Shown piece by piece: positions 1 through 64,000 of a DNA stretch of 64,000 nt. Both the position numbers and the translations under genes were made by a program. Source of the stretch: Candidatus Parcubacteria bacterium (GTDB lineage Bacteria > Patescibacteriota > Patescibacteriia > Patescibacteriales > UBA12075); the NCBI GenBank assembly GCA_023132155.1, contig JAGLYP010000002.1, positions 6,598 to 70,597 of the forward strand, written 5' to 3'. Each line of letters opens with the position of its first letter. Position 1 is the stretch's first letter. The notes beneath the pieces were generated by a model. The model was not told the origin of the DNA, did no database searches, and saw only the letters and a list, made by a program, of their open reading frames with translations.

Positions 1-1367
1 TGAATAGCCAAGTTTTTTAGTGAAGCATCATGAATATACGTACTGGCTTTATCATATACTTTTTTCCACTCAATAAGCGGTGAGTTAATGCCGTCAATTT
101 TTTTTATAGCTAATTGCCTTACTCGGCTTTCTTTCCATTTAGTTATAGATGGTACGGCCAGATATATAGCGACCCATTGTTCAAGTTTGAGCTGTATATT
201 CGTTCTGGTAAGAATTCCCGGTAAAATTTTATCCATTTCCGTGTCAGGATAGTCTTTTTTACACATGGTGATGATTTGTTTGAAACTGGTAATTGTAGCT
301 TCAATTCCATTGAGAGTTCCTTTGTCGTGAGAGCTAGACCATCCATGTGTGGCCATTCGCTGCTCAAATGTTTTTTTCTTTTCCTGAAGTTTATTTGTGA
401 CCATAACAAAGTGCTGTTTAAAGGCTTTACTGGAATGATCATAATGATTGAGCAATAAAGCGATTTCGTACCATTTCTCAAAAGCCACTTCTTTGGTTTT
501 TTCCTGTTTTGTTAATATTTCAAAGCATTTCTCTAGAGCAACATTTTTTATGACTTGCTCGGTGGCTTTTTCGCAGATTTCAACCCATGTTTCAAGGGGC
601 AGATTAATTGTTTTGGCTTTTTTGTGAATTTTTTTCTTGTATGGGTGTTTATAGAAATTACACTTTAGAATTTTTGCCCAATGTTTGTAGGTAATAGCGG
701 TATCAACTTTACCAGTCAATATTTTTTGCTGGATATCATATGACCATTGTGCCAAGCTTTCAATTTTAAACCAATGTTCTTGATTTTCCGCCGTTTCCAT
801 CATTTTTTCTAAAAGTGCATACTTAATGTTATCACCAAGACTGAAAAATTCATTAAACAGTTCAAACCAATCCTCAAAGGGTAGAATGGTTTTATTCATT
901 TCATCTACCGACCTAGTCCTGAATCCATAATTATATTTAAAGTTTCTAGACGCTTCCAGCCAATTTTTGACAGACGGTGAGGCTTTTGTGATTTTGTTGA
1001 ATATCATTTTGCACAATTTATCATCAGATTTGATTTTTTTGTCAGCATGCGCTTTTCGCAATGCTGCTAGCCAACTAGAAAGAGGCATATTTTCAGCACC
1101 CATCCTGATTAGAAATATCTCTTTAAGATTTTTGTTGGGTGTCGCAGTGTAATATTTAAGGGTCTGGTTGAAGCTGAGAGCATGTACGATTTTTTCAATC
1201 TGTTCGTCCATTTGTTCATTTAAGAGAACGCCGTATATTTTAAGCCACTGTTCTAAATTTGGCTCAAATGGCAAATCCTCTAAATTCGGGAAAGACACGA
1301 CAACCGCTAATTCAAAACCTAATTTTTTTTCTAAATCTTTGAATTTCTTTTTTTTATCTTTAGCCAT
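1..1367 (-). CDS. hypothetical protein with Trp-centred helical repeats; C-terminus cut by window edge (>=455 aa)
   Basis: Manual minus-strand translation from ATG at 1367 (GGAGG at 1374-1378) stays open to position 1. Absent from the ORF track because it runs off the window. Motif [EK]xW[FLVY]x[IL] recurs about every 30-35 aa (EQWLKIY, SSWLAAL, KNWLEAS, EDWFELF, EHWFKIE, KHWAKIL, ETWVEIC, EKWYEIA, EQWVAIY, IEWKKVY). Confidence 0.6.
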   Translation of the reverse strand, partial: MAKDKKKKFKDLEKKLGFELAVVVSFPNLEDLPFEPNLEQWLKIYGVLLNEQMDEQIEKIVHALSFNQTLKYYTATPNKNLKEIFLIRMGAENMPLSSWLAALRKAHADKKIKSDDKLCKMIFNKITKASPSVKNWLEASRNFKYNYGFRTRSVDEMNKTILPFEDWFELFNEFFSLGDNIKYALLEKMMETAENQEHWFKIESLAQWSYDIQQKILTGKVDTAITYKHWAKILKCNFYKHPYKKKIHKKAKTINLPLETWVEICEKATEQVIKNVALEKCFEILTKQEKTKEVAFEKWYEIALLLNHYDHSSKAFKQHFVMVTNKLQEKKKTFEQRMATHGWSSSHDKGTLNGIEATITSFKQIITMCKKDYPDTEMDKILPGILTRTNIQLKLEQWVAIYLAVPSITKWKESRVRQLAIKKIDGINSPLIEWKKVYDKASTYIHDASLKNLAI

Positions 1368-1428
1368 TTTTTTCCTCCATTTCTTAATTTAACGGAAACG
1401 CTTTTGATATTTTATAGTACGCAGATTA

Positions 1429-1776
1429 TTATTGTTTTGATAATTTGATTAATTTAACATTATTCCATCCATCGTGGTGAAAAATATCAGATAACCACAT
1501 ATCATTATATTGCTTATGAGACTTAATTCGCATGTTATATTTAATAATAATAGTCTGAATTTCTGCTGGTACATTCTGGCGATTTTGCAAAATTATTTCT
1601 ACATCTTCTCTTAATTGTTCAATTTCTGCCAACTCTCCAAAGAAAAGTATGTGCTTAACTCCTATTGATATAATTAAAAGGACAAACATTAAGCATATTA
1701 CACATTTTAATATTGGATATACGGTGTGTTGTTTCCGACAAGAGTCTGCATATTTTGATGCACTTGATTTTTCCAT
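1429..1776 (-). CDS. small membrane-anchored hypothetical protein
   Basis: 115-aa ORF with GGAG upstream of the ATG and one hydrophobic helix (ILKCVICLMFVLLIISIGV). Co-oriented with, and 61 nt upstream of, the 1367 gene. Confidence 0.45.
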   Translation of the reverse strand: MEKSSASKYADSCRKQHTVYPILKCVICLMFVLLIISIGVKHILFFGELAEIEQLREDVEIILQNRQNVPAEIQTIIIKYNMRIKSHKQYNDMWLSDIFHHDGWNNVKLIKLSKQ

Positions 1777-1951
1777 GGTTGAATCTCCTTTTTTATTAGA
1801 TTAAAGGTTTGCAAAAAATATTTATAATTAAATAAAATAATTTAATTTTTTTAACGAACGAATTACAATATATTAAAGTAGCAAAAAAACATTAATTTGT
1901 CAAGGCACATTTGTGTATTTGAATATTATTTTCATTATTTTGATTTTTTGT

Positions 1952-1980
1952 TTGCAAATTATCTTTATATTAGGTAAAAT
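1952..1980 (+). promoter_or_regulatory. sigma70-like promoter upstream of purL
   Basis: TTGCAA, 17-nt spacer, TAAAAT, about 30 nt before the purL ATG. Confidence 0.35.
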
Positions 1981-2011
1981 AAAGATATAGTCATTAAATA
2001 GATATAATATT

Positions 2012-5000
2012 ATGTATCATTTTTTTTATAAAGAAAAAAAGGATTTGGAGTATTGCTTTAATGTTAATACAAGCGAGCAATTAACTGAAAAAGAGGATGA
2101 AATATTGCGGGGAATATTAGCTGATGGCTTTGTACTGAAGAATATTCAAAAAAAGTCGTGTTTTAAAAATGATGAAGTAATAGAAATAGGTCCTCGCTTG
2201 AATGTTGCTACGGCTTTTTCAACCAACGCGATTGGAATCTGCCACGCATGCGGATTGGAAAAAGTTGTGAGAATAGAAAAATCCAGAAGATACAGGATTT
2301 TAGATGAAGTAAATAGAGATGAGTTTATAAAGAAAAATCATGATAAAATGACAGAATGCGTGTATGCTAAAACTTTGGAAAATTTTGAAACCGGAATTGA
2401 GCCGGAAAAGGTATTTGAAGTCCCGCTAATAGAAGAAGGGATTGGCGCGATAAAGAAGATAAATCAAGATATGGGATTGGGAATGGATGATTGGGATGAA
2501 AAATTTTATTATAATTTATTTGTAAACATAATTAAAAAAAATCCAAGCAATGTAGAATGTTTTCAGCTTGGTCAGGCTAATTCAGAGCATTCAAGACATT
2601 GGTTTTTTAAAGGAAAAATGGTAATAGACGAGATAGAGATGAATGAAACATTGCTTGAGATAATTTTTTCAAATCTTGAAAAAAATCCGGAAAATAGTTT
2701 AGTGGCCTTTAAGGATAATTCTAGCGCGATAAAAGGTTATGATATTTCAACTTTAATTCCGAATAGTCCTGGAAAGATGTCGCTGTATAAAAAAAATGAC
2801 TCAACTTATCATTTTATTTTTACCGCCGAAACACATAATTTTCCAACAGGAGTAGCTCCGTTTCCTGGAGCGGAAACCGGCGGTGGCGGAAGAATCAGGG
2901 ATGTGGAGGCGATTGGAAAAGGTGGCCTGGTAGTGGCAGGTACAACAGGGTATTGCGTTGGAAATTTGAATATTCCAAACTATGATTTGCCATGGGAAGA
3001 TAAGTCATTTAAGTATCCATCAAATTTAGCGGCTTCTTTAAAAATTGAAATTGACGCGAGCAATGGAGCGAGTGATTATGGAAATAAATTCGGTGAGCCT
3101 GTTATTCAAGGCTTTACCAGATCATTTGGAATGAAATTGCCGAATAATGAGCGGCAAGAATATTTAAAGCCGATCATGTTTACGGGCGGGGTCGGGCAGA
3201 TGGACGGCCGGCATCTTGAAAAAGACAAGCCAAAGAAGGGGATGCTTATAATTCAAATTGGCGGTCCGGCATATAGAATTGGAATGGGCGGAGGATCCGC
3301 TTCAAGTATGATTCAGGGCGAGAATGCTTCCGAACTTGATTTCAACGCGGTGCAAAGGGGAGATGCCGAGATGGAACAAAAGATGAATAGAGTGGTAAGA
3401 GCATGCGTTGAGCTCGGGAGTAAAAATCCGATTATCAGCATTCATGATCAGGGAGCGGGCGGGCCCTGTAATGTTGTTACGGAAATCGTAGAACCTGTAG
3501 GCGGCAAAGTTGATATACGAAAAATAAAAGTTGGCGACAACACGCTTTCCGTGTTGGAAATTTGGGGGGCTGAATATCAGGAAAGAAACGCTTTGCTAAT
3601 ACTCCCTGAAGAAATCAATGAATTTAAGGCGATTTGCGAGAGGGAGCGAACTAATTGTGAGATTCTGGGTGAGATAACGGAAAACGGCAGAATAGAATTG
3701 ATTGACAGTCTTGACAATTCAACGGTTGTTGATTTGGAGCTTGAAAAAATTCTTGGAAAAATGCCTCAAAAAGTATTTAACGATAAAAAGTTAAAAAAGA
3801 AATTTGAAGCAATTGATTATTCTGATAAATTAACAGTGGAAGACGTCTTAATCAATGTTTTAAAATTGTTATCAGTAGGTTCAAAAAGATTTTTAACCAA
3901 TAAAGTTGACAGAAGCGTAACCGGGTTAATTGCCAGACAGCAGTGTTGCGGTCCCTTGCAATTGCCGGTATCAGATATGGCCGTAATAGCTCAAACCCAT
4001 TTTAATAAAACAGGAGCGGCTATTTCAATTGGTGAACAGCCGATAAAGATGATTATTGATTCTAAGGCAGGAGCCAGAATGTCGGTTGGCGAAGCTTTGA
4101 CAAATATGGTTTGGGCGCGAATAAGCAATATTAAAGATATAAAATGTTCAGGCAATTGGATGTGGGCGGCAAAATTGGAAGGAGAAGCGTCCAGAATGTA
4201 TGATGCCGCGGTCGCGACTCGCGATTTAATGATAGATCTTGGAATAGCAATTGATGGCGGAAAGGATAGCTTGTCAATGGCGGCAAAAGTTGGTGGTGAG
4301 ATAGTAAAATCTCCGGGCGAGCTTGCGATTTCGGCTTATGCCAGCATGCCTGATATTGCAAAAGTTATTACTCCTGACATTAAAAAAGCGGGAATGAGCG
4401 AACTCTGGTTTATTGATTTAGGAGATAATAAAAATCGGCTTGGCGGTTCGGCTTTTGCCCAGACTTTAAACCAGATAGGCAATGAATCTCCTGACGTAGT
4501 TGATTCAAAAAATTTGAAAAATTCTTTTAACGCTATTCAAGAAATGATTGATAATGATATTATTTTATCGGGTCATGATAAATCTGACGGCGGGCTTGTA
4601 ACAACAATGCTTGAGATGGCGTTTTCCGGCAATTGCGGGTTTGATATTGATTGTAAAAATGAAAATACTGATGCTATTTCATTTTATTTTAATGAAGAGC
4701 TTGGGCTGGTAATAGAAGTTAGCGATGACAAAATAGAGGAATTGAATAATATTTTGAAAAAATATAACATTGATAACATAGCGTGTAAGCTCGGAAGAAC
4801 CATAAAAGACGAAATAATAAAAATAAAATATAATAATACGGAAATATTAAATAGAGATATGAAAGAATTGCGGCAAATTTGGGAAGAAACGAGTTATCAA
4901 TTGGAAAAACTGCAAATGAATTTGCGAAACGCGGATGAAGAAAAGAAAAATATTTTTGATTTGAAAAATCCGGCTTATAAATTGTCGTTTACTCCAAAAG

Positions 5001-5830
5001 CAGTGTCAGCAGAAATTTTAGGAAGCAATAAAAAGCCGAAGATCGCGGTTATTCGCGAAGAAGGAAGCAATGGCGACAGGGAGATGGTGAGTGCGTTTTA
5101 TTCTGCCGGTTTTGAAGTGTGGGATGCGACCATGTCGGACGTCTTAGCAGGTATTGCCTTAGATGATTATAGAGGAATAGTATTTGTGGGAGGTTTTTCT
5201 TACGCGGATGTTTTAGGTTCGGCAAAAGGCTGGGCTAGCACAATTAAATATAATAAAAAAGCAAAGGAAATGTTTGAAAAATTTTATAATAGAACGGATA
5301 CTTTTTCATTAGGTGTTTGCAATGGCTGTCAGTTGATGGGGCTTTTGGGTATTGTGCCATGGAGCGGAATTGAAAGCGAAAAACAGCCCAGGTTTATTCA
5401 TAATAATTCAGGCCGGTTTGAGTCGCGCTGGACGACTGTAAAGATATTAGAAAGTTCCGCTATAATGTTTAAGGATATGGCAGGTTCAGTACTTGGCGCG
5501 TGGGTAGCGCATGGCGAAGGGAAATTGAATTTCCCGGATGTTAATATTTTAAAAGATGTTAAGGATAAGAATTTGGCAACAATTGCTTATGTTGATGACA
5601 GTGGAGCGCGGACTGAAAAATACCCGTTTAATCCAAATGGATCAATAGAGGGAATTACCGGGCTTTGCTCGGAGGATGGAAGGCATTTGGCGATGATGCC
5701 GCATCCTGAAAGATCATTTTTAAAGTGGCAATGGCCGTGGATGCCAAGCGAGCTTAATAAAGAATGGGAAGTTTCTCCTTGGTTGAAAATGTTTCAGAAT
5801 GCCAGAGAGTGGTGTGAGGATAATAAATAA
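2012..5830 (+). CDS. purL: phosphoribosylformylglycinamidine synthase, single-chain large type (synthetase plus C-terminal glutamine amidotransferase)
   Basis: 1272 aa. Has the FGAM synthase motifs (ETHNFPT, GAETGGGGRIRD, duplicated AIR-synthase-like domains). C-terminal GATase has the nucleophile GVCNGCQ and HPER. Confidence 0.95.
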   Translation: MYHFFYKEKKDLEYCFNVNTSEQLTEKEDEILRGILADGFVLKNIQKKSCFKNDEVIEIGPRLNVATAFSTNAIGICHACGLEKVVRIEKSRRYRILDEVNRDEFIKKNHDKMTECVYAKTLENFETGIEPEKVFEVPLIEEGIGAIKKINQDMGLGMDDWDEKFYYNLFVNIIKKNPSNVECFQLGQANSEHSRHWFFKGKMVIDEIEMNETLLEIIFSNLEKNPENSLVAFKDNSSAIKGYDISTLIPNSPGKMSLYKKNDSTYHFIFTAETHNFPTGVAPFPGAETGGGGRIRDVEAIGKGGLVVAGTTGYCVGNLNIPNYDLPWEDKSFKYPSNLAASLKIEIDASNGASDYGNKFGEPVIQGFTRSFGMKLPNNERQEYLKPIMFTGGVGQMDGRHLEKDKPKKGMLIIQIGGPAYRIGMGGGSASSMIQGENASELDFNAVQRGDAEMEQKMNRVVRACVELGSKNPIISIHDQGAGGPCNVVTEIVEPVGGKVDIRKIKVGDNTLSVLEIWGAEYQERNALLILPEEINEFKAICERERTNCEILGEITENGRIELIDSLDNSTVVDLELEKILGKMPQKVFNDKKLKKKFEAIDYSDKLTVEDVLINVLKLLSVGSKRFLTNKVDRSVTGLIARQQCCGPLQLPVSDMAVIAQTHFNKTGAAISIGEQPIKMIIDSKAGARMSVGEALTNMVWARISNIKDIKCSGNWMWAAKLEGEASRMYDAAVATRDLMIDLGIAIDGGKDSLSMAAKVGGEIVKSPGELAISAYASMPDIAKVITPDIKKAGMSELWFIDLGDNKNRLGGSAFAQTLNQIGNESPDVVDSKNLKNSFNAIQEMIDNDIILSGHDKSDGGLVTTMLEMAFSGNCGFDIDCKNENTDAISFYFNEELGLVIEVSDDKIEELNNILKKYNIDNIACKLGRTIKDEIIKIKYNNTEILNRDMKELRQIWEETSYQLEKLQMNLRNADEEKKNIFDLKNPAYKLSFTPKAVSAEILGSNKKPKIAVIREEGSNGDREMVSAFYSAGFEVWDATMSDVLAGIALDDYRGIVFVGGFSYADVLGSAKGWASTIKYNKKAKEMFEKFYNRTDTFSLGVCNGCQLMGLLGIVPWSGIESEKQPRFIHNNSGRFESRWTTVKILESSAIMFKDMAGSVLGAWVAHGEGKLNFPDVNILKDVKDKNLATIAYVDDSGARTEKYPFNPNGSIEGITGLCSEDGRHLAMMPHPERSFLKWQWPWMPSELNKEWEVSPWLKMFQNAREWCEDNK

Positions 5831-5883
5831 AAAAGGCCGTCCTTAATGGGCGACCTTGCGAAGGGTTTCTTGTAATTGTCGAG

Positions 5884-6732
5884 CTACGTACAAACGCGGC
5901 TACGAAATGTTTGCCGGATGAATTTATTAGAATCATCCCATGTGTCTGTTTGGGCCATAGCATTCCCTAGTTTGCTGGCGGCAGTTATTGCGTTCAACAT
6001 GGTAGGAAAACAACCCTGTAGAGAATCATGCAACTTCACAAAACGATTGCCTTCATTACCTGACATCAATCGTGGTTGTTGCGACTTAGTTTCTGCTTGG
6101 TAGAACATCCATTGTTCGTCTTTATGGTTTGGATTTAGTTGTCCTTCAACGGCAATATCTTGATTTACATAGAGCATGTCGCCGTTTCTCCGTAAAAGCA
6201 ACCAGCCAAGAGAGTAGTCGTTTTGGAAATATATCGTCCCTATTTGTCCAGATAATGTTTTATCCCCGTACAGAACTGTGAATTTTTGGCCGTTTGGTGC
6301 AATATTTTTCCAATCCGGACCGTAGCAAGCAATTTTTTTATTTGTCCAGTCTGGTAGCCATCCTGTGTATCCGCAAGCAATCATTTGATAGCCAAGTTTT
6401 TCTTTTGACCAATAGTCAGGATAGTGATTATTGTGGAATTTCAGCGGAAGCTGAAGTATGTCGAAAATGATAGCTCCGCAGTCATCATTTGATATTGGAA
6501 GCTGAGTTTTACAATCAAAAGATCCAATTTCAATTTTGTAAGATTGGAGATAACTCTCGTATGAATTAAATTTGACTGTGGCAGATATTCCATCCAGATG
6601 GATGTCAAATGATGAGTGAACAAACCCAAGCCATATCCGTTTTCCGTTATCCATGATTTTGATTGAAAGTTTTTTAAAATCAGCCTTACCATAGATTTCC
6701 TCGCGTTTTTCCTGAATTTTTGAAATGATCAT
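5884..6732 (-). CDS. hypothetical protein, antisense insertion between purL and purM
   Basis: 282-aa ORF, Trp/Tyr-rich, with no motif I can name. Visibly more G+C-rich than the flanks. GGAG upstream of the ATG. Confidence 0.5.
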   Translation of the reverse strand: MIISKIQEKREEIYGKADFKKLSIKIMDNGKRIWLGFVHSSFDIHLDGISATVKFNSYESYLQSYKIEIGSFDCKTQLPISNDDCGAIIFDILQLPLKFHNNHYPDYWSKEKLGYQMIACGYTGWLPDWTNKKIACYGPDWKNIAPNGQKFTVLYGDKTLSGQIGTIYFQNDYSLGWLLLRRNGDMLYVNQDIAVEGQLNPNHKDEQWMFYQAETKSQQPRLMSGNEGNRFVKLHDSLQGCFPTMLNAITAASKLGNAMAQTDTWDDSNKFIRQTFRSRVCT

Positions 6733-6840
6733 TTTATCTCCTTTTTATCAATTTAAAGGGTGGATAATATTTATATATTACTATTAACAATTTTATACTT
6801 TAGCATATAATATTAAAGTTGTCAAGTTAGCGTTAAATTT

Positions 6841-8028
6841 ATGTCAAATACAAGCAAATACAAAGAACTCGGGGTTGATCCAGGGAAATCAAATGTAAGA
6901 AAAATATTTATTAAATATATCGCAAATGATTATCCTGATGCTTTTGTAAATATCGTAACTGATCCGGAAAATATCGGGAATGTTTTTACAATGCATACAG
7001 ATGGTGACGGCAGTAAGATTGTGCAAAGAGTATTGCATTATCTGGAAACAGGAGACGCAACAATATTTCAAGGCGCGGTTGATGACGCGATATCTATGAA
7101 TACCGGGGATATCGCGGCTAGCGGGTTTATTACGGGAAAATGGGTGGTTACTGATGTTATAAATATCAACGCGATGAACATTCCAAAAGATATAATAATG
7201 GAGCAAGTGGCCAAGCGATTTTCGGAGTTAATTAATATTTATAAAGAGAACGGATTTGATATGTTTTATTTTCTCGGAGGAGAGACCGCGGATCTGCCCA
7301 CTCAAATTTCAAGTATGGTTTTTGACGTGGGAATATATGCCAGAACCGAAAAAAAGAATATAGTTGCCGGAAATGTGAGGCCGGGCGATAAAATATATGG
7401 TTTTGCAAGCAATGGAAAGGCTAGCTGGGAAGATACTGATAATTCCGGCATGATGTCAAACGGAGTTACTTTAGCCAGGATTGATTTGATGCATAGGAAA
7501 TACGCGGAAAAGTATCCGTTTTTAAATAATAAAGAATGCGCTTATAGGGGAAAATATAAGATTAATGATAAACCAAAAATACTGAACGGAATGACAGTGA
7601 GTGAAGCAATTTTATCTCCAACCAGGCAATGGGCGATTGTTATAAAAGGAATTGTAGAAAAATTGAAAGAAAAAAATAAATTATCATTGCTTCACGGAAT
7701 ATCAATGAACACCGGAGGTGGCGCTACTAAAATTGGGCATGTCGGAAGCGGAATATTATACAAAAAAATAATGCCGAAAGTGCCCCCAATTTTTAAATTA
7801 ATCAAAGAAGAGTCAGGGGATTCTTGGAGAAATATGTTTGAGACCTTTAATTGCGGCGTGGGAATTGACGTTGTCGGTGGGAATAATCCGGAATTTCGTA
7901 AAATTTTAAAAGAAGTGTCTGAAGAAGTTCATGTTAAGATGTTTGATTTGGGAATTTGTGAGCAATTTAAAGGAGAAAAGAATAAAGTGGAAATTGAAAC
8001 ACCATACGGATTTTTTAATGACTATTAA
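6841..8028 (+). CDS. purM: phosphoribosylformylglycinamidine cyclo-ligase (AIR synthase family, long form)
   Basis: Motifs YKELGVD, DGDGSK (cf. DGVGTK), GGETADLP (cf. GGETAEMP), LSPTR, NTGGG, FNCGVG. Confidence 0.85.
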   Translation: MSNTSKYKELGVDPGKSNVRKIFIKYIANDYPDAFVNIVTDPENIGNVFTMHTDGDGSKIVQRVLHYLETGDATIFQGAVDDAISMNTGDIAASGFITGKWVVTDVININAMNIPKDIIMEQVAKRFSELINIYKENGFDMFYFLGGETADLPTQISSMVFDVGIYARTEKKNIVAGNVRPGDKIYGFASNGKASWEDTDNSGMMSNGVTLARIDLMHRKYAEKYPFLNNKECAYRGKYKINDKPKILNGMTVSEAILSPTRQWAIVIKGIVEKLKEKNKLSLLHGISMNTGGGATKIGHVGSGILYKKIMPKVPPIFKLIKEESGDSWRNMFETFNCGVGIDVVGGNNPEFRKILKEVSEEVHVKMFDLGICEQFKGEKNKVEIETPYGFFNDY

Positions 8029-8135
8029 AAAATGAATCGTAGGAACGCGCAGCGGCGCGTTCTTGCGAATTAAAATAAACGCTTATTGTCATCAAGGAAA
8101 GTGAAAAATATTTCAATTAGCACGCATTAAACAAA

Positions 8136-8172
8136 AAAAACCGCGTATTTAAACCCGCGGTTTTTATTTTTT
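8136..8172 (+). terminator. rho-independent terminator
   Basis: Stem AAAACCGCG / CGCGGTTTT followed by a T-run. A second GC hairpin (GAACGCGC agcg GCGCGTTC, 8053-8072) sits just after the purM stop. Confidence 0.6.
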
Positions 8173-8201
8173 TATAACTATCCCCAATTTTTTTGCCATT
8201 C

Positions 8202-8230
8202 TTGACATAACAAAGAAAATATGATATGAT
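8202..8230 (+). promoter_or_regulatory. sigma70-like promoter
   Basis: TTGACA, 17 nt, TATGAT, 25 nt before the 8255 start. Confidence 0.45.
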
Positions 8231-8254
8231 GCAAGGTTAAAAAAATAAATTTAC

Positions 8255-9622
8255 ATGTCTAATAATATTAAAAAAATCAATAAAAACAGGGATATTTTAT
8301 TGAGGCGCGCGCTTTGGGTAATTGTGCCGTTTTTGCTTGCTATTTTAGCGCTGGATAAGGTTAGCTTAATAACAATTTTTGGAATATTAGCAGTTTATTT
8401 GATTTTTGTCTTTGCCAAAGATAAAATTTGGTATCTATTGGTATTGGCGGTGCCAAGCCTTGTTTTTGGAAAAATTTTATATATTCCAATTACCAATACC
8501 TGGGTATACGAAGCTCGTTTCGCGGAAGTCTTTTTGGGCATGGTTTTAATAGTTTTTATTTCGGATGTATTTTTAAATAATAAAATAATAAATTTAAAAT
8601 TTGATAAGATCAGTTTTGGGCTGCTTATTTTTTTAATCGCGTCGCTTGCTTCAATATATTCGGCGCTTGACTTTCGTTTGTTTGTTTTTGCTTTAAAAAC
8701 AATTGTTTTTAGTTTTTTAGCTTATTTTTTGGCTTTGAATTTGCTTGATAATAAAAAGAAAGTCTTTTATTTTTTATACAGCATGGCAATAACCGGAATG
8801 ATTCTTAGCGCGCAAATTTTTTGGAAATTTTATCAGATGGGCTTTTCAATTGATTTCTTTTTTAATCGTTCCGATATTTTAATTCCAATCGGGCCGATTG
8901 CCACGACCGCGGCAATTTTAACTTTTTTAGCGCCGATACTTTTGGCTTTTTATTTTCAGCTTAATGATTTGAATAAATGGAAGCCGTTTGTGTTTTTGGG
9001 ATTTTTTATGAGTTTTTTCGCGGTTTTTTTAACTTTAGGAAAAGGCGCGATTATCAGTTTGTTTTTCGGCTTGTTTGTGGTTTTTTGCATGCATAAGCAG
9101 AAAAGAATTGCTTATATTTTATTTTTTATGTGGTTCGCGGCCTTGCTGTATTTCGGTTTTCAGCCCTATTTTGCCGGATTGTTCGAGCGGTTTAAAACTA
9201 CCTTGGTTGATGTCAACACGGAGTTTAGAGTGAAAGAGTATAAGTTAAGCTTTGATTTAATTAAGAATCATCCATGGATGGGGGTTGGCGTCGGCCAGCA
9301 ATTGTATTATTATAAAAAGATTCTTAATCAAGAGCAAGGTAATTTTGTAAATAATTTTATTTTGCAAACCGTAATTGATCTAGGGCTAGCCGGCCTGTTT
9401 TTGATGTTATTTATAATTAAAAATATTATAAAAAAAATAAAAGATGTTTGGCGCGCGGGCGGGAAAGAATCGGTTTTAGTTATCGGTTTTATTGCCGCAT
9501 TTGCCGCCGCGTTTTTAAACGGTATGGTAGAAGTAACGATTTATGCCTTGCCTTACGCGATTGTTTTTTGGTTAACGCTTGGAGTTTTTGAAAATGCCGC
9601 GGAAAGGGAGGAAAAACCATGA
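8255..9622 (+). CDS. O-antigen ligase/polymerase-like (Wzy_C-type) polytopic membrane protein
   Basis: 455 aa with about 10-12 hydrophobic helices and a periplasmic loop carrying HPWMGVGVGQ, typical of the O-antigen ligase family. ATGA overlap with the next gene. Confidence 0.65.
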   Translation: MSNNIKKINKNRDILLRRALWVIVPFLLAILALDKVSLITIFGILAVYLIFVFAKDKIWYLLVLAVPSLVFGKILYIPITNTWVYEARFAEVFLGMVLIVFISDVFLNNKIINLKFDKISFGLLIFLIASLASIYSALDFRLFVFALKTIVFSFLAYFLALNLLDNKKKVFYFLYSMAITGMILSAQIFWKFYQMGFSIDFFFNRSDILIPIGPIATTAAILTFLAPILLAFYFQLNDLNKWKPFVFLGFFMSFFAVFLTLGKGAIISLFFGLFVVFCMHKQKRIAYILFFMWFAALLYFGFQPYFAGLFERFKTTLVDVNTEFRVKEYKLSFDLIKNHPWMGVGVGQQLYYYKKILNQEQGNFVNNFILQTVIDLGLAGLFLMLFIIKNIIKKIKDVWRAGGKESVLVIGFIAAFAAAFLNGMVEVTIYALPYAIVFWLTLGVFENAAEREEKP

Positions 9623-10461
9623 AAAAATTATCAGTTATAATAATTAATTACGGCACGGCAGAGATGACGGAAAAGGTTATCAAGAATTTTATTGTTAAAG
9701 AAAAGTCTTTAAGTTATGAAATAATTTTGATTGATAATAAGTCTGTTGAAAAAATTAATGAAAAGAAATTTTTGGATTTGGGCGCGGAATTAATTAAGAA
9801 TCAAGAGAACCTAGGCTTTGCCAAAGCTGTTAATCAAGGAATAAAACGCGCCCAAGGAGAGTATATTTTATTATTGAACTCCGATGTATTTATTAAGGAA
9901 AACGCTATTTCTAAAATGATTGAATATTTAGAAAGCGATTTGGACGCGGCAATAGCCGCCCCGAAAATATTTTTCCCGAATGGAAGAGTACAAATTAGCG
10001 CCGGAAGATTTCCAAATTTAACAAGGGAATTTTTGCGTTTGTTTAAGCTGTATAATCTAATTCCAAAATCCACTTTAATGAGTAAAAATGAAATGGAAAG
10101 CCATCGCGAGCGCGAAATTGATTGGGTAAGCGGCGCGTGCATGCTTTTTAAACGGGAGTTGACGGACAAAATCGGTTTTTTTGATGAAAAATATTTTTTA
10201 GGGGTTGAAGATATTGATTTTTGCTATCGCGCGCGAAAAAAAGGCTTTAAAAATATTTATTATCCAATGTCAACAGTAATCCATTATCACGGATTTTCGT
10301 CCGGCGGAACTGCGGCAATCAAACGCATTAAATATGATCGAGATGGCATGATATATTTTATGCGAAAGCATTTCCCGAAAAAAGTTTTTAGTTGGATATT
10401 AATCAAACTAATGCATGATTTGAAAATTTTTTTTCTTTTCTGTCATTCCTGTAAAAGTTAA
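9619..10461 (+). CDS. family 2 glycosyltransferase
   Basis: N-terminal SVIIINYG, then IDN.S and LLLNSD (DxD region), then EDIDFCYRA. The last codons run into a GTCATTCCTG word resembling the repeat-element terminus. Confidence 0.8.
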   Translation: MKKLSVIIINYGTAEMTEKVIKNFIVKEKSLSYEIILIDNKSVEKINEKKFLDLGAELIKNQENLGFAKAVNQGIKRAQGEYILLLNSDVFIKENAISKMIEYLESDLDAAIAAPKIFFPNGRVQISAGRFPNLTREFLRLFKLYNLIPKSTLMSKNEMESHREREIDWVSGACMLFKRELTDKIGFFDEKYFLGVEDIDFCYRARKKGFKNIYYPMSTVIHYHGFSSGGTAAIKRIKYDRDGMIYFMRKHFPKKVFSWILIKLMHDLKIFFLFCHSCKS

Positions 10462-10490
10462 TTCATTGACAAAAAAACTCTCTTTTATTT

Positions 10491-10699
10491 GTCATCCTGG
10501 AATTTTTATCGTAGCGACAGCGGAGATAAAAATATCCGGGATCCAGGAGCGCGAGAATTAACTGATAATTAAAATTAACTAATGCCACGTATTAATTTAT
10601 TTATGTAATTGGTCATAATATAATAATTATACATATTACCCCTGGATCCCGGATATTTTTTCTTGTCGCTATCGCTCCAAGAAAAAATTCCAGGATGAC
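10491..10699. mobile_element. miniature (ORF-less) copy of the hairpin-armed GIY-YIG-associated element (copy A)
   Basis: Left arm GTCATCCTGGAATTTTTATC...GATAAAAATATCCGGGATCCAGG (10491-10547). Right arm CCTGGATCCCGGATATTTTTTCTTG...CAAGAAAAAATTCCAGGATGAC (10641-10699). The arms are inverted copies of each other and each folds on itself. AT-rich core of about 90 bp with no ORF. Confidence 0.7.
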
Positions 10700-10782
10700 A
10701 AAATATAGAGGTTTATTAATTTTTGTCAACGGATTTGGTTGACAATATTCAAGACATTAAAAAATTAAAAGCTAGTATAACA

Positions 10783-11781
10783 ATGAAATTAAAAATAACA
10801 CAAAAAAAATATACCCCCAAAGACGCGACAATCGCGGTTACTTATTTTTGCAATTCGCGCTGTAGAATGTGCAATATTTGGCAGGATAAAAATCCGCGGA
10901 GTTTGAAAAAGGAAGATTTTTATAACTTAAGTCCTGATTTAAGATATATTAATTTATCAGGCGGAGAGCCTTTTCTGCATCCTGAATTGCCGGAAATTGT
11001 CCGTATTATAAATAAAGTCAGTCCAAAAGCGAAAATTATCATATCCAGCAATGGATTGGCAACCGGCTTGATTATAAAAACGATGAAAGAGATTAAAAAA
11101 ATTGATTCGCGTGTTGGTATTAGAATTTCAATTGACGGATTGCGAAAAACCCATGATCGTATGCGTGGGATTGATGGAATATATGAGGCTGCTATGAAGA
11201 CGCTTGCCGGTCTTAAGATAATCGGCATTAAAAATTTAGGATTAAGTTTTACGATTATGAATGAAAATGCTGATGAATTGAAAGATATATATAATTTGTC
11301 AAAAGATTTGCAAATTGAATTGGCTTTGGCCTTGGTGCAGAATTCTGAAATATATTTTACAAAAAATGACAACCAGTTAACTTATATTGATAAAGTTAAG
11401 AGCGGCCTGAATTATATTATTAAGCAAGAATTAAAAAGCGCGAACCCAAAGCGCTGGGGGCGAGCTTTTTATGATTACGGTTTGCTAAAATACGCGGAAA
11501 GCAAAGAACGCCTGCTAAAAAGCGGCGCCGCTTACGATTCTTTGTTTATTGATTCCTTGGGAAATGTTTATCCCAGTAATTTGATAAATTTGAAATTAGG
11601 CAGCATCAAAAAAGACAAGCTGGACAATATCTGGCGGTCTGGCAAAGCGCAAGCGGTTCGCGATAAAATAGAAGCGGAAAATATCACGGAAAGCTGGATA
11701 ATTTGTACAATCCGCGGCGAGATGAAAAAAAATATATTTAAGGTTTTGTTTTGGGTGTTAAAGAATAAGTTATGTGTGTAA
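10783..11781 (+). CDS. radical SAM protein in glycan locus
   Basis: CNSRCRMCNIW (CxxxCxxC) near the N-terminus, then GGEPFL. The track starts at TTG 10723; I prefer ATG 10783 because 10723 lies just after the repeat element. The start is uncertain. Confidence 0.7.
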   Translation: MKLKITQKKYTPKDATIAVTYFCNSRCRMCNIWQDKNPRSLKKEDFYNLSPDLRYINLSGGEPFLHPELPEIVRIINKVSPKAKIIISSNGLATGLIIKTMKEIKKIDSRVGIRISIDGLRKTHDRMRGIDGIYEAAMKTLAGLKIIGIKNLGLSFTIMNENADELKDIYNLSKDLQIELALALVQNSEIYFTKNDNQLTYIDKVKSGLNYIIKQELKSANPKRWGRAFYDYGLLKYAESKERLLKSGAAYDSLFIDSLGNVYPSNLINLKLGSIKKDKLDNIWRSGKAQAVRDKIEAENITESWIICTIRGEMKKNIFKVLFWVLKNKLCV

Positions 11782-11871
11782 TGCTAATAATGCGAATAAA
11801 TGCTAATTTGCTAATTGCGAATACTATTCATTAGCAATTCGCAAATTAGCATTTATTCGCGGAATTAGCAT
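11781..11871. repeat. imperfect 91-bp palindrome, family P2 (GCGAATAAATGCTAAT words)
   Basis: ATGCTAAT..GCGAATAAATGCTAATTTGC...GCAAATTAGCATTTATTCGC..ATTAGCAT fills the whole spacer between the radical SAM stop and the GT4 start. Confidence 0.6.
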
Positions 11872-11878
11872 CGTTTAT

Positions 11879-13087
11879 ATGAAGATATTGCAAATAAATA
11901 AATTTTATTATTTTAAAGGCGGAAGTGAGCGCTATCTTTTTGATTTGTCTGAAATTTTAAAGAAAAACGGTCATAAAATTGTGCCGTTTTCTATGCAAAA
12001 TGACAATAATTTGCCAAGCAATCACGCGAAGTATTTTATTAAAGAAGTTGGTTTAAATAAATTTAATTTAATTAATATTTTTAAATTTTTTTATAATTAC
12101 GATGCCGTTAACAGGCTGAAAAAATTAATTAAAGACGAAAAGCCGGATATCGCGCATTTGCATAACATCGCCCATCAGCTAAGTCCCGCGATTATTAGAG
12201 TTTTGAAGCGGCACAATATTCCCATCGTACAGACTTTGCATGATTATAAATTAATCTGCCCCAATGCCAAACTTTTTGTTGATAATAAAAATTGCGAAAA
12301 GTGCCGCGGTGGCAAATATTATAATTGCCTGAAAAACAAATGCATGAAAGATTCTTATTTAAAAAGTTTTATGGCTGTGCTTGAGGCGTATTTATGGAAC
12401 CGTTTAATAAAAATATATGACAGGGTTGATGTGTTTATCGCGCCTAGCAAGTTTATGCGGGATAAGTGCGTTGATTTCGGAGTTCCAGCCGAGAAAATAA
12501 GAGTTGCTTATAATTTTTATGACGCACCCGTTAACAATCAGATGGAATTAGCAAGTGATGAAAAATATGTTTTGTATTACGGAAGATTGTCAAAAGAAAA
12601 GGGCGTGGATGTTTTACTGGAAGCAATGAAAAGCGTTAAACACGGAATTAAATTAAAAATAGTCGGTCCGGGGCCGGAATATAAAAATTTGGAAGAAAAA
12701 ATCAGCAAATTCAATTTGCAAGACAGGGTTTTTCTATTGGGTCCGAAATATGGCGGGGATTTGCAAACAATTATTAATCAAGCAATAGCCGTTATTGTGC
12801 CGTCGCTTTGGCCGGAGAATATGCCTTATTGCCTTTTAGAGCCGATGGCAATCGGCAAGATTGTGATTGTTTCCCGCGTAGGCGGTATGACCGAGATTAT
12901 TAAAAATCAAAAAAACGGTTTTTCTTTTGAGCCGGAAAATTTTCAGGCTTTAACAAAAATAATAAATAATTTGCAAAATTTTAATCAAGAAGAGATTGGA
13001 AAAAGAGCTATGGAAACAATAAAAAGATTAAATTCAAAAAAGCATTATCAGGAAATTTTAAAAATTTATTCTGAGTTGAGAAGATAA
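11879..13087 (+). CDS. family 4 (GT-B) glycosyltransferase
   Basis: MKILQINKFYYFKGGSE at the N-terminus. C-terminal E(x7)E-type region LLEPMAIGKIVIVSRVGGMTEII. Confidence 0.8.
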   Translation: MKILQINKFYYFKGGSERYLFDLSEILKKNGHKIVPFSMQNDNNLPSNHAKYFIKEVGLNKFNLINIFKFFYNYDAVNRLKKLIKDEKPDIAHLHNIAHQLSPAIIRVLKRHNIPIVQTLHDYKLICPNAKLFVDNKNCEKCRGGKYYNCLKNKCMKDSYLKSFMAVLEAYLWNRLIKIYDRVDVFIAPSKFMRDKCVDFGVPAEKIRVAYNFYDAPVNNQMELASDEKYVLYYGRLSKEKGVDVLLEAMKSVKHGIKLKIVGPGPEYKNLEEKISKFNLQDRVFLLGPKYGGDLQTIINQAIAVIVPSLWPENMPYCLLEPMAIGKIVIVSRVGGMTEIIKNQKNGFSFEPENFQALTKIINNLQNFNQEEIGKRAMETIKRLNSKKHYQEILKIYSELRR

Positions 13088-13188
13088 TTTTTGTTTTAAT
13101 TTTTTCAAGTAGTTTGGAAAAATTTGTGTTGGCTAAAATTGTCCCGCCTCCCAGCCCAGGTACAGAATGCCTAGGCTGCGTTTTTTCA

Positions 13189-13258
13189 ATCCCGCTAAAA
13201 GCGGGATATTTTTTATTGATGTTTTTATATATAGCCCCGCCCTTCGCGAAAGGCGGGG
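13189..13258. repeat. two REP-like GC hairpins (ATCCCGCT aaa AGCGGGAT; CCCCGCCCTTCGCGAAAGGCGGGG, family P3)
   Basis: Read directly. The second hairpin shares the CCCCGCC...GGCGGGG core with 27841-27880 and 52134-52187. Confidence 0.7.
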
Positions 13259-13340
13259 CGGCGGGTGGATGAGCGGAGCTGATTTTTTTTGACAGATTTT
13301 TACCCTCATGCTAAATTTAAAATAGAAATTTATTAAAAAT

Positions 13341-13955
13341 ATGATGAATAAAAAAATAACAATTTTAGTTTTGGTTTTAGCCGTGATGGCGGTTGTTTCG
13401 GGATGTGGGAAAAAAATAGAAAAATTTGTTACTAATGACAATATTACCAAAGATGATAATAAGTTACAGAAGACTGAAAAAAAAGCAACTACGACAGGAG
13501 AAATTATAGAATATATTGAAGGCAGTGAAATAGATATATCTAATTGGGAAATTTACCATAATAAACTACATGGATTTCAAGTAAGATATCCATTAAAATA
13601 TTTAGATAATAAAGATTATGAGATTTGGGAGATTGATAAAAATGTAAAATTTGAAGGTAACGATTGGGGCGTTAACAAATATCAAGAAACTATAATTCAT
13701 ATACAGACGTATCCCGCAGAAAAGGAAAATGATGTTTTTCAACATTTTAAATTTAGTTTTTTAAACAAGAAAATTATTTTGACTAACAATATTATAGCAA
13801 AAAGGGTTAAAGGACTGGGATGTGAAACTTGGTATATTAGACATAAAAAAAATATTTATATTATTTCTAGTAGTTTTTGTTTTGATTCTAAGGGAGCAGA
13901 GCTTGAATATTCAGAATATAGAAATATTATGAATAGTATTAAATTTGATAAATAA
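13341..13955 (+). CDS. lipoprotein, function unknown
   Basis: Signal peptide with lipobox VVSGC at residues 18-22. Confidence 0.6.
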   Translation: MMNKKITILVLVLAVMAVVSGCGKKIEKFVTNDNITKDDNKLQKTEKKATTTGEIIEYIEGSEIDISNWEIYHNKLHGFQVRYPLKYLDNKDYEIWEIDKNVKFEGNDWGVNKYQETIIHIQTYPAEKENDVFQHFKFSFLNKKIILTNNIIAKRVKGLGCETWYIRHKKNIYIISSSFCFDSKGAELEYSEYRNIMNSIKFDK

Positions 13956-14151
13956 AATAAAAAATAATCCTGTTTATAATTTAAAAGTTAAACTTCAACT
14001 AAGTTTTTAATTTTTTATTAAAATTGTAAATAGAATAGTTTTTTAACAGTTCTTTGACAACAAAATAAAATTAAGGAGGTGATAAATTAAACAAGTAAGT
14101 TGAATTATAGATGTTGGTATAAACCATTGACAACAAAAAGGAGAAACTGCA

Positions 14152-16431
14152 ATGAAAAAGAAAAAAAGTTTATTAGATTTTTGTATTATTGTGACATTTA
14201 TTGCTATAACAACGTTTTGTTTTTCTAGTAATGCTCAGGCACTTAATTATGGCGATGAAATGGGTTTTTTAAAAAATGTAATTGCCTATAGCAATGGATC
14301 CTATGCCGGCACTAGTCAAGGTAATTATCAATGTGTGGAATATGTAAAAAGATTTTATAGAGATGCTTTTGGTGTTTGTTTATTCCAGCAAGCTATCGGT
14401 GTTGCAAGAAATTATTATCTGGAATATGATGCAAGAAATTTAGATCGATTTGGTTTGGTTCGCTATCAAAATGGACAAAGTGCTGAATTACCAAAGCCTG
14501 GTGATATTTTAGTATTTAATCATACAAATAGAATTGGTCATGTGGCTATTATAAGGTATGTCCAAAATAATTCAGTATTTTTTATTGAACAAAACTGGGA
14601 TAGCGACGAATGTTTTAACAGTTTATCAATCACTGGAAATGCCAGCAATGGAAATTATACAATAACTAATAGAGAAAATTATACTGTGCTTGGTTGGTTG
14701 CATCTGTCAGTAGGCGAATATAGTACTGGTTGGCACTTTGAAGATATGTGTACTCAGTATTCTGACGAACAATCCCAACCATTTGTAGATGCTTATTTGA
14801 ACAATAATGACTCTGATATATTAGGGTTACCAACTGGCTATGTTAGCAGTATGCCGTATGGCTCAGGAGAAATATGGTGGCAGAATTTTGAAAAAAACGG
14901 TCACATATATTCTCTTGTACGTAATGATTTTGTGTACAATACAGTTCGTTTGTATTTAGGCGCTGTATATCCAGTTCATGGGCAAATAAGAAATTATTGG
15001 ATAAACGCATATTGGGTTTTTGGTCCTCCTGTGTGTAATGAATATTATTATCCAGAAGGCACAAGGGATTATGTGGTGCAATGGTTTGAACCATCTGACA
15101 ATTATTTTGTGTCAATTGCTTATCAAACCGCTACTGGCGAATTTTATGAAAATTTGTCGTGTATTAGTCCTGATGCAGAATATTTTAATCAGGATAAATT
15201 AAAAAATTGCGCGTCTAATTCTGAAGGATGTGGTGGCGGCGAAGATCCACCCCCACCCCCCGACTACACCTACTCCGGCTCCTGGATCTGCGAAGGCAAA
15301 GACAGTGACGGTCAGCCGATTAACCAAAGAACCGAGTTTGCCGCCGGAGACAGCGTATGCGCGTTAACCACTGTTACCGACATTAGCATTCCTCATCGCT
15401 GGCTAACAGAGTTTTATTGCAATGGAGGATTCTCATGGGATGATGAATCTCCTTGGCTGAATCCTAACGGAACTTGGGCAAGTTCATCTGCGGCCCCTGT
15501 TTGGGAAAATATTAATCCGGGAAGTTACACCACTGAAACATTTTTAGACACAGGAAACGGCTATGAGCTAAAGTCTGAAAATGCGTTTACCGTGACTAAT
15601 GACGGACCTGATTATGTGTTTGAATGCGCTTGCGTATGCGAAGGCTGGGAATACGGTTCGTCTGACCCCAATTCACCTGATTATTGGAATCTGCAGCCGA
15701 TTAATTCCGGCAGTGTATTTATCGCCGGAGATACAATATATTCGTTTGCGAAAGCAAGCGATATTTTTGTTGACCATAGTTGGAAAACGGAATTTTATTG
15801 CGACGGAGTATTTTCATGGGCTGATGAATCTCCATGGATGGATGTCGGAAGCGGCTGGAGTTATTCAACAGCAAAACCGCCTTGGGCTAATATAGGCGCA
15901 GGGAGTTATGAAGCCAGAGTTTTACTTGATACCGGTTCCGGGTATGAACTCAAAGCCGCTAATAGCTTTACTGTTAATCCGCCATCAGCGCAAACAATTC
16001 CTTATTCGGAATCGTTTGGCGATGATCAGGGCGGTTTTATTTTGGAAAATAATAACGGACAAGGCTCAATGAGCCAGACAACTTATGATAATCGCGAATG
16101 CTTGATGATAAGCAATAATCAAGCCGGCGAATGCTGGCATGTGCAAGCAAAAAAAGTCGGTCTTGTTATAGATAACGGAACTCCGTATATGCATCAAATT
16201 ATTGCCAAAGCTGATCAGCCGTGCCGGATTTACGTTGTTGTACAACGCGATGTTGACCCATGGGATAATCTTGGTTTGTGGCATGAGATTGATTTGACAA
16301 ATGAATGGCAAAGTTTTACTTTGCAATTCAACGCAAATGACACCCCTGATCCGTACGAAGTGCGTTACTCCATAATGATCGGGAATATTGCAGGTACTGT
16401 TTATGTTGACTTTATCGGACTGCAAAATTAA
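14152..16431 (+). CDS. secreted CHAP-domain cell-wall hydrolase with Pro linker, two tandem Cys/Trp-rich repeats and a C-terminal CBM-like module
   Basis: GGAG RBS and a signal peptide. CHAP catalytic context is NYQCVEYVKRFY ... GHVAII. PPPPP linker at 15247-15261. C-terminal beta-sandwich-like region (WQSFTLQF...VYVDFIGL). Confidence 0.75.
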   Translation: MKKKKSLLDFCIIVTFIAITTFCFSSNAQALNYGDEMGFLKNVIAYSNGSYAGTSQGNYQCVEYVKRFYRDAFGVCLFQQAIGVARNYYLEYDARNLDRFGLVRYQNGQSAELPKPGDILVFNHTNRIGHVAIIRYVQNNSVFFIEQNWDSDECFNSLSITGNASNGNYTITNRENYTVLGWLHLSVGEYSTGWHFEDMCTQYSDEQSQPFVDAYLNNNDSDILGLPTGYVSSMPYGSGEIWWQNFEKNGHIYSLVRNDFVYNTVRLYLGAVYPVHGQIRNYWINAYWVFGPPVCNEYYYPEGTRDYVVQWFEPSDNYFVSIAYQTATGEFYENLSCISPDAEYFNQDKLKNCASNSEGCGGGEDPPPPPDYTYSGSWICEGKDSDGQPINQRTEFAAGDSVCALTTVTDISIPHRWLTEFYCNGGFSWDDESPWLNPNGTWASSSAAPVWENINPGSYTTETFLDTGNGYELKSENAFTVTNDGPDYVFECACVCEGWEYGSSDPNSPDYWNLQPINSGSVFIAGDTIYSFAKASDIFVDHSWKTEFYCDGVFSWADESPWMDVGSGWSYSTAKPPWANIGAGSYEARVLLDTGSGYELKAANSFTVNPPSAQTIPYSESFGDDQGGFILENNNGQGSMSQTTYDNRECLMISNNQAGECWHVQAKKVGLVIDNGTPYMHQIIAKADQPCRIYVVVQRDVDPWDNLGLWHEIDLTNEWQSFTLQFNANDTPDPYEVRYSIMIGNIAGTVYVDFIGLQN
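15265..15981 (+). repeat. intragenic tandem duplication of a domain of about 110-120 aa (15265-15600 and 15610-15981)
   Basis: The repeats align by eye: CEGK/CEGW, AGDS.CA/AGDTIYS, H.W.TEFYC.G.FSW.DESPW, G.W..S.A.P.W.NI..GSY, LDTG.GYELK..N.FTV. Confidence 0.75.
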
Positions 16432-16491
16432 AAACAAAAAATACAAAGTGCCCTTTGGGTAGAAAAAACAAAAAAATAAATTAACATTAGC

Positions 16492-16531
16492 ATCCGATAG
16501 GCGGAACAAATTCCGCCTATCGGATTTTTTA
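16492..16531 (+). terminator. rho-independent terminator
   Basis: ATCCGATAGGCGGA acaaat TCCGCCTATCGGAT followed by TTTTTT. Confidence 0.8.
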
Positions 16532-16597
16532 TTTATGTCGGAGCTAGGGATAATAATGTTAAAATATAAGTTGTCAAAAAAATGTCAAAAAATTTCC

Positions 16598-16625
16598 TTG
16601 ACAAAACAAAAAGAAGTGCTAATAT
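16598..16625 (+). promoter_or_regulatory. sigma70-like promoter
   Basis: TTGACA, 16 nt, TAATAT, about 50 nt before the 16678 start. GGAGGG RBS at about 16657. Confidence 0.45.
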
Positions 16626-16677
16626 TTAGTATTATCTACTACTTAAATTAATTTTTGGAGGGAATTATATATGTTTT

Positions 16678-17946
16678 ATGAAAAAATATATTAAGTTTTT
16701 AGCAGTTTTTGTTTTAATATTAGCAGTTTTTTTTGTTATCCCAAAAGCGAAAAGCGATATTAAGCCGTATTACGCGGGAGAAGCGATTAATTTTCAGAAT
16801 AAGATTATTTTCGGTACTGCCAATATGGGGGTTTTGGAGATTTTTCAGTTGGAAAACGGCCAAATAATCAAGAAAAGCGTAATCAAGTCAGATGATGATC
16901 GGTATATAAATTTTTCTGATTTAATTTTTAATATTGAAAATAACCGCTTGTATATTTACGCGACTAACGGCCGTTATTTATATAAGTATGACGCTACCTA
17001 CCTTGATTCATTAAAATTAATAAAAAAAATCAAGGATAATTCCTGGGATTGGTTTCATGCTTTGTCTAAAACAAACAATAGGATTGTAACAATCGGAACG
17101 CAAGGCCTAAAATTATGGAACTATGATCCTGATATTATAAATTCATATGACATTCATAGCACCCAATCAAAAAATATCGGCGTTAGTAATGGCGCTGATT
17201 TTATTTATAAGCTAAATGAAGATAAATTTCAAGTAATTGACGGCTTGTTTAGAAATGTTGTAGCTGAAACGAATATCGCCATAAAAGATGATCATATACG
17301 CCATATGTATAATGATGAAGTTAACGGCGGAATATTTGTCGTTGACGACTCAACTTTAAAAAGAATTCTTTTTGACGGCTCTTATTTTGAGTTCCGGCAT
17401 ATTTCCGATTATGGCTATGATGTTGACGGCGTTGATGGGAGCGAATATGTTTATTTTTCCGACGGTATTGGCGTAGTAAAAATCCGCGAAGCGGATATGG
17501 CGCCGGTTGATTGGATTTATACTTCACAATTGGGCGACGGCAATGGCTGGGCAATGGGTCTCAGAGTCGTGCCTCATCAGTATGGAGAGGTAATAATAGT
17601 TTTTAATGGCAGTAATATTTTGGCGCTAGATAATAATTTGAATTTAATCGCTTATCATCAAGCGCAAGAAAGCGAGATGATTATAGTTGATCCGTTATCA
17701 TTGCGCGTGGACAAATATTGGGGCTGGGGCGGCTCCTATGTGTATGTTTACGGCAAGGGTTTTGGTTTTAATGAAGAAGTGGAAGTGAAATTTGTTAATG
17801 AAAGATATGAAGCCTTGACCAATAAAGACGGTTCATTTTCGATTAGAATTACCGTTCCTCATAAAAAATGCGGAAAATACGATATCAAAGCCACCGGTCT
17901 TGTTTCCGAAAAAACTTATAGCGTAAGTTATGAGATTGTGAGATAG
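16678..17946 (+). CDS. secreted/anchored hypothetical protein, repeat-rich beta fold with C-terminal Ig-like (IPT-like) domain
   Basis: N-terminal hydrophobic signal. The C-terminal YVYVYGKGFGFNEEVEVKF...FSIRITVP resembles IPT/TIG strands. Confidence 0.5.
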   Translation: MKKYIKFLAVFVLILAVFFVIPKAKSDIKPYYAGEAINFQNKIIFGTANMGVLEIFQLENGQIIKKSVIKSDDDRYINFSDLIFNIENNRLYIYATNGRYLYKYDATYLDSLKLIKKIKDNSWDWFHALSKTNNRIVTIGTQGLKLWNYDPDIINSYDIHSTQSKNIGVSNGADFIYKLNEDKFQVIDGLFRNVVAETNIAIKDDHIRHMYNDEVNGGIFVVDDSTLKRILFDGSYFEFRHISDYGYDVDGVDGSEYVYFSDGIGVVKIREADMAPVDWIYTSQLGDGNGWAMGLRVVPHQYGEVIIVFNGSNILALDNNLNLIAYHQAQESEMIIVDPLSLRVDKYWGWGGSYVYVYGKGFGFNEEVEVKFVNERYEALTNKDGSFSIRITVPHKKCGKYDIKATGLVSEKTYSVSYEIVR

Positions 17947-17955
17947 AATATATAT

Positions 17956-18006
17956 AAAAAAATCAAAAAAATAAGAAGCTTAGCTTCTTATTTTTTTGAT
18001 TTTTTG
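17956..18006 (+). terminator. long AT-rich hairpin terminator
   Basis: AAAAAAATCAAAAAAATAAGAAGC tta GCTTCTTATTTTTTTGATTTTTT. Confidence 0.6.
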
Positions 18007-18135
18007 CCTCTTTTTTTACCCTTGACAACATTCTAAATCTATGCTAAATTAAATTGTTTTAGCAATTAATTTTTATTTATTAAATAATTTTTACCAAGAT
18101 TAAACAAAATTTTAATATTTTTTAAAAGTAAGCTT

Positions 18136-20649
18136 ATGAAAACAGCAAAAAAACAAGAAAAAATGTTTAAAATTCTGAATATAATGCTGATTGCGGTATT
18201 TTTATTCAGTATTTCTATCTGTGTTACATCTCAAAAAAATACAGCCCAAGCTGCTGCCAATTTAATTAAAGAAAGCAGTTTTGAAGGTGATATTGACGCT
18301 TATTGGGGCACTTGGCAAGAAGAAGGTTTAGCTCGCGAATTTGAGTTTTACCGCGCCTATAACGCTCCTTACGGCTATGGATCATATTGTGCCGCGATTG
18401 ACGCTAAAGGAACACCGGGACAAGCGTTTTCAGCTTTATTGTCGTCAGGTAATATAAAAAATAAATTCGCGGTTGACGCAACTAAAGATTATTATTTAAT
18501 TTTTTATGCTCGCTCCACGGTTAATATGGATTTGATAGCATATATGCAGAGAGCTGATTCTCATGATGCGATTACCGAGCATAAAGCAAGAACCATTAAT
18601 AGCCAATGGCAAAAATATGTAATCAGCCTTTCGCCAACCGTAACAACAGACGCATTATTGGCTTTTGTGTATGGCGATATGCCTGATAATGCCACGCTAT
18701 ATCTTGACGGCATTCAAGTTATTGAAGCTAATCTTTCCGTGGCTACCGCCGAGGTAAGAGCTTATATCGGGGATGAAAAATATATAGCTATTAGAAATAT
18801 AAACAATTTTTCTGAAAATGATATAAATATTGAAGTTCCATATTATGATAATTTAACCAAAACAGCTACAACTAAAAAAATTAGCATAAAAAAAATGACT
18901 TCTTCCAACGTTTATTTTGACATGGAGGAAGGCACATATTCGGGGATAGGCAATGTTTATGTTAATGATAATTATGTGGGAAGTTTTAACTATAATGTTT
19001 TATTAAAGCTTAATGCTTTTCATCCCGGTTTTATTCGCGTTGACGAAGATATGGTTGTCAGCGGCAGCGGTTTTATGCCAATGGAATCAGAAAGCGTTTT
19101 TTTGGTGGTAAATGCTTTAAATGAAGAGAAAAGAGTGGTACAAAAATGGATTGAACCGATAACAATGGATTCCAAATTAAGCCAGATGTCGTTTAAGCTG
19201 CCGGTTGGAACGATTTCCGGATCAATGTTTATACAGACTTCATTTTTTAATAAAGACGGAGTTGAAAAAATAAATAAATCCAATTCTTTATCTTATAAAT
19301 TAAAACCGATTGTTTTCGCGACTGATTGGAGCAAAAGGGGCTATGAACATGTCGGTGATAAATTAAGAATTTACGGCAAGGGCTTAGGCACATCCCCGAG
19401 CGTGGTTTATTATGATGCCGAAGGCAATAAGCTGGATATAATAAGAGCCAAAGTTATCAGTATCGGCGATTTGGAGGAAATTGAAGTGCCAACAACAAAA
19501 AAATCCAATAGTTTTGATATTACGATTCTTTCCAATGGCGTTGAATCCGATCGGAGTGAATATTTAAGCTATTTGGCTAAGCCGAAGTTAAAGACTATTA
19601 AAACTAAATACAGCCGCGTAATGTATTCCAGCTCGGAAAGGATTCAGGCCGCTAAAATCGGCGATGAAATAACAATTAACGGCGAAGGTTTTCGATCATC
19701 GGCCATTTCCGCGATAGTGGAATTTCAAGGCTATAATCAAAGAATTATAGTAAATATTGACAATGCGGCAATTAACGCAAACGGAACACAGCTTAAAGTT
19801 ATTGTTCCTTTAGGCGCTCAGAACGGTTATATTAATGTCCGGGTAAATGAAAAAGGTTCAAATTATATGCCGATTGAGATTATTCCAACTGTGATTAGCG
19901 TTTCTCCCGACCCTGTCGTACCTGGCGAAAATATAATTATTACAGCTGACGGCGTTGGAGATAATTTGAATTTAGCAAAAATTCATTTTCAATTAAATAG
20001 CGCGGAGAAAATAACCGTTGCGCCTTACGCGATTGATTTAAGCGGAGCGCAAGCGGTTGTTTACGCTAAAGCGCCAATGGCCATGTCAAATAACGCTACA
20101 AAGGTTACTTTGCAATATGATCGCTGGAGCGATGATGGAAGTTCGGTTTTGAATGTCAGGCCGCATATTAGCGGCGCCAATATTAATATAGATAATAAAA
20201 TTTTATCCATAAAAGGCTATGGCTTTTCCATTAATCCTCGGGAAAATATAATTACATATAAATACGCTGACGAAGACAAAACGGTAATCACTCCGAATGT
20301 AAGAATGCTTGGTGTTTATCCTACCGAAGAAGGCCAGGAAATACGCGTACAAATACTGGATAATTATCATTATGGATTTGTTAGCGTTCAAGTAGGGGAT
20401 TACGCAAGCAATGAAGTAAATTTCGGTCCGACATCAATCCATAATATTGCCAGGCGGATTGAGTATGTTGAAAGCGCTAGCGCGGTAAAAGGCGTGTTAT
20501 ATATTTCCGGATATAATTTCGGTACAAGCGGCGAAGTTTATGTCGGCGATCAGCAAGCGCAAGAGCATTATCGCAGTGAGTTCTTTATTATCGCGGTAAT
20601 TGACGAGCAGTATATTGATAATAATCCAATAGTTGTAACTAGAGAATAG
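18136..20649 (+). CDS. secreted surface protein: N-terminal CBM_4_9-like module plus multiple IPT/TIG-like repeats
   Basis: Signal peptide ending AQAAA. The N-terminal region resembles the C-terminal module of the CHAP protein (W..W...Y.L.F.A......LYLDGIQV). Recurrent G(D/E)x(L/I)xIxGxGF strands. Confidence 0.6.
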   Translation: MKTAKKQEKMFKILNIMLIAVFLFSISICVTSQKNTAQAAANLIKESSFEGDIDAYWGTWQEEGLAREFEFYRAYNAPYGYGSYCAAIDAKGTPGQAFSALLSSGNIKNKFAVDATKDYYLIFYARSTVNMDLIAYMQRADSHDAITEHKARTINSQWQKYVISLSPTVTTDALLAFVYGDMPDNATLYLDGIQVIEANLSVATAEVRAYIGDEKYIAIRNINNFSENDINIEVPYYDNLTKTATTKKISIKKMTSSNVYFDMEEGTYSGIGNVYVNDNYVGSFNYNVLLKLNAFHPGFIRVDEDMVVSGSGFMPMESESVFLVVNALNEEKRVVQKWIEPITMDSKLSQMSFKLPVGTISGSMFIQTSFFNKDGVEKINKSNSLSYKLKPIVFATDWSKRGYEHVGDKLRIYGKGLGTSPSVVYYDAEGNKLDIIRAKVISIGDLEEIEVPTTKKSNSFDITILSNGVESDRSEYLSYLAKPKLKTIKTKYSRVMYSSSERIQAAKIGDEITINGEGFRSSAISAIVEFQGYNQRIIVNIDNAAINANGTQLKVIVPLGAQNGYINVRVNEKGSNYMPIEIIPTVISVSPDPVVPGENIIITADGVGDNLNLAKIHFQLNSAEKITVAPYAIDLSGAQAVVYAKAPMAMSNNATKVTLQYDRWSDDGSSVLNVRPHISGANINIDNKILSIKGYGFSINPRENIITYKYADEDKTVITPNVRMLGVYPTEEGQEIRVQILDNYHYGFVSVQVGDYASNEVNFGPTSIHNIARRIEYVESASAVKGVLYISGYNFGTSGEVYVGDQQAQEHYRSEFFIIAVIDEQYIDNNPIVVTRE

Positions 20650-20718
20650 GTAATTAGGAAACAGAATGTGTCTTGACAGAAAGCGTAAAATAGTTTTAAG
20701 TTTTTAATATAAAGATAA

Positions 20719-21843
20719 ATGAAAATAGCGATAATCGGACAAAAAGGCATTCCGTCTGTTTCCGGAGGAGTGGAAACGCATGTTGAGGAATTGTCTGTAA
20801 AATTGGCAAAAAAAGGGCATGAAGTATATGTTTATACCCGGCCTAATTATACTGATAAAAATTTGAAAGAATATAAGGGAGTTAATTTAATCAGTTTGCC
20901 AAGCATCCCAACTAAGCATTTGGACGCGATCAGCCATACTTTTTTTGCTTGTTTAGATGTGCTTCGCAGAGATGTTGATATTATACATTTTCATTCAATC
21001 GGTCCGTCGTTTTTAATTTGGCTGATTAAGATATTAAAACCGAAAACTCCTGTTGCGGCGACTTTCCACACTTTGTGCTATCAACATAAAAAATGGAAAC
21101 CGTTTGCCAGATTCAGCTTGAAACTGGGGGAGCATGTGTGCTGTAATATGGCGGACAAGGTAATTGCCATTTCCAATGGCCTAAAAGATTATGTTTTTAA
21201 AAAATATAAAAAAGAAGCTGAGTATATACCGAATGGCGTTAATAAAAGTGAATTTTATAAAGCCGAAGAAATTAAGCGAAAATGGGGGCTTGAAAAAAAT
21301 TCATACATAATTATAGTTTCACGCTTAATTCAGCACAAAGGCATTCATTACGCGATTAAAGCATTTAAAAAAATAAATACCGATAAAAAATTAGTGATTG
21401 TCGGTGACGGATTTTTTACCGATACTTACACAGAAGAACTGCGCGCCTTGGCGGTTGATGATAAAAGAATAATTTTTACCGGCAGCCAAAATGGAAATGT
21501 TTTAAAAGAACTTTTTTCAAATGCTTATGCGTTCATCCAACCTTCAGAATCGGAAGGTTTGTCTATTTCGCTTTTGGAGGCTATGTCATACGGACTGGGA
21601 GTGCTGGTAAGCGATATTCCCGAGAATCTGGAGCCGATTGAAGATACCGGTTTTAGTTTTAAAAATAAAAATGTTGATGATTTGGCAAAAAAAATAAATT
21701 ATATTATTAATCATCCGGAAGAGTTAAAAAATAAAGGGGCCTTGGCTAAGAAAAGAGTTGAAGAAAATTACAACTGGGATGTTATTGTTGATAGGGTTTT
21801 AGGGGTTTATCAGAAGGCCATTAAAGATAAAAAAGGGTTGTAA
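20719..21843 (+). CDS. family 4 (GT-B) glycosyltransferase
   Basis: KIAIIGQKGIPSVSGGVETHVEEL at the N-terminus. PSESEGLSISLLEAMSYG motif. Confidence 0.8.
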   Translation: MKIAIIGQKGIPSVSGGVETHVEELSVKLAKKGHEVYVYTRPNYTDKNLKEYKGVNLISLPSIPTKHLDAISHTFFACLDVLRRDVDIIHFHSIGPSFLIWLIKILKPKTPVAATFHTLCYQHKKWKPFARFSLKLGEHVCCNMADKVIAISNGLKDYVFKKYKKEAEYIPNGVNKSEFYKAEEIKRKWGLEKNSYIIIVSRLIQHKGIHYAIKAFKKINTDKKLVIVGDGFFTDTYTEELRALAVDDKRIIFTGSQNGNVLKELFSNAYAFIQPSESEGLSISLLEAMSYGLGVLVSDIPENLEPIEDTGFSFKNKNVDDLAKKINYIINHPEELKNKGALAKKRVEENYNWDVIVDRVLGVYQKAIKDKKGL

Positions 21844-21856
21844 ATTTTGTTATATA

Positions 21857-21900
21857 AAAGCTAAGTCAAGTAAACACCTAGCTTAGCTTTTTTATTTTTT
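21857..21900 (+). terminator. rho-independent terminator
   Basis: AAAGCTAAG ... CTTAGCTTT followed by a T-run. Confidence 0.55.
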
Positions 21901-21918
21901 TTCTGTTATTATATTTAT

Positions 21919-22284
21919 ATGACTCTCCATATAGACACAAGCAAAAATAATTTAATATATCTGGCCTTAAAAAATGGCGATGAATTAATTTTGGAAAAGA
22001 AAATTACCGTGCGATATAATCAAGCGGAAAAATTATTGCCCGGAATTGATGAGATTTTAAAATCGGCAAATAGTGATATAGCGAAGATTCAAGAGATTAT
22101 AGTTGTTAATTCAGGCGAGGGTTTTACTGCCTTAAGAATTGGCATAATTACGGCAAACGCGCTTGGTTTTGCTTTAAATATTCCGGTTTTTAGCAGTGAT
22201 AATAAGCAGATAAAAAGTAATTATGATTTTAGCGTTATTGAGCCAAAATATAAAAAAGAACCTAATATTACAACAAGGAACTAA
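21919..22284 (+). CDS. tsaB: TsaB-like protein (N-terminal domain only)
   Basis: 121 aa. IDTS at the N-terminus and SGEGFTALRIGIITANALGFALNIPV (cf. GPGSFTG[LV]RIG of TsaB). The last two codons and the stop (AGG AAC TAA) lie inside palindrome P1a. Confidence 0.55.
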   Translation: MTLHIDTSKNNLIYLALKNGDELILEKKITVRYNQAEKLLPGIDEILKSANSDIAKIQEIIVVNSGEGFTALRIGIITANALGFALNIPVFSSDNKQIKSNYDFSVIEPKYKKEPNITTRN

Positions 22285-22359
22285 GTACCTACGATTTCTT
22301 TTGTTAACTTGGGTTTTAAAACCCAAGTTAACAAAAGAAATCGTAGGTACTTAGTTCCT
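22276..22359. repeat. perfect 84-bp palindrome, family P1 (copy a)
   Basis: AGGAACTAAGTACCTACGATTTCTTTTGTTAACTTGGGTTTT | AAAACCCAAGTTAACAAAAGAAATCGTAGGTACTTAGTTCCT. Two 42-nt arms with no mismatch and no loop. Confidence 0.95.
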
Positions 22360-22530
22360 GATTAATCATTGACAAATATCAATAAATATTATAACTTATA
22401 TATGTGGTGAAAGCCCATTTTTTTATTTAATAAACTTAAAATTAACTTCCAATTACTTATTATTTTTCCTTGATAATTTAATTTTTTAAATTATTAAATA
22501 ATAAGAAAATGGATTTAAAGGAAAAAAATT

Positions 22531-23223
22531 ATGTCAACAATTCCAACAATTGAACAGATGCTTAAAGCGGGTATGCATTTTGGGCATCGCACCAGCAAAT
22601 GGCATCCTAAAATGGAGCCGTTTATTTTTGACGCTCGCAATGGCGTGCATATTATTGATTTAATAAAATCAAGAAAAATGCTGGAAGAAGCGCTTGATTT
22701 TATTAAAAAATTAGTATCTGACGGCAAAATAATCATGTTTGTCGGCACAAAAATTCAGGCAAAAAAAATAATTGAAAAAACCGCCAAAGAATGTGAAATG
22801 CCGTATGTGCATGAAAAATGGATGGGCGGCTGTTTAACTAATTTTTTAGTGATTAAAAAAGTTATTAAGAAATATAACGACTTAATTCGCGATAAGGCTG
22901 TCGGCAAATTGGAAAAATATACTAAAAAAGAAAGAGTTGATATTGATAAAGATTTGGCAAAATTAAAATTAAAAGTCGGCGGCTTAACTAATTTAAACCG
23001 TTTGCCGGACGCGTTATTTATTTGGGATATTAACGAAGAAAAAACAGCCGTCACCGAGGCTAAAAAGAAGAATATTCCCATAATCGCGGTTTGTGATACT
23101 AATACCAACCCAAAAGATATAAATTATATTATTCCGGCTAATGACGACGCCGCTAAAACAATCAAATTAATTTTAAACACCGTAAAAGATGCTATTATTG
23201 ACGCAAAGAAAATAAAAAAATAA
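22531..23223 (+). CDS. rpsB: 30S ribosomal protein S2
   Basis: MLKAGMHFGHRTSKWHPKM, and the IIAVCDTNTNP motif. Confidence 0.95.
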   Translation: MSTIPTIEQMLKAGMHFGHRTSKWHPKMEPFIFDARNGVHIIDLIKSRKMLEEALDFIKKLVSDGKIIMFVGTKIQAKKIIEKTAKECEMPYVHEKWMGGCLTNFLVIKKVIKKYNDLIRDKAVGKLEKYTKKERVDIDKDLAKLKLKVGGLTNLNRLPDALFIWDINEEKTAVTEAKKKNIPIIAVCDTNTNPKDINYIIPANDDAAKTIKLILNTVKDAIIDAKKIKK

Positions 23224-23325
23224 ATTATTTAGTTAATTGGGGAATTAGTGAATTAGTTAATTGGGATATAATTAAAATACTCTTTTAAATTCCTAATTAA
23301 CTATTCAACTAATTAACTAACACAT

Positions 23326-24120
23326 ATGGAAAAAATTAAAAAATTACGAGAGCAAACAGGAGCCGGAATAGTTGACTGTAAAAAAGCCTTGGATGAGGCT
23401 AATGGCGATATTGAAAAAGCAACGGAAATTTTGCGGAAAAAAGGCATTGCCAAAGCGGCTAAGCGCGGAGAAAGGGAAGCGGGCGAAGGAATTATTAAGA
23501 CAGCGGTTAATGATGAAAAAAACGAAGGTTATATTTTAGAAATAAACGCTGAAACTGATTTTGTCGTCCGCAATGAAAAATTTCAGGATTTTACCAATAA
23601 AGTTTTTCAAATTATTAAAGACAAGAAACCGACAGGTTTGGATGAACTTTTTGGTTTGGAAATGGAAGGCGTAAGCGTTAAAGACGCAGTTGATAGTTTA
23701 AGCGGAACTATTGGAGAAAAAATCAGCATCAGCCGTTTTGATATTTTGAGCGGTCCAACCGTTGCCTGCTACAAGCATTTAGGCGGTAGAATCGGCGTTT
23801 TATTGTCATTGGATAGGGCGGGAAAAGATGATTTGGCCTATGATTTGGCTATGCATACGGCAGCGGCCAATCCGCGCTATTTAAAACCGGAAGAAGTTAA
23901 AGAGGAAGAAGTAAATAAAGAAAAAGAAATTTATCAAGAGCAATTAAAGGCGGAAGGCAAGCCGGAACAGATTATTGGCAAGATTTTAGAGGGTAAAATT
24001 AATAAATTTTATGAAGAGGTTTGCTTGCTTAAACAAGAGTATATTAAAGATGACAAAAAAAAGGTTGAAGAAATTTTAGGAGGAGCAAATATAGAAAAAT
24101 ATATTCGTTATAGCTTGTAG
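23326..24120 (+). CDS. tsf: elongation factor Ts
   Basis: IKKLREQTGAGIVDCKKALDEANGDIEKA (UBA-like N-terminus), AETDFV, and synteny with rpsB. Confidence 0.95.
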   Translation: MEKIKKLREQTGAGIVDCKKALDEANGDIEKATEILRKKGIAKAAKRGEREAGEGIIKTAVNDEKNEGYILEINAETDFVVRNEKFQDFTNKVFQIIKDKKPTGLDELFGLEMEGVSVKDAVDSLSGTIGEKISISRFDILSGPTVACYKHLGGRIGVLLSLDRAGKDDLAYDLAMHTAAANPRYLKPEEVKEEEVNKEKEIYQEQLKAEGKPEQIIGKILEGKINKFYEEVCLLKQEYIKDDKKKVEEILGGANIEKYIRYSL

Positions 24121-24204
24121 ATTATTAGCTTAACGTAAAGGAATTTGAATATTAATATTCGGATGTCCCGCATTTGTAGCGCGGGTTCGCGAAGCGAATA
24201 ACTT

Positions 24205-25068
24205 ATGAAAATCGCTAAAGTAAAATTTATTGATTGGGACAAAGAATATAATTTTTCTTTTAATGGTTTGGAATTGAAAGAAGGCGACAAGGTGGTGGTT
24301 AAAACCGAATTAGGTTTGGAGCTGGGTGATGTTGTTGGTTTTAGCGATTTGGATGATAGTGAATATGTTTTGGAAAGTGAAGCGGGCGAGACCGATGAAA
24401 ATGGCGAGCAGACGGAAAAAAATATTATAAAACCGATATTAAGAAAGGCGGTATTGCGTGATTTAGAGAAAATGGTGTCTTTTGATGAAAAGAAAGAGGC
24501 TTTGGAAGTTTGCCGTAAAACCAAGGATCGGCATGATTTGCCAATGAAATTTATTGATGTTCATTATTCTTTTGACGGTTCTCGCGTTACTTTTGCTTTT
24601 ATTGCCGATGGCCGGATTGATTTTCGCGAGTTAGTAAAAGATTTAACAAGGCATTTTGGCAAAACCATTCGTTTGCAGCAAATCGGCATTCGTGATGAAG
24701 CGAAAATAATGGGCGATGTCGGCCATTGCGGGCAAAGACTTTGTTGCCGCGGGCATTTAAAAAATTTAGAATCAATAACATCGGAGATGGCGGATATCCA
24801 GGGTTGCGCCCATCGCGGTTCTGACAGAATCTCCGGAGTATGCGGGCGATTGATGTGCTGTCTGGCTTATGAACAGCGCGGGTATGAGGAATTGGTTAAG
24901 AATTTGCCGCCCATTGGAGCCAAGGTTAATGTTGACGGTAAGCGCGGAATTGTTGTCGGCCATAATCCCTTAAAACAAGCGGTTAAGGTTGAGTTTCAAA
25001 GCGATGGTGAAAATGGCGGCAGGGTTGTTGTTGAAGTTGATTTGAATCGGCATAAAAAACAGATATAA
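24205..25068 (+). CDS. PSP1 C-terminal domain protein (RicT/YaaT-like)
   Basis: ILRKA..RD, the IRLQQIG region, and the Cys cluster CGQRLCC...CGRLMCCLAYE. Confidence 0.7.
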   Translation: MKIAKVKFIDWDKEYNFSFNGLELKEGDKVVVKTELGLELGDVVGFSDLDDSEYVLESEAGETDENGEQTEKNIIKPILRKAVLRDLEKMVSFDEKKEALEVCRKTKDRHDLPMKFIDVHYSFDGSRVTFAFIADGRIDFRELVKDLTRHFGKTIRLQQIGIRDEAKIMGDVGHCGQRLCCRGHLKNLESITSEMADIQGCAHRGSDRISGVCGRLMCCLAYEQRGYEELVKNLPPIGAKVNVDGKRGIVVGHNPLKQAVKVEFQSDGENGGRVVVEVDLNRHKKQI

Positions 25069-25169
25069 TGCCAATCTGCGAATAAATGCTAATCTAGCGA
25101 ATTGCTAATATAATATATTCGTACATTAGCAATTAGCGGCATTCGCGTTTATTCGCAGATTGGCATTAT
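25065..25169. repeat. 105-bp palindrome, family P2 (copy b), shared by convergent genes
   Basis: Outer 22-bp arms are perfect (ATAATGCCAATCTGCGAATAAA / TTTATTCGCAGATTGGCATTAT); the inner part is imperfect. Shares the GCGAATAAATGCTAAT and GCGAATTGCTAAT words with 11781-11871. Confidence 0.8.
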
Positions 25170-27110
25170 ATTTTTTATAAATTTAAAAATATAAACCTCG
25201 CCATTGTCAATTTTTTGCCAAGAATCGGCTTCAAGTTTTGCTTCGGCAAGAATTTTATCAAAAGCCCACCAGTATTTATTTAAAACAAAATATCCGGTGT
25301 TAACCCCAACTAAATCCATGGCGGCTTCCATTGTTTTTTTATTTGGCTTTTTGTAAACCATATCTAAATAATACAGATAAAGACTGCCGCCGGTTGGAAT
25401 CGGGTAATAAAAAATTTCTTCTTCAGCGCTTTGATAATATTTTTTAAAGCCAAAACTGTAAAGGCTGGCAACGCTGGTTTGTTGGTTAGCTAAAACAACA
25501 AAATCTTCTTTTGTATTATATTCTATCCATTTAACCGCGTTTAAATCGCTTTTGCCAACTGAATAGCCGTGAGAATTAAAGTAATGGTCATAGCGCGGAT
25601 AAGAAAAATATAAAGATACGCATATTAGTAGACAGAAAAAGCCTAGAAGCGAGTATTTGATAACTTTATTTTGCGCGAGTATTTTTATTATTAATTGATA
25701 AAAAGCGATTACAATAAACGGTAGCAGAAAAAAGCAGGCCGAAGTTAAAATTCGCTTGCTGTAATTTGCTTGTTCATAGTTGATAAGAAAAGCAAAAGAA
25801 AGTTTTGTGCTTAAAAGGTAGGAAGAAAATAACGCTAAGGATGAAAAAAAATAGAGTGCTAATATTCGGCATTCTTTTTTGTGTTTCAGAGCGATAATTA
25901 TTCCGCTGATAACAAAAAATATTAAAATATATTTAATATTAAATATGAAAAAATATACTGTATTTAAAATGATATTTTCTTTGTCTGGGAGAGAAAATTT
26001 TAAGCAGCTAAAAGAAAAAGTTTCCTGGCTTGTTGAAATGTCTGCCGGTTTTTTTGTATTTTTTTCAAAAAAGAAAAAAGCTAAAGGAAGAGCCAATGCT
26101 AGACTTGAATAAATTATAAAATATCCAAATTTTTTAATTTTTAGCTTGTTATTATAAATTATGATTAAACAGCTGAAAAGCAGAGCGGGAATACCGGCAA
26201 GCGGATGGATAAAAAAAGCGGTCGCGGATAATAAAAAGATGTTTATATAATCAAGAGCGTATTTGCACTTAAGCGAGTAGGCCAGAGTTAAAATTAAAAA
26301 GACGTAAGCTAAATTTTGCGGAGTAGTAACAATTAAAAAAGAAAAAGGCAATATTAATAAAAAAAGAATTGATAGTTGAATAATTTTTTTGTTTTCCAGC
26401 CATTTTGTCAGAACTGAAAGCATAGCGGCCGGTAAAATTATCCCCCCAAAAAAAGGAACTAAAATTTTATCTAAATAAACGATTGGAATTAACGTAATTT
26501 TATTCAGCACCACCACTAAAGCGTATTGTCCTAAATAATAAAATGGCTTAGGATTGACTTCGCCGGTTTTACTGATTAACTCTTCGGTAGCTTGGTGGAT
26601 GAAGGGATCAAAACCATAACCGATTTTGTATATTATTAAAGCAATTGAAAAACTTAAGAAGTAATGAAAAATTATTAAAAGATTTGCCAAGGGCTTGTTT
26701 TTGATGATAATAAACATCAAACAAGCGGTAAGCATAAAGTATAGCGCGTAAAAAATATAGGGGATTGTCTGCCAAGGTGAAATAATAGCTTCTGCTGTTC
26801 TTGAGATAAACAATATATAAGCGGACGCTGTAAATAAAAGCAGATATATAATCGGGGCGAAAAACGCAAAAAAAGTTTTTTTCCGCTTTTCTGTTTTTAT
26901 AATGTTTGTTTTTGGTTTGATTATTATTTGCTTGTTGAATTTTTTTGTAAAGCGGAGTATAATTATAAATGATAAAAAGGCTAATATTAAAATAATAATT
27001 ACGCCGGTAATATTTAATTTATATAGGCGATAGATAATTGCTCCCCAAGAAACAAAAAGACTGAGGGCAATCAGAAGATATTTTAAGATTTTATCAAATT
27101 TAATTGGCAT
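25149..27110 (-). CDS. large polytopic membrane protein, function unknown (possibly GT-C-like)
   Basis: 653 aa with more than 12 hydrophobic helices and a soluble C-terminal domain. The last six codons (IMPICE) and the stop lie inside palindrome P2b. Confidence 0.45.
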   Translation of the reverse strand: MPIKFDKILKYLLIALSLFVSWGAIIYRLYKLNITGVIIILILAFLSFIIILRFTKKFNKQIIIKPKTNIIKTEKRKKTFFAFFAPIIYLLLFTASAYILFISRTAEAIISPWQTIPYIFYALYFMLTACLMFIIIKNKPLANLLIIFHYFLSFSIALIIYKIGYGFDPFIHQATEELISKTGEVNPKPFYYLGQYALVVVLNKITLIPIVYLDKILVPFFGGIILPAAMLSVLTKWLENKKIIQLSILFLLILPFSFLIVTTPQNLAYVFLILTLAYSLKCKYALDYINIFLLSATAFFIHPLAGIPALLFSCLIIIYNNKLKIKKFGYFIIYSSLALALPLAFFFFEKNTKKPADISTSQETFSFSCLKFSLPDKENIILNTVYFFIFNIKYILIFFVISGIIIALKHKKECRILALYFFSSLALFSSYLLSTKLSFAFLINYEQANYSKRILTSACFFLLPFIVIAFYQLIIKILAQNKVIKYSLLGFFCLLICVSLYFSYPRYDHYFNSHGYSVGKSDLNAVKWIEYNTKEDFVVLANQQTSVASLYSFGFKKYYQSAEEEIFYYPIPTGGSLYLYYLDMVYKKPNKKTMEAAMDLVGVNTGYFVLNKYWWAFDKILAEAKLEADSWQKIDNGEVYIFKFIKNIMPICE

Positions 27111-27212
27111 TATTTTTAATTGTTTTAATATTTTTAATTATATAATATTTTTCGTAATTTTGCTAATTCATCTTACGCATCACAAAAGAAAATATAAGTT
27201 AATAATAAATAA

Positions 27213-27800
27213 ATGTTTGATAAAAGTTTTCAAAAAGCGGAAAAAATATTTTTTCATGATAAAGTGTTGGCTGCTACAATTTTGAAATTAATTCCAAAGC
27301 GCGTTCAACCGAACCATATAACGATATTTCGTCTTATGGCTACGCCGATAGTAATATTTTTAATGATTTCCGAGAAATATTATATTGGTTTATGGGCGTT
27401 TTTGTTAACAGCTTTTACTGACGCGATTGACGGATCTTTGGCAAGAACAAGAAATCAAATAACTGACTGGGGCAAGATGTACGATCCGCTGGCTGATAAA
27501 ATTTTGATTGGCAGCATGGTTTTTATTATTGTGTTAAGATATGTTGATTTTTGGACCGCGATAATTATAATTGGCATTGAAATAATTATTATTATTGCCG
27601 CATGGGCAAGAAAGGGAAAAGGGCAAGAGATACAGGCGAATATTTGGGGTAAAATTAAGATGAATCTGCAAGTTTTAGGCGTGGCAATATTGCTTTTGGC
27701 GGTTGTGTTTGACTGGGCAAGCCTTTTACCTTTAGCCTCAAAAGCGCTTTATTTGGCAATCGCGTTTGCAGTTGTGAGTTTATTGACGCATGGAATATAG
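27213..27800 (+). CDS. CDP-alcohol phosphatidyltransferase family protein
   Basis: The DAIDGSLARTRNQITDWGKMYDPLADK motif matches D(x)2DG(x)2AR(x)8G(x)3D(x)3D. Confidence 0.75.
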   Translation: MFDKSFQKAEKIFFHDKVLAATILKLIPKRVQPNHITIFRLMATPIVIFLMISEKYYIGLWAFLLTAFTDAIDGSLARTRNQITDWGKMYDPLADKILIGSMVFIIVLRYVDFWTAIIIIGIEIIIIIAAWARKGKGQEIQANIWGKIKMNLQVLGVAILLLAVVFDWASLLPLASKALYLAIAFAVVSLLTHGI

Positions 27801-27840
27801 TAGGGAACAAAAATTTTTGTTCTCAAATATAAAAACAACC

Positions 27841-27880
27841 CCGCCCCTCGCGAGGGGCGGGGTTGTTTTTTTTAAGAATA
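27841..27880 (+). terminator. perfect 40-bp palindrome / terminator, family P3
   Basis: AAAAACAACCCCGCCCCTCG | CGAGGGGCGGGGTTGTTTTT followed by a T-run. Confidence 0.85.
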
Positions 27881-27920
27881 TCTGCTAGTATTAAATAATA
27901 ATTTTTAATACTATTTTTTA

Positions 27921-29819
27921 ATGAAATTTTTTTCTATAAAAAAAATTAAGAAAAATTGGCAGCTTTTGACGGTTATTTTTTTAAGCCTTGTTTTTTTTAT
28001 TGGCACAAGCAGTTTTAACTACTATACGCAGCAATTTATAGACGAAAACGGGAAAAAGCAAGAGTTTGTAAAATGGGCGTCTCCTGATGAAACAGCGAAC
28101 TATATTTTTACCAAGCTTTACGCGCAAGAAAATAAATTAAGCATTGAAGAGAACTATAATTTATTTACCAACGACATAATGCATCCGCGCAGTTTTCGTT
28201 CGGATTACGGGACCTTAAAACCGGTTAGTTTTTTGGGAATAATATTGGTTTATGGAAAAATCGCTTCAATTTTCGGATATAAAGTTATTCCATATTTAAC
28301 GCCTTTTTTCGCTTCGCTTGGCGTTATTTATTTTTATTTGCTGGTCAAAAGACTTTTTAATAAAAGCAATGCTTGGTTTTCGGCTTCACTTCTTGCGGTT
28401 TTCCCGCCATACATATATTTTACCGCCAGAAGTATGTTCCACAATGTTTTGTTTGTGGTTTTTTTGATTATCAGCTTGTATTATTGCTTGCTTTTAGCGC
28501 GCGGACGGCTTAAATATTTAAAAAGCAAATCCAAAAGTAAAATTAAATTATCAAAAAAAATAAAATTTTTTTTTAAGAATAATGAAAAAAATAAAAAATA
28601 TTATTTGGATTTTTTATTTGCGGGATTAGCCGGCGTTTTTATGGGCCTTGCCATAATTATCCGTTCCTCCGAATTGTTATGGCTTTTGCCTTTGCTTATT
28701 TTTTTATGGCTGTTCAATATTAAAAAAATCGGATTTAGCCGCTTGCTTGTTTATCTTGTTTTTTTATTATTGGCTATTTTACCGGCATTGCATTTTAATA
28801 AGGCGCTTTACTCTTCGTATTATTTGGGCGGATATTCGGAAATGAATCAGTCAATTATCGCGATTGTTGAAGCAAGTTCTGATTTAGTTGGATCAACGGT
28901 CAGGGGTGAATTTTCTTTATATGGAGAGTTATTGAATAAAATCAAGAGTGTTGTTTTTTATTTCGGTTTGCATCCGCGCCAAAGCATGGATATGGCTGTT
29001 ATTTATTTTGTAAAAATGTTTTCTTGGCTTTTTTGGGCGTCTTGCGCCGGCTTGTTGGCATTTCTTATAAATTTTCGCAAATACAAAAAAAGGCATTGGC
29101 TGTATATTTTTTCTTTATTAATAATTTCCGGAATATTAATAATATATTACGGCAGCTGGGAATTTTATGATAATCCGGATAAGACCAGGCACACGATCGG
29201 CAATTCTTATACGCGCTATTGGCTGCCGATTTATTTGGGAGTAATGCCTTTCGCCAGTTTGTTTGTAATGCGTTTTAGCCGCGCAATTGTTTCGCTTTTT
29301 AATAAATTTTATCAAGAAAAAAATAAAAACAGCGCAGGGAATTTAAATTTATTTTCTTATAAAATTAATAAGAAATTTTATTATGTTGGCTTGAGAATTG
29401 TTTTGCTGATAATATTTTTTTACGGATCATTGTCATTTGTTTTGTATGGCTCGGAAGAAGGCTTAATATTTTTAGCTCAGCGCCAAAAGGGAAGCAGGAC
29501 AGAGTGTCAACAGATTTTAAGATTAACCGAAAATAATTCCGCGATTATAACTTTTTATCATGATAAATTGCTTTTTCCGGAACGCAAAGTGATTGTCGGC
29601 TTGTTTGATGATAAAAATATGGTGGCTGAGTACGCGAATTTGGTTGAATTACTGCCGGTTTATTATTACAATTTCACATTGCCTGAAAAAGATGTTGATT
29701 ATTTGAATAACAGGCGTTTAGCTGAAGCGGGATTGGGAATAGAAAAAGTTAGGCAAATAACAAGCGATTTTACCTTATATCGGCTGGTTAAAAAAGTTGA
29801 AAAAGAGGATGGGTCGTAG
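27921..29819 (+). CDS. polytopic membrane protein, possibly GT-C (ArnT/PMT-like) glycosyltransferase
   Basis: 632 aa with many helices, a large first loop, and a soluble C-terminal domain. No catalytic motif confirmed. Confidence 0.4.
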   Translation: MKFFSIKKIKKNWQLLTVIFLSLVFFIGTSSFNYYTQQFIDENGKKQEFVKWASPDETANYIFTKLYAQENKLSIEENYNLFTNDIMHPRSFRSDYGTLKPVSFLGIILVYGKIASIFGYKVIPYLTPFFASLGVIYFYLLVKRLFNKSNAWFSASLLAVFPPYIYFTARSMFHNVLFVVFLIISLYYCLLLARGRLKYLKSKSKSKIKLSKKIKFFFKNNEKNKKYYLDFLFAGLAGVFMGLAIIIRSSELLWLLPLLIFLWLFNIKKIGFSRLLVYLVFLLLAILPALHFNKALYSSYYLGGYSEMNQSIIAIVEASSDLVGSTVRGEFSLYGELLNKIKSVVFYFGLHPRQSMDMAVIYFVKMFSWLFWASCAGLLAFLINFRKYKKRHWLYIFSLLIISGILIIYYGSWEFYDNPDKTRHTIGNSYTRYWLPIYLGVMPFASLFVMRFSRAIVSLFNKFYQEKNKNSAGNLNLFSYKINKKFYYVGLRIVLLIIFFYGSLSFVLYGSEEGLIFLAQRQKGSRTECQQILRLTENNSAIITFYHDKLLFPERKVIVGLFDDKNMVAEYANLVELLPVYYYNFTLPEKDVDYLNNRRLAEAGLGIEKVRQITSDFTLYRLVKKVEKEDGS

Positions 29820-29924
29820 AAGAAAATTAAATTTGCGTTAAAATAGCATTTTGGGGTATAATATAGGTAAGTTAATCCGCGAAAAATTAGCTGTAGATAA
29901 TTTTTTGAGTATTCAAATTACCCC

Positions 29925-32693
29925 ATGCAAAATTTGAAGAAAAATAATATTGGCAATTTTAATCAAGACGCGCGGCCGTCTCGTTTTATGCTGGATTTGA
30001 AGGCAAAGCAAAGAAAGCAGAAAGCAGAAGAAACGGAATTAAAAAAAAGCAAGAAGCCAATTAATAATTTTTTTGAGCAGATAAACAAATTTAAAGAGTT
30101 TAGCCAAAATAAATTTTGTAAAAGCAATAAAGAATTAAATCAAAAGAAAACGGCAGAGTCTGAAGAAAAAATAAAAAAGCCAAAAACATTTGCTTATAAA
30201 AAACGCAAAAATTTAATTTTAAATTATTTTAAAAATTTTCACCTTAGACAAGGAAGACATCTTAAGCGCATGGCGTTTTTTCCTTTTTTTAAGGTATTTT
30301 TTATTGCGATTAAAACAAGTTTCAAGGTTTGCCACGCGGCCGGTTTTTCAGTTTTGTTTATAGCGCGTTTTATTTTTTTCTTTTTTAAGAAAATATTTTC
30401 CGCTGTTGCCGGTTTTAAGAAAAACAAAAAACAAAAAATAAAAACCGTTGATATTAATATTGAGAGAATTTTCAAGCATAGCAAAAAGCCTAAGAGTAGA
30501 ATATCTAATATTTTTAAGCCACGTAAAGCCGGCTATTTTATTCCAAAAAGGTTTGGACATCTAAATTTTAAGCCCTTTTTAGCCTTTTTGTTAATTTTAA
30601 TTGTTTTAACCCTGCCTTTTAAAGCTTTAATTTTTTACAGTGGAATAAGCAATTTAAAAGACAGGGTTTTTGGAATTTCAGCTAACGCGGTTGAGGATAT
30701 TAAATCCGCTTCAAGCTACGCTATTGAGCGAGAGTTTGAAAAAGCGGATAGCGGTTTTACCGAAGCAAGCCGTAATTTTTTAGAAGCTAAAAGCGAACTT
30801 GATGAAATAAGTGTTTTTTTAGATACAATGGGCGCGATTATTCCAAATAAAGAATTAAAACTGGCAAAAGAAGCGGATTTATTTTTAGAGGCAGGCAGTT
30901 TAAGCGCGGAAATTTGCGCTGAATTAAGCCGCGCTTTAAACGTATTTAATGAGCCTGAGGCAAGCGTGAAAAAGATTTTTGACAATTTTCAGGATTCCGG
31001 CAGAAATTTAAGCTTAAAAACATCTCAGTTTGCCGCGGTTATTAAAGAAATTAACGCGAAAGCGCTCCCCGAAGAATATCAGGCGCTTTTTAATGATATT
31101 AAGAAAAAGATTGTTTTGATTGATGAGAATTTAAATGAATTTTTAAGCATAATTGACTTGGCGCGAATATTTTTAGGCTTTGAGCGGGATCAAAGATATC
31201 TTTTTGTTTTTCAAAATAATGCCGAGCTAAGAGCAAGCGGCGGTTTTATCGGCAGTTTTGCCTTGGTTGATTTCAGTAATGGCGAAATAAAAAATATGGA
31301 AGTGCCGGGTGGCGGCAGTTATGACACTAAAGGCGGTTTGTATGAAAAGATTATCGCGCCCGAACCTTTACATTTGGTTGATCCGCAGTGGCATTTTTGG
31401 GATGCAAATTGGTGGCCGGACTGGCCGACGAGTGCCGCAAAATTAATGTGGTTTTATGAAAAAAGCGGCGGTCCCACAGTTGACGGCATTATTAGCTTTA
31501 CTCCTACGGTTTTGGAAAAATTGTTGGAAACTATCGGAGAAATTGATATGACGGAAGAGTATGGTATTGTGTTTAACTCTGAAAATGTTTGGCAGATTTT
31601 GCAAGTTATATCAGAACAAAAAGAAAAAGATCATCCTGATTATGCCAAGTACGCGAAATTATATAAAGATATAATCGGCGAAGAAAAATTCATGTTGCTT
31701 GAACAAAAAAATGATACAGTTTCTAGCAGCGCTAATATAGTCAGAGGCACGGAAGAAATAATTAGAAAGCGGCATGAGCCGAAAAAAATAATCGGAGATT
31801 TAATGGAGAAGATTGTTTTTAAATCAAAAAATGGATTAAACAAGGATATGTTTTTCGGTTTAGTTGATGTATTTTTAAGCAATTTAAATGAAAAGCATTT
31901 TATGCTTTATTTTGTTGATGGCGCGCTGCAAAAAAAGATTATTGAATATGGCTGGTCCGGAGAAATGAAAAAAAGCAATTGGGATTATTTAATGGTAATA
32001 AATACCAATATTGCCGGCGCTAAAACCGATAAAGTTATCAAGGAAGAAATTTCGCACAAAAGCAGTGTTGCCGAAGACGGTACCATAACCAATACAGTAG
32101 CAATTACACGCAGGCATACCGGTTACGCCGGTGATCCGATACTTGGGGTAAGAAATGTTGATTGGTTGAGAGTTTACGCGCCTTTAGGCAGTAAATTGCT
32201 TTCCGCGAGCGGATTTAGCGCGCCTGACAAGGAGTATTTTAATAATCCGGAAGCATATTGGCAACAGGACGCTTATATCTCGGCGACAGAGGGCAGGGGA
32301 GTGGTTGATAAACAGTCGGGCACGAAAATTTATCAGGAAAAATATAAAACAGTTTTCGCGAATTGGTGCATGGTTAATCCTGGTGAAACGATTGTTATCC
32401 GTTTGAAATATGTTCTGCCTTTTAAAATGCGAATCGCGCAAAAAGAGAATAATTTGCAAAATAAGCTTAATCAATTTTTAAATCCTGAACAAAAAGATTT
32501 ATGTCCGCACGCGCTTTTAGCGCAAAAACAGCCGGGATCAATCGGCAGTAAATTTAAAAGCGAGCTTGTTTTGCCAAGTAATTTTACAATCAAATGGCAA
32601 TACGGGCAAGATGCGAGTAAACAAAATTCATGGCTTATTTCCGATGTTTTAAATACGGATAAATATTGGGCGGCTTTGTTGGAAATAAATTAA
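29925..32693 (+). CDS. DUF4012-like membrane-anchored protein
   Basis: Basic low-complexity N-terminus and TM helices. The motif FVFQNNAELRASGGFIGSFALVD is recalled as the DUF4012 signature. Confidence 0.55.
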   Translation: MQNLKKNNIGNFNQDARPSRFMLDLKAKQRKQKAEETELKKSKKPINNFFEQINKFKEFSQNKFCKSNKELNQKKTAESEEKIKKPKTFAYKKRKNLILNYFKNFHLRQGRHLKRMAFFPFFKVFFIAIKTSFKVCHAAGFSVLFIARFIFFFFKKIFSAVAGFKKNKKQKIKTVDINIERIFKHSKKPKSRISNIFKPRKAGYFIPKRFGHLNFKPFLAFLLILIVLTLPFKALIFYSGISNLKDRVFGISANAVEDIKSASSYAIEREFEKADSGFTEASRNFLEAKSELDEISVFLDTMGAIIPNKELKLAKEADLFLEAGSLSAEICAELSRALNVFNEPEASVKKIFDNFQDSGRNLSLKTSQFAAVIKEINAKALPEEYQALFNDIKKKIVLIDENLNEFLSIIDLARIFLGFERDQRYLFVFQNNAELRASGGFIGSFALVDFSNGEIKNMEVPGGGSYDTKGGLYEKIIAPEPLHLVDPQWHFWDANWWPDWPTSAAKLMWFYEKSGGPTVDGIISFTPTVLEKLLETIGEIDMTEEYGIVFNSENVWQILQVISEQKEKDHPDYAKYAKLYKDIIGEEKFMLLEQKNDTVSSSANIVRGTEEIIRKRHEPKKIIGDLMEKIVFKSKNGLNKDMFFGLVDVFLSNLNEKHFMLYFVDGALQKKIIEYGWSGEMKKSNWDYLMVINTNIAGAKTDKVIKEEISHKSSVAEDGTITNTVAITRRHTGYAGDPILGVRNVDWLRVYAPLGSKLLSASGFSAPDKEYFNNPEAYWQQDAYISATEGRGVVDKQSGTKIYQEKYKTVFANWCMVNPGETIVIRLKYVLPFKMRIAQKENNLQNKLNQFLNPEQKDLCPHALLAQKQPGSIGSKFKSELVLPSNFTIKWQYGQDASKQNSWLISDVLNTDKYWAALLEIN

Positions 32694-32701
32694 CAATTAA
32701 T

Positions 32702-32734
32702 AATTAAGAATTAATTATTAATTCTTAATTTTTA
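32702..32734 (+). terminator. AT-only hairpin plus T-run
   Basis: AATTAAGAATTAAT t ATTAATTCTTAATT then TTTT. Confidence 0.4.
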
Positions 32735-32745
32735 ATCAAAGTAAC

Positions 32746-35232
32746 ATGGCAAACAACGATATATTTCTTAATTCATTGATTGTTTTTATTTTTTTATTTT
32801 TGTCCGCGTTGCTTGTTCTTTTTGCCGCAAAAATTATTATTAGAAAAGTAATTTCAAAAAATGAGCATTTTGACCATATTATTTATTTAATCCGCCTGCC
32901 AAAAGATAAGCCCGGCAATCAAGAGAGGGAGGATTCTGTCCAACAGCTAAGAGAAGAGATAGCCAAGGGCGAAACTATTTTTTCCAGTATTGGCGGTTTG
33001 CGCGCGCAAAGGGGTTTTTGGGCTTGGTTTAAAGGCAGAAGCGACCATTTTTCATTTGAGATTGCGGCAAGTAAAAAGAAAATCGTTTTTTACGCTGTTG
33101 CTCCGCGAAAATTAGGCCGCTATATAGAACAGCAGATTCATGCCCATTACCCCGAAGCCGTAATTGAGGAAGTGGATGATTATAATATTTTTACGGCAAA
33201 ATCCCACGTGGTTGCCGGATTTTTAAAAGCAAGTAGAAGTTTTATTTTCCCCTTAAAGACATACAATAAAATGGAGGCTGATCCAATGAATTCAATTATT
33301 AATGTTATGTCAAAATTGGAGGTTGACGAAGGATTATCCATCCAGTATTTAGTCAGAAGCGCCAAGCCGGCTTGGCACGCCGGCGCCGCTAAAATCGCGG
33401 CTTGCATCCATAAAGGTGAAACAATGAAAGAAGCTTTAAAGAGCTTTAATAAAAATCCTTTTTTTGTTTTTTTAAGCGAAGCTATAAAGGCAGCCAAAAC
33501 AGAAAGCCCGGAAGAAAAGCAAAAAAAAATAAGCCAACAGCCGCCGCGCTTGACCGCGATGGAAGAGGAGATGCTAAAGGGGATTGAAGAAAAAAATTCC
33601 AAGGCCGGTTTGGACGTAAATTTGCGCGTAATTGTCAGCGCCAAGAACGCGGGGCAGGCGCGATTGTATCTTGATAATCTTTCCAGCGCTTATAGCCAAT
33701 ATAATTATTATGAATACGGCAATAGTTTTGGCAATAAAATAAAGATTAAAAAACAGAAAAAATTGATTAGCGATTATATTTATCGCCGCTTTGATGATCG
33801 TATCGGATTTTTGCTTAACACCGAGGAATTGGCAAGCCTTTATCATTTGCCTTTAAAAACTTCGGAAACGCCGAATATTTTATGGCTAACAGCGCGGCAT
33901 GCGGCAGCGCCTGTAAATATCCCCGGAGAAGGATTGCTCTTGGGGCGGAATATTTATCGCGGAGAAGTGTCTGATGTCAGAGTTAAAAGAGCGGATCGCA
34001 GGCGGCATACATATGTCGTCGGTAAGTCCGGTACCGGTAAATCAAAGCTAATCGCCGGTATGGCAATTCAGGATATTTTAAACGGCGAAGGGATATGTTT
34101 GCTTGATCCTCACGGCGATTTGGTGGCTGATGTTTTAAATCGTATTCCGCCGGAAAGAGCCGAGGATGTAATTTTATTCGCGCCGGCCGACACTGAAAGG
34201 CCTTTGGCTTTTAATTTATTGGAATACGATCCTAAGTATCCGGAACAAAAAACTTTTGTAATTAATGAGATGATTAAGATTTTTGATAAATTGTACGATT
34301 TAAAGGCAACCGGCGGACCGATTTTTGAACAATACGTGCGCAATGCCATGCTTTTGATTATGAGCGATCCGGCATCGGGCTCAACTTTGATGGAAATTCC
34401 GAAAGTATTGGCTGACGCGGATTTCAGGAAAATGAAATTAAAAAAATGTTCCGACCCTACTGTTGTGGATTTTTGGAAAAAAGAGGCTGAAAAAGCCGGC
34501 GGCGACGCGGCCCTGGCCAATGTAGTGCCGTATGTTACTTCAAAATTGACGCAATTTATTTCCAATGATACGATGAGGCCGATTATCGGCCAGCAAAAAA
34601 GCTCTTTTAGCATTCGGGATGTAATGGATAAGCAAAAAATACTGTTAGTGGATTTGTCCAAGGGGCAAGTCGGGGAAATGAATTCATATTTGCTCGGTAT
34701 GATTTTGGTGGGAAAAATTTTAATAGCGGCATTATCGCGTACGGATATTAGCGAGGAAAAACGCAAGGATTTTTATTTGTATATTGATGAGTTTCAAAAT
34801 TTTACCACTGATTCAATCTGCTCAATTCTTTCAGAAGCCCGCAAATATAATTTAAATTTAATTATCGCGCATCAATATTTGGGGCAATTGGCTAAAAATC
34901 AGGATACGTCAATCAAGGATGCTGTTTTCGGCAATGTCGGCACGATGATGGTGTTTAAGATCGGCTCTGAAGACGCGGAATTTTTATCAAAAGAATTCAG
35001 CCCGGTGTTTAATCAGTTTGATTTGATAAATATTGAAAAATATACTACTTATGTAAAATTATTGATTGACAATACGGCAGGCCGCCCTTTTTCAATGGCA
35101 ACCCTGTGGCCTTTGCCTGGAATTGAGCGCGAAGGCATGGCTGGAAAAATCAAAACATTAAGCCGTTTAAAGTTCGGCCAAGATAGAAACATAATTGAAG
35201 CGGAAATCAGAAAAAGAACCGTTGGCGGGTAA
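32746..35232 (+). CDS. membrane-anchored VirD4/TraG/TraD-like (type IV coupling protein-like) P-loop ATPase
   Basis: N-terminal TM helix. Walker A is VVGKSGTGKS, followed by LLDPHGDL. Walker B is FYLYIDEFQNF. C-terminal region has IIAHQY. Confidence 0.65.
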   Translation: MANNDIFLNSLIVFIFLFLSALLVLFAAKIIIRKVISKNEHFDHIIYLIRLPKDKPGNQEREDSVQQLREEIAKGETIFSSIGGLRAQRGFWAWFKGRSDHFSFEIAASKKKIVFYAVAPRKLGRYIEQQIHAHYPEAVIEEVDDYNIFTAKSHVVAGFLKASRSFIFPLKTYNKMEADPMNSIINVMSKLEVDEGLSIQYLVRSAKPAWHAGAAKIAACIHKGETMKEALKSFNKNPFFVFLSEAIKAAKTESPEEKQKKISQQPPRLTAMEEEMLKGIEEKNSKAGLDVNLRVIVSAKNAGQARLYLDNLSSAYSQYNYYEYGNSFGNKIKIKKQKKLISDYIYRRFDDRIGFLLNTEELASLYHLPLKTSETPNILWLTARHAAAPVNIPGEGLLLGRNIYRGEVSDVRVKRADRRRHTYVVGKSGTGKSKLIAGMAIQDILNGEGICLLDPHGDLVADVLNRIPPERAEDVILFAPADTERPLAFNLLEYDPKYPEQKTFVINEMIKIFDKLYDLKATGGPIFEQYVRNAMLLIMSDPASGSTLMEIPKVLADADFRKMKLKKCSDPTVVDFWKKEAEKAGGDAALANVVPYVTSKLTQFISNDTMRPIIGQQKSSFSIRDVMDKQKILLVDLSKGQVGEMNSYLLGMILVGKILIAALSRTDISEEKRKDFYLYIDEFQNFTTDSICSILSEARKYNLNLIIAHQYLGQLAKNQDTSIKDAVFGNVGTMMVFKIGSEDAEFLSKEFSPVFNQFDLINIEKYTTYVKLLIDNTAGRPFSMATLWPLPGIEREGMAGKIKTLSRLKFGQDRNIIEAEIRKRTVGG

Positions 35233-35365
35233 ATTTGCTGAAATATTTACAAAATCATTGAAATGGTTTAATATAGATATTAAGAATTTAATAAAAATTG
35301 TTTTTTTAAAGAAAAAATAAAAATTAGCTAAAATTAAATAAAAATAATTAAAATAAACAAAATTT

Positions 35366-36067
35366 ATGACTGATGCAAATATTTTATTAAATGATGATTT
35401 AGACGAAAATGAAAATACTGATTTTATTGATGATTTGGACTTAAACCATAATTTAGGCGCGGATAAAAATGAAAACGCGGAAAACGCGGAAAAAGACGAG
35501 ATAATAATAAGTAAATCAAAGGCGATTTTAATTAAAAAATTATTAGAAAATATTCAGGAAAACAGTGATAGAATTACAAAACTTTTAGCAGGTTTAATTA
35601 GCGAAGAAGATGAAAGCAGAATAAGCATTGGGCAGATGAGTGAATTTTTGAAAAGTGATGTTTCAGATAATAACGAAAGCCAGGATGAGGGCGGCAGAAT
35701 TATTGAGGGTGTGTTTGACGGAGAAAATATGATCGGTCCGGACGGAAAACAATACAGCGTTCCTGCCAATTACGCCAGTAAGTCCAAATTGATTGAAGGA
35801 GATATTTTAAAATTAACAATTACCCCGACAGGCACTTTTGTCTATAAGCAAATCGGTCCGATTGAAAGAATAAGGGTTATGGGAAATTTGGAGCAAGGAG
35901 AAAACGGCAGCTTTACCGTAGTGTCTGATGATAAAAGGTGGAATGTTTTAACCGCCAGCGTAACATATTATAAAGGGCAAGACGGTGATGAGATTATTGT
36001 GTTAGTGCCGAAAACCGGAGGCAGCAAATGGGCGGCGGTTGAAAATATTGTAAGAAAAAACGTTTAA
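35366..36067 (+). CDS. hypothetical protein, acidic N-terminus plus beta-rich C-terminal domain
   Basis: 233-aa ORF with a D/E/N-rich first 60 aa. No recognised motif. Confidence 0.45.
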   Translation: MTDANILLNDDLDENENTDFIDDLDLNHNLGADKNENAENAEKDEIIISKSKAILIKKLLENIQENSDRITKLLAGLISEEDESRISIGQMSEFLKSDVSDNNESQDEGGRIIEGVFDGENMIGPDGKQYSVPANYASKSKLIEGDILKLTITPTGTFVYKQIGPIERIRVMGNLEQGENGSFTVVSDDKRWNVLTASVTYYKGQDGDEIIVLVPKTGGSKWAAVENIVRKNV

Positions 36068-36078
36068 AATTATTTATC

Positions 36079-36146
36079 AAAAAACCTTTTTTTGCTGTTA
36101 GCCTTGGTCTTAAAACCCGCGCTAACAGCAAGAAAAGGTTTTTTGT
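36079..36146 (+). terminator. long hairpin terminator
   Basis: AAAAAACCTTTTTTTGCTGTTAGC ... GCTAACAGCAAGAAAAGGTTTTTT. Confidence 0.6.
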
Positions 36147-36184
36147 ACTTGATTTATTTTTTTAAAATAGGTAATATATAGAGC

Positions 36185-37948
36185 ATGGTAACATTATATC
36201 GCAGCTATCGCCCGCGTAATTTTAAGGAGATAGTTAACCAAAATCACATAAAAATAACTTTGGAGCATGAGATTGAATTAAATAAAATCGCGCATGCTTA
36301 TTTGTTTTGCGGTCCGCGCGGAATCGGCAAGACTACGATCGCGCGCGTTTTTTCCAAAGCGGTTAATTGCGTGAACAGAAAAGACGGAGAACACGAGCCT
36401 TGCGATAATTGCGATATTTGCGATGAGATTAACGCGGGCCGCAATATGGATATAATAGAAATTGACGCGGCCAGCCATACCGGAGTGGACAATGTCAGGG
36501 ATAATATTATCAGCGCCGCCAGGGTGGCTCCAAGCCGTTCAAAATATAAAGTGTTTATTATTGACGAGGTGCACATGCTTTCCATTTCCGCCTTTAACGC
36601 TTTGTTAAAAATTTTGGAAGAGCCGCCGCAAAATGTAATATTTATTTTATGCACTACCGAGGTCCACAAAATTCCGGCAACGATTATTTCCCGCTGCCAG
36701 CGATTTGACCTTAAGCGCATTAGCGTAACCGATATAGCCAAGAAATTGCAATATATCGCGGAACATGAAAAGATTGAAATTGGCAAAGAGATACTGGAAG
36801 CTATCGCGCGCCGCAGCGAGGGGCATATGCGCGATGCTGAAAGTCTGCTCGGACAAGTGGTGGTGATTGGCGGCAATAAAATTACGCAAAAGGAGGCGGA
36901 CTTGGTTATTCCGAGAAGCGATTTGAACGAGGCGATAAATTTAATTCAAGCCATGATTAACAATGATGCCGGTTCGGGCATAGCAATAGTGAATAATCTG
37001 CTTAATGAGGGCGTTGATTTAAAAAGATTTTTGTCTGATGTAATTGAACTGCTAAGAAAAATAATGTTAAGCAAAATTAATCCGGCTTTATCCGAGAAAT
37101 TGGGGCTTGAACTGGGGGAGTCTATTGAAGTGAAATTGAATAACGCGGGAATGAGCGCTAAATTACCTCAACTTATAATGATGATTGAAAAATTGATAAG
37201 CGCTAAAAATGATTTAAAAAGCAGTTTTATAATTCAATTGCCTTTGGAAATGGCGATTGTGGAAATTTGCAGCGGCCAGCAGGAAGTAAAATCAACAAAT
37301 TTTAATCAGCGATTTGCAAATCCTGTTTCGCCGCCGCCGGCTCCCATTCAAACCGCGCTTCATCAGAATATCGGGGATAGCGCCAATCAGCAAGATTCAC
37401 AAAAAAATAAAAATATTGAAGCCGCTGAAAGTCAAAAAGTTGAGAAAAATTTGCATTCTCAGGTATTAACAGAGAAAGTTAAAATTAGCAAAGAGGAAAT
37501 TTTGTCAAAGTGGAACGAGGTTTTGGTTTATGTAAAAAAATATAACCATTCATTAACTTTTATTCTTCGCGTCTGTGAGCCGCGCGGCATTGAAAATAAT
37601 AAATTATGCCTTGCATTCAAGTATAAGTTTCATAAAGACCGTATTAGCGATATTAGCATAAAAAATATCATTGAGGAAGTGTTATTAGAAGTGTATAAAC
37701 AGCCGATTTTGATTGAGGCGATTGTGGATGAGTCAATAGAAACGGAAACGGTTGGCGCAAGCGAAAATAATGTTTTAAATTCACCCGAAACGGAAAATAA
37801 TTCAGAAATAGCGGATAAGCCGATTGGAGACGGTAACATCGGCAATGATAAGAATTCTGTTGTTGAGGCAAATGCTTCCGGCAAAAACGAAGGCGACAAA
37901 ATGATTGACAATCTTTTAAAAACTTTTGGCGGCAAAGTGGTTGGTTAA
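36185..37948 (+). CDS. dnaX: DNA polymerase III subunit gamma/tau
   Basis: HAYLFCGPRGIGKTT (Walker A), the Zn module CxxCxxC (CDNCDICDEI), VFIIDEVHMLS, and SRCQRF. Confidence 0.9.
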   Translation: MVTLYRSYRPRNFKEIVNQNHIKITLEHEIELNKIAHAYLFCGPRGIGKTTIARVFSKAVNCVNRKDGEHEPCDNCDICDEINAGRNMDIIEIDAASHTGVDNVRDNIISAARVAPSRSKYKVFIIDEVHMLSISAFNALLKILEEPPQNVIFILCTTEVHKIPATIISRCQRFDLKRISVTDIAKKLQYIAEHEKIEIGKEILEAIARRSEGHMRDAESLLGQVVVIGGNKITQKEADLVIPRSDLNEAINLIQAMINNDAGSGIAIVNNLLNEGVDLKRFLSDVIELLRKIMLSKINPALSEKLGLELGESIEVKLNNAGMSAKLPQLIMMIEKLISAKNDLKSSFIIQLPLEMAIVEICSGQQEVKSTNFNQRFANPVSPPPAPIQTALHQNIGDSANQQDSQKNKNIEAAESQKVEKNLHSQVLTEKVKISKEEILSKWNEVLVYVKKYNHSLTFILRVCEPRGIENNKLCLAFKYKFHKDRISDISIKNIIEEVLLEVYKQPILIEAIVDESIETETVGASENNVLNSPETENNSEIADKPIGDGNIGNDKNSVVEANASGKNEGDKMIDNLLKTFGGKVVG

Positions 37949-37954
37949 ATATAT

Positions 37955-38028
37955 TCGGGGATCGTCTAATGGTAGGACATCAGGTTCTGGTCCTGGGTAT
38001 CGGGGTTCGAATCCCTGTCCCCGAGCCA
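37955..38028 (+). tRNA. tRNA-Gln (anticodon CTG), CCA encoded
   Basis: Hand-folded. Acceptor TCGGGGA/TCCCCGA. D arm GTCT-AATGGTA-GGAC. Anticodon stem TCAGG/CCTGG with loop TT-CTG-GT. T arm CGGGG-TTCGAAT-CCCTG. Discriminator G plus CCA. Confidence 0.9.
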
Positions 38029-38234
38029 CGAAAAATGGCTTCGCCATCTCGTGGCAGGCCGTATAAATAGCACATAAACCACTTACGTGAATTTCGTTAA
38101 TACTTTTAAAGAGGTATGGCGAAGTCCATTTTGAGTGAGCCGCGTGATGCGCTTGCGCATTTTACGCGGCAAGGAACGTGAATTACGCACAGGCTTGCCA
38201 TATAAAAAATACGTCTTAAAAGACGTGTTTTTTT
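38029..38234 (+). other. G+C-enriched, hairpin-dense 200-nt segment ending in a terminator; candidate small ncRNA or recombination-site relic
   Basis: Nested hairpins CCACGA..ATGGC ttc GCCAT..TCGTGG and GCCGCGT..ACGCGGC. Long-range pairing TGGCAGGCC(38052-38060)/GGCTTGCCA(38192-38200). Terminator ACGTCTT aaa AGACGT plus T7 (38211-38234). Confidence 0.3.
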
Positions 38235-38312
38235 GTGCTACAATAACAAATATAATTATTTTTAAAAAGCGGATCAGGCAGGAAATATTTAAATAAGCAG
38301 TTAAGAAATTAT

Positions 38313-38555
38313 TTAGGCCGCAATCTTCAATTTTGTTAATTTTGCGTTTAAAGCTAACTTTATATATTCAATCATCCGGCTAAATCCTGTCCGTCCGGCG
38401 CTTTCAGCAGTTTCGTCGTCCTCAAATTCTTTGACCACTTCAAAATCATTTGCTTTGGCATAATCGGCAAGCAATTTTCTTTGAGCGGGGATTGAGTATC
38501 CCTCTTGTTTTTGTTCTTTGGATGATACGCGGACGTAGATTATTGATTTTGGCAT
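38313..38555 (-). pseudogene. serine recombinase, N-terminal catalytic stub only (about 68 homologous aa)
   Basis: IIYVRVSSKEQKQEGYSIPAQ (catalytic Ser motif) and GRTGFSRMIEYI. Homology stops after about 68 aa and the ORF ends at 80 aa. No recombinase-like sequence downstream. Confidence 0.7.
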
Positions 38556-38559
38556 AAAT

Positions 38560-40419
38560 TTATAATTCCATGGTTGTCTGCTTATGCTTTTTTTCTAGTT
38601 TTTTATTAATTTTTTCTATCTTCTTTCTCTGTGTTTCAAGCATATTTTCCGTTCTTTTTGAAATTATTGTGTAATGAGATTCTGGTAATTCTTTTTTAAG
38701 AAATAAACCTTCAATATAGCGCATCCTTTCTTCAAGTTCTTGAATATTGTCTTTCGTTTCTTCATATTCTAAATCTAACGACTCTTCTTCTAGGGCGATA
38801 TCTAAAACATATGTAAATCCCCTGTATGCGGCTTTATGAATATCGGAATTACACACTTCTAATAACCTTGAAGGTACTTTTGGAATAATACCTCTGTGTA
38901 GGGCAACCCCAAAATCAAGCGAGCACAAAATTCCTGACCCTTTCCAGTTGGCTAAACTAGTTTTTCTGGATCTTGTTCTTTTTTTATCATGGATAATACC
39001 GACGGAAATTAAATTTGCTATTTCACCTGCGCTTCTAGCCGCAGTAGTAAAATATATTGTAATAGGTGTTTTTTTATCTGTATCAAGTCCGCTATTTTTA
39101 GTTTCAATACCCTTATTTCTCCGAGCAAATTTTTTTATTATTTTTTCCAATATTATGTTATCTTGATCGGTTAATGTGCTGTCGATTAATAAAGATGGTC
39201 CTTCTATAACTTGCGCTACTGCTGAAATTATATAGTTTATATCAATTTTTTTTGGAGTTTCAGTTTTTTTCTTTTCAAAATCTCTGATTAATTGTGTGTA
39301 GGCTTGTTTTAATATTTCAAGAAATCGTCTTGGCACACCTCCGGAGCAATAAGCAGCAATTGTTATTAAATTTTCATTTTCAAATACTTCGCTAATTGAT
39401 TTTTGAGTCTTTGTGTTTTTTGTCAATCTATTTTCAATTAATTGTTTAAAAAATGGCTCGTATTCATCGTTTAACTCATCTAATTCTAAATATTCCAATG
39501 TACAATCATGGCCAGGCTGAAAATTAAAATCATCCCCTCGAGTTGTTGCGGGATAATACGTGCTATGTGGAGGATAAACAGCAGCAATAAATACAATGTC
39601 AGGATTACATAAGTCCTTACCTCCACTTGCAGACCCCCTTATTTGTTTGCAGAGTCGAAAAATTTCGATTTGCATTTTTTTTGTTGATTCTGAACACTCA
39701 TCCAATAGTATGTAAATATAATTTAAGTTAAGTAATTTTTTTACAGTTTTTAGAAATGATATTAGGATATCAATTCCGTAGATATCAGATAGTTTTTGAG
39801 TCGTGTATTCTTTAATTTTTTCATCCTCAGAAACATTTTCCATTTTCGCTGTTGCAGATAGGGGCGGCATATCTATTCCAACGCCGCCTTCAGAATTAAA
39901 TTTTTTGCATACCCTTGTTATAATTTTATCTGGGTTGTCATACAAATCGCTTATGATATTATTTGCAAGTAACAATATTTTTTTTATATTTTTTTCAAGA
40001 GTAGCTTCTTCGCTTATTCCAAATAAATTTACTAATTTTTTAACCATTCCAGCTTCCGTTTCGTTTATAAATTTTTCTTTATTATCATTAATAAATTTCA
40101 TTACATATTTGATAACACTGATATATAAAAAAACTCTAAAATATTTAGGATCCTTTTTAGTTAATTGCGGCGCACTTGCGACAGTAACATATGCGGGGAT
40201 AATCCTAGTTTTGTTTAAATTATTTGATGCTTCTGTGATTATCATTTTTAATATGTGCGTTTTTCCCGTTCCTCTTATTCCTTCTAATATATAATTCCCG
40301 CCTTTTTGAGAAATCAATTTTTTAAAATCGATACATAAATCTACGTGGGTATCTGGAGAAAAACCAGAACTTTGTGCATCATGGTTAAATATTGTTGAAT
40401 CTATTTGTATTACACTCAT
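38560..40419 (-). CDS. ORC/Cdc6-like AAA+ ATPase with C-terminal coiled coil, function unknown
   Basis: Walker A GIRGTGKTH. Walker B YIYILLDECSES. Sensor-2-like GGVPRRFLEILKQA. K/E-rich coiled coil in the last 80 aa or so. Confidence 0.6.
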   Translation of the reverse strand: MSVIQIDSTIFNHDAQSSGFSPDTHVDLCIDFKKLISQKGGNYILEGIRGTGKTHILKMIITEASNNLNKTRIIPAYVTVASAPQLTKKDPKYFRVFLYISVIKYVMKFINDNKEKFINETEAGMVKKLVNLFGISEEATLEKNIKKILLLANNIISDLYDNPDKIITRVCKKFNSEGGVGIDMPPLSATAKMENVSEDEKIKEYTTQKLSDIYGIDILISFLKTVKKLLNLNYIYILLDECSESTKKMQIEIFRLCKQIRGSASGGKDLCNPDIVFIAAVYPPHSTYYPATTRGDDFNFQPGHDCTLEYLELDELNDEYEPFFKQLIENRLTKNTKTQKSISEVFENENLITIAAYCSGGVPRRFLEILKQAYTQLIRDFEKKKTETPKKIDINYIISAVAQVIEGPSLLIDSTLTDQDNIILEKIIKKFARRNKGIETKNSGLDTDKKTPITIYFTTAARSAGEIANLISVGIIHDKKRTRSRKTSLANWKGSGILCSLDFGVALHRGIIPKVPSRLLEVCNSDIHKAAYRGFTYVLDIALEEESLDLEYEETKDNIQELEERMRYIEGLFLKKELPESHYTIISKRTENMLETQRKKIEKINKKLEKKHKQTTMEL

Positions 40420-40546
40420 ATGTTTTGTTAAGTATAAAAATTATCTCCGTCTTTTTAAAATAAATTGTTAGCTAATTTTTATATTTATTAATTAATATCA
40501 ATTTTTTCCAAATTATTGCTTGCAATACATGATTTTAAATTCCTCA

Positions 40547-42106
40547 TTAATTTAATTTTGATCTAAATTTTTCAAACACCTTGCTTGTATATTGTTCCAT
40601 ATCAACAAAATTTTCTTTTTTAAGAGTTATGTCAACAAAATCTTCTATGTTGTAAGGCTTGATGTTTATCTCATTTTTTTCAGTTTTGCTTTCCACGACA
40701 GAAAAATCATAAAACTTTTTTGTGTCTTCATGAATTACCGGAGCGATAAAAGATAAATATTTTTTTGCATGATCAATAAATTCCTCGCCTGAACTTAGAT
40801 GCCTAATCACGGAAGTTGTTTCATTATTTAATTGCTGGGATTTATTTCTTATTAATGTAACTTCAATTAGCCAATACAATTTTAGAGAATAAATTTCAAT
40901 ATCACCTATATTGCCTGGCGCGTGAGAATAAGGTTTGCCTATGTGGTCGGCTTTATAATTGGGTCGTATTGCAAACTCTTTGCCGTATTTAAGCGCCACC
41001 AGTATAGTAATATAAAATTCTAATTTTAATGGTTTAGGTATTTCCTGAAATTCTTCAATGATTTCCTTTTTCGAATCAATTAAATTTATGCTTTGACAAA
41101 TTATTTTTTCATTTATTTTGTAAGTATTTATAATATTGAATACTTTGTTTGCGTATTCTTCACCGTCTATTCGATCAACTTCACGATATTTTTCTACAAT
41201 CGCCAAATATTCATCGTTGGTGCTATCTAATTTGTTAAAATATTTTTTTGCGTCTTCCTTTTCTGTTGAGTCCAATGAGAACTCAACGGATAATATTTTT
41301 TTAATGTAGTCTAATTTATTTTCATTAATTTGCATTAATTTAATTCCGTCATAACGAATTGTCACAAACCCGGAAATAATTAAAACTCGTCTTACAACAT
41401 CTGGATAATCCCTAACTATGGTTTCTGTTTTATTTGTAGCGCCATAATTTTTTCTCACAAAATTTTCTGCAGCGTTAGCGTCTTTGAATTTATTATTTTT
41501 TATAATATTTAAAAATTCCCTAACATCACCATCGCAACTGAACATGGACACAATAAATTGCTCATAGCTTAAAGATTTATTTTTTTTACGCAAAGTAAAA
41601 AGGACTTCAAGGATAAATTTGAAAAAATTATAATCATTTTTTATATTTCTATAAGGAGATTTACGATTTGATTTCATTGCCTGAATTGAAAAAGCCTCTT
41701 GTTCATCAATTTTTTCCTCAATTAGCATTTTAGCAATTTTTGAAAATTTAAATTCTTCATTATATTGCGCATAAACCATTCCTAATTCTGACATGGTTCG
41801 CATGTACGTCCAGAATCTTGAAGTGTATCCAGCAGGAAAGCCGCCGTCTGCTCTTCGCGTACTATTTACTTTAATAACTTTATTTTTAATATTAGCTACG
41901 GTCGAAGTTTCTGTAATAACTATTCCGTCACTCTTGAATTCTCCGATTAAATATAGATTGCTGACAATCTCCAGTAAACGTTTCTTGTCTAAAATTTTAC
42001 CTTCATATTTTTTTAAAGCCTTTAAAATTCCTAAATATCTTTCAGGATTTCTAACAGCAGTTTCAAAAGCCATTTGTTTATAAGTAGGTTTTCTTTTTGT
42101 CGTCAT
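40547..42106 (-). CDS. AlwI/MlyI/PleI/N.BstNBI-family type IIS restriction endonuclease-like protein
   Basis: Recalled family motifs: N-terminal RNPERYLGILKALKKYEG (cf. RSPEK...L..L..FEG of N.BstNBI) and catalytic region HAPGNIGDIEIY...LIEVTL (cf. HAAGNQPDMEII...GEVTT). Operonic with two adenine MTases. Confidence 0.7.
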   Translation of the reverse strand: MTTKRKPTYKQMAFETAVRNPERYLGILKALKKYEGKILDKKRLLEIVSNLYLIGEFKSDGIVITETSTVANIKNKVIKVNSTRRADGGFPAGYTSRFWTYMRTMSELGMVYAQYNEEFKFSKIAKMLIEEKIDEQEAFSIQAMKSNRKSPYRNIKNDYNFFKFILEVLFTLRKKNKSLSYEQFIVSMFSCDGDVREFLNIIKNNKFKDANAAENFVRKNYGATNKTETIVRDYPDVVRRVLIISGFVTIRYDGIKLMQINENKLDYIKKILSVEFSLDSTEKEDAKKYFNKLDSTNDEYLAIVEKYREVDRIDGEEYANKVFNIINTYKINEKIICQSINLIDSKKEIIEEFQEIPKPLKLEFYITILVALKYGKEFAIRPNYKADHIGKPYSHAPGNIGDIEIYSLKLYWLIEVTLIRNKSQQLNNETTSVIRHLSSGEEFIDHAKKYLSFIAPVIHEDTKKFYDFSVVESKTEKNEINIKPYNIEDFVDITLKKENFVDMEQYTSKVFEKFRSKLN

Positions 42107-42113
42107 ATGAATA

Positions 42114-43019
42114 TTAATAATTAGTAATCAAAACCTCCTTTATCTTTTTTTTCTTGTTATTATGATAGCTAATATAATTACTTATTATTTTATGTGCTTT
42201 ATATTTTTTCATCCATTTAATTAATAATTCGTTTCTATCTCCGTTATAGTGTGTTACATTTGAGAGCGCGAATTTTACCCCTTGTTTATTTAATGAATCG
42301 GCTAAATCTAATAAATCAGCTTCTGATTTTTTATCCCAAAGTTTGTTGTATTCACTTGCAGCAATTAGGTATGGCGGATCTAAGTAGATAAAATCATTCT
42401 TTGTAATTTTTTTTCTAGAGAAAAACGTCCGAAAATCTTTTGTGCTTAAATATATTTTTTTATCAAAAACAAAATCAAAATAATTATTTAAAGCGTTGAC
42501 AACATTTTTGTTAAAATCCACGTTACCAACTGGCAGATTAAATTTGCCACCTCCATTAAATCTAAGCATTCTGTTAAAACCGTAAATAAGCAAAATATAC
42601 AAAATTAACGGATTGTTTTGTTTGTTCTTGTTGACCTGTACTCTGAGTTTTTCATAGCCTTCTTTGTTGAATTTGGCAAAATAAGTTTTAACCCACTCTT
42701 TTCTTAGAGTGGCCGGAATTATATTTTTTTTATATGATCTTGATAAATTGTATTTGTAAATTATTTTTTCAACATCTCGAAAAAATTTATTAGGATTTTT
42801 AGCGCTCTTGATTAAGAAGTTATGAATGTTAACAAGATTTTTATCAATATCATTCAAATAATATTTATTTGCGTTTATATTTAAAAAAACTGTTCCTCCG
42901 CCAGTAAAAGGTTCATAAAAATTATTTATTTTATTTGGAAACAAATCAATTAGCTGTTTCATCAGCTTATATTTATCTCCGACATAAAATAAAGGTGATC
43001 TTTTTATTTTTTTATTCAT
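42114..43019 (-). CDS. D12-class (Dam-like, alpha) N6-adenine DNA methyltransferase
   Basis: FYVGDKYKL, EPFTGGGTV (motif I), FNRMLRFN..GKFNLPVG, and LDPPY (motif IV). Confidence 0.85.
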   Translation of the reverse strand: MNKKIKRSPLFYVGDKYKLMKQLIDLFPNKINNFYEPFTGGGTVFLNINANKYYLNDIDKNLVNIHNFLIKSAKNPNKFFRDVEKIIYKYNLSRSYKKNIIPATLRKEWVKTYFAKFNKEGYEKLRVQVNKNKQNNPLILYILLIYGFNRMLRFNGGGKFNLPVGNVDFNKNVVNALNNYFDFVFDKKIYLSTKDFRTFFSRKKITKNDFIYLDPPYLIAASEYNKLWDKKSEADLLDLADSLNKQGVKFALSNVTHYNGDRNELLIKWMKKYKAHKIISNYISYHNNKKKKIKEVLITNY

Positions 43020-43020
43020 G

Positions 43021-44823
43021 TTAAACCTTGGTTACAAATAAATATTCTTTATGATTGTTAAAATTTGTGTTGCCAGCGTTAAAATGTCTATATTTTTTTT
43101 CAAAAATTTTCGTTTTGCCTTTTTTTGCTAATATGTCTTTAATCTCCTGAAGTGTAATTTTATTTTTTGATGAATTACTTTTTGATTCGTAAGTATTATT
43201 ATATGAAACCACAAGATATTTTACATTAAGGTCTTGAACTAATTTATTAAATTTGTCTTTAGCTTGAACTCGACAATAATCGCTCATATTTTCAGGCTCT
43301 GGCTTTAAGGCTACTCCATATAGGCTTGGTTTATCCCATTTCGTCAAAGTTTCTAAAACATGATAAAAACGGCTGTATTGTCTTGAATTATATGGTGGGT
43401 CTATATAAACAATATCTGCGTTAATTTTTTTGGCAAGTTGATTTGTATCTTCTCTATAAATAGAAATATTTTTTACACTAATTGGATCTATTGGTCGCAT
43501 AAAGAATTTATCATCAATAAAATCCTTTTTAAAATACGCATCATAGTGTCCAACAGTATTTGCAATTTTGTCAATTGAATATAGTAATGACGAAATAAGC
43601 ATGTAATATTCCTTGGTTGTCAAATTATCTTTGTTATCTTCAATATTATTTCTAATGGTACCAATAATTTTTGATGAATTTTGACTAAAATATTTTCCGC
43701 CAAAATTTTTAGAAAAATAATTATCACTTAGATTTTCTCTTTCAATACTATTATAGTCTTTGATTATATTTTCAATTTTTTCTTTGTTCCATTCACCGTT
43801 CCCAAAAAAGGCTTGATAAATGGCATAATTGGAAAATAAAAAATCATTCAATATTATTTTTTTAAAATGTTTTGCTGCGACAGCAGAGACAACGCCTGTT
43901 CCCGCGAATACATCAACAAACGAATCACCGCTGCACTCTTTTTCAAGAATGGAAAAAATCCACTCAATTAATTTATATTTACTGCCAATATATCTACGAT
44001 TTTGTAATTGAATATAATTTTTTTTAACTGGTGGTATATAAAAATATGTTTCTTGAATTTTTTCAGCGTTTACTTCATAAGTTGGTTTTTCCGCTTCCAT
44101 TAAATCAAATAAAGTTCCTTGTACACCATCTGCTACATAGTCAACGTTTGCGCTTTGACCTTTTAATTTATTATAAAAACTATAACTACCCTTGCTGGCT
44201 GTAATTATAAAGTCTATAACAGGAATGCCCATTAAATCACTAGCGCCTGTTATTCTTTTAACAATTTTGATATCTTTTTCACTCGGATTTGGATTTCCTG
44301 AAGGATGATTATGTACTAGAATAATACACGCAGCATTTAATTCAACGGCTGGTTGAAAAATTTCTCTTGGGTGCAATAAACTCTTATCCAAAAGACCGAC
44401 ACTTATTATTTCCTTTTTAATTAAAATATTTCTGGCATTTAAATATAAGCATACCAAATACTCCTTTTTTTTGTCCCTTAAATCATAAGTTAATGATAAA
44501 ATATTTTTTGAGTTTTTTATTATTATTTCATTACTTTCTTTATCTTCATAAAATCTTTTTACTAACGAAATAGCTGAAATTATTTGCAAAGCCTTGGCTT
44601 GTCCAATACCGGAAATTTTTAGAAGATCATCAATGGAAATATTTAGAAAATTATTACCAAATTTTTTTATTATCTGCTGAGAAAGTTTTTGTACATTTTT
44701 ACCTTTTATGCCGCTTCCTAGCAGGATAGCTAATAAATCACTTTTGGAAAGCGAGTCAGGACCTTTTTGCAAAAATTTTTCCCTAGGCCTATCAACTTGT
44801 GGAATGTCTTTTATCTTTGGCAT
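43021..44823 (-). CDS. fusion protein: RadC-like JAB/MPN domain (aa 1 to about 225) plus D12-class N6-adenine DNA methyltransferase (aa about 270-600)
   Basis: RadC motifs DRPREKF, GIGQAKA and HNHPSGNPNPSEKD. MTase motifs RYIGSKYKL, DVFAGTGVV and YIDPPYNSRQY. Confidence 0.8.
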   Translation of the reverse strand: MPKIKDIPQVDRPREKFLQKGPDSLSKSDLLAILLGSGIKGKNVQKLSQQIIKKFGNNFLNISIDDLLKISGIGQAKALQIISAISLVKRFYEDKESNEIIIKNSKNILSLTYDLRDKKKEYLVCLYLNARNILIKKEIISVGLLDKSLLHPREIFQPAVELNAACIILVHNHPSGNPNPSEKDIKIVKRITGASDLMGIPVIDFIITASKGSYSFYNKLKGQSANVDYVADGVQGTLFDLMEAEKPTYEVNAEKIQETYFYIPPVKKNYIQLQNRRYIGSKYKLIEWIFSILEKECSGDSFVDVFAGTGVVSAVAAKHFKKIILNDFLFSNYAIYQAFFGNGEWNKEKIENIIKDYNSIERENLSDNYFSKNFGGKYFSQNSSKIIGTIRNNIEDNKDNLTTKEYYMLISSLLYSIDKIANTVGHYDAYFKKDFIDDKFFMRPIDPISVKNISIYREDTNQLAKKINADIVYIDPPYNSRQYSRFYHVLETLTKWDKPSLYGVALKPEPENMSDYCRVQAKDKFNKLVQDLNVKYLVVSYNNTYESKSNSSKNKITLQEIKDILAKKGKTKIFEKKYRHFNAGNTNFNNHKEYLFVTKV

Positions 44824-44826
44824 ACT

Positions 44827-44986
44827 TTATTTTATTAAATCATCTTCAATCTCAATAATATCATCCCTATTAATATCCAATGCCTCTGCAATTGAATCAA
44901 AAAATAATCCGTCATCTCTTAATTTGTTGCAGGTTTCAGACGAGCATTTAATTTGAATTGTTATTTTATCATTATTTTTATTCATA
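44827..44986 (-). pseudogene. frameshifted small HTH (XRE-like) regulator, 4 nt upstream of the RadC-MTase gene
   Basis: ATG at 44986 opens MNKNNDKITIQIKCSF then TGA. The +1 frame continues SETCNKLRDDGLFFDSIAEALDINRDDIIEIEDDLIK* (helix-turn-helix-like). One extra T near 44940 breaks the frame. Confidence 0.45.
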
Positions 44987-45121
44987 GCATTTTATTTTAT
45001 TAAATCATCAATACCAATTTCCAAGACTTTGGCAATTTTAAAATTTTATTACACTGTTGTAAGCATTATTATATCACAATTTTAATAATAGATAAACAAC
45101 TAAAAAGTTGTGTAATAAAAG

Positions 45122-45337
45122 CTAAAATTCACAAGCAACCCCATCAGAATCGTCATCCAAATTATGAACATCATAACCGACTTTTTGCATACAACAATCA
45201 TACATATCACGCGCCTTACGGCGCGTTTTAAAGTCCGCGCAATTATAATGGTCAGAGCGGCAAGAACGGGCTATGTTAATTTTTGCGGAATAAAAATGGA
45301 CAAAAAGGTTAGCATAAATTAAAAAATGTACGTACAA
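45122..45337 (-). CDS. Excalibur calcium-binding domain protein (short, possibly a fragment)
   Basis: C-terminal NCADFKTRRKARDMYDCC....DVHNLDDDSDGVACEF matches the Excalibur DxDxDGxxCE signature. Confidence 0.55.
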   Translation of the reverse strand: MYVHFLIYANLFVHFYSAKINIARSCRSDHYNCADFKTRRKARDMYDCCMQKVGYDVHNLDDDSDGVACEF

Positions 45338-45629
45338 ATGTACGTACTCCGCCCGTACATAATTTTTTATCCAGACGTAATAGCATATTAATAAGCAAAC
45401 CGGCTGTTTGCTTGCTTATCGGCAATTCCGAAATAATAGCTGATAAACGAGCGCCCTCTAAAAGAGAATTTTGATAGGCAAACCAAGTCCGAGAAGGCTC
45501 GATATGCGCTTTTACATATCACATTGCCGAAGTAATAGATGATTTTTCCAAATATGACCTTGGTAGTTTTCATTTTTTACATAAACAAGTTCCATATATA
45601 AACTTCTATGATTTTGAATTAGCAAAGAA

Positions 45630-45659
45630 AAAAGCCTTTTCGCGCGCGAAAAGGCTTTT
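45630..45659. terminator. perfect 30-bp palindrome, terminator of the 45689 gene
   Basis: AAAAGCCTTTTCGCG | CGCGAAAAGGCTTTT, flanked by A/T runs on both sides. Confidence 0.75.
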
Positions 45660-45688
45660 TGCTAATATTTTTTATAAATATCGCCTTT

Positions 45689-46354
45689 CTATTTATTATT
45701 TCCATTCCCATTCCCATTCCCCATGGAAATAATTGTCTGTTTGAATAGATTGGCAAGCTCTATTGGAATTTTTTTTATTTTTTCTTGTATCAGTTCGGAA
45801 ACCCAAAGCTCAAGCGGCCCGTCCTCTCTCAAATAAATTTGATAGAGTTTGTTGTAAATTTCCGAATTGTATTCTTGAAGTACGCAGAAAAGGATTTCTC
45901 GCAATTGATTAATTGTTTCTTCAATTTCAAAAAATTCATCTTCTTTTGCCGCGAAAATTTGATTCATATCCAATAAATCAATAATGCGCTTATCATCCAT
46001 GTCTTTTTCATTTCCATTCTGCGCGTCTAACACCTCAATTTTTTTTTCTATCTCCTCTGATTCTCTGATTAGGCAAACGGCTTTTTTGTTTAGTTTTTCT
46101 AATTTTTGACAGACTTTAGCCACTTCCGGGTGCAGTTTGCTCCAATCGCGGGTTGCAGGTTTAATTAAAAATCGTGTAATCGAAATTTCATCTTGGCCAT
46201 TAAGGGTAATTGCCAAGGTGGTGCTGGTCGTCCGCAGGTCTTTAATACTTTCTTTGGTTTTGAGTTTGACGTCAGTAAACTCAGTCAAGTCATGTCCGTT
46301 TAAGATGAGGTTAAAGATAGTGCTTGGGTTGCTTACGGAAACGTTTTGTATCAT
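45689..46354 (-). CDS. hypothetical protein with coiled-coil middle and (GN)n tail
   Basis: 221-aa ORF with GGAG upstream. The C-terminus MGNGNGNGNNK is encoded by an imperfect hexanucleotide repeat (GGGAAT-type units on the coding strand, about 45703-45726). Confidence 0.5.
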   Translation of the reverse strand: MIQNVSVSNPSTIFNLILNGHDLTEFTDVKLKTKESIKDLRTTSTTLAITLNGQDEISITRFLIKPATRDWSKLHPEVAKVCQKLEKLNKKAVCLIRESEEIEKKIEVLDAQNGNEKDMDDKRIIDLLDMNQIFAAKEDEFFEIEETINQLREILFCVLQEYNSEIYNKLYQIYLREDGPLELWVSELIQEKIKKIPIELANLFKQTIISMGNGNGNGNNK

Positions 46355-46556
46355 AGCAATTCTCCTTTTTATTTAATGGTTGTATGTTTTGGCGTGATAT
46401 AATCTTGGTTTGATATAGAAAAATAGAACACATTTTTTGATATTTATGAAATGATCGCACCCCCTTAGTTTTTTTGTTTAAATATTATTAAACTTACATT
46501 ACATTAAACTCATCTTAAAGTCAATTGGGCAGTTTTTAAATAGTATTTTAATAGTA

Positions 46557-46585
46557 TTGACATAAGCAAAGAATACGATTAATAT
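46557..46585 (+). promoter_or_regulatory. consensus-like sigma70 promoter
   Basis: TTGACA, 17 nt, TAATAT. Confidence 0.5.
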
Positions 46586-46638
46586 ATAATAATAGTACAA
46601 ATATTATTTAATTTATGCGTGAATACTAAAATATTTAT

Positions 46639-46761
46639 ATGGCAAAAAGAAGTACCGGGGTTGGGAAGAAGAAAAAAACACATTCCCACAAAACCGCAAA
46701 GCGGCTTGAAATCAAGCGAGTTATGCTTGAGGAAAAGGCTAATAAAAAAAAGTGTAAATAA
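46639..46761 (+). CDS. candidate 40-aa highly basic small protein
   Basis: MAKRSTGVGKKKKTHSHKTAKRLEIKRVMLEEKANKKKCK. It lies between a near-consensus promoter and a GC hairpin. No clear SD. A different frame from the 67-aa ORF in the track. Confidence 0.3.
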   Translation: MAKRSTGVGKKKKTHSHKTAKRLEIKRVMLEEKANKKKCK

Positions 46762-46769
46762 CGATACAA

Positions 46770-46790
46770 AACCCCGGGAACCCCGGGGTT
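46770..46790. terminator. GC hairpin shared by convergent transcripts
   Basis: AACCCCGG gaacc CCGGGGTT. Confidence 0.55.
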
Positions 46791-46826
46791 TAGTTGTTTT
46801 TTCTGCCAATTTAGGCATTTAACCGA

Positions 46827-48275
46827 TTATTTTGGCGGTGGCGGCACAAAACAGCTAACATTATCACTCTCGTTACCGCTAGTGTCAATTGCGTAAATTA
46901 TAGCATCGCTATTCAGCATTATGTGGGCGGAAATGGCTCCGGCTTGTCCTTTGGCGCTTCCCATGGGCTTTAACTTTGGCGTTGCTCCCGGACTTTCCGT
47001 GATTTTAACCTTATCGCCAGGCGCGAAAGGCCCGAACGGACCGGCTCCATATTTATCAGTTACAAAAATTTCAAGTGTTTCGTTAACATTGTCAACGGCC
47101 AACAGTTCATAGAATCCATCTTCATTTTTTCCTCCTTTGGATCCCGGCAGAGTAGTGCTTCCGGCTGGCGGGATTTTTTTGCCGTGCGGATTAACCGTTT
47201 CAACACAGCTTGCCTCCGGCGGAGTGGTGTCTGGCACGTAGATTGAAATTTTTTGGCGCCCAATCGGTTTTCCTTCTTCAGGGTAGCTATTGGCGATAAA
47301 TGTGACGATGCATTCCAGAGTTTTACCTTGAAGTTCCGGATCATCGTCTACGGCAATTGTTTCAGTAAAGTCAACAGTAGCGCCTCCGAGAACGTCTTTG
47401 TGGACAATTGGATCAAGCGTCACTGAAAGGCCTTCGTCGCAGTCGCCTTCCTTAATATTCCACCACACGTCAGTGGTTACTTCTTTAAGTCCGTTTAAGA
47501 TTGCCTCGGCGATATTGGCGCCGTCCGGACTTAAGGGCTGTACAGAGCCTCTGGTAGCGGCAGCCAGTACATCAAGCTCCGAATCAGTACCTGTTGCCTT
47601 AAGGCCGATTACAACGATGTTCTGAGCTTGAAGTGCGGCGATTGTTGAGGTTGCGTTATTGACATGCGGCTTGCCAACGCCGGGCAAGTGAAATGTCGCG
47701 TCAGTAGCTACTACAAGGACGCGCTGAACACCTGGTGTGATAGCTGGATCGCGCCATCCGCAGTCAGGCGTACCATCTCCAGGTCCTGTCGCGGCAACAA
47801 TAGCGTCGTACTGGGCTTCCGGCCAATCTCCGCCGCCGGCCGCGGTTAACGCGTTAACGCCGTTCATCCATGCATCTTTATCAGGACTCATGGTGCTTAA
47901 CAAACGATAAACATGATCGCCTGGAGAGCCGTAAGGCGGTTCATAATCACGAAAACCGGCAACAGCGAATTGAGCATCCGGACTTTCCGCTGTAATAGCA
48001 TCATAAATATCACTGGATGTAGTACCCTGCAGATTGTCAATATCATCCCAAAATGAGCCGGTTTCATCTTCAAGCAGACAAATATCCACAACAGTAGGAA
48101 CTTCAGGCGTGGTTATTTGTTTTTTTACTACCATGGATCCGCCCGGAGGCAACTCGCCCTCCACTGAAGGCGGTTCAATTTGTCCGTTAGCTCGCGATAC
48201 GCTAACAGCATTAGAGAAAACCATGCCCATACCGATAATAATGGTAAAGACAAGAAAAATTTTAGGTTTTTTCAT
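46827..48275 (-). CDS. secreted VWA/integrin-beta-like domain protein
   Basis: GGAGGG RBS and a signal peptide. MIDAS-like LEDETGSF (DxTGS) after a beta strand. Pro-rich C-terminus ending PPPPK. Strongly G+C-enriched relative to the window. Confidence 0.5.
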   Translation of the reverse strand: MKKPKIFLVFTIIIGMGMVFSNAVSVSRANGQIEPPSVEGELPPGGSMVVKKQITTPEVPTVVDICLLEDETGSFWDDIDNLQGTTSSDIYDAITAESPDAQFAVAGFRDYEPPYGSPGDHVYRLLSTMSPDKDAWMNGVNALTAAGGGDWPEAQYDAIVAATGPGDGTPDCGWRDPAITPGVQRVLVVATDATFHLPGVGKPHVNNATSTIAALQAQNIVVIGLKATGTDSELDVLAAATRGSVQPLSPDGANIAEAILNGLKEVTTDVWWNIKEGDCDEGLSVTLDPIVHKDVLGGATVDFTETIAVDDDPELQGKTLECIVTFIANSYPEEGKPIGRQKISIYVPDTTPPEASCVETVNPHGKKIPPAGSTTLPGSKGGKNEDGFYELLAVDNVNETLEIFVTDKYGAGPFGPFAPGDKVKITESPGATPKLKPMGSAKGQAGAISAHIMLNSDAIIYAIDTSGNESDNVSCFVPPPPK

Positions 48276-48720
48276 ATTGTTGGTTTTTCAAAATCCCTCC
48301 CTTTATTTTTTTTGCGCGTGTTGTTAAATAGAGAACATTTGGAATAAGGCAAGGAAATTGGAAATTATTAATTATTAATTATTTAAGCTTCGACCTTTAG
48401 TCTTTTAAGCGTAATAATTAATACCGTTAAAGTTCTTGCCGGAGTTACATGCAATAAATTTAAAACTTAGCATAAAGATATTAAGGATGTATTAATTTAC
48501 AAAATAATTGCCTTATTTTAATATTTGTGATATTTTTAGAATAAAGAAAAATTATTTTAGGAAAAGACCATTCCGTTTGTATTAAAATTAGAAAATGATT
48601 TTAATCAGCCATATGACGGAATTTACGGATGAAATTAAAGTTGATGATTATTTGGATTTGGGCAAGTTGTAGGAGTTTTTTTAATAAATTATTAATATTA
48701 TTTTGATTTAATATTAATAT

Positions 48721-49755
48721 ATGGAAGAATGCCTTAATTACAAAAAAATAGACTCTCAAACTCTTCAATGCCAAACATGCAATCATTTTTGCGAAATCAA
48801 AGAAGGAAGAGTGGGAATATGCGGGATACGCCAAAATATAGGCGGGAAACTTTATTTATTGGCATATGGAAAAGCAACGGCAGCGCATGTTGATCCAATT
48901 GAAAAAAAACCGTTTTTTCATTTTTTGCCGGGATCGTTCGCGTATTCATTCGCGGCAATCGGCTGTAATTTCCGCTGTAAAAATTGCCAAAATTACGATA
49001 TTTCTCAAATGTTCGGACTTAAAGGCCGTGTTGGAGAATACGGTAAATTAAATTGGGGTTATTTTCTCTCTCCCAAGAAAATAGTTGAAGAAGCATTAAA
49101 AAATCAGTGCCAAAGCATCGCCTATACCTACACGGAGCCGACTGTCTTTATGGAATATGCTCTTGACACAATGAAGCTGGCAAAAGAAAAAGGATTGAAA
49201 AATGTCTGGGTTTCTAATGGATTTATGTCAGATAAAACGCTGGATGAAATAATCCCTTATCTTGACGCGATTAATATTGATATTAAATCCTTTAACGATG
49301 ATTTTTATAAATCCAACTGCGGGGCCGGAGTTCAGCCAATTTTGAATAATTGCAAAAGATTAGCAAGGGAAAAAATATGGCTGGAAACAACAACCCTTGT
49401 CATACCAACTCTTTCTGATAATGAGGAAATGCTGCGCCAAATTGCCGGATTTATAAAAAATGAATTAGGTGATTTTGTGCCGTGGCATATAAGCGCTTTT
49501 TCAGGAGAAATTTCATGGAAGCTTCAGAATATTCCTGATACGCCGATTAAGACAATTAAAAATGCCTGCCAAATAGGCGAAGAAGAAGGGCTTAAATATG
49601 TTTATGGGGGAAATGTTCCGGGAAGCGGCATGGAAAATACTTATTGCCCCAAGTGCGGTAATATAATTATTAAGAGAGATAATTATTATATAAGCAGACA
49701 GGATAAAAAAGGAAATTGTCCTAAGTGCGGTGAGAACATTATAAAATTTTATTAA
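48721..49755 (+). CDS. AmmeMemoRadiSam-system radical SAM enzyme (PflA-like activase fold)
   Basis: N-terminal Cys cluster CQTCNHFC..GICG. Radical SAM motif GCNFRCKNCQN. C-terminal CPKCG...CPKCG. Confidence 0.8.
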   Translation: MEECLNYKKIDSQTLQCQTCNHFCEIKEGRVGICGIRQNIGGKLYLLAYGKATAAHVDPIEKKPFFHFLPGSFAYSFAAIGCNFRCKNCQNYDISQMFGLKGRVGEYGKLNWGYFLSPKKIVEEALKNQCQSIAYTYTEPTVFMEYALDTMKLAKEKGLKNVWVSNGFMSDKTLDEIIPYLDAINIDIKSFNDDFYKSNCGAGVQPILNNCKRLAREKIWLETTTLVIPTLSDNEEMLRQIAGFIKNELGDFVPWHISAFSGEISWKLQNIPDTPIKTIKNACQIGEEEGLKYVYGGNVPGSGMENTYCPKCGNIIIKRDNYYISRQDKKGNCPKCGENIIKFY

Positions 49756-49783
49756 AAAGTTATAAAAATATTAAAAAAATTAT

Positions 49784-50560
49784 ATGATATGTTTTGCCGC
49801 GATTGCTCCGCATCCTCCCGTTATTGTTCCCGGAATCGGGAAAAAACATGATTTGGAATTAGTTTCCCAAACAATTGAAGCCATGGAAAAGCTTAGGGAG
49901 AATTTGGAAAAAGCAAATCCGGATGTTATTTTGATTATTTCTCCTCACGCGCCGTTTGAGCCATGGTCTTTTGGAATAAACTCGGCAAAAATCCTTGAAG
50001 GAAGCTTGCTGGATTTTGGCTTGGAAAAAACTTTTAAATTTGAAAATGACTTGGCGCTGGCGGAAAAAATCCTCAATGCCAGCCTGAAAGCGGGAATTGA
50101 TGCTCATTTTTATGCCGGTTTTCTTGACCACGGCGCCTTAGTTCCTCTTTATTATTTGGCTAAAAATATTAAGGCCGAGCTTATCCATCTTTCTTTTTCT
50201 TTTATGGATTTTCAAGTTCATTATGATTACGGAAAAATTATTGGAAATATCTGCGCGCCCGACCCGCAAAGAATAGCCATAATTGCCAGCGGTGATTTAT
50301 CGCATCGGCTTGTCCCCGGCGCTCCGGCAGGATATTCTCCTCAAGGAAAAATTTTTGATAAGAAAATTATTGAACTTTTGGGACAGATAAAGGTTGAAGA
50401 AATTTTAAATCTTGACCGGGAATTTGTTGGAGAAGCGGGAGAATGCGGCTTACGCTCTTTTATTATTCTTTTGGGAATATTAAAAAGCAAATACAATTTC
50501 AGGCTTCTAAGCTATGAAGGGCCTTTCGGGGTTGGTTATTTAACCGCCCGGTTAATATAA
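49784..50560 (+). CDS. LigB/Memo-superfamily (class III extradiol dioxygenase-like) protein paired with the radical SAM enzyme
   Basis: AAIAPHPPVIVP, LIISPHAP and SGDLSHRL metal-ligand-like motifs. Adjacent to the AmmeMemoRadiSam enzyme. Confidence 0.5.
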   Translation: MICFAAIAPHPPVIVPGIGKKHDLELVSQTIEAMEKLRENLEKANPDVILIISPHAPFEPWSFGINSAKILEGSLLDFGLEKTFKFENDLALAEKILNASLKAGIDAHFYAGFLDHGALVPLYYLAKNIKAELIHLSFSFMDFQVHYDYGKIIGNICAPDPQRIAIIASGDLSHRLVPGAPAGYSPQGKIFDKKIIELLGQIKVEEILNLDREFVGEAGECGLRSFIILLGILKSKYNFRLLSYEGPFGVGYLTARLI

Positions 50561-50654
50561 TTATATTTATTAAAAAATAGATATCAATAAATTCACTTTA
50601 ATTTTTATTAATAATATGCTAAAGTAAGAATATTAAATATGTATTTTTTAAGCA

Positions 50655-51068
50655 ATGAATAGCCTGAAATTATTTAATATTTTTTATATTTTTCAAAAAA
50701 ATTCAGCAAACGCGTTTTCTTGCGTTTTTGCTTTTTTTTATGTTAAAATTTATTTGGCTTTTTTGATTTTTATTAATATTTTAATTTGGCTATTTGCCGG
50801 GTACATTAAAACGGCAACAGGCGTGGAGCAGATTGCCTTGCATTACACGGTTGATTTTGGCATAGATTTTTATGGGGACGCCAGACAAATATTTATAATT
50901 CCGCTTTTAGGATTGATAATTATTTTATTTAATTTTATAATAGTTTTAATTTTAAGCCAAAATAAGGACTTTATTTTGCTTTCGCACATATTACTGCTCG
51001 CGGCTATGCTGTCCAATATTGTTTTGCTAGCCGCGATTTTATCGGTGTATTTAATAAATTTTAGATAA
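50655..51068 (+). CDS. small integral membrane protein
   Basis: 137 aa with three or four hydrophobic helices, immediately upstream of mraY. Confidence 0.4.
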   Translation: MNSLKLFNIFYIFQKNSANAFSCVFAFFYVKIYLAFLIFINILIWLFAGYIKTATGVEQIALHYTVDFGIDFYGDARQIFIIPLLGLIIILFNFIIVLILSQNKDFILLSHILLLAAMLSNIVLLAAILSVYLINFR

Positions 51069-51075
51069 AATATTT

Positions 51076-52125
51076 ATGGAAGATTTTTATATTATAAAAA
51101 TTTTATTTTTTACGGCCTTGGCTTTTGTTTTTACGATTGCGTGGACTCCGCTTTTAACTTATTTTTTGTATAAATATAAAATCGGCAAACAAATCAGGGA
51201 TGACGGTTCAACTCCGTTTTTTACAAAATTACACGCCCACAAGGCAGGCACGCCGACAATGGGGGGATTGTTAATATGGGGAACGGTTTTAATATTTAGT
51301 TTAGCCTTTTTTTATTTAGCAAAGTTTTTGCCATGGGAAATATTCAAGCAATTGAATTTTTTATCGCGCGCGCAAACTTTATTGCCGCTTGGCTGTTTAG
51401 TGGCTTCCGCTCTTGTAGGACTGGCTGACGATTATCTTGATGTTAAAAAAATGGGGTATAAAAAAAGAGGTATAAAATTTATGAATAAATTATTAATATA
51501 TACCTTTATTGCCCTTGTTGGAGCGTGGTGGTTTTATTTTAAGTTGGATTGGAGCCTTATTCATATTCCTTTTGTCGGTTTTGTGCAACTGAATTTATGG
51601 TATATCCCATTTTTTATCGCAGTTGTGGTTGGAACGGCTTTTTCCGTAAATCAAACCGATGGTTTGGACGGTTTGGCGGGCGGCACGCTTTTGAGCGCTT
51701 TTGCTTCATACGCGGTAATCGCTTTTGCGACAGGCAAATACGACTTAGCTGTTTTTTGCGGCGTGATTACCGGTGCTTTATTGGCTTTTCTTTGGTTTAA
51801 TATTAATCCCGCGCGTTTTATTATGGGTGATACCGGTTCAATATCTTTGGGAGTAACATTGGCTTTAGTGGCTTTATACACTAATACGGTTTTTATATTG
51901 CCGTTTTTAGGGTTAATTTTTGTGATAGAAGCTTTGTCTACTATTGTTCAGATTTTATCCAAGAAATTTCGCGACGGTAAAAAAGTTTTTTTGTCAGCGC
52001 CAATTCATCATCACCTTGAGGCCAAGGGCTGGCCGGAACCGAAAATCGTAATGCGCTTTTGGCTTTTATCAGGAGTTTTTTCCGTTGTCGGTTTGATTAT
52101 ATTTTTATTGGATAAGACTTTATAA
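51076..52125 (+). CDS. mraY: phospho-N-acetylmuramoyl-pentapeptide transferase
   Basis: KAGTPTMGG, NQTDGLDGLA, GDTGS and APIHHH motifs. Confidence 0.95.
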   Translation: MEDFYIIKILFFTALAFVFTIAWTPLLTYFLYKYKIGKQIRDDGSTPFFTKLHAHKAGTPTMGGLLIWGTVLIFSLAFFYLAKFLPWEIFKQLNFLSRAQTLLPLGCLVASALVGLADDYLDVKKMGYKKRGIKFMNKLLIYTFIALVGAWWFYFKLDWSLIHIPFVGFVQLNLWYIPFFIAVVVGTAFSVNQTDGLDGLAGGTLLSAFASYAVIAFATGKYDLAVFCGVITGALLAFLWFNINPARFIMGDTGSISLGVTLALVALYTNTVFILPFLGLIFVIEALSTIVQILSKKFRDGKKVFLSAPIHHHLEAKGWPEPKIVMRFWLLSGVFSVVGLIIFLLDKTL

Positions 52126-52133
52126 TTATTAAA

Positions 52134-52187
52134 GAGACTAAGTCGCTACCCCGCCTCTCGCGAGAGGCGGGGTAGCGACTTAGTCTC
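52134..52187. repeat. perfect 54-bp palindrome, family P3, in the mraY-ftsW spacer
   Basis: GAGACTAAGTCGCTACCCCGCCTCTCG | CGAGAGGCGGGGTAGCGACTTAGTCTC. Confidence 0.95.
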
Positions 52188-52200
52188 GGTTACACATGAG

Positions 52201-53349
52201 GTGGTTTTAAAGAAAAAAGTAAAAAAAATTTTAGGTCAAAGAGTCGGTTATCATGAACCGGATAACGCGTTAATAATTGTTGTTGGAATTATCTTGCTTT
52301 TTGGCCTTATAAGCCTGTCTAGCGCTTCCGCTATAATGGCTTATTCTAATTTCGCGGATGTTTATTATTATTTTAAGCATCAATTAGTCGGCTTGGGTTT
52401 TGGGATTGTTGCTTTTATTTTTTTCTCGCGCGTTGATTATCACATTTGGCGCAAATACGCGTTTTGGTTTTTAGTCGGCTCGGTCGTTCTGCTGTTATTG
52501 GTATTTATTCCCGGTCTTAGCAGACACTATGGAAAGGCCAGGAGCTGGATTAATGTTTTTGGCTTTTCATTGCAGCCGGCGGAATTTGTAAAATTGTCAT
52601 TTCTTTTGTATTTGGCGGCTTGGCTGGAAACAAGAAAAAAGAATTTAGGCGATATTTCGCAAGGCATCGGCTCTTTTGTGGCTGTGCTTGGGCTGATTGC
52701 TTTTTTAATGATTTTACAGCCGGATATCGGAACTCTTTCAATTATAGCGATAACATCTTTAATTGTATATTTTGTCGGCGGCGGGAAAGTTAAGCATATT
52801 ATTATAATAGGAGTTTTCGGCTTGCTGGCTTTTGCTTTAATGGTTCAAATTAAGGACTATCAGCATGATCGTTTTAAATGTTTGCTTGATCCGAGTTATG
52901 ATAAAAAAGGCGTTTGTTATCAAGTCAATCAATCTTTGATTGCGGTTGGTTCCGGCGGAATAACAGGACGCGGTTTAGGCGCGAGCCGCCAAAAATATAT
53001 GTACCTGCCGGAGGTTAGCGGCGATTCCATATTCGCGATTATCGCCGAAGAAACCGGCATGATTTTCAGTATTTTGTTAATAGCCGCTTTTTCTTTTTTA
53101 TTTTACCGCGGTTTTTTAATTGCGAAAAAAGCACCGGATGATTTTGGCAGAATTTTAGCTATTGGCATTGTGAGTTGGATTGTAATTCAAGCAATAATAA
53201 ATATTGGCGGGATTATTAATGTTTTGCCAATGACCGGCGTGCCTTTGCCGTTGATTTCGTATGGCGGATCCGCTATATTGGCGACATTGGCCGCGATTGG
53301 GATATTGGTGAATATTAGCAAGCAGACTCGGCGTTCAATTAAAAATTAA
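52201..53349 (+). CDS. ftsW: SEDS family lipid II flippase/PG polymerase (FtsW/RodA)
   Basis: GTG start. LQPAEF.K, PDIGT, and the PLPLISYGGS motif. dcw synteny. Confidence 0.85.
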   Translation: MVLKKKVKKILGQRVGYHEPDNALIIVVGIILLFGLISLSSASAIMAYSNFADVYYYFKHQLVGLGFGIVAFIFFSRVDYHIWRKYAFWFLVGSVVLLLLVFIPGLSRHYGKARSWINVFGFSLQPAEFVKLSFLLYLAAWLETRKKNLGDISQGIGSFVAVLGLIAFLMILQPDIGTLSIIAITSLIVYFVGGGKVKHIIIIGVFGLLAFALMVQIKDYQHDRFKCLLDPSYDKKGVCYQVNQSLIAVGSGGITGRGLGASRQKYMYLPEVSGDSIFAIIAEETGMIFSILLIAAFSFLFYRGFLIAKKAPDDFGRILAIGIVSWIVIQAIINIGGIINVLPMTGVPLPLISYGGSAILATLAAIGILVNISKQTRRSIKN

Positions 53350-53386
53350 AAATTACACCCGTCAAGCGAGTACAAGCGAATTAAGA

Positions 53387-54493
53387 ATGATTAATAAAAA
53401 GGTCAAAATAATATTAAGTGGGGGCGGTACCGGCGGGTCGGTTACGCCGCTTTTGGCAATGGTTGATTTGTTGAAGCGCGGAAAGTTTGAAAGGCATACT
53501 GAAATTGAATTTCTTTGGATTGGGACTAAAGACGGGCAGGAAAGGCAGTTGGTTAACTCGTCTGGAATTCGGTTTATGTCTATACCGGCGGGTAAATTAA
53601 GGCGTTATTTGTCATTGCAAAATTTTTTGGATTTTTTTCAAATTTATCTTGGTTTTTGGCAGTCTTGTTATATTATTTTAAAAGAAAAACCAAATTTAAT
53701 TATTAGCGCGGGTTCATTTGTGAGCGTGCCGCTTGCGTGGGCGGCATGGTTTTTACGCGTTCCGGTTTTGATCCATCAGCTTGACGCGCGTCCGGGGCTG
53801 GCTAATAAATTAATGGCTCCGTTCGCAAAAACAATTTCAGTAATTTTTAAAAAGTCTTTGGCGGATTTTGGGAAAAAGGCGGTTTTAACAGGCAATTTGA
53901 TTCGCAAGGAATTTATTGAAAATAAAATCAGTAAGCGCGAGGCAGCGCAAAAAATCGGCATGCGGACAGATAAACCGATTTTGCTCGTTATCGGCGGTGG
54001 AACAGGAGCGGGAGCGATTAATGATTTTATTTTGGAAAATATAAGCAGTTTGACAAAATTTTGCCAGATTTTGCATATAACAGGCAAAGGCAAGTCAAAC
54101 AAAAAAATGGAAGAAATAATGGAAAAAAATTCCGGTTATAAATTTTTTGAATTTTTAGATGCTTTCGGTTTAATCAAGGCGTTTGCCGCAGCGGATATTA
54201 TTATTTCACGCGCCGGAATGGGCACCTTAACCGAATTATCCTACATTGCCAAACCGGCAATTATAATTCCCATGCCGAATTCGCATCAGGAAGAAAACGC
54301 TGAAATTTTTTCCAAGGAAGAGGCGGCCGTAGTTTTAAATCAAAAAGAATTGGATGGCGAGGTATTGCTAAATAATATAAAAAAGATTTTAAAAGATGAG
54401 GAGTTAAGAAATAAATTAAAAAATAATATTAAAAAAATTATTAATACGGAGTGTGGGGATGAGATTTTTAATATTGTTAAAGGATTGATTTGA
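53387..54493 (+). CDS. murG: UDP-N-acetylglucosamine--N-acetylmuramyl-(pentapeptide) pyrophosphoryl-undecaprenol GlcNAc transferase
   Basis: GGGTGGSVTP at the N-terminus, VIGGGTGA, and SRAGMGTLTEL. Confidence 0.9.
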   Translation: MINKKVKIILSGGGTGGSVTPLLAMVDLLKRGKFERHTEIEFLWIGTKDGQERQLVNSSGIRFMSIPAGKLRRYLSLQNFLDFFQIYLGFWQSCYIILKEKPNLIISAGSFVSVPLAWAAWFLRVPVLIHQLDARPGLANKLMAPFAKTISVIFKKSLADFGKKAVLTGNLIRKEFIENKISKREAAQKIGMRTDKPILLVIGGGTGAGAINDFILENISSLTKFCQILHITGKGKSNKKMEEIMEKNSGYKFFEFLDAFGLIKAFAAADIIISRAGMGTLTELSYIAKPAIIIPMPNSHQEENAEIFSKEEAAVVLNQKELDGEVLLNNIKKILKDEELRNKLKNNIKKIINTECGDEIFNIVKGLI

Positions 54494-54519
54494 GAAATTG
54501 CAGTTTGATTTTCTCTCTT

Positions 54520-55000
54520 GTCATCCTGGGGCTTGACTGGAGCAACAGCGCGCCCAACGGAAGTGCCCTTGGGGTAGAAGTCAAGAACCCGGGATCCAGG
54601 AGAAAAAGCTCAAACTATAAATTAATTTTCAAAGACGAAAAAAGAATACATTTATTACACATACATTTTAGCAAGCAAAAGAAACGGGACATTATATATA
54701 GGAGTAACAAACAGTTTATATTCAAGAATATTACAACATAAGCTAAAACAAAATAAAAACAGTTTTACGGCAAAATATAATACAGATAAACTTGTTTATT
54801 ATGAAGAATATCAAAATATTCAAGACGCGATAGCCCGTGAAAAAAAATTAAAAAGATATAAAAGACAGTGGAAAATAGAATTGATTGAAAAGGATAATCC
54901 CGTTTGGAGAGATTTTTTTAAAGACATGGAATGAGCTTTTACCCCTGGATCCCGGATATTTTTATTTCCGCTGCCGCTCCAATAAAAATTCCAGGATGAC
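54520..55000. mobile_element. hairpin-armed element carrying a GIY-YIG nuclease ORF (copy B, putative autonomous copy)
   Basis: Left arm 54520-54600 (GTCATCCTGGGGCTTGACT...AGTCAAGAACCCGGGATCCAGG). Right arm 54944-55000 (CCTGGATCCCGGATATTTTTATT...AATAAAAATTCCAGGATGAC). The termini are inverted repeats, shared with copies at 10491-10699 and 62851-63000. Confidence 0.75.
54626..54934 (+). CDS. GIY-YIG nuclease (UPF0213/YhbQ-like), open frame without a canonical start codon
   Basis: Translation is ..KKEYIYYTYILASKRNGTLYIGVTNSLYSRILQHK...KYNTDKLVYYEEYQNIQDAIAREKKLKRYKRQWKIELIE... (GIY...YIG, catalytic R, E). No ATG/GTG/TTG between the upstream in-frame TAA (54623-54625) and the domain, so it is missing from the ORF track. 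Confidence 0.7.
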   Translation, partial: FSKTKKEYIYYTYILASKRNGTLYIGVTNSLYSRILQHKLKQNKNSFTAKYNTDKLVYYEEYQNIQDAIAREKKLKRYKRQWKIELIEKDNPVWRDFFKDME

Positions 55001-55037
55001 AAAAAACGGGAACATTCGTTAAAATGACAAAAAATTT

Positions 55038-56339
55038 ATGAAAAATTGCAGCTTAATTATAAAAGGAAAATATGTTTTAACAATGGATGACAAAATGTCT
55101 GTTTTTAATGATGGGGTTGTGGCGGTTGATGATGATGAAATAATAGCAATTGGCGAAAAGGAAATTTTAGAAAAGTACAAGAGTGAAAAAATTATTGATG
55201 CGGGAAACAGTATTATTATGCCGGGGCTGATTAATACGCATACGCACGCGGCCATGGCGTATTTTCGCGGGTTAGCTGATGATTTGCCTTTGCCGGTATG
55301 GTTGGAAAAGCATATTTGGCCGGCTGAGGCTAAATATGTTAATAAGAATTTTGTTAAAAAGGCTTCAGCGCTTGCTTGTTTGGAAATGATAAAATCGGGA
55401 GTTACTTGTTTTAATGATATGTATTTTTTTGAACAAGAAACCGCTTCGGTTGCAAGCCGGATCGGAATGCGCGCTTTAATCGGCGAAGTAATATTGGATT
55501 TTCATACGCCAAGCTGTAAAACTCCAAAAGAAGCGCTGAAAAAAACAGAAGAAATGATATTAAAATATAAAGACAGCGAATTAATTTCAGTGGCAGTCGC
55601 GCCTCATTCTATCTATACTTGTTCAGAGGAAAATTTAAGCAAATCGAAAGAATTAGCAGACAAATATTCAATTAATTTGCATATACATATAAGCGAAACT
55701 GAAAAAGAAAATAAAGATTGTTTGAGAGATAATGAAAAAAGTCCGGTTAAATATTTGGATGAGCTGGGAATTTTGAATAATAAAACAATTGCCGCGCACA
55801 GTATTTGGCTTGATGATGAAGATATTGAGATATATAAAAATAGGCAGGTAAAAATAAGCCATTGCCCGATTAGCAATATGAAATTAGCCTCCGGTATTAT
55901 GAATTTTAAAAAAATGCGTGAATCGGGTTTGGTAATCAGTTTGGGAACGGACGGCGCGGCAAGCAATAATACTTTGGATTTATTTTCTGAAATGCGCGCT
56001 TGCGCTTTATTGCATAAAGTAAACAATTTGAATCCGGAAATAGCCTCTGCAACTGAAATCGTAAAAGCCGCGACAATTAACGGCGCCAAGATCTTGGGAA
56101 TGGATGATAAAATCGGTTCGCTTGAAATTGGCAAAAAAGCTGATATAATAACTGTTAATTTGAATAAGCCTCATTTGACCCCGATTTATAATCCATGTTC
56201 GCATTTGGTTTACGCGGTTAATTTAGCGGATGTGGAGAATGTGATTGTTAACGGCAAGCTGATTATGCAAAACAGGGAAGTTTTGGGTTTGGATGAGGAT
56301 AGAATATTAGAAGAGGCATGTAAGTTCAAAAGGAACTAA
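55038..56339 (+). CDS. mtaD: amidohydrolase, 5-methylthioadenosine/S-adenosylhomocysteine deaminase-like
   Basis: MPGLINTHTHAAMAYFRGLADDLPLPVWLEKHIWPAE, HISET, and GTDGAASNN. The last two codons and the stop lie in palindrome P1b. Confidence 0.75.
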   Translation: MKNCSLIIKGKYVLTMDDKMSVFNDGVVAVDDDEIIAIGEKEILEKYKSEKIIDAGNSIIMPGLINTHTHAAMAYFRGLADDLPLPVWLEKHIWPAEAKYVNKNFVKKASALACLEMIKSGVTCFNDMYFFEQETASVASRIGMRALIGEVILDFHTPSCKTPKEALKKTEEMILKYKDSELISVAVAPHSIYTCSEENLSKSKELADKYSINLHIHISETEKENKDCLRDNEKSPVKYLDELGILNNKTIAAHSIWLDDEDIEIYKNRQVKISHCPISNMKLASGIMNFKKMRESGLVISLGTDGAASNNTLDLFSEMRACALLHKVNNLNPEIASATEIVKAATINGAKILGMDDKIGSLEIGKKADIITVNLNKPHLTPIYNPCSHLVYAVNLADVENVIVNGKLIMQNREVLGLDEDRILEEACKFKRN

Positions 56340-56414
56340 GTACCTACGATTTTTTTTGTTAACCTGGATTTTAAAATCCAGGTTAACAAAAAAAATCGTA
56401 GGTACTTAGTTCCT
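56331..56414. repeat. perfect 84-bp palindrome, family P1 (copy b)
   Basis: AGGAACTAAGTACCTACGATTTTTTTTGTTAACCTGGATTTT | AAAATCCAGGTTAACAAAAAAAATCGTAGGTACTTAGTTCCT. Fills the whole mtaD-murC spacer, ending 2 nt before the murC ATG. Confidence 0.95.
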
Positions 56415-56416
56415 TC

Positions 56417-57874
56417 ATGCAATATATTATGGATTTAGAAAATATTAAAAAAATATACATGATAGGCATTAAGGGCGTGGGCATGACTATGCTCGCTCAG
56501 TTTTTGGCTTCAAAAGGATATAATGTAAGTGGCTCCGACGTGGATGAGGTTTTTATGACTGATGAAGTTTTGAAGACGGCCGGAATAAAATTTTATAATG
56601 GCTTTAATAAGAATAATGTTCCATTAGACACTGATTTAGTAATATATTCAACCGCCCATGAAAAAAACAATAAAGAGCTTGAATTTGTAAAAAGCCGCAA
56701 TAAAAAAATAATGACTTACGCCGAAGCGCTTGGCGTAGTTTTTAAAGATTATTATGGCATAGCGGTTTGCGGATCGCACGGCAAGACAACCACGACTGCT
56801 TGGCTAGCTTATGTTTTAAAAAAGGCTAATCGCGAGCCGAACGCAATGATTGGCGCCAGAGTGGAGCAGCTTGACGGAGCAAGTATTATCGGCAGTTCCC
56901 AATATTTAATAATTGAAGCTGATGAATATCAGAATAAATTAAAATATTTGGAATCGCGCGCGGTTTTGTTGAATAATATTGATTATGACCATCCGGATTT
57001 TTTTCCTACTGAGGATGATTATAATCAAGTTTTTATTGAGTTTATTAAAAAGATTCCGAAAAAGGGCTGGGTGGTTGCCAATTTTGATGATCCAATAATT
57101 AGAAAAATCGCTCTGGTAAACACGCGAGCGAAAGTTATCAGCTATGCGATAAACGAGTCGGCTGATTATGTGGCTTATGATATTAAGCAATTAAATGACA
57201 AACAATATTTTAAAGTAAAAATCGGACCAAGCGTTTTTGAAGAAAATGATTTATTAGCGGATACGGAACTTGGGAATTTTTCAATTCAATTGATTGGCGA
57301 GCATAATATCTATAATGCTCTGGCGGTAATCGCGGCGTCAATTGAATTGGGGGTTGACTTGGTGGATATCAGGACTTATTTAGATGAATTCAAGGGAACG
57401 TCCAGGCGCATGGAAATGATGGGAAAATTTAACGGCGCTGTTATTCTTGACGACTATGCGCATCATCCGACAGAAATTAAAACCACTTTAAAAGGCGCGC
57501 GGCAAAAGTATGGCAATAAAAAAATCCGCGTTGTTTTTCATCCGCATACTTTTACTCGCACAAAAGCCTTGTTTGATAATTTTGCTAAAAGTTTTGACGA
57601 TGCCGATGAAGTGGTTGTTTTGGATATTTACGGGAGCGCTCGCGAGGAGCATGGCGGAGTGCATAGTAGGGATTTGGTTGAAAAAATAAAATCACAAATC
57701 CCCACTTCACTAAAGCTACGCGGGGCAAGCACAAATCAAAAATTAAAAATTCATCATATTCCAACATTAGACAAATGTGAAAAATATTTGCGCGGTACAA
57801 TTCAGCGTGATGAAGTTATTATTTTAATGGGCGCGGGGGATGTGTTTCGGATCGGGGAAAAATTGGTAAAATAA
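56417..57874 (+). CDS. murC: UDP-N-acetylmuramate--L-alanine ligase
   Basis: IGIKGVGMTMLA, GSHGKTTTT, DDYAHHP and GAGDV. Confidence 0.9.
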   Translation: MQYIMDLENIKKIYMIGIKGVGMTMLAQFLASKGYNVSGSDVDEVFMTDEVLKTAGIKFYNGFNKNNVPLDTDLVIYSTAHEKNNKELEFVKSRNKKIMTYAEALGVVFKDYYGIAVCGSHGKTTTTAWLAYVLKKANREPNAMIGARVEQLDGASIIGSSQYLIIEADEYQNKLKYLESRAVLLNNIDYDHPDFFPTEDDYNQVFIEFIKKIPKKGWVVANFDDPIIRKIALVNTRAKVISYAINESADYVAYDIKQLNDKQYFKVKIGPSVFEENDLLADTELGNFSIQLIGEHNIYNALAVIAASIELGVDLVDIRTYLDEFKGTSRRMEMMGKFNGAVILDDYAHHPTEIKTTLKGARQKYGNKKIRVVFHPHTFTRTKALFDNFAKSFDDADEVVVLDIYGSAREEHGGVHSRDLVEKIKSQIPTSLKLRGASTNQKLKIHHIPTLDKCEKYLRGTIQRDEVIILMGAGDVFRIGEKLVK

Positions 57875-57885
57875 AATGGAAATAC

Positions 57886-59214
57886 ATGACATACCATATA
57901 ATCACAATCGGTTGCCAGATGAATAAGAGCGATTCGGAGCGGATTGCCGCTTGTTTGGAGGATATGGGTTATCGCGAGTCTGAAAATAGGAATCAGGCTG
58001 ATTTGGTAGTACTTACGACTTGCGGTGTTCGGCAATCAGCTGAAGATCGGATTTATGGTTTGGTTCCGAAAATTAAAAAAGAAAATAAGGACGTAAAAAT
58101 ATTGCTAACCGGATGTTTATCTGAACGGAAAGATGTTATTAAAAGATTAAAAGAAAAAATTGATATTTGGCTGCCGGTAAATCAAATTTCAAATTTAAAA
58201 CAAGTATTAATTGATTCAGGTTTTAAGAATTCAGAAATTGAAGCTTGCGATTATTTGAAAATAAAACCGAAATATACTTCAAAATTTAGCGCGTTTGTGC
58301 CGATTGGCAATGGCTGTGATAATTTTTGCGCTTATTGCGTTGTGCCTTACGCGCGCGGACGCGAAGTTTATCGGGATGTGGAAGAGATTTTGAATGAAGT
58401 GGAAAGTTTGATTAAAAAAGGATATAAAGAAATAATTTTGATTGCGCAGAATGTAAATAGCTATTATTCTGAAATTACAAATTACAAATTACAAATTACA
58501 AATAAATCACAAATATTAAATTCAAAATATTTAAGATTTTTTGATTTACTAAAACTGGTAAACAGTATCCCCGGGGATTTTTGGGTGCGGTTTGCGAGCA
58601 GTCATCCGAAAGATATGAGTGATGATTTGATTTTGGCGATTTTAGAATGTGAAAAAGTTTGTAAGCACATCCATTTGCCGGCGCAGTCAGGGGATAACGG
58701 AGTTTTAAAGTCTATGAATAGGAAATATAAAATTGAGCATTATTTGGATTTGATTAGAAAAATTAAAGATAACACAAAAAGCAAATTGCCGGTAGCGCTT
58801 ACCACTGATATTATTGTCGGTTTTCCCGGTGAGACAGAAGAACAGTTTGGCAATACTATAAAATTATTTGAAAAAGTAAAATATGACATGGCCTACATCG
58901 CGCGGTATAGTCCGCGTTACGGAACAGCTGCGGAAAAGATAAAGGATAATGTTGGGGCGGATGAGAAAAAAAGAAGGGAAGGAGAGTTAATGAAAGTATT
59001 AAGAAAAACCGCGCTGAAAAATAATCAAAAATATTCAGGCAGAACGGTTAAAGTTTTGGCTGAAGGCAAAAATAAGAAAGGAATTTTGTTTGGAAAAACC
59101 GAAACAAATAAAACCGTTAAATTTTGGGGGGATAAAAATTTTGTTGGAAAATTTGTGAGTGTTAATATAACAGCAGTGGAAGATTTTAGTTTGAGCGGTG
59201 ATTTACAAAAATAA
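57886..59214 (+). CDS. miaB: tRNA-2-methylthio-N6-dimethylallyladenosine synthase (MTTase family)
   Basis: IGCQMNKSDSE (UPF0004 Cys). Radical SAM motif GCDNFCAYCVVP. C-terminal TRAM domain. Confidence 0.85.
   Translation: MTYHIITIGCQMNKSDSERIAACLEDMGYRESENRNQADLVVLTTCGVRQSAEDRIYGLVPKIKKENKDVKILLTGCLSERKDVIKRLKEKIDIWLPVNQISNLKQVLIDSGFKNSEIEACDYLKIKPKYTSKFSAFVPIGNGCDNFCAYCVVPYARGREVYRDVEEILNEVESLIKKGYKEIILIAQNVNSYYSEITNYKLQITNKSQILNSKYLRFFDLLKLVNSIPGDFWVRFASSHPKDMSDDLILAILECEKVCKHIHLPAQSGDNGVLKSMNRKYKIEHYLDLIRKIKDNTKSKLPVALTTDIIVGFPGETEEQFGNTIKLFEKVKYDMAYIARYSPRYGTAAEKIKDNVGADEKKRREGELMKVLRKTALKNNQKYSGRTVKVLAEGKNKKGILFGKTETNKTVKFWGDKNFVGKFVSVNITAVEDFSLSGDLQK
58472..58499 (+). repeat. (AAATTAC)x4 heptanucleotide tandem repeat inside miaB
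   Basis: Read directly. Encodes part of EITNYKLQITNK within an apparent insertion relative to MiaB as I recall it. Confidence 0.9.
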
Positions 59215-59215
59215 A

Positions 59216-59245
59216 ACCCCCGCCAATAAAAAACTGAACGGGGGG
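59216..59245. terminator. convergent-gene hairpin
   Basis: CCCCCG ... CGGGGGG between miaB (+) and the 59251 gene (-). Confidence 0.5.
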
Positions 59246-59250
59246 CTCTG

Positions 59251-60030
59251 TTAAGCGTATAATATTGTATAAGGACAGTTGCCGGTAGTGGCAGTCAAGA
59301 GAACATCATGTTCTTGCAATTTACAAAATATCAAATTTCTTTCCATTTCCTGTCGGCGGTGAGAAAAAAGAATGTTTCTATCATCACCGTTATTGGTGAA
59401 ATTCCCAAAAGTATTATGATGGGAACAAATGTTAAGTAATTTGATATTGTCCGCGGCAATTCCGGATTCCATAAGTTTATAGCCAATTAATCCGGCTAGG
59501 TTAAATTGATATTTTTTCGGTTTTCCATTTTTCTTGAAAAATTTTTGATAGCCATGGTTTTGGCTGAAAGCGCCAAATACATCAAGGCCTACTTCGTAAC
59601 AATCTTGGCATATTCCAGAATAGATAAGTGCTTTTAGATTTTCAATTTTTTTATCTAGTGCCAATTTTACATAAGGCATAGTCCATTCTATTATCATATC
59701 AGCCAATGTAATGTGGCTGCAATGGATTATGCCAATATGATTTTCCGGCATTTTTTTGTCTTGATATAGCAGCGCGTCGCGTTCAAAACTTAAAAATTCA
59801 TCATTAGCCTCGTTAATAAGCGACATGGCAGAATCATGGCGCGGAATTATGTGCAGGCAAGAGCTGGCCCAAGCTTCTTTTGCTAAATTTTTAATTTTTT
59901 TTTGGTTTTTTTCAGTGTTGCCATTTTTTGAGCTGAAGTCGCCAAATTGAGTAGTGGTTAAACCAAAAAAAATGTTTTCATCCGAGAAAGTTATAGCTTT
60001 ACCGTCTTGTGAAAGAACACAATTTTTCAT
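59251..60030 (-). CDS. YfiH/PgeF-like (DUF152, laccase-domain) protein, divergent
   Basis: Family-like spacing of DALLY..., IYSGICQDCYEVG, NLAGL...L.ESG, C(S)HH and LFSHRR. Several canonical residues are not obvious. Confidence 0.4.
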   Translation of the reverse strand: MKNCVLSQDGKAITFSDENIFFGLTTTQFGDFSSKNGNTEKNQKKIKNLAKEAWASSCLHIIPRHDSAMSLINEANDEFLSFERDALLYQDKKMPENHIGIIHCSHITLADMIIEWTMPYVKLALDKKIENLKALIYSGICQDCYEVGLDVFGAFSQNHGYQKFFKKNGKPKKYQFNLAGLIGYKLMESGIAADNIKLLNICSHHNTFGNFTNNGDDRNILFSHRRQEMERNLIFCKLQEHDVLLTATTGNCPYTILYA

Positions 60031-60121
60031 TTATTCCCCCTCCTGTTTTTTATTGTTGTTTATGAAAAATGTTTAATTTTATTTTTTTATGTTAACATAA
60101 AATTATTAATAATTCAAGTAT

Positions 60122-61111
60122 ATGAAAAAAAAGAAAAAAGTGGTGGTGATTGTCGGAACTACTGCCAGCGGTAAGACCGCGTTAGCCGTGGATTTAGCCT
60201 ATAAATTCGGCGGAGAAGTGATTTCAGCCGATTCCCGGCAGGTTTATAAATATATGGATATTGGTACAGGTAAAGATTTGCAAGAATATATTTTAGAATT
60301 TCCAATTTCCAATTTCCAATTTCCAATTTTAAAATTTAAAAATAAAATTAAGATTAAAATTCCACATCATTTGTTAGATGTTGTTTCGCCAAATACAAGT
60401 TTTGATTTGGTGAAATGGTTAAAAAAGGCAAAAATTTCTATAAATGATATTTTAGATAGGGGGCGATTACCGATTGTTGCCGGCGGTACAGGCCTTTACG
60501 CGCAGGCTCTGGTGGATAATTATAATTTAAGTAAATATGGAGAAGACAAAAAATTACGGGAAAAATTGGAGAAGAAAGAAAAGACAGAATTATTTAAAAT
60601 ATTATTAAAATTAGATGAAAAATTTGCAAAAAAGCTTAATAATAGCGAAAAAAACAATAAACGAAGATTAATTCGATATATAGAAATATGCAGGCAGGGA
60701 GAGAAAATTAAAAATAAAAACTTAAATAAAAACAATGAATATGAATTTTTGCTTATTGGCATTACTTGGCCGCGGGAGATTCTTAGAAAGAAAATATACA
60801 AAAGATTAATAGAGCGTTTAGAAAAAGAAGATATGATCGGGGAGGTTATTCGGCTGCATAAAGATAAAAAAGTAAGCTGGAAACGGCTTGAATCTTTTGG
60901 CTTGGAGTATAGATTTATTTCCCAGTATTTGCGAAAAAAACTAAGTTACGATGAAATGGTGGAGAAATTAAATATTGCTATCGGCCAGTTTGCCAAAAAG
61001 CAGATTACTTGGCTGCGGCGATGGGAAAAGCAAGGCGCTAAAATTTATTGGGTTAAAAAAAGACAAGAAGCTGAAAAATTATGTAAAAATTTTTTGCGCA
61101 TTGACAATTAA
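60122..61111 (+). CDS. miaA: tRNA dimethylallyltransferase
   Basis: VVIVGTTASGKTALAVDLA, ISADSRQVYKYMDIGTGK, PHHLLD and GGTGLY. Confidence 0.9.
   Translation: MKKKKKVVVIVGTTASGKTALAVDLAYKFGGEVISADSRQVYKYMDIGTGKDLQEYILEFPISNFQFPILKFKNKIKIKIPHHLLDVVSPNTSFDLVKWLKKAKISINDILDRGRLPIVAGGTGLYAQALVDNYNLSKYGEDKKLREKLEKKEKTELFKILLKLDEKFAKKLNNSEKNNKRRLIRYIEICRQGEKIKNKNLNKNNEYEFLLIGITWPREILRKKIYKRLIERLEKEDMIGEVIRLHKDKKVSWKRLESFGLEYRFISQYLRKKLSYDEMVEKLNIAIGQFAKKQITWLRRWEKQGAKIYWVKKRQEAEKLCKNFLRIDN
60297..60324 (+). repeat. (AATTTCC)x4 heptanucleotide tandem repeat inside miaA
   Basis: Read directly. Encodes EFPISNFQFPI within an insert of about 20 aa between the GTGK and PHHL motifs. Confidence 0.9.
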
Positions 61112-61155
61112 ATAATAATATGCTAATTTATTCTATTGTAAGATAAGCATATTTT

Positions 61156-62013
61156 ATGAATATTCAAGAGTATATAAATGTCTTAAAACAAAAAAAGCAG
61201 ACTGTTTTTTCGGCTGTGGCTTTGTTTTTGGCCTTTGCCGTAATTTTGACTGTAATCCAGCCCTTTAAATACGGTTCAGAAGCGAAAATATTAGTAGTGC
61301 AAAAAACCCAATACGGCATAGACCCTTATCAGGTTAATAAGGCCAATGAATATGTGAGCGATGTTTTAGCTGATGTGATAAGCACTAATTCTTTTTTTAA
61401 TGAAGTAATTAATTCCGGTTTTGATGTTAATCGCAATTATTTTCCAGCCAGATTGGAGGATCAAAATAAAAAATGGAAAAAAACAGTAAAGGCAAATTCC
61501 AGCAGTCGCGGTATTATAACTTTGTCTGTTTTTCATGAAGACAAATATCAAGCCGATCAGATAATCCGGGCGATAAATGCCGCGCTTAAAGACAAGCATA
61601 CGCTTTATCATGGTTCAGGCGATCAGGTGGAAATAAGAATAATTGGCCAGCCTTTTACTTCGGAATCGCCGGTTAAACCGAATATTGTTTTAAATTTATT
61701 ATTTGGCGTTTTGTTCGGACTGTTGTTTGCCTTGACTTACGCTTATTTGTTTCCAGAAGATAAATATAATTTGCGTTTGTGGCCGAGAAAAAAAATCAGA
61801 CAAAGACATGACGAAGCGCAAGAAATGGATCTTGGCAGAGGCGTAAATAAGAGCGAGAATTATGACGTGGAAGAAGCGATTAGAAAATTGCGCCAAAGAG
61901 AGAAAATGCAAGCTTTTGTTCCGCAGCAGAATGAAAATGAAAACTATAAAAATAACGATGATTTGGATTATGACGATATATCAGGGCAGGGGGATATGAA
62001 GAATATTCTGTAG
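61156..62013 (+). CDS. Wzz-like polysaccharide chain-length determinant domain protein
   Basis: N-terminal TM helix after IQEYINVLKQKK, a periplasmic domain, a second TM helix (LLFGVLFGLLFALTYAYLF), and an acidic tail. Confidence 0.5.
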   Translation: MNIQEYINVLKQKKQTVFSAVALFLAFAVILTVIQPFKYGSEAKILVVQKTQYGIDPYQVNKANEYVSDVLADVISTNSFFNEVINSGFDVNRNYFPARLEDQNKKWKKTVKANSSSRGIITLSVFHEDKYQADQIIRAINAALKDKHTLYHGSGDQVEIRIIGQPFTSESPVKPNIVLNLLFGVLFGLLFALTYAYLFPEDKYNLRLWPRKKIRQRHDEAQEMDLGRGVNKSENYDVEEAIRKLRQREKMQAFVPQQNENENYKNNDDLDYDDISGQGDMKNIL

Positions 62014-62328
62014 AGTCTTAATGCGGTTTTCAATTTTTTGTGTTTCGTGTTAGATTTGAATAAAGTTAAAATATCTAATATTAGCTAAAATATTTCTAAG
62101 GCAAAACCCATTGACAAAAATAATTTTTTAGTGTAAGTTGTTATGTTATAATTGGTTAATAAATATTTTGTCCTTTAAATAAAAAACAGGGAGGTAACTC
62201 CAATTCATCTCCCTAAATTTTTTAGAGCTTTTAAAAAGTTTTGAAGGGAGGTGGTAATTTCAATTGTCAATTAAGGAATTAAAAATTACGAATTAATTTT
62301 TTTTAACCACAAAAATGGAGGAGTTATC

Positions 62329-62706
62329 ATGAAGAAAATTTTTTACGGAGTTTTTATTGCAATTTTTTGCGCACTGTTTATCGTCCCGGCCATGGCAGCG
62401 GATGTACTTGTCCCAACGGCATCTGGCAATGATGTAATTGTGCCGCATACTCTTATTGAGACGATTGATGGTTGGGAGGAAGGCGAGGTACAATGTGCTT
62501 TCCATGACCTGGTTGGTGCAAAATCCCGAGTACCTATGAATAGGCGGGGTAATAACTGGATCATCATAGGTGGCCATGGAGCCGACATCCATCCTGTCGT
62601 CGTGATAGACGGCAAGGATAATTGGACCAAGCTGGAAAATCTTTGGTCCATGACTTCGGACTTCGTCAAATATCGGGATGCTGGTCCTTGTATTCATGTT
62701 GATTGA
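62329..62706 (+). CDS. small secreted hypothetical protein
   Basis: GGAGG RBS and a signal peptide ending AMAAD. G+C-enriched relative to the flanks. Confidence 0.45.
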   Translation: MKKIFYGVFIAIFCALFIVPAMAADVLVPTASGNDVIVPHTLIETIDGWEEGEVQCAFHDLVGAKSRVPMNRRGNNWIIIGGHGADIHPVVVIDGKDNWTKLENLWSMTSDFVKYRDAGPCIHVD

Positions 62707-62740
62707 TCTCTTTTGCCCGGCCCGACAACGGCCGCTTCAA

Positions 62741-62781
62741 GGGGTATTTCGCTTGTATTTTAAGCGAAATACCCTTTTTTA
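62741..62781 (+). terminator. rho-independent terminator
   Basis: GGGTATTTCGCTT gtatttt AAGCGAAATACCC followed by TTTTTT. Confidence 0.8.
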
Positions 62782-62850
62782 TTTTTCCTGATTTCAATAA
62801 AATATTTAATTTTGCTATAATAAATCGTAAGAGCCTTTTCATTTCTTCAT

Positions 62851-63000
62851 GTCATTCCATGGGCGCGGAGCGCAACCTGGAATCCAGGAGGGCGAGAAAT
62901 AAATAAACAATAACAAATAAGTATAGTACGTGCATCTTACCCCTGGATCCCGGATATTTTTTCTTGTCGCTTAAGTTCCAAGAAAAAATTCCAGGATGAC
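62851..63000. mobile_element. miniature (ORF-less) copy of the hairpin-armed element (copy C)
   Basis: Left arm GTCATTCCATGGGCGCGGAGCGCAACCTGGAATCCAGG (62851-62888). The right arm (62942-63000) is 53/59 identical to copy A's right arm, and all differences fall in the hairpin loop. Confidence 0.7.
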
Positions 63001-63047
63001 AAAAGAGAGGGATGGCGTTGTGCGAATTGTAGTCTAATTATTTTTTT

Positions 63048-64000
63048 ATGAATTTTCATAAATTAAAATCAACCTTAAGAGATTTGCAAGAGCCGAATTT
63101 TCGGTATAAGCAAATCGTAAGCGCCTTTTGCAAGAAAGGAGTTTTGGACTATTCGCAAATCAGCAATATTTCCAAAAAATTGGTAAAAGATTTAAAAGAA
63201 AGAATAAAGCCGCTTAGCTTTAGTGCTGAAAAAATTTATTCCGCAAACAACAATCTTTCCTTTAAAGCGCGATTAAAATTAAATGACGGTGAATTGATTG
63301 AAACGGTTTTTTTATCGCCCTTGCCGGGCGCTTGGTCTGCTTGCGTATCCAGCCAAGCCGGATGCAAGCTTGCTTGCAAATTTTGCGCCACGGGACAAAG
63401 CGGCTTTAAAAGAAATTTAAGCTCTGAAGAAATAACCGATCAGGTAGTTTTTTGGAAGCATTTTTCGCGCGAAAAAAAATTAAACGGCAATTTTTCAAAT
63501 ATAATTTTTATGGGCATGGGTGAACCGTTTATGAATTGGGATGAAGTTAAAAGCGCTATCAAACAATTAGTTGATCCTGAATTTTTCGGTTTTGGCTCCC
63601 GGCATATCTCGGTTTCTACGAGCGGAGTTGTTGACGGCATAAAAAAACTTGCCAATGATTTTCCGCAAGTAAACTTGGCAATTTCATTAATATTTCCCGA
63701 AGATAGTTTGCGCAGTGAGTATATGCCGATAAACCGCAAATTTAATCTTAAAAAATTGCAGTTAGCAATATCTTCTTATTTAAACAAAACTAATCGCAAA
63801 GTTTTTTTGGAGTATGTTATGTTAAAAGGTATTAATGATGATTTAAAACAGGCGGATAATTTGATTGATTTTATAAATACGATTGAAAACGGCAGGAAGC
63901 TGTTGCATGTGAATTTAATTCGTTATAATACAACTATGGTTGAATTTATTCCGTCTGATCTGGGCACGGTAAACAAATTTAAAAATCATTTACTAAGAAA
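63048..64000 (+). CDS. rlmN: 23S rRNA/tRNA (adenine-C2)-methyltransferase RlmN (radical SAM), C-terminus cut by window edge
   Basis: Manual translation gives MNFHKLKSTLRDLQEPNFRYKQIVSAF..., SSQAGCKLACKFCATGQ, MGMGEPFMNW and ISVSTSG. Absent from the ORF track because it runs off the window. Confidence 0.85.
   Translation, partial: MNFHKLKSTLRDLQEPNFRYKQIVSAFCKKGVLDYSQISNISKKLVKDLKERIKPLSFSAEKIYSANNNLSFKARLKLNDGELIETVFLSPLPGAWSACVSSQAGCKLACKFCATGQSGFKRNLSSEEITDQVVFWKHFSREKKLNGNFSNIIFMGMGEPFMNWDEVKSAIKQLVDPEFFGFGSRHISVSTSGVVDGIKKLANDFPQVNLAISLIFPEDSLRSEYMPINRKFNLKKLQLAISSYLNKTNRKVFLEYVMLKGINDDLKQADNLIDFINTIENGRKLLHVNLIRYNTTMVEFIPSDLGTVNKFKNHLLR

Follow-up and report, generated by a model that had tools for sequence, protein, structure and literature searches.

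A probable long target-site duplication at an Ssn/SRM hairpin element inserted between murG and mtaD in a Parcubacteria genome

The murG-mtaD locus

The DNA analysed, called the window throughout, is a stretch of 64,000 nucleotides from a Candidatus Parcubacteria bacterium (contig JAGLYP010000002.1, positions 6,598 to 70,597). In this stretch, murG and an mtaD-like gene, whose homologs are labelled MTA/SAH deaminase by their sources, lie on either side of an element in which two inverted hairpin arms enclose a gene for a small GIY-YIG nuclease, while two further members of the same family are found elsewhere (Table 1).

Table 1. Genes, element parts and repeats in the window
Feature	Position	Strand	Basis or remarks
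murG, GT28 glycosyltransferase	53387..54493	+	ORF list; Pfam PF03033 and PF04101
Left copy of the putative target duplication, TTGAGAAATTGCAGTTTGATT	54490..54510	+	former mtaD start and 6 codons, ATG -> TTG
Left terminal spacer, TTCTCTCTT, pyrimidine-rich	54511..54519	+	between the duplication and GTCAT
Left arm, long-stem SRM-like hairpin, GTCATCCTGG...CCCGGGATCCAGG, with inner inverted repeat GAGAAAAAGCTCA	54520..54612	+	
ssn gene, 99-codon single-domain GIY-YIG nuclease	54635..54934	+	Pfam PF01541, E = 4.8e-15
Right arm, long-stem SRM-like hairpin, CCCCTGGATCCCGG...CCAGGATGACAA on the + strand	54932..55002	-	inverted repeats, fold
35 nt between right arm and right copy	55003..55037	+	second ATGACAAAAAA at 55024-55034, direct repeat
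Right copy of the putative target duplication, ATGAAAAATTGCAGCTTAATT	55038..55058	+	functional mtaD start and 6 codons
mtaD-like amidohydrolase	55038..56339	+	Pfam PF01979, E = 4e-76
Solo arm end near the second family member	10442-10455		
Second family member, ORF-less, located upstream of a gene; a centre of ~90 nt separates its two inverted arms	10478..10712		fold, repeats
Left duplication copy of the third member, AAATCGTAAGAGCCTTTTCA	62821..62840	+	= rlmN codons 22-28
Third family member, ORF-less, inserted downstream of the rlmN promoter region and ahead of the rlmN start	62845..63012		
Right, functional duplication copy within rlmN, AAATCGTAAGCGCCTTTTGCA	63111..63131	+	

The left spacer probably consists of the outermost bases of the element; spacers of the CTCTCTT type are also found on the left of the other window copies and of L004 (a relative described below), with complements of the AAGAGAG type on the right. 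Inverted repeats were found in the left arm, which folds as DNA into a hairpin of -18.9 kcal/mol and whose termini agree with the NTS/SRM consensus ends GTCAT...ATCCAG. Copies 85-92% identical to the right arm occur at 10485-10547, 10636-10703 and 62937-63004. The gene is thus flanked on both sides by inverted hairpins (54520-54600 on the forward and 54944-55000 on the reverse strand), with the ends GTCATCCTGG ... GGGATCCAGG.

The sole Pfam match of the nuclease is PF01541, over residues 10-83, and searches of NCBIfam and PDB sequences with the protein gave no match. Its start codon in the window is ACG, the closest sister copies, L083 and L046, having ATG at the same position and amino acid identities of 91% and 87%, respectively. 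Lacking an ATG, GTG or TTG start, the gene is absent from the ORF list, and the window copy may be a recent pseudogene. The 83-codon ORF (54490-54741) that had been described as reading through the left arm is indeed opened by the left copy, but in a purely mechanical way: it has no Pfam match, and the corresponding frame ends after 29 codons in L004. Furthermore, Rfam at the gathering threshold gave one tRNA only in the whole window, and at E <= 10 only noise between 54400 and 55100, with no family for the arms; the element matches no Rfam family of introns or other catalogued structured RNAs. A promoter-like ATGACA-18-TAAAAT at 54996-55025 is not above chance.

Relation to the Ssn/SRM family

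The element can be placed in the Ssn/SRM family published by Chenal et al. (Nat Commun 2025, PMC11893778), who described Ssn as a widespread nuclease specific for ssDNA and linked to hairpin repeats; the proteins are single-domain and of about 90-100 aa (CDD cd10448), and the paper's threshold for homology to N. meningitidis SsnA is E < 1e-10. Its placement follows from the Pfam GIY-YIG match, the inverted hairpins of the homologs and the NTS-ssnA-NTS architecture. Inverted TGTCAT-stem-loop-stem-ATCCAG hairpins flank most of 80 metagenomic homologs (47-73% identity), and in some of these, such as L159, they agree with the published NTS consensus at 27/28 positions. The published SRM pattern, HGTCWYN(0-2)YYVSBRHN(0-5)WNVSBRGN(0-2)RNCYNB, has 0 matches in the window (shuffles average 0.1), since the stems are 2-3 times longer there, and the arms have therefore been filed as a long-stem variant; of the 68 metagenomic homolog loci scanned, the pattern occurs at least once in 46 and on both sides in 20. 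A literature search with sequence words of the long-stem arms returned nothing relevant, and one with the canonical hairpin sequence led to the Ssn paper.

Like the NTS-ssnA-NTS unit (PMC11893778), the window element combines an apparently single-domain GIY-YIG protein of ~100 aa with inverted hairpins ending in GTCAT...ATCCAG; there are likewise many ORF-less hairpin copies near genes, ORF-less two-hairpin derivatives being dispersed through the same genome, and homologs flanked by near-canonical NTS (TGTCATTCCCGCGAAAGCGGGAATCCAG). It differs from the published SRM in its long AT-rich stems of 55-80 nt, and from the published case in its host, a member of the Patescibacteria/Parcubacteria.

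The Neisseria Ssn recognises the hairpin solely in its single-stranded form, cleaving the DNA a few nt to its 5' side; the characterised enzyme is a hydrolytic ssDNA nuclease in vitro, without shown strand-transfer activity, and its demonstrated role is the restriction of transforming DNA, not transposition (PMC11893778). The mobility of the gene-plus-hairpin unit was only hypothesised in that work ('identical to ... insertion sequences'), in which no empty and filled sites or target duplications were reported (PMC11893778). The spread of hundreds of hairpin copies and the mobility of the unit are thus a hypothesis left by the 2025 description, and no follow-up on Ssn mobility or target-site duplications (TSDs) was found in the searchable literature. 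Both empty and filled sites and target duplications are seen here.

The repeated segment and its significance

The original prediction had taken the segment at the murG stop to be a decayed duplicate of the mtaD start beyond the element. Direct comparison of the two copies bears out its coordinates, its sequences and the identity of 17/21, so that the repeat is real. The murG stop TGA (54491-54493) lies inside the left copy, both copies are in frame with their own gene, and the mtaD N-terminus, MKNCSLIIKGKYVL, is conserved among homologs. The differences between the copies were said to be mostly synonymous, a pattern which is true but, with only 4 differing positions, has no statistical weight. 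The element sits directly 3' of mtaD codon 7 (the 21st base), that is, a few codons into the gene, as had been proposed, and the intact 5' end is found only to its right, an ATG continuing into the gene being present solely in the right copy.

How significant such a match is depends on the way it is looked for. Blind local alignment of the 200-nt flanks gave a score of 25 (z = 0.2 against shuffles): in this kind of search the 21-mer is unremarkable, and alone it is inconspicuous in a genome of 35% GC. As blind alignment of 200 x 200 nt does not single out the 21-mer, it was replaced by an anchored test and by a null of mismatched flanks. When the copies are anchored on the shared TGA, 14/17 subsequent bases are identical. 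The mtaD 17-mer is matched equally well at 3/127,966 window positions on both strands, namely the mtaD start itself, the left copy and 63478-63498(-), with a chance expectation for the anchored match of ~1 per window and a binomial probability of 7.8e-6 per position. Against flank pairs mixed among 65 related elements, the repeat has p ~0.01. The match is therefore rare once the murG stop and the mtaD start are taken as fixed points. The site at 63478-63498(-), which agrees with a degenerate pattern at 19/21 positions, was rejected as a meaningful third copy, since it equals the chance expectation.

Whether the duplicated stretch reaches further upstream, into the 3' part of murG, was also considered. 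The extended 56-column alignment to 54456-54510 has z = 5.5, and the extension was not adopted because the added upstream part alone has z = 0.3. The 35 nt to the right of the right arm may be a second arm end that has degenerated; alternatively, they may be a duplicated murG 3' end, now decayed, and the duplication would then reach ~50 nt.

Empty and filled sites in relatives

Two relatives, L002 and L003, lack the element. Their murG and mtaD overlap as ATGA (...TTAATATGAAAAATTGCAGTCTAATT...), with a single ATGAAAAATTGCAGTCTAATT overlapping the murG stop and an mtaD 84% identical to that of the window, so that the ATGA-type overlap proposed as the original state of mtaD is found in both of them. 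The left copy agrees with this single-copy junction, including AGT. In a third relative, L004, an ORF-less hairpin element occupies the same site and is flanked by the same duplication, the left copy reading TTGAAAAATTGCAGTC and the right copy ATGAAAAATTGCAGCC. A more distant one, L123 (70% identity), has no ATGA overlap but a 36-nt spacer with a hairpin.

These comparisons bear on two trivial explanations of the repeat. According to the first, the similarity arose by chance in an AT-rich spacer and the element lies in a pre-existing intergenic region, with no duplication. The low z of the blind flank search and the 19/21 chance match mentioned above would fit this, which is nevertheless highly improbable: the anchored match is rare (~8e-6 per position), the left copy agrees with the single-copy junction of L002 and L003, a pre-existing spacer is contradicted by the empty sites, the pattern is repeated in L004, and flank repeats are enriched family-wide. 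According to the second, the duplication is only apparent, contigs having been wrongly joined at a repeated hairpin during metagenome assembly. The source is indeed metagenome-assembled and the arms are multi-copy, yet the copies differ at 4 positions with both in frame, the same arrangement is found on 4/4 contigs read that carry P0001, an equivalent structure occurs in L004, from an unrelated sample, and similar ones occur in many independent assemblies, all of which makes an artefact hardly credible.

The left copies of the window and L004 both have TTG and AGT and the right copies both ATG and AGC, which favours one ancestral insertion. On the other hand, the closest mtaD genes are those of L002, which is empty, and L004, which is filled (87%, the window being 84% and 82% identical to them, respectively), and a single insertion would thus require either that the locus tree depart from the identity ranking or that the element was once cleanly lost. 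The window and L004 have unrelated right arms and right-hand spacers. On these sequences, the two filled sites may go back to one event or to two.

Duplications across the element family

The original prediction left two ways to account for the second copy, a replacement 5' gene segment carried by the element or a long duplication generated by insertion, and proposed that other copies be inspected for duplicated gene ends. Locus-specific duplications of 13-74 nt were indeed found at other insertions: the rlmN copy of the window, L177, L170 (34 nt), L188 (41 nt), L203 (74 nt), L181 (15 nt), L145 (14 nt) and L064 (13 nt). In L177, which has an ssn element, a perfect 21-nt repeat corresponds to the hypD ATG and 6 codons, and is single in the unduplicated relative L208. 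Altogether, 9/65 elements lie above the 99th percentile of the mismatched-flank null, compared with 0.6 expected. In 6/7 other loci the duplication extends over a gene start or stop, that of L064 lying ~10 nt upstream of the downstream start codon, and any duplication abutting an ORF spans the end of that gene. The spacers beyond GTCAT in clean insertions elsewhere are mostly of 5-10 nt, reaching 18 nt in L188 and 43 nt in L203. A common target motif TGAAA(A)T (window, L145, L170, L177, L188) is not claimed, given the small sample and the compositional bias of gene ends.

At rlmN, the flank alignment of 62821-62840 with 63111-63131 has z ~9, as good a score being reached by 0/300 shuffles. The upstream site is empty in L204, L205 and L206, in which the left duplication copy is absent. 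This copy presumably preserves the last ~20 nt of a duplication of ~110 nt, for which a secondary deletion would be needed. A reading of 62770-62810 as the remains of an rlmN start (ATG -> CTG), together with a duplicated terminator, was withdrawn, as this is the native promoter region in L204-L206; of that upstream stretch only 62821-62840 is duplicated.

Thus, presence/absence polymorphism at orthologous sites is seen at murG-mtaD, upstream of rlmN and at the hypD start, and target-site duplications of the kind expected of transposable elements are present, although undetectable in most copies: ~85% of the elements, including 10478-10712 (by flank alignment) and the intact sister copies L083 and L046, have no detectable flank duplication. 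It may be that AT-rich spacers lose their duplications quickly, or else that insertion does not always produce one.

Homology between the murG-mtaD element, L083 and L046 ends at GTCAT/ATGAC, the flanks being unrelated, and no mtaD-like segment accompanies the arms of the two sister copies. This weighs against the replacement segment, in which the right copy would be element DNA, brought as a 5' gene segment or att-like core by site-specific integration. The intact copy does lie on the far side of the element, hairpin relatives in Neisseria (dRS3) are known targets of a phage recombinase (PMC11893778), and in gene-end integrative elements (tRNA/tmRNA islands, some prophages) a gene-end direct repeat likewise flanks the insert and leaves the gene functional. 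Unlike these, the present element is of ~0.2-0.5 kb only, has no integrase or recombinase ORF in or beside it and shares no identical att core among its copies, the duplicated sequence differing at each locus (mtaD start, rlmN codons 22-28, hypD start, various gene 3' ends). We consider this explanation very unlikely. Judged by these comparisons, the duplicated segment is target-derived, not element-borne, and the similar long duplications at other members constitute direct evidence for the mobility of the family. Transposition is classically proved from genomes in this way, by orthologous sites that are empty or filled and by target duplications specific to each locus.

Proposed history and mechanism

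It is likely that the repeat is a long TSD of variable length, produced by insertion of an Ssn/SRM element and regenerating the gene ends that were cut. Before insertion, murG and mtaD would have overlapped as ATGA. The element would then have entered after the 21st base of mtaD, duplicating at least 21 bp of target (murG stop, mtaD start and 6 codons), so that murG could still end in the left copy and mtaD begin in the right one. Later, ATG would have changed to TTG in the left copy and to ACG at the start of the nuclease gene, the right copy accepting synonymous changes only. This would explain how an insertion within an ATGA overlap of a minimal genome harmed neither gene.

As regards the mechanism, Ssn would set the ends of the element. 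With inverted arms, the published cut would be expected at the outer arm boundary, on opposite strands. Cleavage a few nt to the 5' side of the repeat would fit the duplication boundaries, most of which lie 5-13 nt beyond GTCAT. The two target strands would be broken tens of nucleotides apart, at uncoupled and hence variable positions, and the gaps filled once the element had joined. That the duplications are unusually long and variable limits the possible mechanisms in this respect, as the breaks on the two strands must be uncoupled; the enzymology of insertion itself is inferred. The arms with their flanks provide concrete substrates for tests of the predicted cut sites. Spacing is irregular at some loci, with 35 nt unaccounted for between the right arm and the right copy at murG-mtaD, long spacers in L188 and L203, and a partial left copy at rlmN.

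Copy-choice or one-sided recombination might have taken the place of a staggered cut, in either of two versions. By template switching during replication, a templated copy of the hairpin element would have been taken up at the junction of a tandem duplication, hairpins being places at which a fork might plausibly stall. Alternatively, incoming ssDNA cut by Ssn beside one arm would have been joined by homology-facilitated illegitimate recombination, so that the right copy came from a donor strain and the differences between the copies partly reflect donor-recipient divergence; Neisseria Ssn has been shown to cut transforming ssDNA beside hairpins (PMC11893778). The very variable duplication length (13-74 nt, perhaps ~110) is typical of template switching and illegitimate joins, and the left junction at rlmN falls between the similar sequences aattttGCTATAA and aattttCGGTATAA. 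The near-constant ends (GTCAT/ATGAC, spacers mostly 5-10 nt) nevertheless point to nuclease-defined ends rather than to random microhomology joins. Moreover, the donor version covers the spread of an existing insertion but not the first insertion at a new site, and the divergence step along mtaD beside the element that donor-derived flanks would leave is not seen. Recombination of this sort is thus regarded as rather unlikely, and a TSD with staggered breaks is preferred.

Long duplications would let such elements persist in the gene ends of a tightly packed genome. If so, the elements and their ORF-less derivatives could colonise gene boundaries, even those of overlapping genes, in streamlined genomes. 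More tentatively, Ssn/SRM units could form a distinct, phylum-spanning group of prokaryotic transposable elements, mobilised via ssDNA by a minimal GIY-YIG nuclease that defines their ends at hairpins, with duplications of 13 to >70 bp regenerating gene starts and stops, so that gene boundaries are colonised without killing host genes.

Comparison with other mobile elements

Close parallels in organization exist with REP/BIME and REPIN sequences and their RAYT (IS200/IS605-like Y1 HUH), in which a single nuclease gene is also bordered by short hairpins, often as inverted doublets, that are scattered through intergenic regions, the hairpin is recognised in single-stranded DNA, and non-autonomous doublets outnumber the gene. 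The fold is different, GIY-YIG instead of HUH/Y1, and no covalent intermediate is therefore expected. REPINs and IS200/IS605 are not known to make target duplications, unlike the Ssn elements with their duplications of 13-74 nt.

With classical IS and MITEs, these elements share inverted ends, target duplication and the coexistence of autonomous and miniature non-autonomous copies, but they differ in lacking a DDE transposase, in having a hairpin at each end and in a duplication that is long and variable, where that of IS and MITEs has a set length of 2-14 bp. Finally, variable-length duplications from uncoupled strand breaks recall the target-primed insertion of LINE/SINE and Penelope-like elements, the latter likewise using a GIY-YIG nuclease; the analogy concerns the outcome only, as no reverse transcriptase, poly(A) or signature of an RNA intermediate is found here and the host is bacterial.

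The flanking repeat at the murG-mtaD junction

The ssn (GIY-YIG nuclease) element between murG and mtaD is flanked by two 21-mers which are likely to be a target-site duplication (TSD) generated by the insertion of an Ssn/SRM element. Re-reading of coordinates and sequences agrees with the original prediction, which had placed both 21-mers and reported 17/21 identical positions. The domains found are GT28 N- and C-terminal in murG, Amidohydro_1 in mtaD and GIY-YIG in the intervening ORF. Homologs of mtaD share the N-terminus MKNCSLIIKGKYVL, which identifies the right copy as the true start of the gene.

Features of the elements and of related database loci (L-numbers); positions are those of the window unless a locus is named
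Feature	Positions	Remarks
Left copy, TTGAGAAATTGCAGTTTGATT	54490-54510	overlaps murG stop
Left hairpin arm, GTCATCCTGG...CCCGGGATCCAGG	54520-54600	inverted repeats, fold
GIY-YIG ORF, 99 codons	54635-54934	GIY-YIG domain match
Right arm, inverted counterpart of left arm	54944-55002	inverted repeats, fold
Right copy, ATGAAAAATTGCAGCTTAATT	55038-55058	opens mtaD-like amidohydrolase
Left repeat of rlmN element, AAATCGTAAGAGCCTTTTCA	62821-62840	just left of element; duplicates rlmN codons 22-28 (63111-63131)
Solo arm end, ttctGTCATTCCTG	10442-10455	directly after stop of upstream gene
ORF-less two-arm element	10478-10712	arms 10491-10547 and 10641-10699; ~90-nt AT-rich centre; upstream of gene starting 10784
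Further flank repeats		L170 34 nt; L188 41 nt; L203 74 nt; L181 15 nt; L145 14 nt; L064 13 nt
L177 spacer hairpin	L177 242-330	GTCATTGCGAGCG...CGCAATGACA
L208 spacer hairpins	L208 1410-1495	GTCATCCTGAGTG... and GTCATTCTCATGG...CAGAATGACA

As regards the significance of the 17/21 match, the outcome was divided. Blind local alignment of the 200-nt flanks gave no significance (z = 0.2), and the concern about AT-richness expressed in the original prediction was justified. With the register set by the hypothesis (murG stop TGA against the TGA of ATGA), 14 of the 17 bases after TGA are identical, and the mtaD 17-mer is matched equally well at 3/127,966 window positions (itself, the left copy and 63478-63498 on the minus strand), the chance expectation being about one per window (7.8e-6 per position). 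Moreover, against a null in which the flanks of 65 related elements were mispaired, the repeat reaches p ~0.01. The third 21-mer near-match, TTGAAAAATTGCCGTTTAATT, lies within rlmN on the opposite strand, in number as expected by chance.

Within the element, the ssn ORF begins with ACG (54635-54637) and is for this reason absent from the mechanical ORF list. The sister copies L083 (91% identical) and L046 (87%) have ATG there; therefore, the window copy has probably been inactivated recently. Its remaining codons are intact, as in either a very recent pseudogene or a gene with a non-canonical start, and no further ssn copy was found in the window. The right arm and the right copy are separated by 35 nt with a second ATGACAAAAAA in them, which could derive from an arm end that has degenerated or from the murG 3' end, copied and since decayed. 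A sigma-70-like match at 54996-55025 (right-arm end ATGACA, 18 nt, TAAAAT), 12 nt upstream of the mtaD ATG, could act as an outward-facing hybrid promoter and make up for the translational coupling to murG that was lost; promoter-like matches in this region are not above chance (4 found, 3.6 expected).

Empty and filled sites

The window belongs to a Parcubacteria/Patescibacteria MAG (GCA_030631305.1). Two relatives, L002 and L003 (mtaD 84% identical to that of the window), contain no element. Their junction reads ...AAAGATTTAATATGAAAAATTGCAGTCTAATTATTAAAGG..., with the stop of murG and the start of mtaD sharing an ATGA; the comparison with element-free genomes thus reveals the ATGA-type overlap predicted as the original arrangement, and not a spacer. 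In L004 (mtaD 82% identical) a two-hairpin element of ~175 nt without ORF occupies the same place; its left flank is TTGAAAAATTGCAGTC and its right flank ATGAAAAATTGCAGCC. In relatives that are more distant or rearranged (L120-L123), the gene upstream is a different one, or a hairpin-containing spacer of 36 nt is present. In one relative (GCA_030632665.1; L122 1316-1502), the called mtaD homolog has 371 aa and begins MPGLISTHTHA, and its N-terminal 60 codons form a 72-aa ORF upstream, in a different frame, with a frameshift near an A-run which is either that of a pseudogene or a sequencing error.

Relative to the empty site, the right copy in the window has two changes, both synonymous, and the left copy four: its start codon was lost, one Lys became Arg, and two Leu codons changed synonymously. 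Counts of this order correspond to how far these genomes have diverged in general. The earlier remark that the two copies differ mostly at synonymous sites carries no weight, as it concerns four differences only. Similarly, the 83-codon ORF opened by the TTG of the left copy exists mechanically, but it has no family match and its L004 counterpart ends after 29 codons.

Where the empty site reads ATG and AGT, the window and L004 agree in having TTG with AGT in the left copy and ATG with AGC in the right. This agreement favours one ancestral insertion followed by one change per copy; two independent hits on the same site are a possible alternative. Against a single insertion stand the different types of the right arms, the unrelated right spacers and the mtaD identities, L004 pairing with the empty L002 (87%) and the window having 84% and 82%. 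The right half of L004, once reverse-complemented, resembles the left half of the rlmN element (62845-63012). Recombinational remodelling of a multi-copy mosaic element would reconcile a single insertion with the conflicting arms, spacers and mtaD identities.

Repeats at other insertions

Two origins had been proposed for the second mtaD start: a replacement 5' gene segment carried by the element, or a long duplication generated by insertion. Homology among the window element, L083 and L046 extends only to GTCAT (left) and ATGAC (right); the flanks are unrelated, and those of L083 and L046 contain no mtaD-start-like sequence. The first proposal is contradicted by these sister copies and by the fact that repeats differ between insertions. 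The second is probably correct, other insertions having repeats of their own: 9/65 elements lie above the 99th percentile of the mismatched-flank null, with 0.6 expected. Thus, homology ending at the arms, locus-specific repeats and the family-wide excess all point to target duplication. No flank repeat was found in ~85% of the elements, including 10478-10712 in the window (weak candidate TTAATTcaTTGaCAA / TTAATTtTTGtCAA, not significant) and the intact L083 and L046.

Duplicated segments, as looked for around other copies, occur at rlmN, in L177 and at further loci. The rlmN flank repeat has z ~9 and none of 300 shuffles was as good; the 62821-62840 segment is absent from three relatives whose promoter-rlmN junction is uninterrupted (L204-L206). 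The simplest history is a ~110-nt duplication, whose left copy would later have lost its first ~88 nt between the similar aattttGCTATAA and aattttCGGTATAA. In L177, a Chloroflexi-like hypC-hypD locus, an intact ssn element lies between two identical 21-mers made up of the hypD ATG and six codons, and this 21-mer is present once in the relative L208.

The repeats start mostly 5-10 nt outside GTCAT/ATGAC (18 and 43 nt in two cases) and overlap a gene start or stop in 6/7 other loci, lying in L064 just upstream of the downstream start codon. Inside or at the start of several TSDs the motif [ACT]TGAAA(A)T is found (ATGAAAAATTG, ATGAAATACG, CTGAAAATTGATT, CTGAAAATTTAAT, TTGAAATGGG; a small sample formed by window 54490-54510, L145, L170, L177 and L188), which may reflect target preference or gene-boundary composition.

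Family identity and proposed insertion mechanism

A metagenome scan for relatives of the window GIY-YIG protein gave 80 loci, most of them bracketed by inverted hairpins TGTCAT-stem-loop-stem-ATCCAG with constant ends and co-varying stems. The Ssn family (CDD cd10448) comprises single-domain GIY-YIG nucleases, whose hairpins are termed Ssn-related motifs (SRM), the Neisseria form being the NTS, CGTCATTCCCGCGMAVGCGGGAATCYRG (Chenal et al. 2025, PMC11893778). The NTS-ssnA-NTS arrangement has been likened to an insertion sequence, no evidence of transposition being given, and the characterised Ssn enzyme is a hydrolase shown to limit transformation, not a transposase (PMC11893778). The window arms share the conserved ends of published SRM but have much longer stems: the published compact pattern has 0 matches in the window and at least one in 46/68 metagenomic relatives, and no Rfam family covers the arms. 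They are filed here as a putative long-stem variant of the family. The family is already known (2025); the host lineage and the long-stem arms are new for it; neither empty and filled sites nor long variable target duplications appear in the one family paper (PMC11893778), and within limited literature access no follow-up on Ssn/SRM mobility or TSDs was found.

The exact arm 16-mer CCTGGATCCCGGATAT sits at the hairpin foot (...ATTCCGGGATGAC) in Alpha-, Beta- and Gammaproteobacteria, Bacteroidota, Dehalococcoidia, Saccharibacteria and others (loci L013, L018, L020, L021, L024, L028, L044, L050, L058, L062, L070, L077, L088, L110, L113 and others). These hairpins have different, co-varying stems; conservation across phyla is far stronger in their ends than in the stems.

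The element entered after base 21 of mtaD, a few codons into the gene as predicted, with at least 21 bp of target on both sides, and each neighbouring gene uses the repeat copy that completes it. Confidence in any particular enzymology is much lower than in target duplication itself. The duplication may arise from uncoupled breaks in the two target strands, separated by tens of nucleotides, with gap filling once the element has been joined; cuts made by Ssn on the 5' side of each hairpin would define the element ends. With the arms inverted, a cut as published would be on opposite strands at the two arms, in each case at the outer boundary. The distance from GTCAT to the duplication, 9 nt on the left here and mostly 5-10 nt elsewhere, agrees with a cut 'a few nucleotides upstream'. 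Copy-choice or one-sided recombination would produce an identical target-element-target structure, and is considered unlikely. Under target duplication, two effects would account for the long repeats seen at gene ends: an insertion that cuts a gene end is survivable only where the duplication repairs that end, and the copy under selection remains recognisable.

ORF-less copies and mosaic structure

Right-arm sequence of the window element recurs at 10485-10547, 10636-10703 and 62937-63004, as parts of two ORF-less elements. The ORF-less elements (window 62845-63012; L004 394-540) are mosaics of interchangeable hairpin modules: the centre and right arm of L004 are the reverse complement of the left arm and centre of the rlmN element, and its left arm matches that of the ssn-bearing window element. 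This module exchange resembles BIME/NIME mosaic organisation.

Upstream of a hypD homolog (L209 1-100) a ~15-nt unit that ends in AATGAC (gggctgtatgctgggaatgac) occurs four times in tandem; the copies may be degenerate arm ends. Furthermore, the hypC-hypD spacers of L177 and L208 contain older ORF-less SRM-like hairpins; this intergenic site has been a repeated target.

Follow-up and report, generated by a model that had tools for sequence, protein, structure and literature searches.

The question raised by positions 54520 to 55000 of this stretch of Parcubacteria DNA (64,000 nt in all, hereafter the window) is whether a small GIY-YIG nuclease gene lying between two inverted, hairpin-forming arms stands for an undescribed class of element, as a sequence-only reading had proposed for this copy (B) together with two smaller ones (A and C), or whether it belongs to a system already known. 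The window sequence is part of the 383-kb contig DAOVLK010000001.1 of the Parcubacteria MAG GCA_030631305.1, and all three copies are present in it at the coordinates of Table 1. Their six arms have common boundaries, GTCATCCTGG and CCGGGATCCAGG, that occur far above chance: the left arm of each locus starts with GTCAT(C/T)C and ends with GGA(A/T)TCCAGGAG, and the right arm is its inverted counterpart, CCCCTGGATCCCGG...CCAGGATGAC. On searching the window with at most 2 mismatches, CCTGGATCCCGG gave 12 matches against 1.04 expected, a count reached in none of 100 shuffles, and CCAGGATGAC with at most 1 mismatch gave 6 matches where 0.71 were expected from shuffled sequence. No arm copies beyond these six were found in the window by blastn-short, which was used in place of an nhmmer profile built from four arms that returned no match because the model was too short. 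The sequence TTTGGATCCCGG at 47136-47147 differs from the inner boundary motif by 2 mismatches; it is not surrounded by an arm, falls within a long minus-strand ORF (46827-48275) and is most likely a chance match. When the six arms are aligned, the ends GTCAT and GGATCCAGG are invariant and the interiors variable. The right arm of B is 92% complementary to the left arm of A, and the right arms of A and C are identical at 57 of 61 positions with all four differences in the apical loop, so that the earlier count of 53/59 has to be corrected while its placing of the differences in the loop stands. The alignment also bears out the compensated change from CTTG/CAAG to ATT/AAT in the right arm of B.

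Table 1. Coordinates of the arms, cores, gene and flanking features of the three copies, counted from the first letter of the window
Feature	Position	Strand	Remarks
Copy A left arm	10491..10549	+	Forward orientation
Copy A core	10550..10638	.	AT-rich, no ORF; same core in L054, L057 (Patescibacteria MAG JAYEHJ01)
Copy A right arm	10639..10699	-	Reverse orientation
Left copy of duplicated target	54491..54510	+	TGAGAAATTGCAGTTTGATT; starts at the murG stop codon
Pyrimidine-rich tract	54511..54519	+	TTCTCTCTT; directly 5' of GTCAT, copy B
Copy B left arm	54520..54602	+	SRM/NTS-like hairpin, forward; GTCATCCTGG...CCGGGATCCAGGAG, stem CTTGAC/GTCAAG
Mini-insert of 26 nt	54551..54576	+	CGCCCAACGGAAGTGCCCTTGGGGTA; loop of copy B left arm, from the alignment
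ssn ORF, copy B	54635..54934	+	99 codons + TGA; single-domain GIY-YIG nuclease
Copy B right arm	54942..55000	-	SRM-like hairpin, forward motif on the minus strand; stem ATTTTTATT/AATAAAAAT
Right copy of duplicated target	55039..55058	+	TGAAAAATTGCAGCTTAATT; the amidohydrolase gene start, 17/20 identical to the left copy
Copy C left arm	62851..62890	+	Short G+C hairpin type, GTCATTCCATGGGCGCGGAGCGCAACCTGGAATCCAGGAG
Copy C core	62891..62939	.	No ORF; conserved in L027, L032, L052, L139, L142
Copy C right arm	62940..63000	-	Reverse orientation

Some further repeats adjoin the arms. A module cTGTCATTCCTGTAAAAGTTAATTCATTGACAAAAAAA (10439-10475) is present about 15 nt upstream of copy A, where it overlaps the glycosyltransferase stop codon, and similar modules precede ORF-less elements in the MAG CAZDHZ01 (loci L020, L040, L043 and L050). 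Copy A also keeps its inverted symmetry beyond GTCAT (10473-10507 and 10683-10717). At 55023-55034, in the 37-nt spacer between the right arm of B and the duplicated target, there is an extra AATGACAAAAAA half-site resembling the tandem ..GGATGAC.. arrays that follow the arms in other phyla (L015, L028, L046, L063, L084 and L099).

Every arm folds as a single-stranded DNA hairpin, with z between -2.9 and -5.3 in the four arms that are about 60 nt long and a weaker signal for the left arms of B (z -1.6) and C (z -2.0); the whole of copy A folds with -87 and -98 kcal/mol on its two strands (z -12 and -14). The shared arm ends and this folding confirm that the three loci form one family with hairpin-forming inverted arms. 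To describe the hairpin we used 18 distinct arms, chosen by their termini alone, which gave a consensus of 23 pairs. Its lower 7 bp, ATCCTGG/CCGGGAT, are constant in the 18 arms and include a T.G wobble that is invariant and carried by the forward strand, and in the upper stem 8 pairs have changed in a compensatory way, one such change being ATTTTTAT/ATAAAAAT versus CTTGAC/GTCAAG. An apical motif GGAGCG..GCG recurs among the arms, and a pyrimidine-rich tract lies 5' of GTCAT at every forward arm. The arms are 40-83 nt long, and in the five longer ones the forward strand exceeds the reverse strand, which shifts register, by 1.6-2.4 kcal/mol in stability; the short left arm of C has no strand bias (-8.8 forward against -9.0 reverse). 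The natural variation suggests that the site is fixed in GTCAT, in the 7 bp at the base of the stem with their T.G wobble and in C-CAGG, and that the upper stem is free to vary.

Strong folding, covarying stems, a strand-specific invariant T.G wobble and cores conserved across genomes are also what a structured non-coding or regulatory RNA would give, in which case the ORF-less copies of about 150-200 nt would be genes for small RNAs or hairpins that regulate in cis. We consider this improbable. The motif is present in both orientations at each locus, so that two same-sense copies cannot be part of a single transcript. Also, Rfam gave no match at the gathering threshold or at E up to 10 other than generic long-hairpin microRNA models: the gathering-threshold scan of the whole window returned tRNA-Gln only, the permissive scans of copies A and C only those microRNA models below threshold, and a tRNA/tmRNA scan nothing near the three loci. 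There is no terminator signature either. Terminator-like sites were absent around copy B and no T-run follows the arms, so ordinary terminators do not describe them, in line with the earlier reading. It may be noted as well that the homologous SsnA protein, taken up below, does not bind RNA (PMC11893778).

The GIY-YIG ORF is present in copy B alone, A and C being ORF-less, as had been noted. Its product matches the Pfam GIY-YIG family (PF01541, E 4.8e-15) with no second domain, the match covering residues 10-83 of a 102-residue query that starts 3 codons upstream of the ACG discussed later; no NCBIfam family and no entry in a PDB sequence search matched it. The residues Y10, Y21, R31, H35, E69 and N88 of the GIY-YIG type are invariant in 15 homologues. 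The protein had been called UPF0213-type, a label that turns out to be loose, since its identity to E. coli YhbQ (UPF0213), which is likewise a small single-domain GIY-YIG protein of about 100 aa, is 22% (pairwise E 0.002), against 50% over 90 residues (E 3e-32) to a 94-aa orthologue of SsnA in Neisseria gonorrhoeae, in which Y6, Y17 and E64 align to Y10, Y21 and E69. YhbQ thus represents a different subfamily, and membership in UPF0213 was rejected. The gonococcal ORF was found by tblastn of a plasmid collection (PLSDB) and was called SsnA from its length, the Y6/Y17/E64 residues and its NTS flanks, not from an accession. Two 2.17-Mb N. gonorrhoeae chromosomes, NZ_CP119140.1 (L150) and NZ_CP119142.1, are filed as plasmids in that collection.

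The literature on GIY-YIG proteins combined with MITE, UPF0213, COG2827 or REP gave nothing relevant, and it was the motif GTCATTCCCGCG, used as a text word, that led to the paper by Chenal et al. (2025, Nat Commun 16:2388, PMC11893778), which defines the Ssn family (GIY-YIG cd10448) together with its flanking hairpin repeats, NTS and SRM. SsnA of Neisseria meningitidis is a 94-aa single-domain GIY-YIG protein (cd10448) in which Y6, Y17 and E64 were mutated; NTS (CGTCATTCCCGCGMAVGCGGGAATCYRG) is a directional hairpin repeat within the Neisseria repeat family dRS3, SRM is its generalised form, and NTS/SRM repeats flank SsnA in many phyla (PMC11893778). The enzyme requires the hairpin in ssDNA form for binding and cleaves a few nt upstream of it, is inactive on dsDNA, RNA and the reverse strand, and lowers transformation by NTS-bearing DNA (PMC11893778). 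The organisation at our locus was therefore already described, and with it the claim of a new class falls, the more so because the same paper noted the insertion sequence-like layout of NTS-ssnA-NTS and drew the analogy to IS200/IS605 and REP/RAYT, with mobility as a hypothesis (PMC11893778).

The likeness covers both the gene and its repeats. The window protein and SsnA are single-domain GIY-YIG proteins of 94-99 aa with aligned catalytic residues, and in both systems the gene lies between inverted repeats with 5' GTCAT, a palindrome and C-YRG, of which gene-less intergenic copies exist too. The ssn gene of copy B is flanked 5' and 3' by SRM-type arms (54520-54602 and 54942-55000), and the window arms keep the NTS end signature, that is 5' GTCAT, an AT-to-AT stem palindrome and then C-YRG (here C-CAG). 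As ssDNA, the GTCAT strand folds in an NTS-like manner in which GTC and CCAGG stay unpaired. In other respects the arms differ: they carry a covarying extended hairpin of 25-55 nt where the published repeat has a 3-5-nt loop, as well as the T.G wobble and the recurrent apical motif. As a result the published pattern, HGTCWYN(0-2)YYVSBRHN(0-5)WNVSBRGN(0-2)RNCYNB, has 0 matches in the window, because its loop limit is 5 nt, and the membership of the arms rests on their end signatures and on the protein homology instead of the literal definition. The natural long arms are consistent with the published finding that cleavage persists when additional paired sequence takes the place of the loop (PMC11893778). 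Among the points against the Ssn/SRM explanation is that around the N. gonorrhoeae ssnA (L150) the NTS is in reverse orientation upstream and forward downstream, opposite to the window and to most metagenome loci. Taking all this together we regard it as highly probable that the three loci are Ssn/SRM members and that in copy B an ssn gene for an ssDNA nuclease is bracketed by inverted copies of its own recognition element. The window units are a new, long-armed Patescibacteria member of the family.

We then have the distribution of arms and gene across genomes. In an exact-pattern scan of one genome per species, 56 stretches contained the arm ends, from which G+C-rich single matches resembling chance were set aside. 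The real arm copies are in several Patescibacteria MAGs and in CAZDHZ01, a 31%-GC MAG labelled Gammaproteobacteria that holds at least 10 copies; in Hyphomonadaceae and Terricaulis MAGs the same junction sequences are found with G+C-rich hairpins. Nine CAZDHZ01 ('uncultured Gammaproteobacteria') loci have 29-35% GC (L004, L006, L011, L016, L020, L040, L043, L045 and L050), and this MAG, with its Patescibacteria-type ORF-less copies, may be misclassified or contaminated. The same type of ORF-less element as in CAZDHZ01 was seen in a Cloacimonadota MAG (L048, QMNM01). The ORF-less units form subfamilies whose cores are conserved between genomes, one with copy C (L027, L032, L052, L139 and L142) and another with copy A (L054 and L057). 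The full arm-ORF-arm unit is present at four loci of the Parcubacteria MAG JAGLIO01, with proteins about 90% identical to that of the window.

To relatives further away we applied a metagenome protein-profile scan, which returned 80 loci of more than 575 relatives, with 47-74% identity and 29-67% GC. By eye, nearly all of the 80 have tGTCATTCCCGCG..GCGGGAATCCAG upstream and an inverted copy downstream, and exact NTS consensus matches flank 14 of them. The literal SRM pattern caught only 24 of 76 genes upstream and 34 of 72 downstream, and a relaxed arm detector was used for this reason, with which a correctly oriented arm was found within 200 nt upstream of 50 of 74 genes (68%) and downstream of 39 of 68 (57%), with arms on both sides in 31 of the 61 related genes testable on both sides, against a background of 0.028 per 200 nt per strand (2.8%). 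The association of GIY-YIG ORFs of this subfamily with such arms thus holds widely. It also decides against a free-standing homing endonuclease of the I-TevI/Seg kind whose arms would be incidental palindromes or terminators. The GIY-YIG domain and the intergenic site between conserved genes would suit such an enzyme, but a 99-aa protein of essentially one domain lacks the DNA-binding extension, the arms are tied to the gene across 29-67% GC, no terminator-like sites are predicted and the arm pattern is missing from viral contigs; with the gene family regularly flanked by SRM hairpins, this explanation is refuted for practical purposes and we give it hardly any credence.

The ssn copy of the window is unusual at its start. 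After the in-frame TAA at 54623 no ATG, GTG or TTG start is present in the ORF, and in the nucleotide alignment an ACG (54635-54637) occupies the place where homologues have ATG; the close homologues are 99 aa long and start with MKKEY, and the NCBI annotation begins at an ATT at 54650 (P0001, 94 aa). The reading frame is intact apart from the start codon, and dN/dS is about 0.1 among six ssn copies (the window ORF and five others), so either the loss of the start is recent or an alternative start is used. Without a canonical start codon this copy may be inactive. A second, intact ssn unit is present in the same genome (L144, 1401-1869 of contig DAOVLK010000004.1, GCA_030631305.1), whose protein (P0005) has an ATG start and is 93% identical to that of the window, and it sits exactly between a pilB-like ATPase gene and pilC, two genes of a type IV pilus cluster. 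Transformation that depends on the pilus is modulated by the Ssn system in Neisseria. Both the Ssn protein and the bases of the arms are under selection.

As regards mobility, on comparing five full units of two genomes the homology runs exactly from TGTCAT to ATGACA, with none in the flanks. Hairpin modules have been exchanged between copies, and the alignment places the 26-nt mini-insert in the loop of either arm: CGCCCAACGGAAGTGCCCTTGGGGTA is missing from the otherwise equivalent L005 arm and is inverted in the right arm of L035. The presence/absence polymorphism expected of such units was found at two sites. At the murG/amidohydrolase junction the relatives L139 and L140 (amidohydrolase 84% identical) are element-free, the murG stop overlapping the amidohydrolase start (ATGA) and the empty site reading ..ATGAAAAATTGCAGTCTAATT.., and in the window copy B lies there between two copies of TGARAAATTGCAGYTTRATT, a 20-nt duplication with 17/20 identical; in L142 an ORF-less element at the same junction has a shorter duplication of about 13 nt. 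At the pilB/pilC junction both the window's genome (L144) and JAGLIO01 (L147) have a unit, with no target duplication, and the junction is empty in L148 and L149 (PilC 85% identical), which have a plain 31-nt spacer. The metagenome unit L116 lies between two perfect 28-nt copies of the upstream gene end. The duplications are not general, though: a test of 86 arm pairs against permuted flanks showed none for most of the units, and the cases found are these three only (window B, L142 and L116), with lengths that vary from 13 to 28 nt. In a separate observation, the gap from ftsW to murG, just a 37-nt spacer in the window, contains an ORF-less element (430-700) and an extra 138-aa gene in L139. 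Around this element there is one more inverted repeat, CGCCCAGGCATGAATGCCAGGGCT / AGCTCTGGCATTCATGCCTGGGCG, which makes the modules nested.

The family membership, the architecture and the insertion polymorphism of the units are matters of observation; a spread of the units as mobile modules, now or in the past, is only inferred. A further explanation, compatible with the Ssn/SRM one and going beyond it, is an autonomous transposon with the GIY-YIG ssDNA nuclease as its sole protein, by which the ORF-less pairs would be mobilised in trans. The sharp limits at TGTCAT and ATGACA with unrelated flanks, two orthologous sites empty in relatives, duplications of 20, about 13 and 28 nt, conserved ORF-less cores and the many copies in CAZDHZ01 all speak for it, and the same hypothesis was raised in PMC11893778. 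On the other side, an Ssn protein is without strand-transfer chemistry and excision or insertion intermediates are not known, the duplication is variable in length and usually absent, and the swapping of hairpin modules points to recombination among copies. Paralogues within one genome have dS of 0.3-0.6, about 0.4, and are thus old copies, unlike those of an actively proliferating IS, and with purifying selection a long-term retention or domestication fits better. On this balance the autonomous element is a possibility that we do not favour. It is rather doubtful that the arm-ssn-arm units are, now or recently, self-mobilising ssDNA elements with the ORF-less units as their MITEs and 13-28-nt duplications made on insertion; if true, duplications of such variable length would set the transposition mechanism apart from every described class. 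Of the known types, copies A and C resemble a classical MITE or transposon in having terminal inverted repeats, no ORF and multiple copies, and differ in having no fixed-length duplication; a partner transposon was rejected as well, there being no transposase and the sole ORF having a GIY-YIG nuclease domain. We know of no strand-transfer activity in a GIY-YIG nuclease alone. The empty sites and duplications are therefore suggestive but limited evidence that the units move by their own nuclease, and transposition or homing by Ssn is an unproven proposal, here as in PMC11893778.

The mechanism suggested by the characterised homologues is most likely an ssDNA-specific cleavage adjoining the arm hairpins, for which the T.G wobble of the forward strand and the pyrimidine tracts 5' of GTCAT are indirect support. 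By this analogy copy B would carry an ssn gene for a site-specific GIY-YIG endonuclease of about 99 aa acting on ssDNA, and each arm would be an SRM/NTS-type hairpin made up of the 5' pyrimidine tract, GTC, the AT-to-AT stem and C-CAGG. Single-stranded DNA may arise in replication, in recombination or on uptake via the type IV pilus/competence, whereupon the strand with GTCAT...ATCCAGG would fold and Ssn would bind the base of the hairpin and cut a few nt 5' of GTCAT; on the plus strand the likely cleavage region, judged from SsnA (PMC11893778), is TTCTCTCTT (54511..54519). With inverted arms, each strand would be cut immediately beyond the unit. On copies A and C the nuclease would act in trans and would in this genome most plausibly be the product of the intact pilB/pilC paralogue, because the window copy has lost its ATG. 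In the cell the role would presumably be restriction of incoming ssDNA.

Among the nearest known systems, IS200/IS605 elements are read at both ends on one strand, and the NIMEs of Neisseria are short intergenic repeat units bounded by inverted dRS3/NTS hairpins. The NIMEs are the counterpart of the ORF-less copies A and C, except that the cores and the phylum are different and the window units are single arm-core-arm modules, not arrays. With REP/BIME-RAYT and IS200/IS605 the units share a small nuclease that would read subterminal ssDNA hairpins, a gene between its own repeats and hairpin repeats that far outnumber the gene. The window enzyme is, however, GIY-YIG by Pfam and not an HUH/Y1 transposase, and strand transfer by it is not known, so that membership in either group was rejected; moreover the inverted end hairpins make the recognised strand differ at each end of a unit. 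What is new with respect to the described Ssn/SRM systems is the Parcubacteria (Patescibacteria) MAG host, a group not mentioned in PMC11893778, the ORF-less pairs as subfamilies of conserved composite units, the sharp boundaries, the empty sites and the duplication, along with at least two ssn paralogues in one genome and the lost ATG of the window copy.

Other repeats of the window are distinct from the arms. Two 85-nt perfect palindromes (22275-22359 and 56330-56414), 93% alike and each directly after a gene end, form a repeat family of their own, and both stay perfect because every difference is mirrored in both halves. Imperfect palindromes rich in GCTAAT/GCGAAT, with 42 and 55 nt per arm, are also present after gene ends (11781-11871 and 25058-25176), and the CAATTACGAATT motif, possibly related to them, fills intergenic spacers in relatives (L139 321-340 and L148 1470-1500).

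To our knowledge Ssn is the only nuclease family that is site-specific and cuts ssDNA exclusively, and it is under development as a tool. The mobility of NTS-ssnA-NTS was asked about in the 2025 paper, and for that question the empty sites, the sharp boundaries and the duplication are relevant comparative evidence without settling it. Also, since the natural hairpins exceed the length that the published pattern allows, pattern-based surveys undercount the Ssn family, at least in Patescibacteria.

Follow-up and report, generated by a model that had tools for sequence, protein, structure and literature searches.

Heptanucleotide tandem arrays carried in frame by miaB and miaA of a Candidatus Parcubacteria bacterium

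Heptanucleotide repeats are the most over-represented class of long simple sequence repeats (SSRs) in many bacteria, where they are ascribed to polymerase slippage; repeats with a unit length not divisible by 3 are expected to be rare in genes (Mrazek et al. 2007, summarised in PMC4692102 and PMC4679880). Known examples include the cyanobacterial STRR, GGGNATC in Xanthomonas and Nostoc, and TAACTGA in Beggiatoaceae (Mrazek, Guo and Shah 2007, summarised in PMC4692102 and PMC4679880). Such SSRs share with the arrays described here their head-to-tail 7-nt units, the over-representation of period 7, the relatedness of neighbouring units and a presumed origin in slippage. The SSRs described there are overwhelmingly intergenic, whereas ours occupy the genes of conserved enzymes in frame, have a size quantised at about 4.6 copies and, within this clade, concentrate in two genes that serve a single pathway. 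A literature search returned nothing on SSRs in Patescibacteria.

Three other systems invite comparison. In the SSR contingency loci of Haemophilus, Neisseria and Campylobacter, as in the miaB gene studied here, an intragenic tract has a unit that is not a multiple of 3, and slippage by one unit abolishes the product. miaB differs in that no ON/OFF polymorphism was seen in assemblies, in that its tracts are short, several per gene and not N-terminal, and in that the host is a housekeeping tRNA-modification enzyme rather than a surface or restriction-modification gene. Copy-number change in a 6-bp repeat of Escherichia coli mutL gives reversible mutators. Like the miaB array, this is a short tandem repeat in a housekeeping fidelity gene, and its length change alters a global phenotype; its unit is, however, a multiple of 3 and its variation has been observed experimentally, whereas the miaB unit is 7 nt long and no variation was seen in assemblies. 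Rickettsia palindromic elements are selfish DNA carried in frame in protein genes and are palindromic, 100–150 bp long and conserved in sequence. They too add extra, apparently functionless peptides at permissive surface positions of many unrelated genes, but the insertions reported here are tandem heptamers of 30–33 nt whose units are arbitrary and which lack defined ends.

Conserved genes are expected to be purged of tandem repeats with a unit length not divisible by three, yet here such repeats are common, in frame, quantised and actively homogenised. The explanation that we favour, with a probability of roughly 0.6, is that the miaB array is a slippage-made heptanucleotide microsatellite that has become fixed and is translated in frame within a functional MiaB, in a loop that is dispensable and probably disordered.

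The miaB and miaA arrays and the loops that hold them

The window (the whole stretch of DNA analysed, 64,000 nucleotides) contains the following features.

57886–59214, + strand: miaB (predicted tRNA ms2i6A37 methylthiotransferase), an intact 442-aa ORF with Pfam UPF0004, Radical_SAM and TRAM domains
58182–58200, + strand: TCAAATT x2.7, a decayed heptamer array in the linker that follows UPF0004 (site 1); relatives have perfect arrays at the same site
58315–58338, + strand: radical-SAM motif CDNFCAYC, MiaB residues 144–151, with CxxxCxxC present
58465–58536, + strand: MiaB loop, residues 194–217, between QNVNSY and FFDLL; length hypervariable among relatives
58472–58503, + strand: perfect (AAATTAC)x4.57 array, 32 nt, translated ITNYKLQITN
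58504–58531, + strand: degenerate second array, shifted in phase by 4 nt, AAATCAC AAATATT AAATTCA AAATATT
60122–61111, + strand: miaA (predicted tRNA dimethylallyltransferase), an intact 329-aa ORF with Pfam IPPT (2.9e-53)
60275–60358, + strand: MiaA loop, residues 52–79, between GTGK and IPHHLLD; 6–47 residues long in 53 relatives
60297–60329, + strand: perfect (AATTTCC)x4.71 array in miaA, 33 nt, translated FPISNFQFPI

By domain architecture and fold the product of 57886–59214 (MCK4539594.1) is MiaB, and its predicted activity is methylthiolation of i6A37. The Bacteroides uniformis MiaB chains 7mjz and 7mjv matched it at 5e-80 (phmmer), and its AlphaFold (AF2) model, with an overall pLDDT of 80.7, gave TM scores of 0.85–0.86 against the solved MiaB structures 7mjv–7mjz, with 0.86 for 7mjv. 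The preliminary description had reported four perfect AAATTAC units in frame inside this gene. We found these units at 58472–58499 and observed that perfect 7-nt periodicity continues to 58503. The array lies at residue 196 of 442, and its in-frame translation is SEITNYKLQITNKSQ, ...QNVNSYYSEITNYKLQITNKSQILNSKYLRFFDLL.... Together with the degenerate second array, heptamer-derived sequence accounts for about 60 nt of the 72-nt loop region, and one relative, L006, has the same two-part architecture of a perfect array and a degenerate second one. The analogous array that had been noted in miaA is also present, and no other perfect tandem array of period 4–12 in the 64 kb is as long as either of the two. 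With 4.57 perfect head-to-tail copies of its 7-nt unit, the miaB array far exceeds what chance would give: a 21-nt version of the pattern with up to 3 mismatches matched four times in the window, against an expectation of 0.03 from 100 dinucleotide-preserving shuffles of the window. A search of 57000–61500 against Rfam returned no match to a known RNA element at E<=1.

At the MiaA site, relative L014 carries a unit and copy number identical to those of the window. Another relative, L022, has an in-frame (AGACGGC)x10.3 array in miaA (5449–5520; RRQTTDGRQQTADGRRQTADGRRQ), longer than any other coding array seen. Some relatives encode a fused MiaA + MiaB protein of about 756–773 aa (P0086 and P0102; L032, 3977–6295), and the MiaB loop of P0086 holds FPISNFQF, the peptide of the window's MiaA array.

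The preliminary description had also judged the segment after QNVNSY to be longer than usual, and comparison with relatives bore this out. The distance from QNVNSY to F..LL ranges from 6 to 72 residues among 120 homologues; it is 24 in the window and 11 in the solved B. uniformis MiaB, where residues 222–236 of 7mjv correspond to the loop. A minimal loop of 6 residues is present in 31 of 79 related genome loci (about 40%) from Falkowbacteria and Parcubacteria species, the remainder having inserts. In about 20 loop inserts the strongest DNA periodicity was at lag 7 or 14, with units that differed among them; by lineage, the units at this loop include AAATTAC, AATTACG, AATCAAG, AAAGTCA, AGACGGC, AACACAC and AAATCCC. 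The AlphaFold model places the window's insert at low confidence, with a mean pLDDT of 48 over residues 201–210. Given the variation in length, the differing units, the 6-residue loops and the low pLDDT, comparison and model together mark the insert as dispensable and probably disordered.

One possible alternative is that the basic, polar heptad peptide (ITNYKLQITNKSQ...) has been selected as an extra surface for tRNA binding or other interactions. Array peptides are mostly rich in K, N, Q, S and T, and in some relatives that are only 60% identical the QITNK peptide is conserved as well as the rest of the protein, an observation that counts against the explanation we favour. We nevertheless regard a functional peptide as very unlikely: the minimal loops carry no insert at all, the units and peptides are wholly different by lineage (RRQTADG, KVKSQKS and THNTQHT, for example), the insert has low pLDDT and, as described below, an identical peptide occurs in unrelated enzymes. 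Selection for a protein heptad or coiled coil was rejected because the hydrophobic pattern is not kept between units and the pLDDT is low.

The same MiaB loop holds a different kind of insertion in three relatives. After QNVNSY, L005, L010 and L032 carry small GC-rich palindromic mini-inserts that are translated in frame, such as TCCGCCAGCTGGCGGA in L010 and the pair CHSREGGNPES...WIPAYAGMT in L005. A hairpin, GTAGGGGTCGAT...ATCGACCC, is common to L153 and L167, where it adjoins (AAATTAC)n arrays in two unrelated genes. The mini-inserts and this hairpin suggest a second class of in-frame insertions.

Period, size and turnover

We scanned the window and 80 related loci (709 kb) with TRF for arrays with 3 or more copies and 85% or more matches. 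Period 7 was found 60 times, period 8 seven times and period 9 twice. For perfect arrays of at least 3 copies the excess was similar, with 46 of period 7 and at most 3 of any other period from 4 to 11. The window alone has seven period-7 segments, against no more than two for each other period, and loci recovered from metagenomes have a period-7 excess likewise. In the same genomes, then, period 7 exceeds other periods, as expected of a heptanucleotide SSR class.

Smaller heptamer arrays are scattered through the window. AAAAACA x3.6 lies at 30420–30444 inside a 930-aa ORF whose 3' end carries AATTAAC/ATTAATT arrays (32688–32736); AATTATT x3 is non-coding (48363–48383), and AATTAAA x2.7 lies at 53337–53355. 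MurC residues 423–445 (57683–57751) form a low-complexity insert, KIKSQIPTSLKLRGASTNQKLKI, with residual 7-nt periodicity (AAATTAA x2.7, TRF 57733–57751), and the matching position in the MurC of L005 carries a heptamer array of 5.4 copies.

The arrays that lie in genes have a preferred size. Among ORFs of at least 150 aa, 23 of 36 arrays measure 30–33 nt; the length distribution of non-coding arrays falls off smoothly from 21 nt, with arrays as long as 113–126 nt. The quantisation of coding arrays indicates purifying selection on the reading frame, and 30–33 nt fits a seed of about 1.3–1.7 units plus 3 units, the smallest in-frame gain. The 10.3-copy miaA array of L022 is consistent with a seed plus 9 units.

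Perfect arrays also show concerted evolution. At the miaB linker site, L017 has (GAAATCC)x4 and L024 has (GAAACCC)x4: the same base is changed in every unit at equal length, and the adjacent imperfect array is identical between the two. The perfect arrays were thus homogenised after speciation, which argues that slippage is real and ongoing and upholds the slippage premise of the preliminary description. This change, together with the differing units at one site, points by comparison of sequences to the gain and loss of units that characterises heptanucleotide SSRs. Array length is conserved all the same: L111 and L142, 97% identical, both have a 33-nt array, and L003 and L004, 83% identical, have inserts of equal length, so that length is unchanged at 3% and 17% flank divergence.

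Consistent with these observations, replication slippage may generate the arrays, 7 nt being by far the preferred slippage period in these genomes. Within genes, only net gains in multiples of 3 nt would survive, so that adding 3 units (21 nt, 7 residues) to a seed of about 1.6 units would give the typical array of 30–33 nt and about 4.6 copies. Continuing unit turnover would keep perfect arrays homogeneous, imperfect ones would turn static and decay, and the encoded peptide would have no required function. A difficulty for this explanation is that classical slippage does not add 3 units to a 1.6-copy seed in a single step.

The AAATTAC unit extends well beyond miaB. A metagenome scan for (AAATTAC)x4 returned at least 120 loci, on contigs of 27–63% G+C. 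Among the matches listed, the modal array length is 31–34 nt, and long open frames that span the listed arrays read KLQITNYKLQ. Pfam assigned hosts among the listed loci to RsmH, MnmA, TsaD, MurG, MurB, MetRS, a pseudouridine synthase, GT1 and GT4 glycosyltransferases, Mur ligase and PfkB kinase, and reading of the ORFs added LeuRS, IleRS and PheT among those listed. MetRS, TsaD, MurG and like genes are essential, and arrays in MetRS and TsaD would seem to need the single-step gain of 3 units. An assembly artefact was rejected as a source of the arrays because they recur in frame across many independent assemblies from different projects.

The presence of one unit at many unrelated loci across such a range of G+C raised a further alternative, a small mobile or selfish element that inserts in frame as the Rickettsia palindromic elements do. 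The reuse of units at several sites of one genome, the GC-rich hairpin mini-inserts in the same loops and the L153/L167 hairpin adjoining arrays also speak for such an element. Alignment of the flanks of the 120 listed (AAATTAC)n copies, however, found them unrelated, with no common flanks or conserved ends, and thus no defined mobile element; by the same evidence the arrays lack the conserved sequence and defined ends at many sites that mark the Rickettsia elements, and their units are arbitrary. The other heptamer arrays of those loci, which were not seeded by the search, comprise 56 different units among 65 arrays; local seeds such as K-L codons plausibly explain some arrays, and the window holds no other copy. 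We therefore give a mobile element little credence. A composite mobile element was rejected in the same way: "(AAATTAC)n AAAT + second array" occurs in several unrelated genes, but the 120 listed copies share no flanks.

Concentration in two tRNA-modification genes

Among the 80 related loci, perfect arrays of at least 28 nt number 17 in miaB (105 kb) and 7 in miaA (66 kb), against none in other open frames (384 kb) and 2 in non-coding DNA (90 kb). The difference between miaB/miaA and other ORFs, 24 to 0, is significant (Fisher p=5e-13). Other open frames in these loci are mostly non-syntenic with the window and so provide a varied sample of genes. The only arrays of at least 28 nt in the window are those in miaB and miaA, and about a quarter of related species have at least one array in these genes. 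Arrays occupy four sites in miaB (the linker that follows UPF0004, the loop described above, a position near residue 300 and the TRAM domain) and one in miaA, and a single gene carries up to four. The clade-wide concentration in miaB and miaA is robust and is not described in the literature that we searched. Loop tolerance alone leaves this specificity unaccounted for, which weighs against the explanation we favour.

A regional mutation hotspot of 2 kb or more was considered as a cause and rejected. Flanks within 4 kb have no ORF arrays of at least 28 nt, and clustering of arrays is confined to less than 300 nt, which makes a broad hotspot unlikely. The non-coding TRF arrays of L006 and L034 lie immediately 3' of the miaB match.

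Reuse of units within a genome is a second observation at odds with the favoured explanation. In L022 the unusual unit AGACGRC recurs at two miaB sites as well as in the 10.3-copy miaA array, and L019 uses its unit twice. A stop-codon filter does not account for this reuse, since 1,608 stop-free cyclic unit classes remain, with an effective number of about 870. With so many units available, slippage that is purely local and independent does not fully explain the pattern, and the reuse hints at copying between nearby arrays.

Two explanations tied to the substrate of the enzymes were also rejected. Mimicry of the 7-nt anticodon loop recognised by MiaA and MiaB does not fit units of the AGACGGC type, which have no equivalents of U33 or A36–A38, and many units have no AAA. 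The array might act as a UNN-codon sensor of tRNA modification, and the fraction of UNN codons is 0.375 in the window's loop against 0.21 in the gene; several mia arrays, however, contain no UNN codon, so this could not be general.

A more specific proposal is that miaA and miaB tolerate frameshifts in their own sequence. Loss of (ms2)i6A37 increases ribosomal frameshifting, and a heptamer array can be read through in any of the three frames with an identical peptide from each, so that an allele with one unit too many or too few might be partly self-rescued by the frameshifting that follows loss of the modification. Such intermediates would persist until further slips restored the frame, and arrays would accumulate preferentially in miaA and miaB as a result. 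This proposal would account for the strong clade specificity, for several arrays per gene and adjacent composite arrays, and for the quantised final sizes, in keeping with the known effect of the modification on frameshifting. We consider it doubtful: no out-of-frame intermediate was seen among 80 miaB genes, 73 miaA genes and about 150 arrays, the units of some mia arrays (AGACGGC, for example) contain no UNN codon, the window's loop has only a modest excess of UNN codons, and arrays are also found in MetRS and TsaD, essential genes, of other lineages. We place a bolder version in the same unlikely range. In it, self-renewing heptamer arrays would have colonised specifically the two (ms2)i6A37 genes through a feedback of frame maintenance and frameshift tolerance, possibly acting as a low-rate, leaky and reversible switch.

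Reading frame and the question of switching

The preliminary description had argued that gain or loss of one unit would shift the frame of miaB, and modelling of alleles from -3 to +3 units agreed. The -2, -1, +1 and +2 alleles all stop right after the array, giving predicted products of 201–215 aa. On these modelled alleles, miaB resembles a contingency locus in having an intragenic tract in which a change of one unit would switch expression. With the microsatellite explanation, a slip of 1 or 2 units would likewise truncate MiaB at about residue 201–215, and selection would remove such alleles.

We looked for the variants that switching should leave. None of 80 miaB and 73 miaA relatives had matches in more than one frame, as an out-of-frame allele would. 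No gene was split, with two long open frames of one gene separated, at any of about 150 arrays; the sole split-like case, in L111 and L142, is an intergenic array upstream of tsaB. Ten predicted products of alleles with 1, 2, 3, 5, 6 or 7 copies gave no match among about 15 billion proteins, a result that carries little weight. An ENA metagenome contig and GCA_030631305.1 contain this DNA at 100% identity, each of the two arrays having four units, and all five assemblies are identical, although they may share one sample and so say little on heterogeneity. ON and OFF alleles were thus absent from the strains and related genomes compared.

The position of the tract is also unlike that of known switches. 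Phase-variable SSRs are typically biased towards the N terminus (PMC3315296), whereas the miaB array lies at residue 196 of 442, and relatives have sites as far along as the TRAM domain.

These results bear on the suggestion in the preliminary description that miaB has the design of a contingency locus. In its adaptive form, slippage in miaB or miaA would toggle ms2i6A37 in a subpopulation, giving heritable and reversible changes in the decoding of UNN codons and possibly in mutation rate. Several observations fit: the unit length is not divisible by 3, a slip of 1 or 2 units would bring an immediate stop, perfect arrays lie in both genes of one pathway and turn over, and across the clade arrays occur in miaB and miaA and in no other ORF. 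Moreover, miaA and miaB are dispensable in model bacteria, and the level of miaA tunes the proteome. We nonetheless regard adaptive switching as unlikely. No out-of-frame allele or split gene was found, variant products are missing from public data and the five assemblies are identical; copies number only 4.6, array length is conserved across 3–17% divergence, and up to four arrays per gene, from a domain linker to the TRAM domain, take the place of one N-terminal tract. An identical array also lies in frame in genes such as MetRS, TsaD and MurG. With no polymorphism in relatives or public data, the adaptive on/off sense of the suggestion is not supported, and a literature search returned nothing on phase-variable miaA or miaB. 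We conclude that the miaB array is a tolerated mutational liability, not a demonstrated switch.

In this one clade the arrays are almost confined to the genes for a tRNA modification that is known to safeguard the reading frame. Should this specificity have a biological cause other than loop tolerance, it would connect tRNA modification with the tolerance of frameshift mutations and would offer a first candidate for switchable tRNA modification. If only tolerance is involved, the arrays of these ultra-small bacteria would be a clean natural record of protein loops shaped by slippage and by selection on the frame, and a practical warning that heptad-like low-complexity inserts in such proteins may be DNA-level artefacts of evolution and not functional motifs.

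Two further repeats were noted elsewhere in the window. A perfect palindrome of 86 bp (56330–56415), with 43-nt arms that are 100% complementary and no spacer, ends one base before the murC start codon (56417) and occurs in each of the two assemblies compared; a real cruciform or regulatory site could account for it, as could an artefact of fold-back assembly. A 72-bp intergenic element occurs in two copies that are 93% identical (10632–10703 and 62933–63004) and holds the inverted repeat CCTGGAT...ATTTTTTCTTG / CAAGAAAAAATTCCAGG; its first copy lies about 20 nt upstream of an ORF that starts at 10723.

Follow-up and report, generated by a model that had tools for sequence, protein, structure and literature searches.

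The window, a 64,000-nt stretch of DNA from a Candidatus Parcubacteria bacterium, carries two genes of the ms2i6A37 pathway on its + strand. The upstream gene, miaB (57886-59214, +), encodes a radical-SAM methylthiotransferase of 442 aa with the Pfam domains UPF0004, Radical_SAM and TRAM, and it closely matches a solved MiaB structure (PDB 7mjv, Bacteroides uniformis; E = 5e-80 over residues 5-439). The downstream gene, miaA (60122-61111, +), encodes a tRNA dimethylallyltransferase of 329 aa. Its product matches the family profile PF01715 (IPPT) over positions 1-242 of 243 (E = 3e-53), contains the P-loop and the invariant DIGT(G/A)K and (P)(H/Y)HL motifs, and has the structural relatives 2qgn (Bacillus halodurans MiaA), 3d3q and 2zm5 in the PDB. 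The two genes are separated by 907 bp, in agreement with the roughly 900 bp given in an earlier note on this DNA, and a Cu-oxidase_4 (YfiH-like) gene lies between them on the opposite strand.

Each gene contains a perfect heptanucleotide simple sequence repeat (SSR) inside a variable loop. The miaA array, (AATTTCC) x4.7, occupies 60297-60329 (+) as 4.71 copies over 33 nt without a mismatch; it is in frame and encodes (E)FPISNFQFPI, as the earlier note had read from four perfect units and a partial fifth. The alignments place it in a 28-aa loop between DIGTGK and IPHHLLD (60275-60358, +), where an AT-rich, lysine-rich tail, LKFKNKIKIK, follows the SSR on its 3′ side. Aligned to 2qgn, the window's MiaA has 20 extra residues between DIGTAK...EEM and (G)VPHHLID, which confirms the insertion of about 20 aa proposed earlier. 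The AlphaFold model of MiaA (mean pLDDT 81) renders the insert as an extended beta-hairpin with strands at residues 57-61 and 75-79, at a mean pLDDT of 56-76 in 10-residue blocks over residues 41-80. The miaB array, (AAATTAC) x4.6, occupies 58472-58503 (+) as 4.57 copies, all matches perfect, and encodes ITNYKLQITN. It lies in a 24-aa variable loop after AQNVNSY (58465-58536, +) that is 13 residues longer than that of 7mjv, the insertion starting directly after QNVNSY. A comparison with relatives draws attention to another site in miaB, a linker near aa 100, where the window has a short heptamer, (TCAAATT) x2.7 (58182-58200, +). Relatives carry (AATTTTC) x4.4 or (AAATTGG) x4 there, a natural 7-nt ON/OFF polymorphism maps to this site, and the window's short heptamer may seed one more array.

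In length, the arrays of miaA and miaB exceed all other perfect tandem repeats of the 64-kb window, in which the other perfect repeats of at least three copies and a unit of at least 5 nt are one hexamer (x3.3) and AATTATT x3 between genes. When the window was simulated 300 times with a first-order Markov model, not one perfect period-7 run of at least 24 nt appeared; runs of at least 21 nt were expected at 0.007 per simulation, as compared to 3 observed. Both arrays are thus tandem head-to-tail 7-nt units longer than composition predicts, and the earlier judgment that a different heptamer in each gene (AATTTCC and AAATTAC) is hard to call chance is upheld by the simulations. Assembly GCA_030631305.1 (contig DAOVLK010000001.1) and a second assembly (ENA record) are 100% identical over 3,790 nt, repeats included. 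We regard chance or an assembly artefact as vanishingly improbable: the low-complexity, AT-rich context is the sole point in its favor, and it is opposed by the simulations, by the exact agreement of the two assemblies and by the many independent assemblies with homologous arrays.

The window holds several other repeats. A hexamer repeat at 45698-45721, (ATTCCC) x4 on the + strand, encodes the C-terminal GNGNGN tail of an ORF on the opposite strand (45689-46354, -); it is in frame and, unlike the heptamers, has a triplet-multiple unit. Period-7 hits by Tandem Repeats Finder at 32688-32736 proved to be an intergenic AT-rich inverted repeat without an array. A perfect 86-nt palindrome (56330-56415) overlaps an amidohydrolase stop codon and ends just before the murC start, and there are further long perfect palindromes of 54 nt (52134-52187) and 40 nt (27831-27870); these may be bidirectional terminators or mobile hairpins.

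Period-7 repeats across the clade

When a 7-nt unit is read through all three frames it yields a 7-aa periodic peptide, and we counted, in the best 120 homologues of each Mia protein, exact runs of at least 9 aa that are encodable only by DNA of a given period. Period-7 runs occurred in 25 of 120 MiaA homologues (none at periods 4 and 5, 3 at period 8, 2 at period 10) and in 32 of 120 MiaB homologues (none at periods 4, 5 and 10, 2 at period 8). MiaA has two sites with such runs (about aa 58-72 and 195-200) and MiaB has four (about aa 100-130, 180-207, 305-320 and 408-430), and the periodic peptides in the loops were diverse, including FPISNFQ, IPNSKFQ, IPNPKSQ, ITNYKLQ, ITNYELR, KSKIKNQ, KVKSQKS, IGNWKLE and ECRMPNA. 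Period-7 runs were present in 3 of 120 RlmN proteins and in 2 of 150 MurC proteins, the latter a rough control only, as its library was clustered at 50% identity and its hits were more divergent (34-66% identity). The Mia proteins differ from these controls with Fisher p = 9e-6 to 6e-8, values to be read with the differing clade composition of the control sets in mind.

We then turn to DNA. Relatives were sought by scanning collections of genome and metagenome contigs, where the matches listed were mostly distant MiaA without inserts and L083-L087 were close, and the DNA of other relatives was fetched protein by protein. Across 18 loci with a MiaA at least 50% identical to that of the window (222 kb), we counted 14 perfect period-7 runs of 24 nt or more within mia genes (36 kb) vs 4 outside them (186 kb), a comparison in which some loci had been picked because their proteins had the pattern. 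Runs of this length with periods of 4-6 or 8-10 were absent from the same 222 kb. Among the 13 loci retrieved regardless of repeats, there were 4 arrays in mia genes vs 1 outside (p = 0.018). The density in mia genes, about 0.2 arrays per kb, is at least that of intergenic DNA, where the 222 kb gave 2 arrays. Heptamers are the characteristic long SSR of this lineage and occur in other genes, with miaA and miaB as strong hot spots; as at contingency loci, the tract is over-represented and retained at particular genes. The earlier note had named, as the finding that would speak against its proposal, heptamers that are common and randomly spread in coding DNA and invariant in copy number. One half of this picture is accurate, since the long SSRs of this lineage are essentially all heptamers; the other half is not, since they are concentrated roughly 10-fold in miaA and miaB.

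Outside mia genes, L163 has (AATTTTG) x5.1 within a gene that fuses thymidylate kinase and dCTP deaminase (8447-8482), and two arrays in the intergenic DNA that separates its L11 and nusG genes (12902-12926 and 12963-12986); in L166, (GCAGAAA) x4.9 lies close to the beginning of a 492-aa gene without annotation (9813-9846).

The loops that host the mia arrays are hypervariable. In alignments of 120 homologues, a comparison that the earlier note suggested for MiaA, the loop lengths are 7-52 aa for MiaA and 6-72 aa for MiaB, with K, N, Q, S, T and I over-represented among the inserted residues. The same loops also accept GC-rich palindromes of 16-37 nt in relatives, so that the earlier idea of tolerated low-complexity loop expansions agrees well with what we find. 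Perfect in-frame palindromes lie in the MiaA loops of L166 (12248-12283, 36 nt) and L164 (AGACGCGCCGCGGCGCGTCT, 11378-11397) and in a Mia loop of L085 (1028-1064); the 16-nt palindrome TCCGCCAGCTGGCGGA is present in both miaA and miaB of L163 (2625-2640 and 4863-4878) and in miaB of L167 (4761-4776). That one genome has it in both genes points to a small, dispersed palindromic element. Different kinds of small insertions are found at the same places, which argues for loop tolerance as a major cause of the hot spots. In some relatives MiaA and MiaB are fused into one protein (P0204, 756 aa; P0220, 770 aa), and in one assembly such a fusion seems to be split into parts of 364 and 424 aa (P0077/P0264).

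The repeat units turn over between genomes. The miaA gene carries (AAATTCC) x4.6 in L085, (AAATTCC) x3.6 and (AAATTCA) x3.4 in L163, (AAATCCC) x4.6 and (AAATTCA) x3.4 in L167, and (AATTTCC) x3.7 in L165, while miaB carries (CACGCAA) x4.3 in L165, (AAATTAC) x4.6 in L163 and (AATTTTC) x4.4 in both L167 and L083. A single site can therefore hold AATTTCC, AAATTCC, AAATCCC, CACGCAA, AAATTGG or other units, depending on the genome, and arrays across all DNA examined span 3.3-5.1 units. Whole-unit changes in copy number are found between related genomes: the window and L165 have the miaA unit AATTTCC in common at x4.7 vs x3.7, the frame being restored downstream, and a one-unit difference separates the miaB arrays of L169 and L168. 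The nearest relatives of the window (75-84% identity) lack its units and have degenerate AATYARG units, GC palindromes or no insert. As judged from these sequences, the pattern fits birth, homogenisation and decay of arrays by slippage.

One comparison fits less well. The window's miaB array and its flank are identical to those of L163 over 34 of 34 nt, at a DNA identity of 67% for the gene and 49% for its third positions, and although the L163 MiaB protein is only 63% identical to the window's. This identity exceeds what simple neutral turnover would give and leaves some room for constraint. Much of it can be explained if the 7-nt unit evolved in concert or if the arrays expanded in parallel from one common seed. 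Within the relatives' loci, we found no unit or motif common to the miaA and miaB arrays of one genome; a protein that would bind both arrays is therefore not supported.

Frame arithmetic and natural OFF alleles

The gain or loss of units at either array shifts the reading frame, as at contingency loci. By computation, a shift of one or two units in either direction ends MiaA after 67-74 aa and MiaB after 201-215 aa, and a change of three units keeps the frame in both genes. Only three-unit steps remain in frame because 7 is not a multiple of 3, and the present 4.6-4.7 copies are therefore ON alleles, with 329- and 442-aa products. The same arithmetic largely explains why arrays cluster at about 4-5 units, as a seed of 1.x units has its first in-frame expansion at 4.x. 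The coincidence stressed in the earlier note, exactly four copies in each gene, is real as an observation (x4.7 and x4.6), but the match in copy number is largely a product of the frame.

We searched for OFF alleles by checking the members of 90%-identity protein clusters for split genes. In the cluster of one Falkowbacteria MiaB (P0169, 487 aa), one contig encodes halves of 142 and 362 aa instead. The intact gene (L169) has (AAATTGG) x4 and the split gene (L168) has x3; the two contigs, from two samples of one study, otherwise agree over 4,482 nt without a mismatch. Another cluster (P0155) has its change where, by homology, the window's miaB array lies: L171 carries two copies of a 32-nt higher-order heptamer unit there, and L170 has lost one copy, splitting miaB into 223 and 218 aa. 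Apart from this deletion and one substitution, the two contigs are the same. Because of these two pairs, it can be said that repeat-mediated ON/OFF polymorphism of miaB exists in nature, in two relatives of the window's organism.

The search had a different outcome for miaA. No OFF allele at a heptamer array was found among the 90%-identity clusters examined, and the split miaA alleles that did occur (P0292 with P0294, P0278 with P0279, and P0298) have frameshifts at a poly-A run at KPNKK and near GGTGLY. These splits at non-repeat positions hint either at frequent inactivation of mia genes in this clade or at assembly errors in these places. Several other array-bearing 90%-identity clusters showed no variation at their arrays, and most 90%-identity clusters differed in start codons only. 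In a separate search for frameshifted genes, over loci with 166 miaA and 33 miaB matches, the sole frameshift was in miaB of L008, a metagenome-assembled genome labelled Saccharibacteria, where the defect lies away from any array; the matches (939-1998) fall in two frames, lack residues of about 253-347 and probably represent a degraded gene. In the window's organism, every assembly on record encodes identical proteins and no copy-number variation was found. ON and OFF alleles across samples are thus known for miaB of two relatives, and switching in the window's organism itself is something that we infer.

Explanations for the arrays

We think it reasonably probable that the arrays are slippage-made, frameshift-prone heptamer SSRs in tolerant loops of dispensable genes. 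Replication slippage would make and remodel each SSR, in a Falkowbacteria-like candidate-phyla clade where heptamers are the dominant long SSR class. The arrays sit in DNA for insertion-tolerant surface loops of conserved enzymes, in MiaA the tip of a beta-hairpin between DIGTGK and IPHH and in MiaB the loop that follows QNVNSY. A gain or loss of one or two units would leave a truncated, inactive protein, and out-of-frame intermediates would survive if the mia genes are dispensable. The outcome would be two genes of the ms2i6A37 pathway that are prone to frameshift and occasionally OFF in nature. On this account, the pile-up of heptamers in miaA and miaB would come from unusually permissive loops and from genes dispensable enough to tolerate it. 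Mutants of miaA and miaB are viable in model bacteria, and it is for this reason that we infer dispensability as a cause of the enrichment. The arrays are short (3.3-5.1 units), and slippage rates may therefore be modest. A model based purely on tolerance does not obviously predict that array density in mia genes equals or exceeds that of intergenic DNA.

In a second reading, the arrays are selected contingency loci that would toggle tRNA A37 among its unmodified, i6A and ms2i6A forms and reprogram decoding in some cells, a possibility that we hold tentatively and lean against. Selection normally works against non-triplet SSRs in coding DNA, yet they are enriched about 10-fold in these two genes clade-wide; perfect tracts persist or re-form despite saturated synonymous divergence; out-of-frame states halt translation at once; and there are natural miaB alleles, one pair differing by a single unit in otherwise identical genomes and another by a 32-nt deletion. 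However, tracts of 4-5 units are far shorter than classical contingency tracts, the miaA splits lie apart from its array, the loops are shared with unrelated GC palindromes, which argues for tolerance rather than selection for mutability, and the miaA and miaB units are unrelated. Because of this last fact, nothing indicates coordination. The coordinated phase-variable control of A37 hypermodification raised in the earlier note stands insofar as a one-unit change truncates either protein and relatives have miaB OFF alleles; it is weakened by units that differ between genes and genomes and by the identical assemblies of the window's organism, and we consider it rather doubtful. A version that dispenses with coordination, a 'tRNA phasevarion' in which independent heptamer switches in miaA and miaB give three stochastic A37 states (unmodified, i6A and ms2i6A) and selection keeps the tracts slippery clade-wide, strikes us as unlikely; if true, it would amount to bet-hedging on decoding fidelity or on phage/host interactions. 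Our literature search found no paper linking miaA or miaB to phase variation, and none on heptamer repeats in Patescibacteria.

Two other explanations concern the inserted material itself. The arrays could be footprints or cargo of mobile elements, left as target-site duplications by repeated insertion and excision or carried by a small heptamer-bearing element. The peptide FPISNFQ does recur: the window's MiaA has it, and so does the MiaB portion of the fusion P0204. KFQIPNS is found in both proteins, and since TCCGCCAGCTGGCGGA is present in several mia genes, some dispersed small elements do enter these loops. Against this origin for the heptamers, units vary between sites as well as between genomes, whole units are gained or lost in place, and the arrays lack terminal repeats, a transposase and constant flanks. 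The palindromes interrupt arrays rather than delimit them, as in L167, where a 30-nt GC-rich insert divides the array 2 + 2. With nothing element-like flanking the arrays, the footprint idea of the earlier note does not hold for the heptamers, and we rate it very improbable. The insert might instead be functional, either through its peptide, for example by contacting tRNA, or through the mRNA repeat as a sensor whose many UNN codons, decoded by tRNAs that MiaA and MiaB modify, would feed back on expression. The conservation of the miaB array and flank between the window and L163, above the gene average, and the hairpin-like MiaA insert, modelled at moderate confidence, are consistent with a role. 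The inserts nevertheless range from 0 to about 60 aa, are unrelated in sequence among close relatives, and lack the window's units in relatives 75-84% identical. The sensor was rejected as a candidate, as the amino acids with UNN-only codons (F, Y, C and W) are depleted in the inserts (ratios 0.82 and 0.57) and the UNN codons of a heptamer simply equal its number of T's. Whichever of the three frames is read, a 7-nt repeat yields its peptide, which is therefore a by-product of the DNA. Consequently, we find a functional insert quite improbable, and slippage in tolerant loops of dispensable genes remains our preferred explanation.

Comparison with known repeat systems

In the work by Mrazek, Guo and Shah (2007), as outlined in PMC4679880 and PMC4692102, heptamers are described as the most abundant longer-unit SSRs of prokaryotes, with lineage-specific abundance, and their excess is proposed to result from polymerase slippage, about 7 nt matching the polymerase contact. 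The same account (Mrazek et al. 2007, via PMC4679880 and PMC4692102) describes repeats within genes as mostly having triplet-multiple units, and it is because of this description that in-frame heptamers in conserved enzymes stand out. The mia arrays resemble the long heptanucleotide SSRs reported there in being perfect head-to-tail 7-nt units longer than chance would give; they differ in lying in frame in two conserved housekeeping genes, in the same loops clade-wide. Intergenic heptamer families are known from Calothrix (tandem heptanucleotides), from Xanthomonas and Nostoc (GGGAATC-type; PMC4692102) and from Beggiatoaceae (TAACTGA; PMC4679880). They share with the mia arrays the 7-nt period, a few to tens of tandem units and a patchy phylogenetic distribution, but each of those families has one dominant unit per genome located between genes, whereas the mia arrays have many A/T-rich units in coding loops.

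Repeats of 7 bp in the hmw promoters of H. influenzae cause phase variation (PMC8262952). The SSR contingency loci of Haemophilus, Neisseria and Campylobacter have, like the mia arrays, a non-triplet tract in which the gain or loss of a unit flips the frame, and in miaB of a relative natural ON and OFF alleles differ by one such unit. The mia tracts differ in having only 4-5 units, in targeting cytoplasmic tRNA-modification enzymes as opposed to surface or restriction-modification genes, and in belonging to environmental, episymbiont-type bacteria. In phasevarions, phase-variable Mod/HsdS DNA methyltransferases control regulons (PMC5909438). If mia switching is real, it would be alike in that one SSR in a nucleic-acid-modifying enzyme alters the expression of many genes, and unlike in that the substrate would be tRNA A37, acting on translation, and not DNA, acting on transcription. 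SSR phase variation, known from surface and restriction genes in pathogens, would then reach the tRNA epitranscriptome of ultra-small bacteria from the environment, and would provide a natural case of translation fidelity as a bet-hedged trait. The neutral reading has its own consequences: conserved enzymes can retain non-triplet heptamer SSRs in frame, these SSRs mark the indel-tolerant loops of MiaA and MiaB, and they explain split or 'partial' mia calls in metagenome-assembled genomes, which annotators should expect.

Rickettsia palindromic elements, small repeats inserted in frame into genes, are tolerated in the loops of conserved proteins. By analogy, the GC-rich palindromes in the MiaA and MiaB loops of relatives appear to resemble them, unlike the heptamer arrays, which are non-palindromic and form no single dispersed family. 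Taken together, frameshift switches made of SSRs and long heptanucleotide SSRs are both known; what is new is their place in the tRNA-modification genes of candidate phyla.
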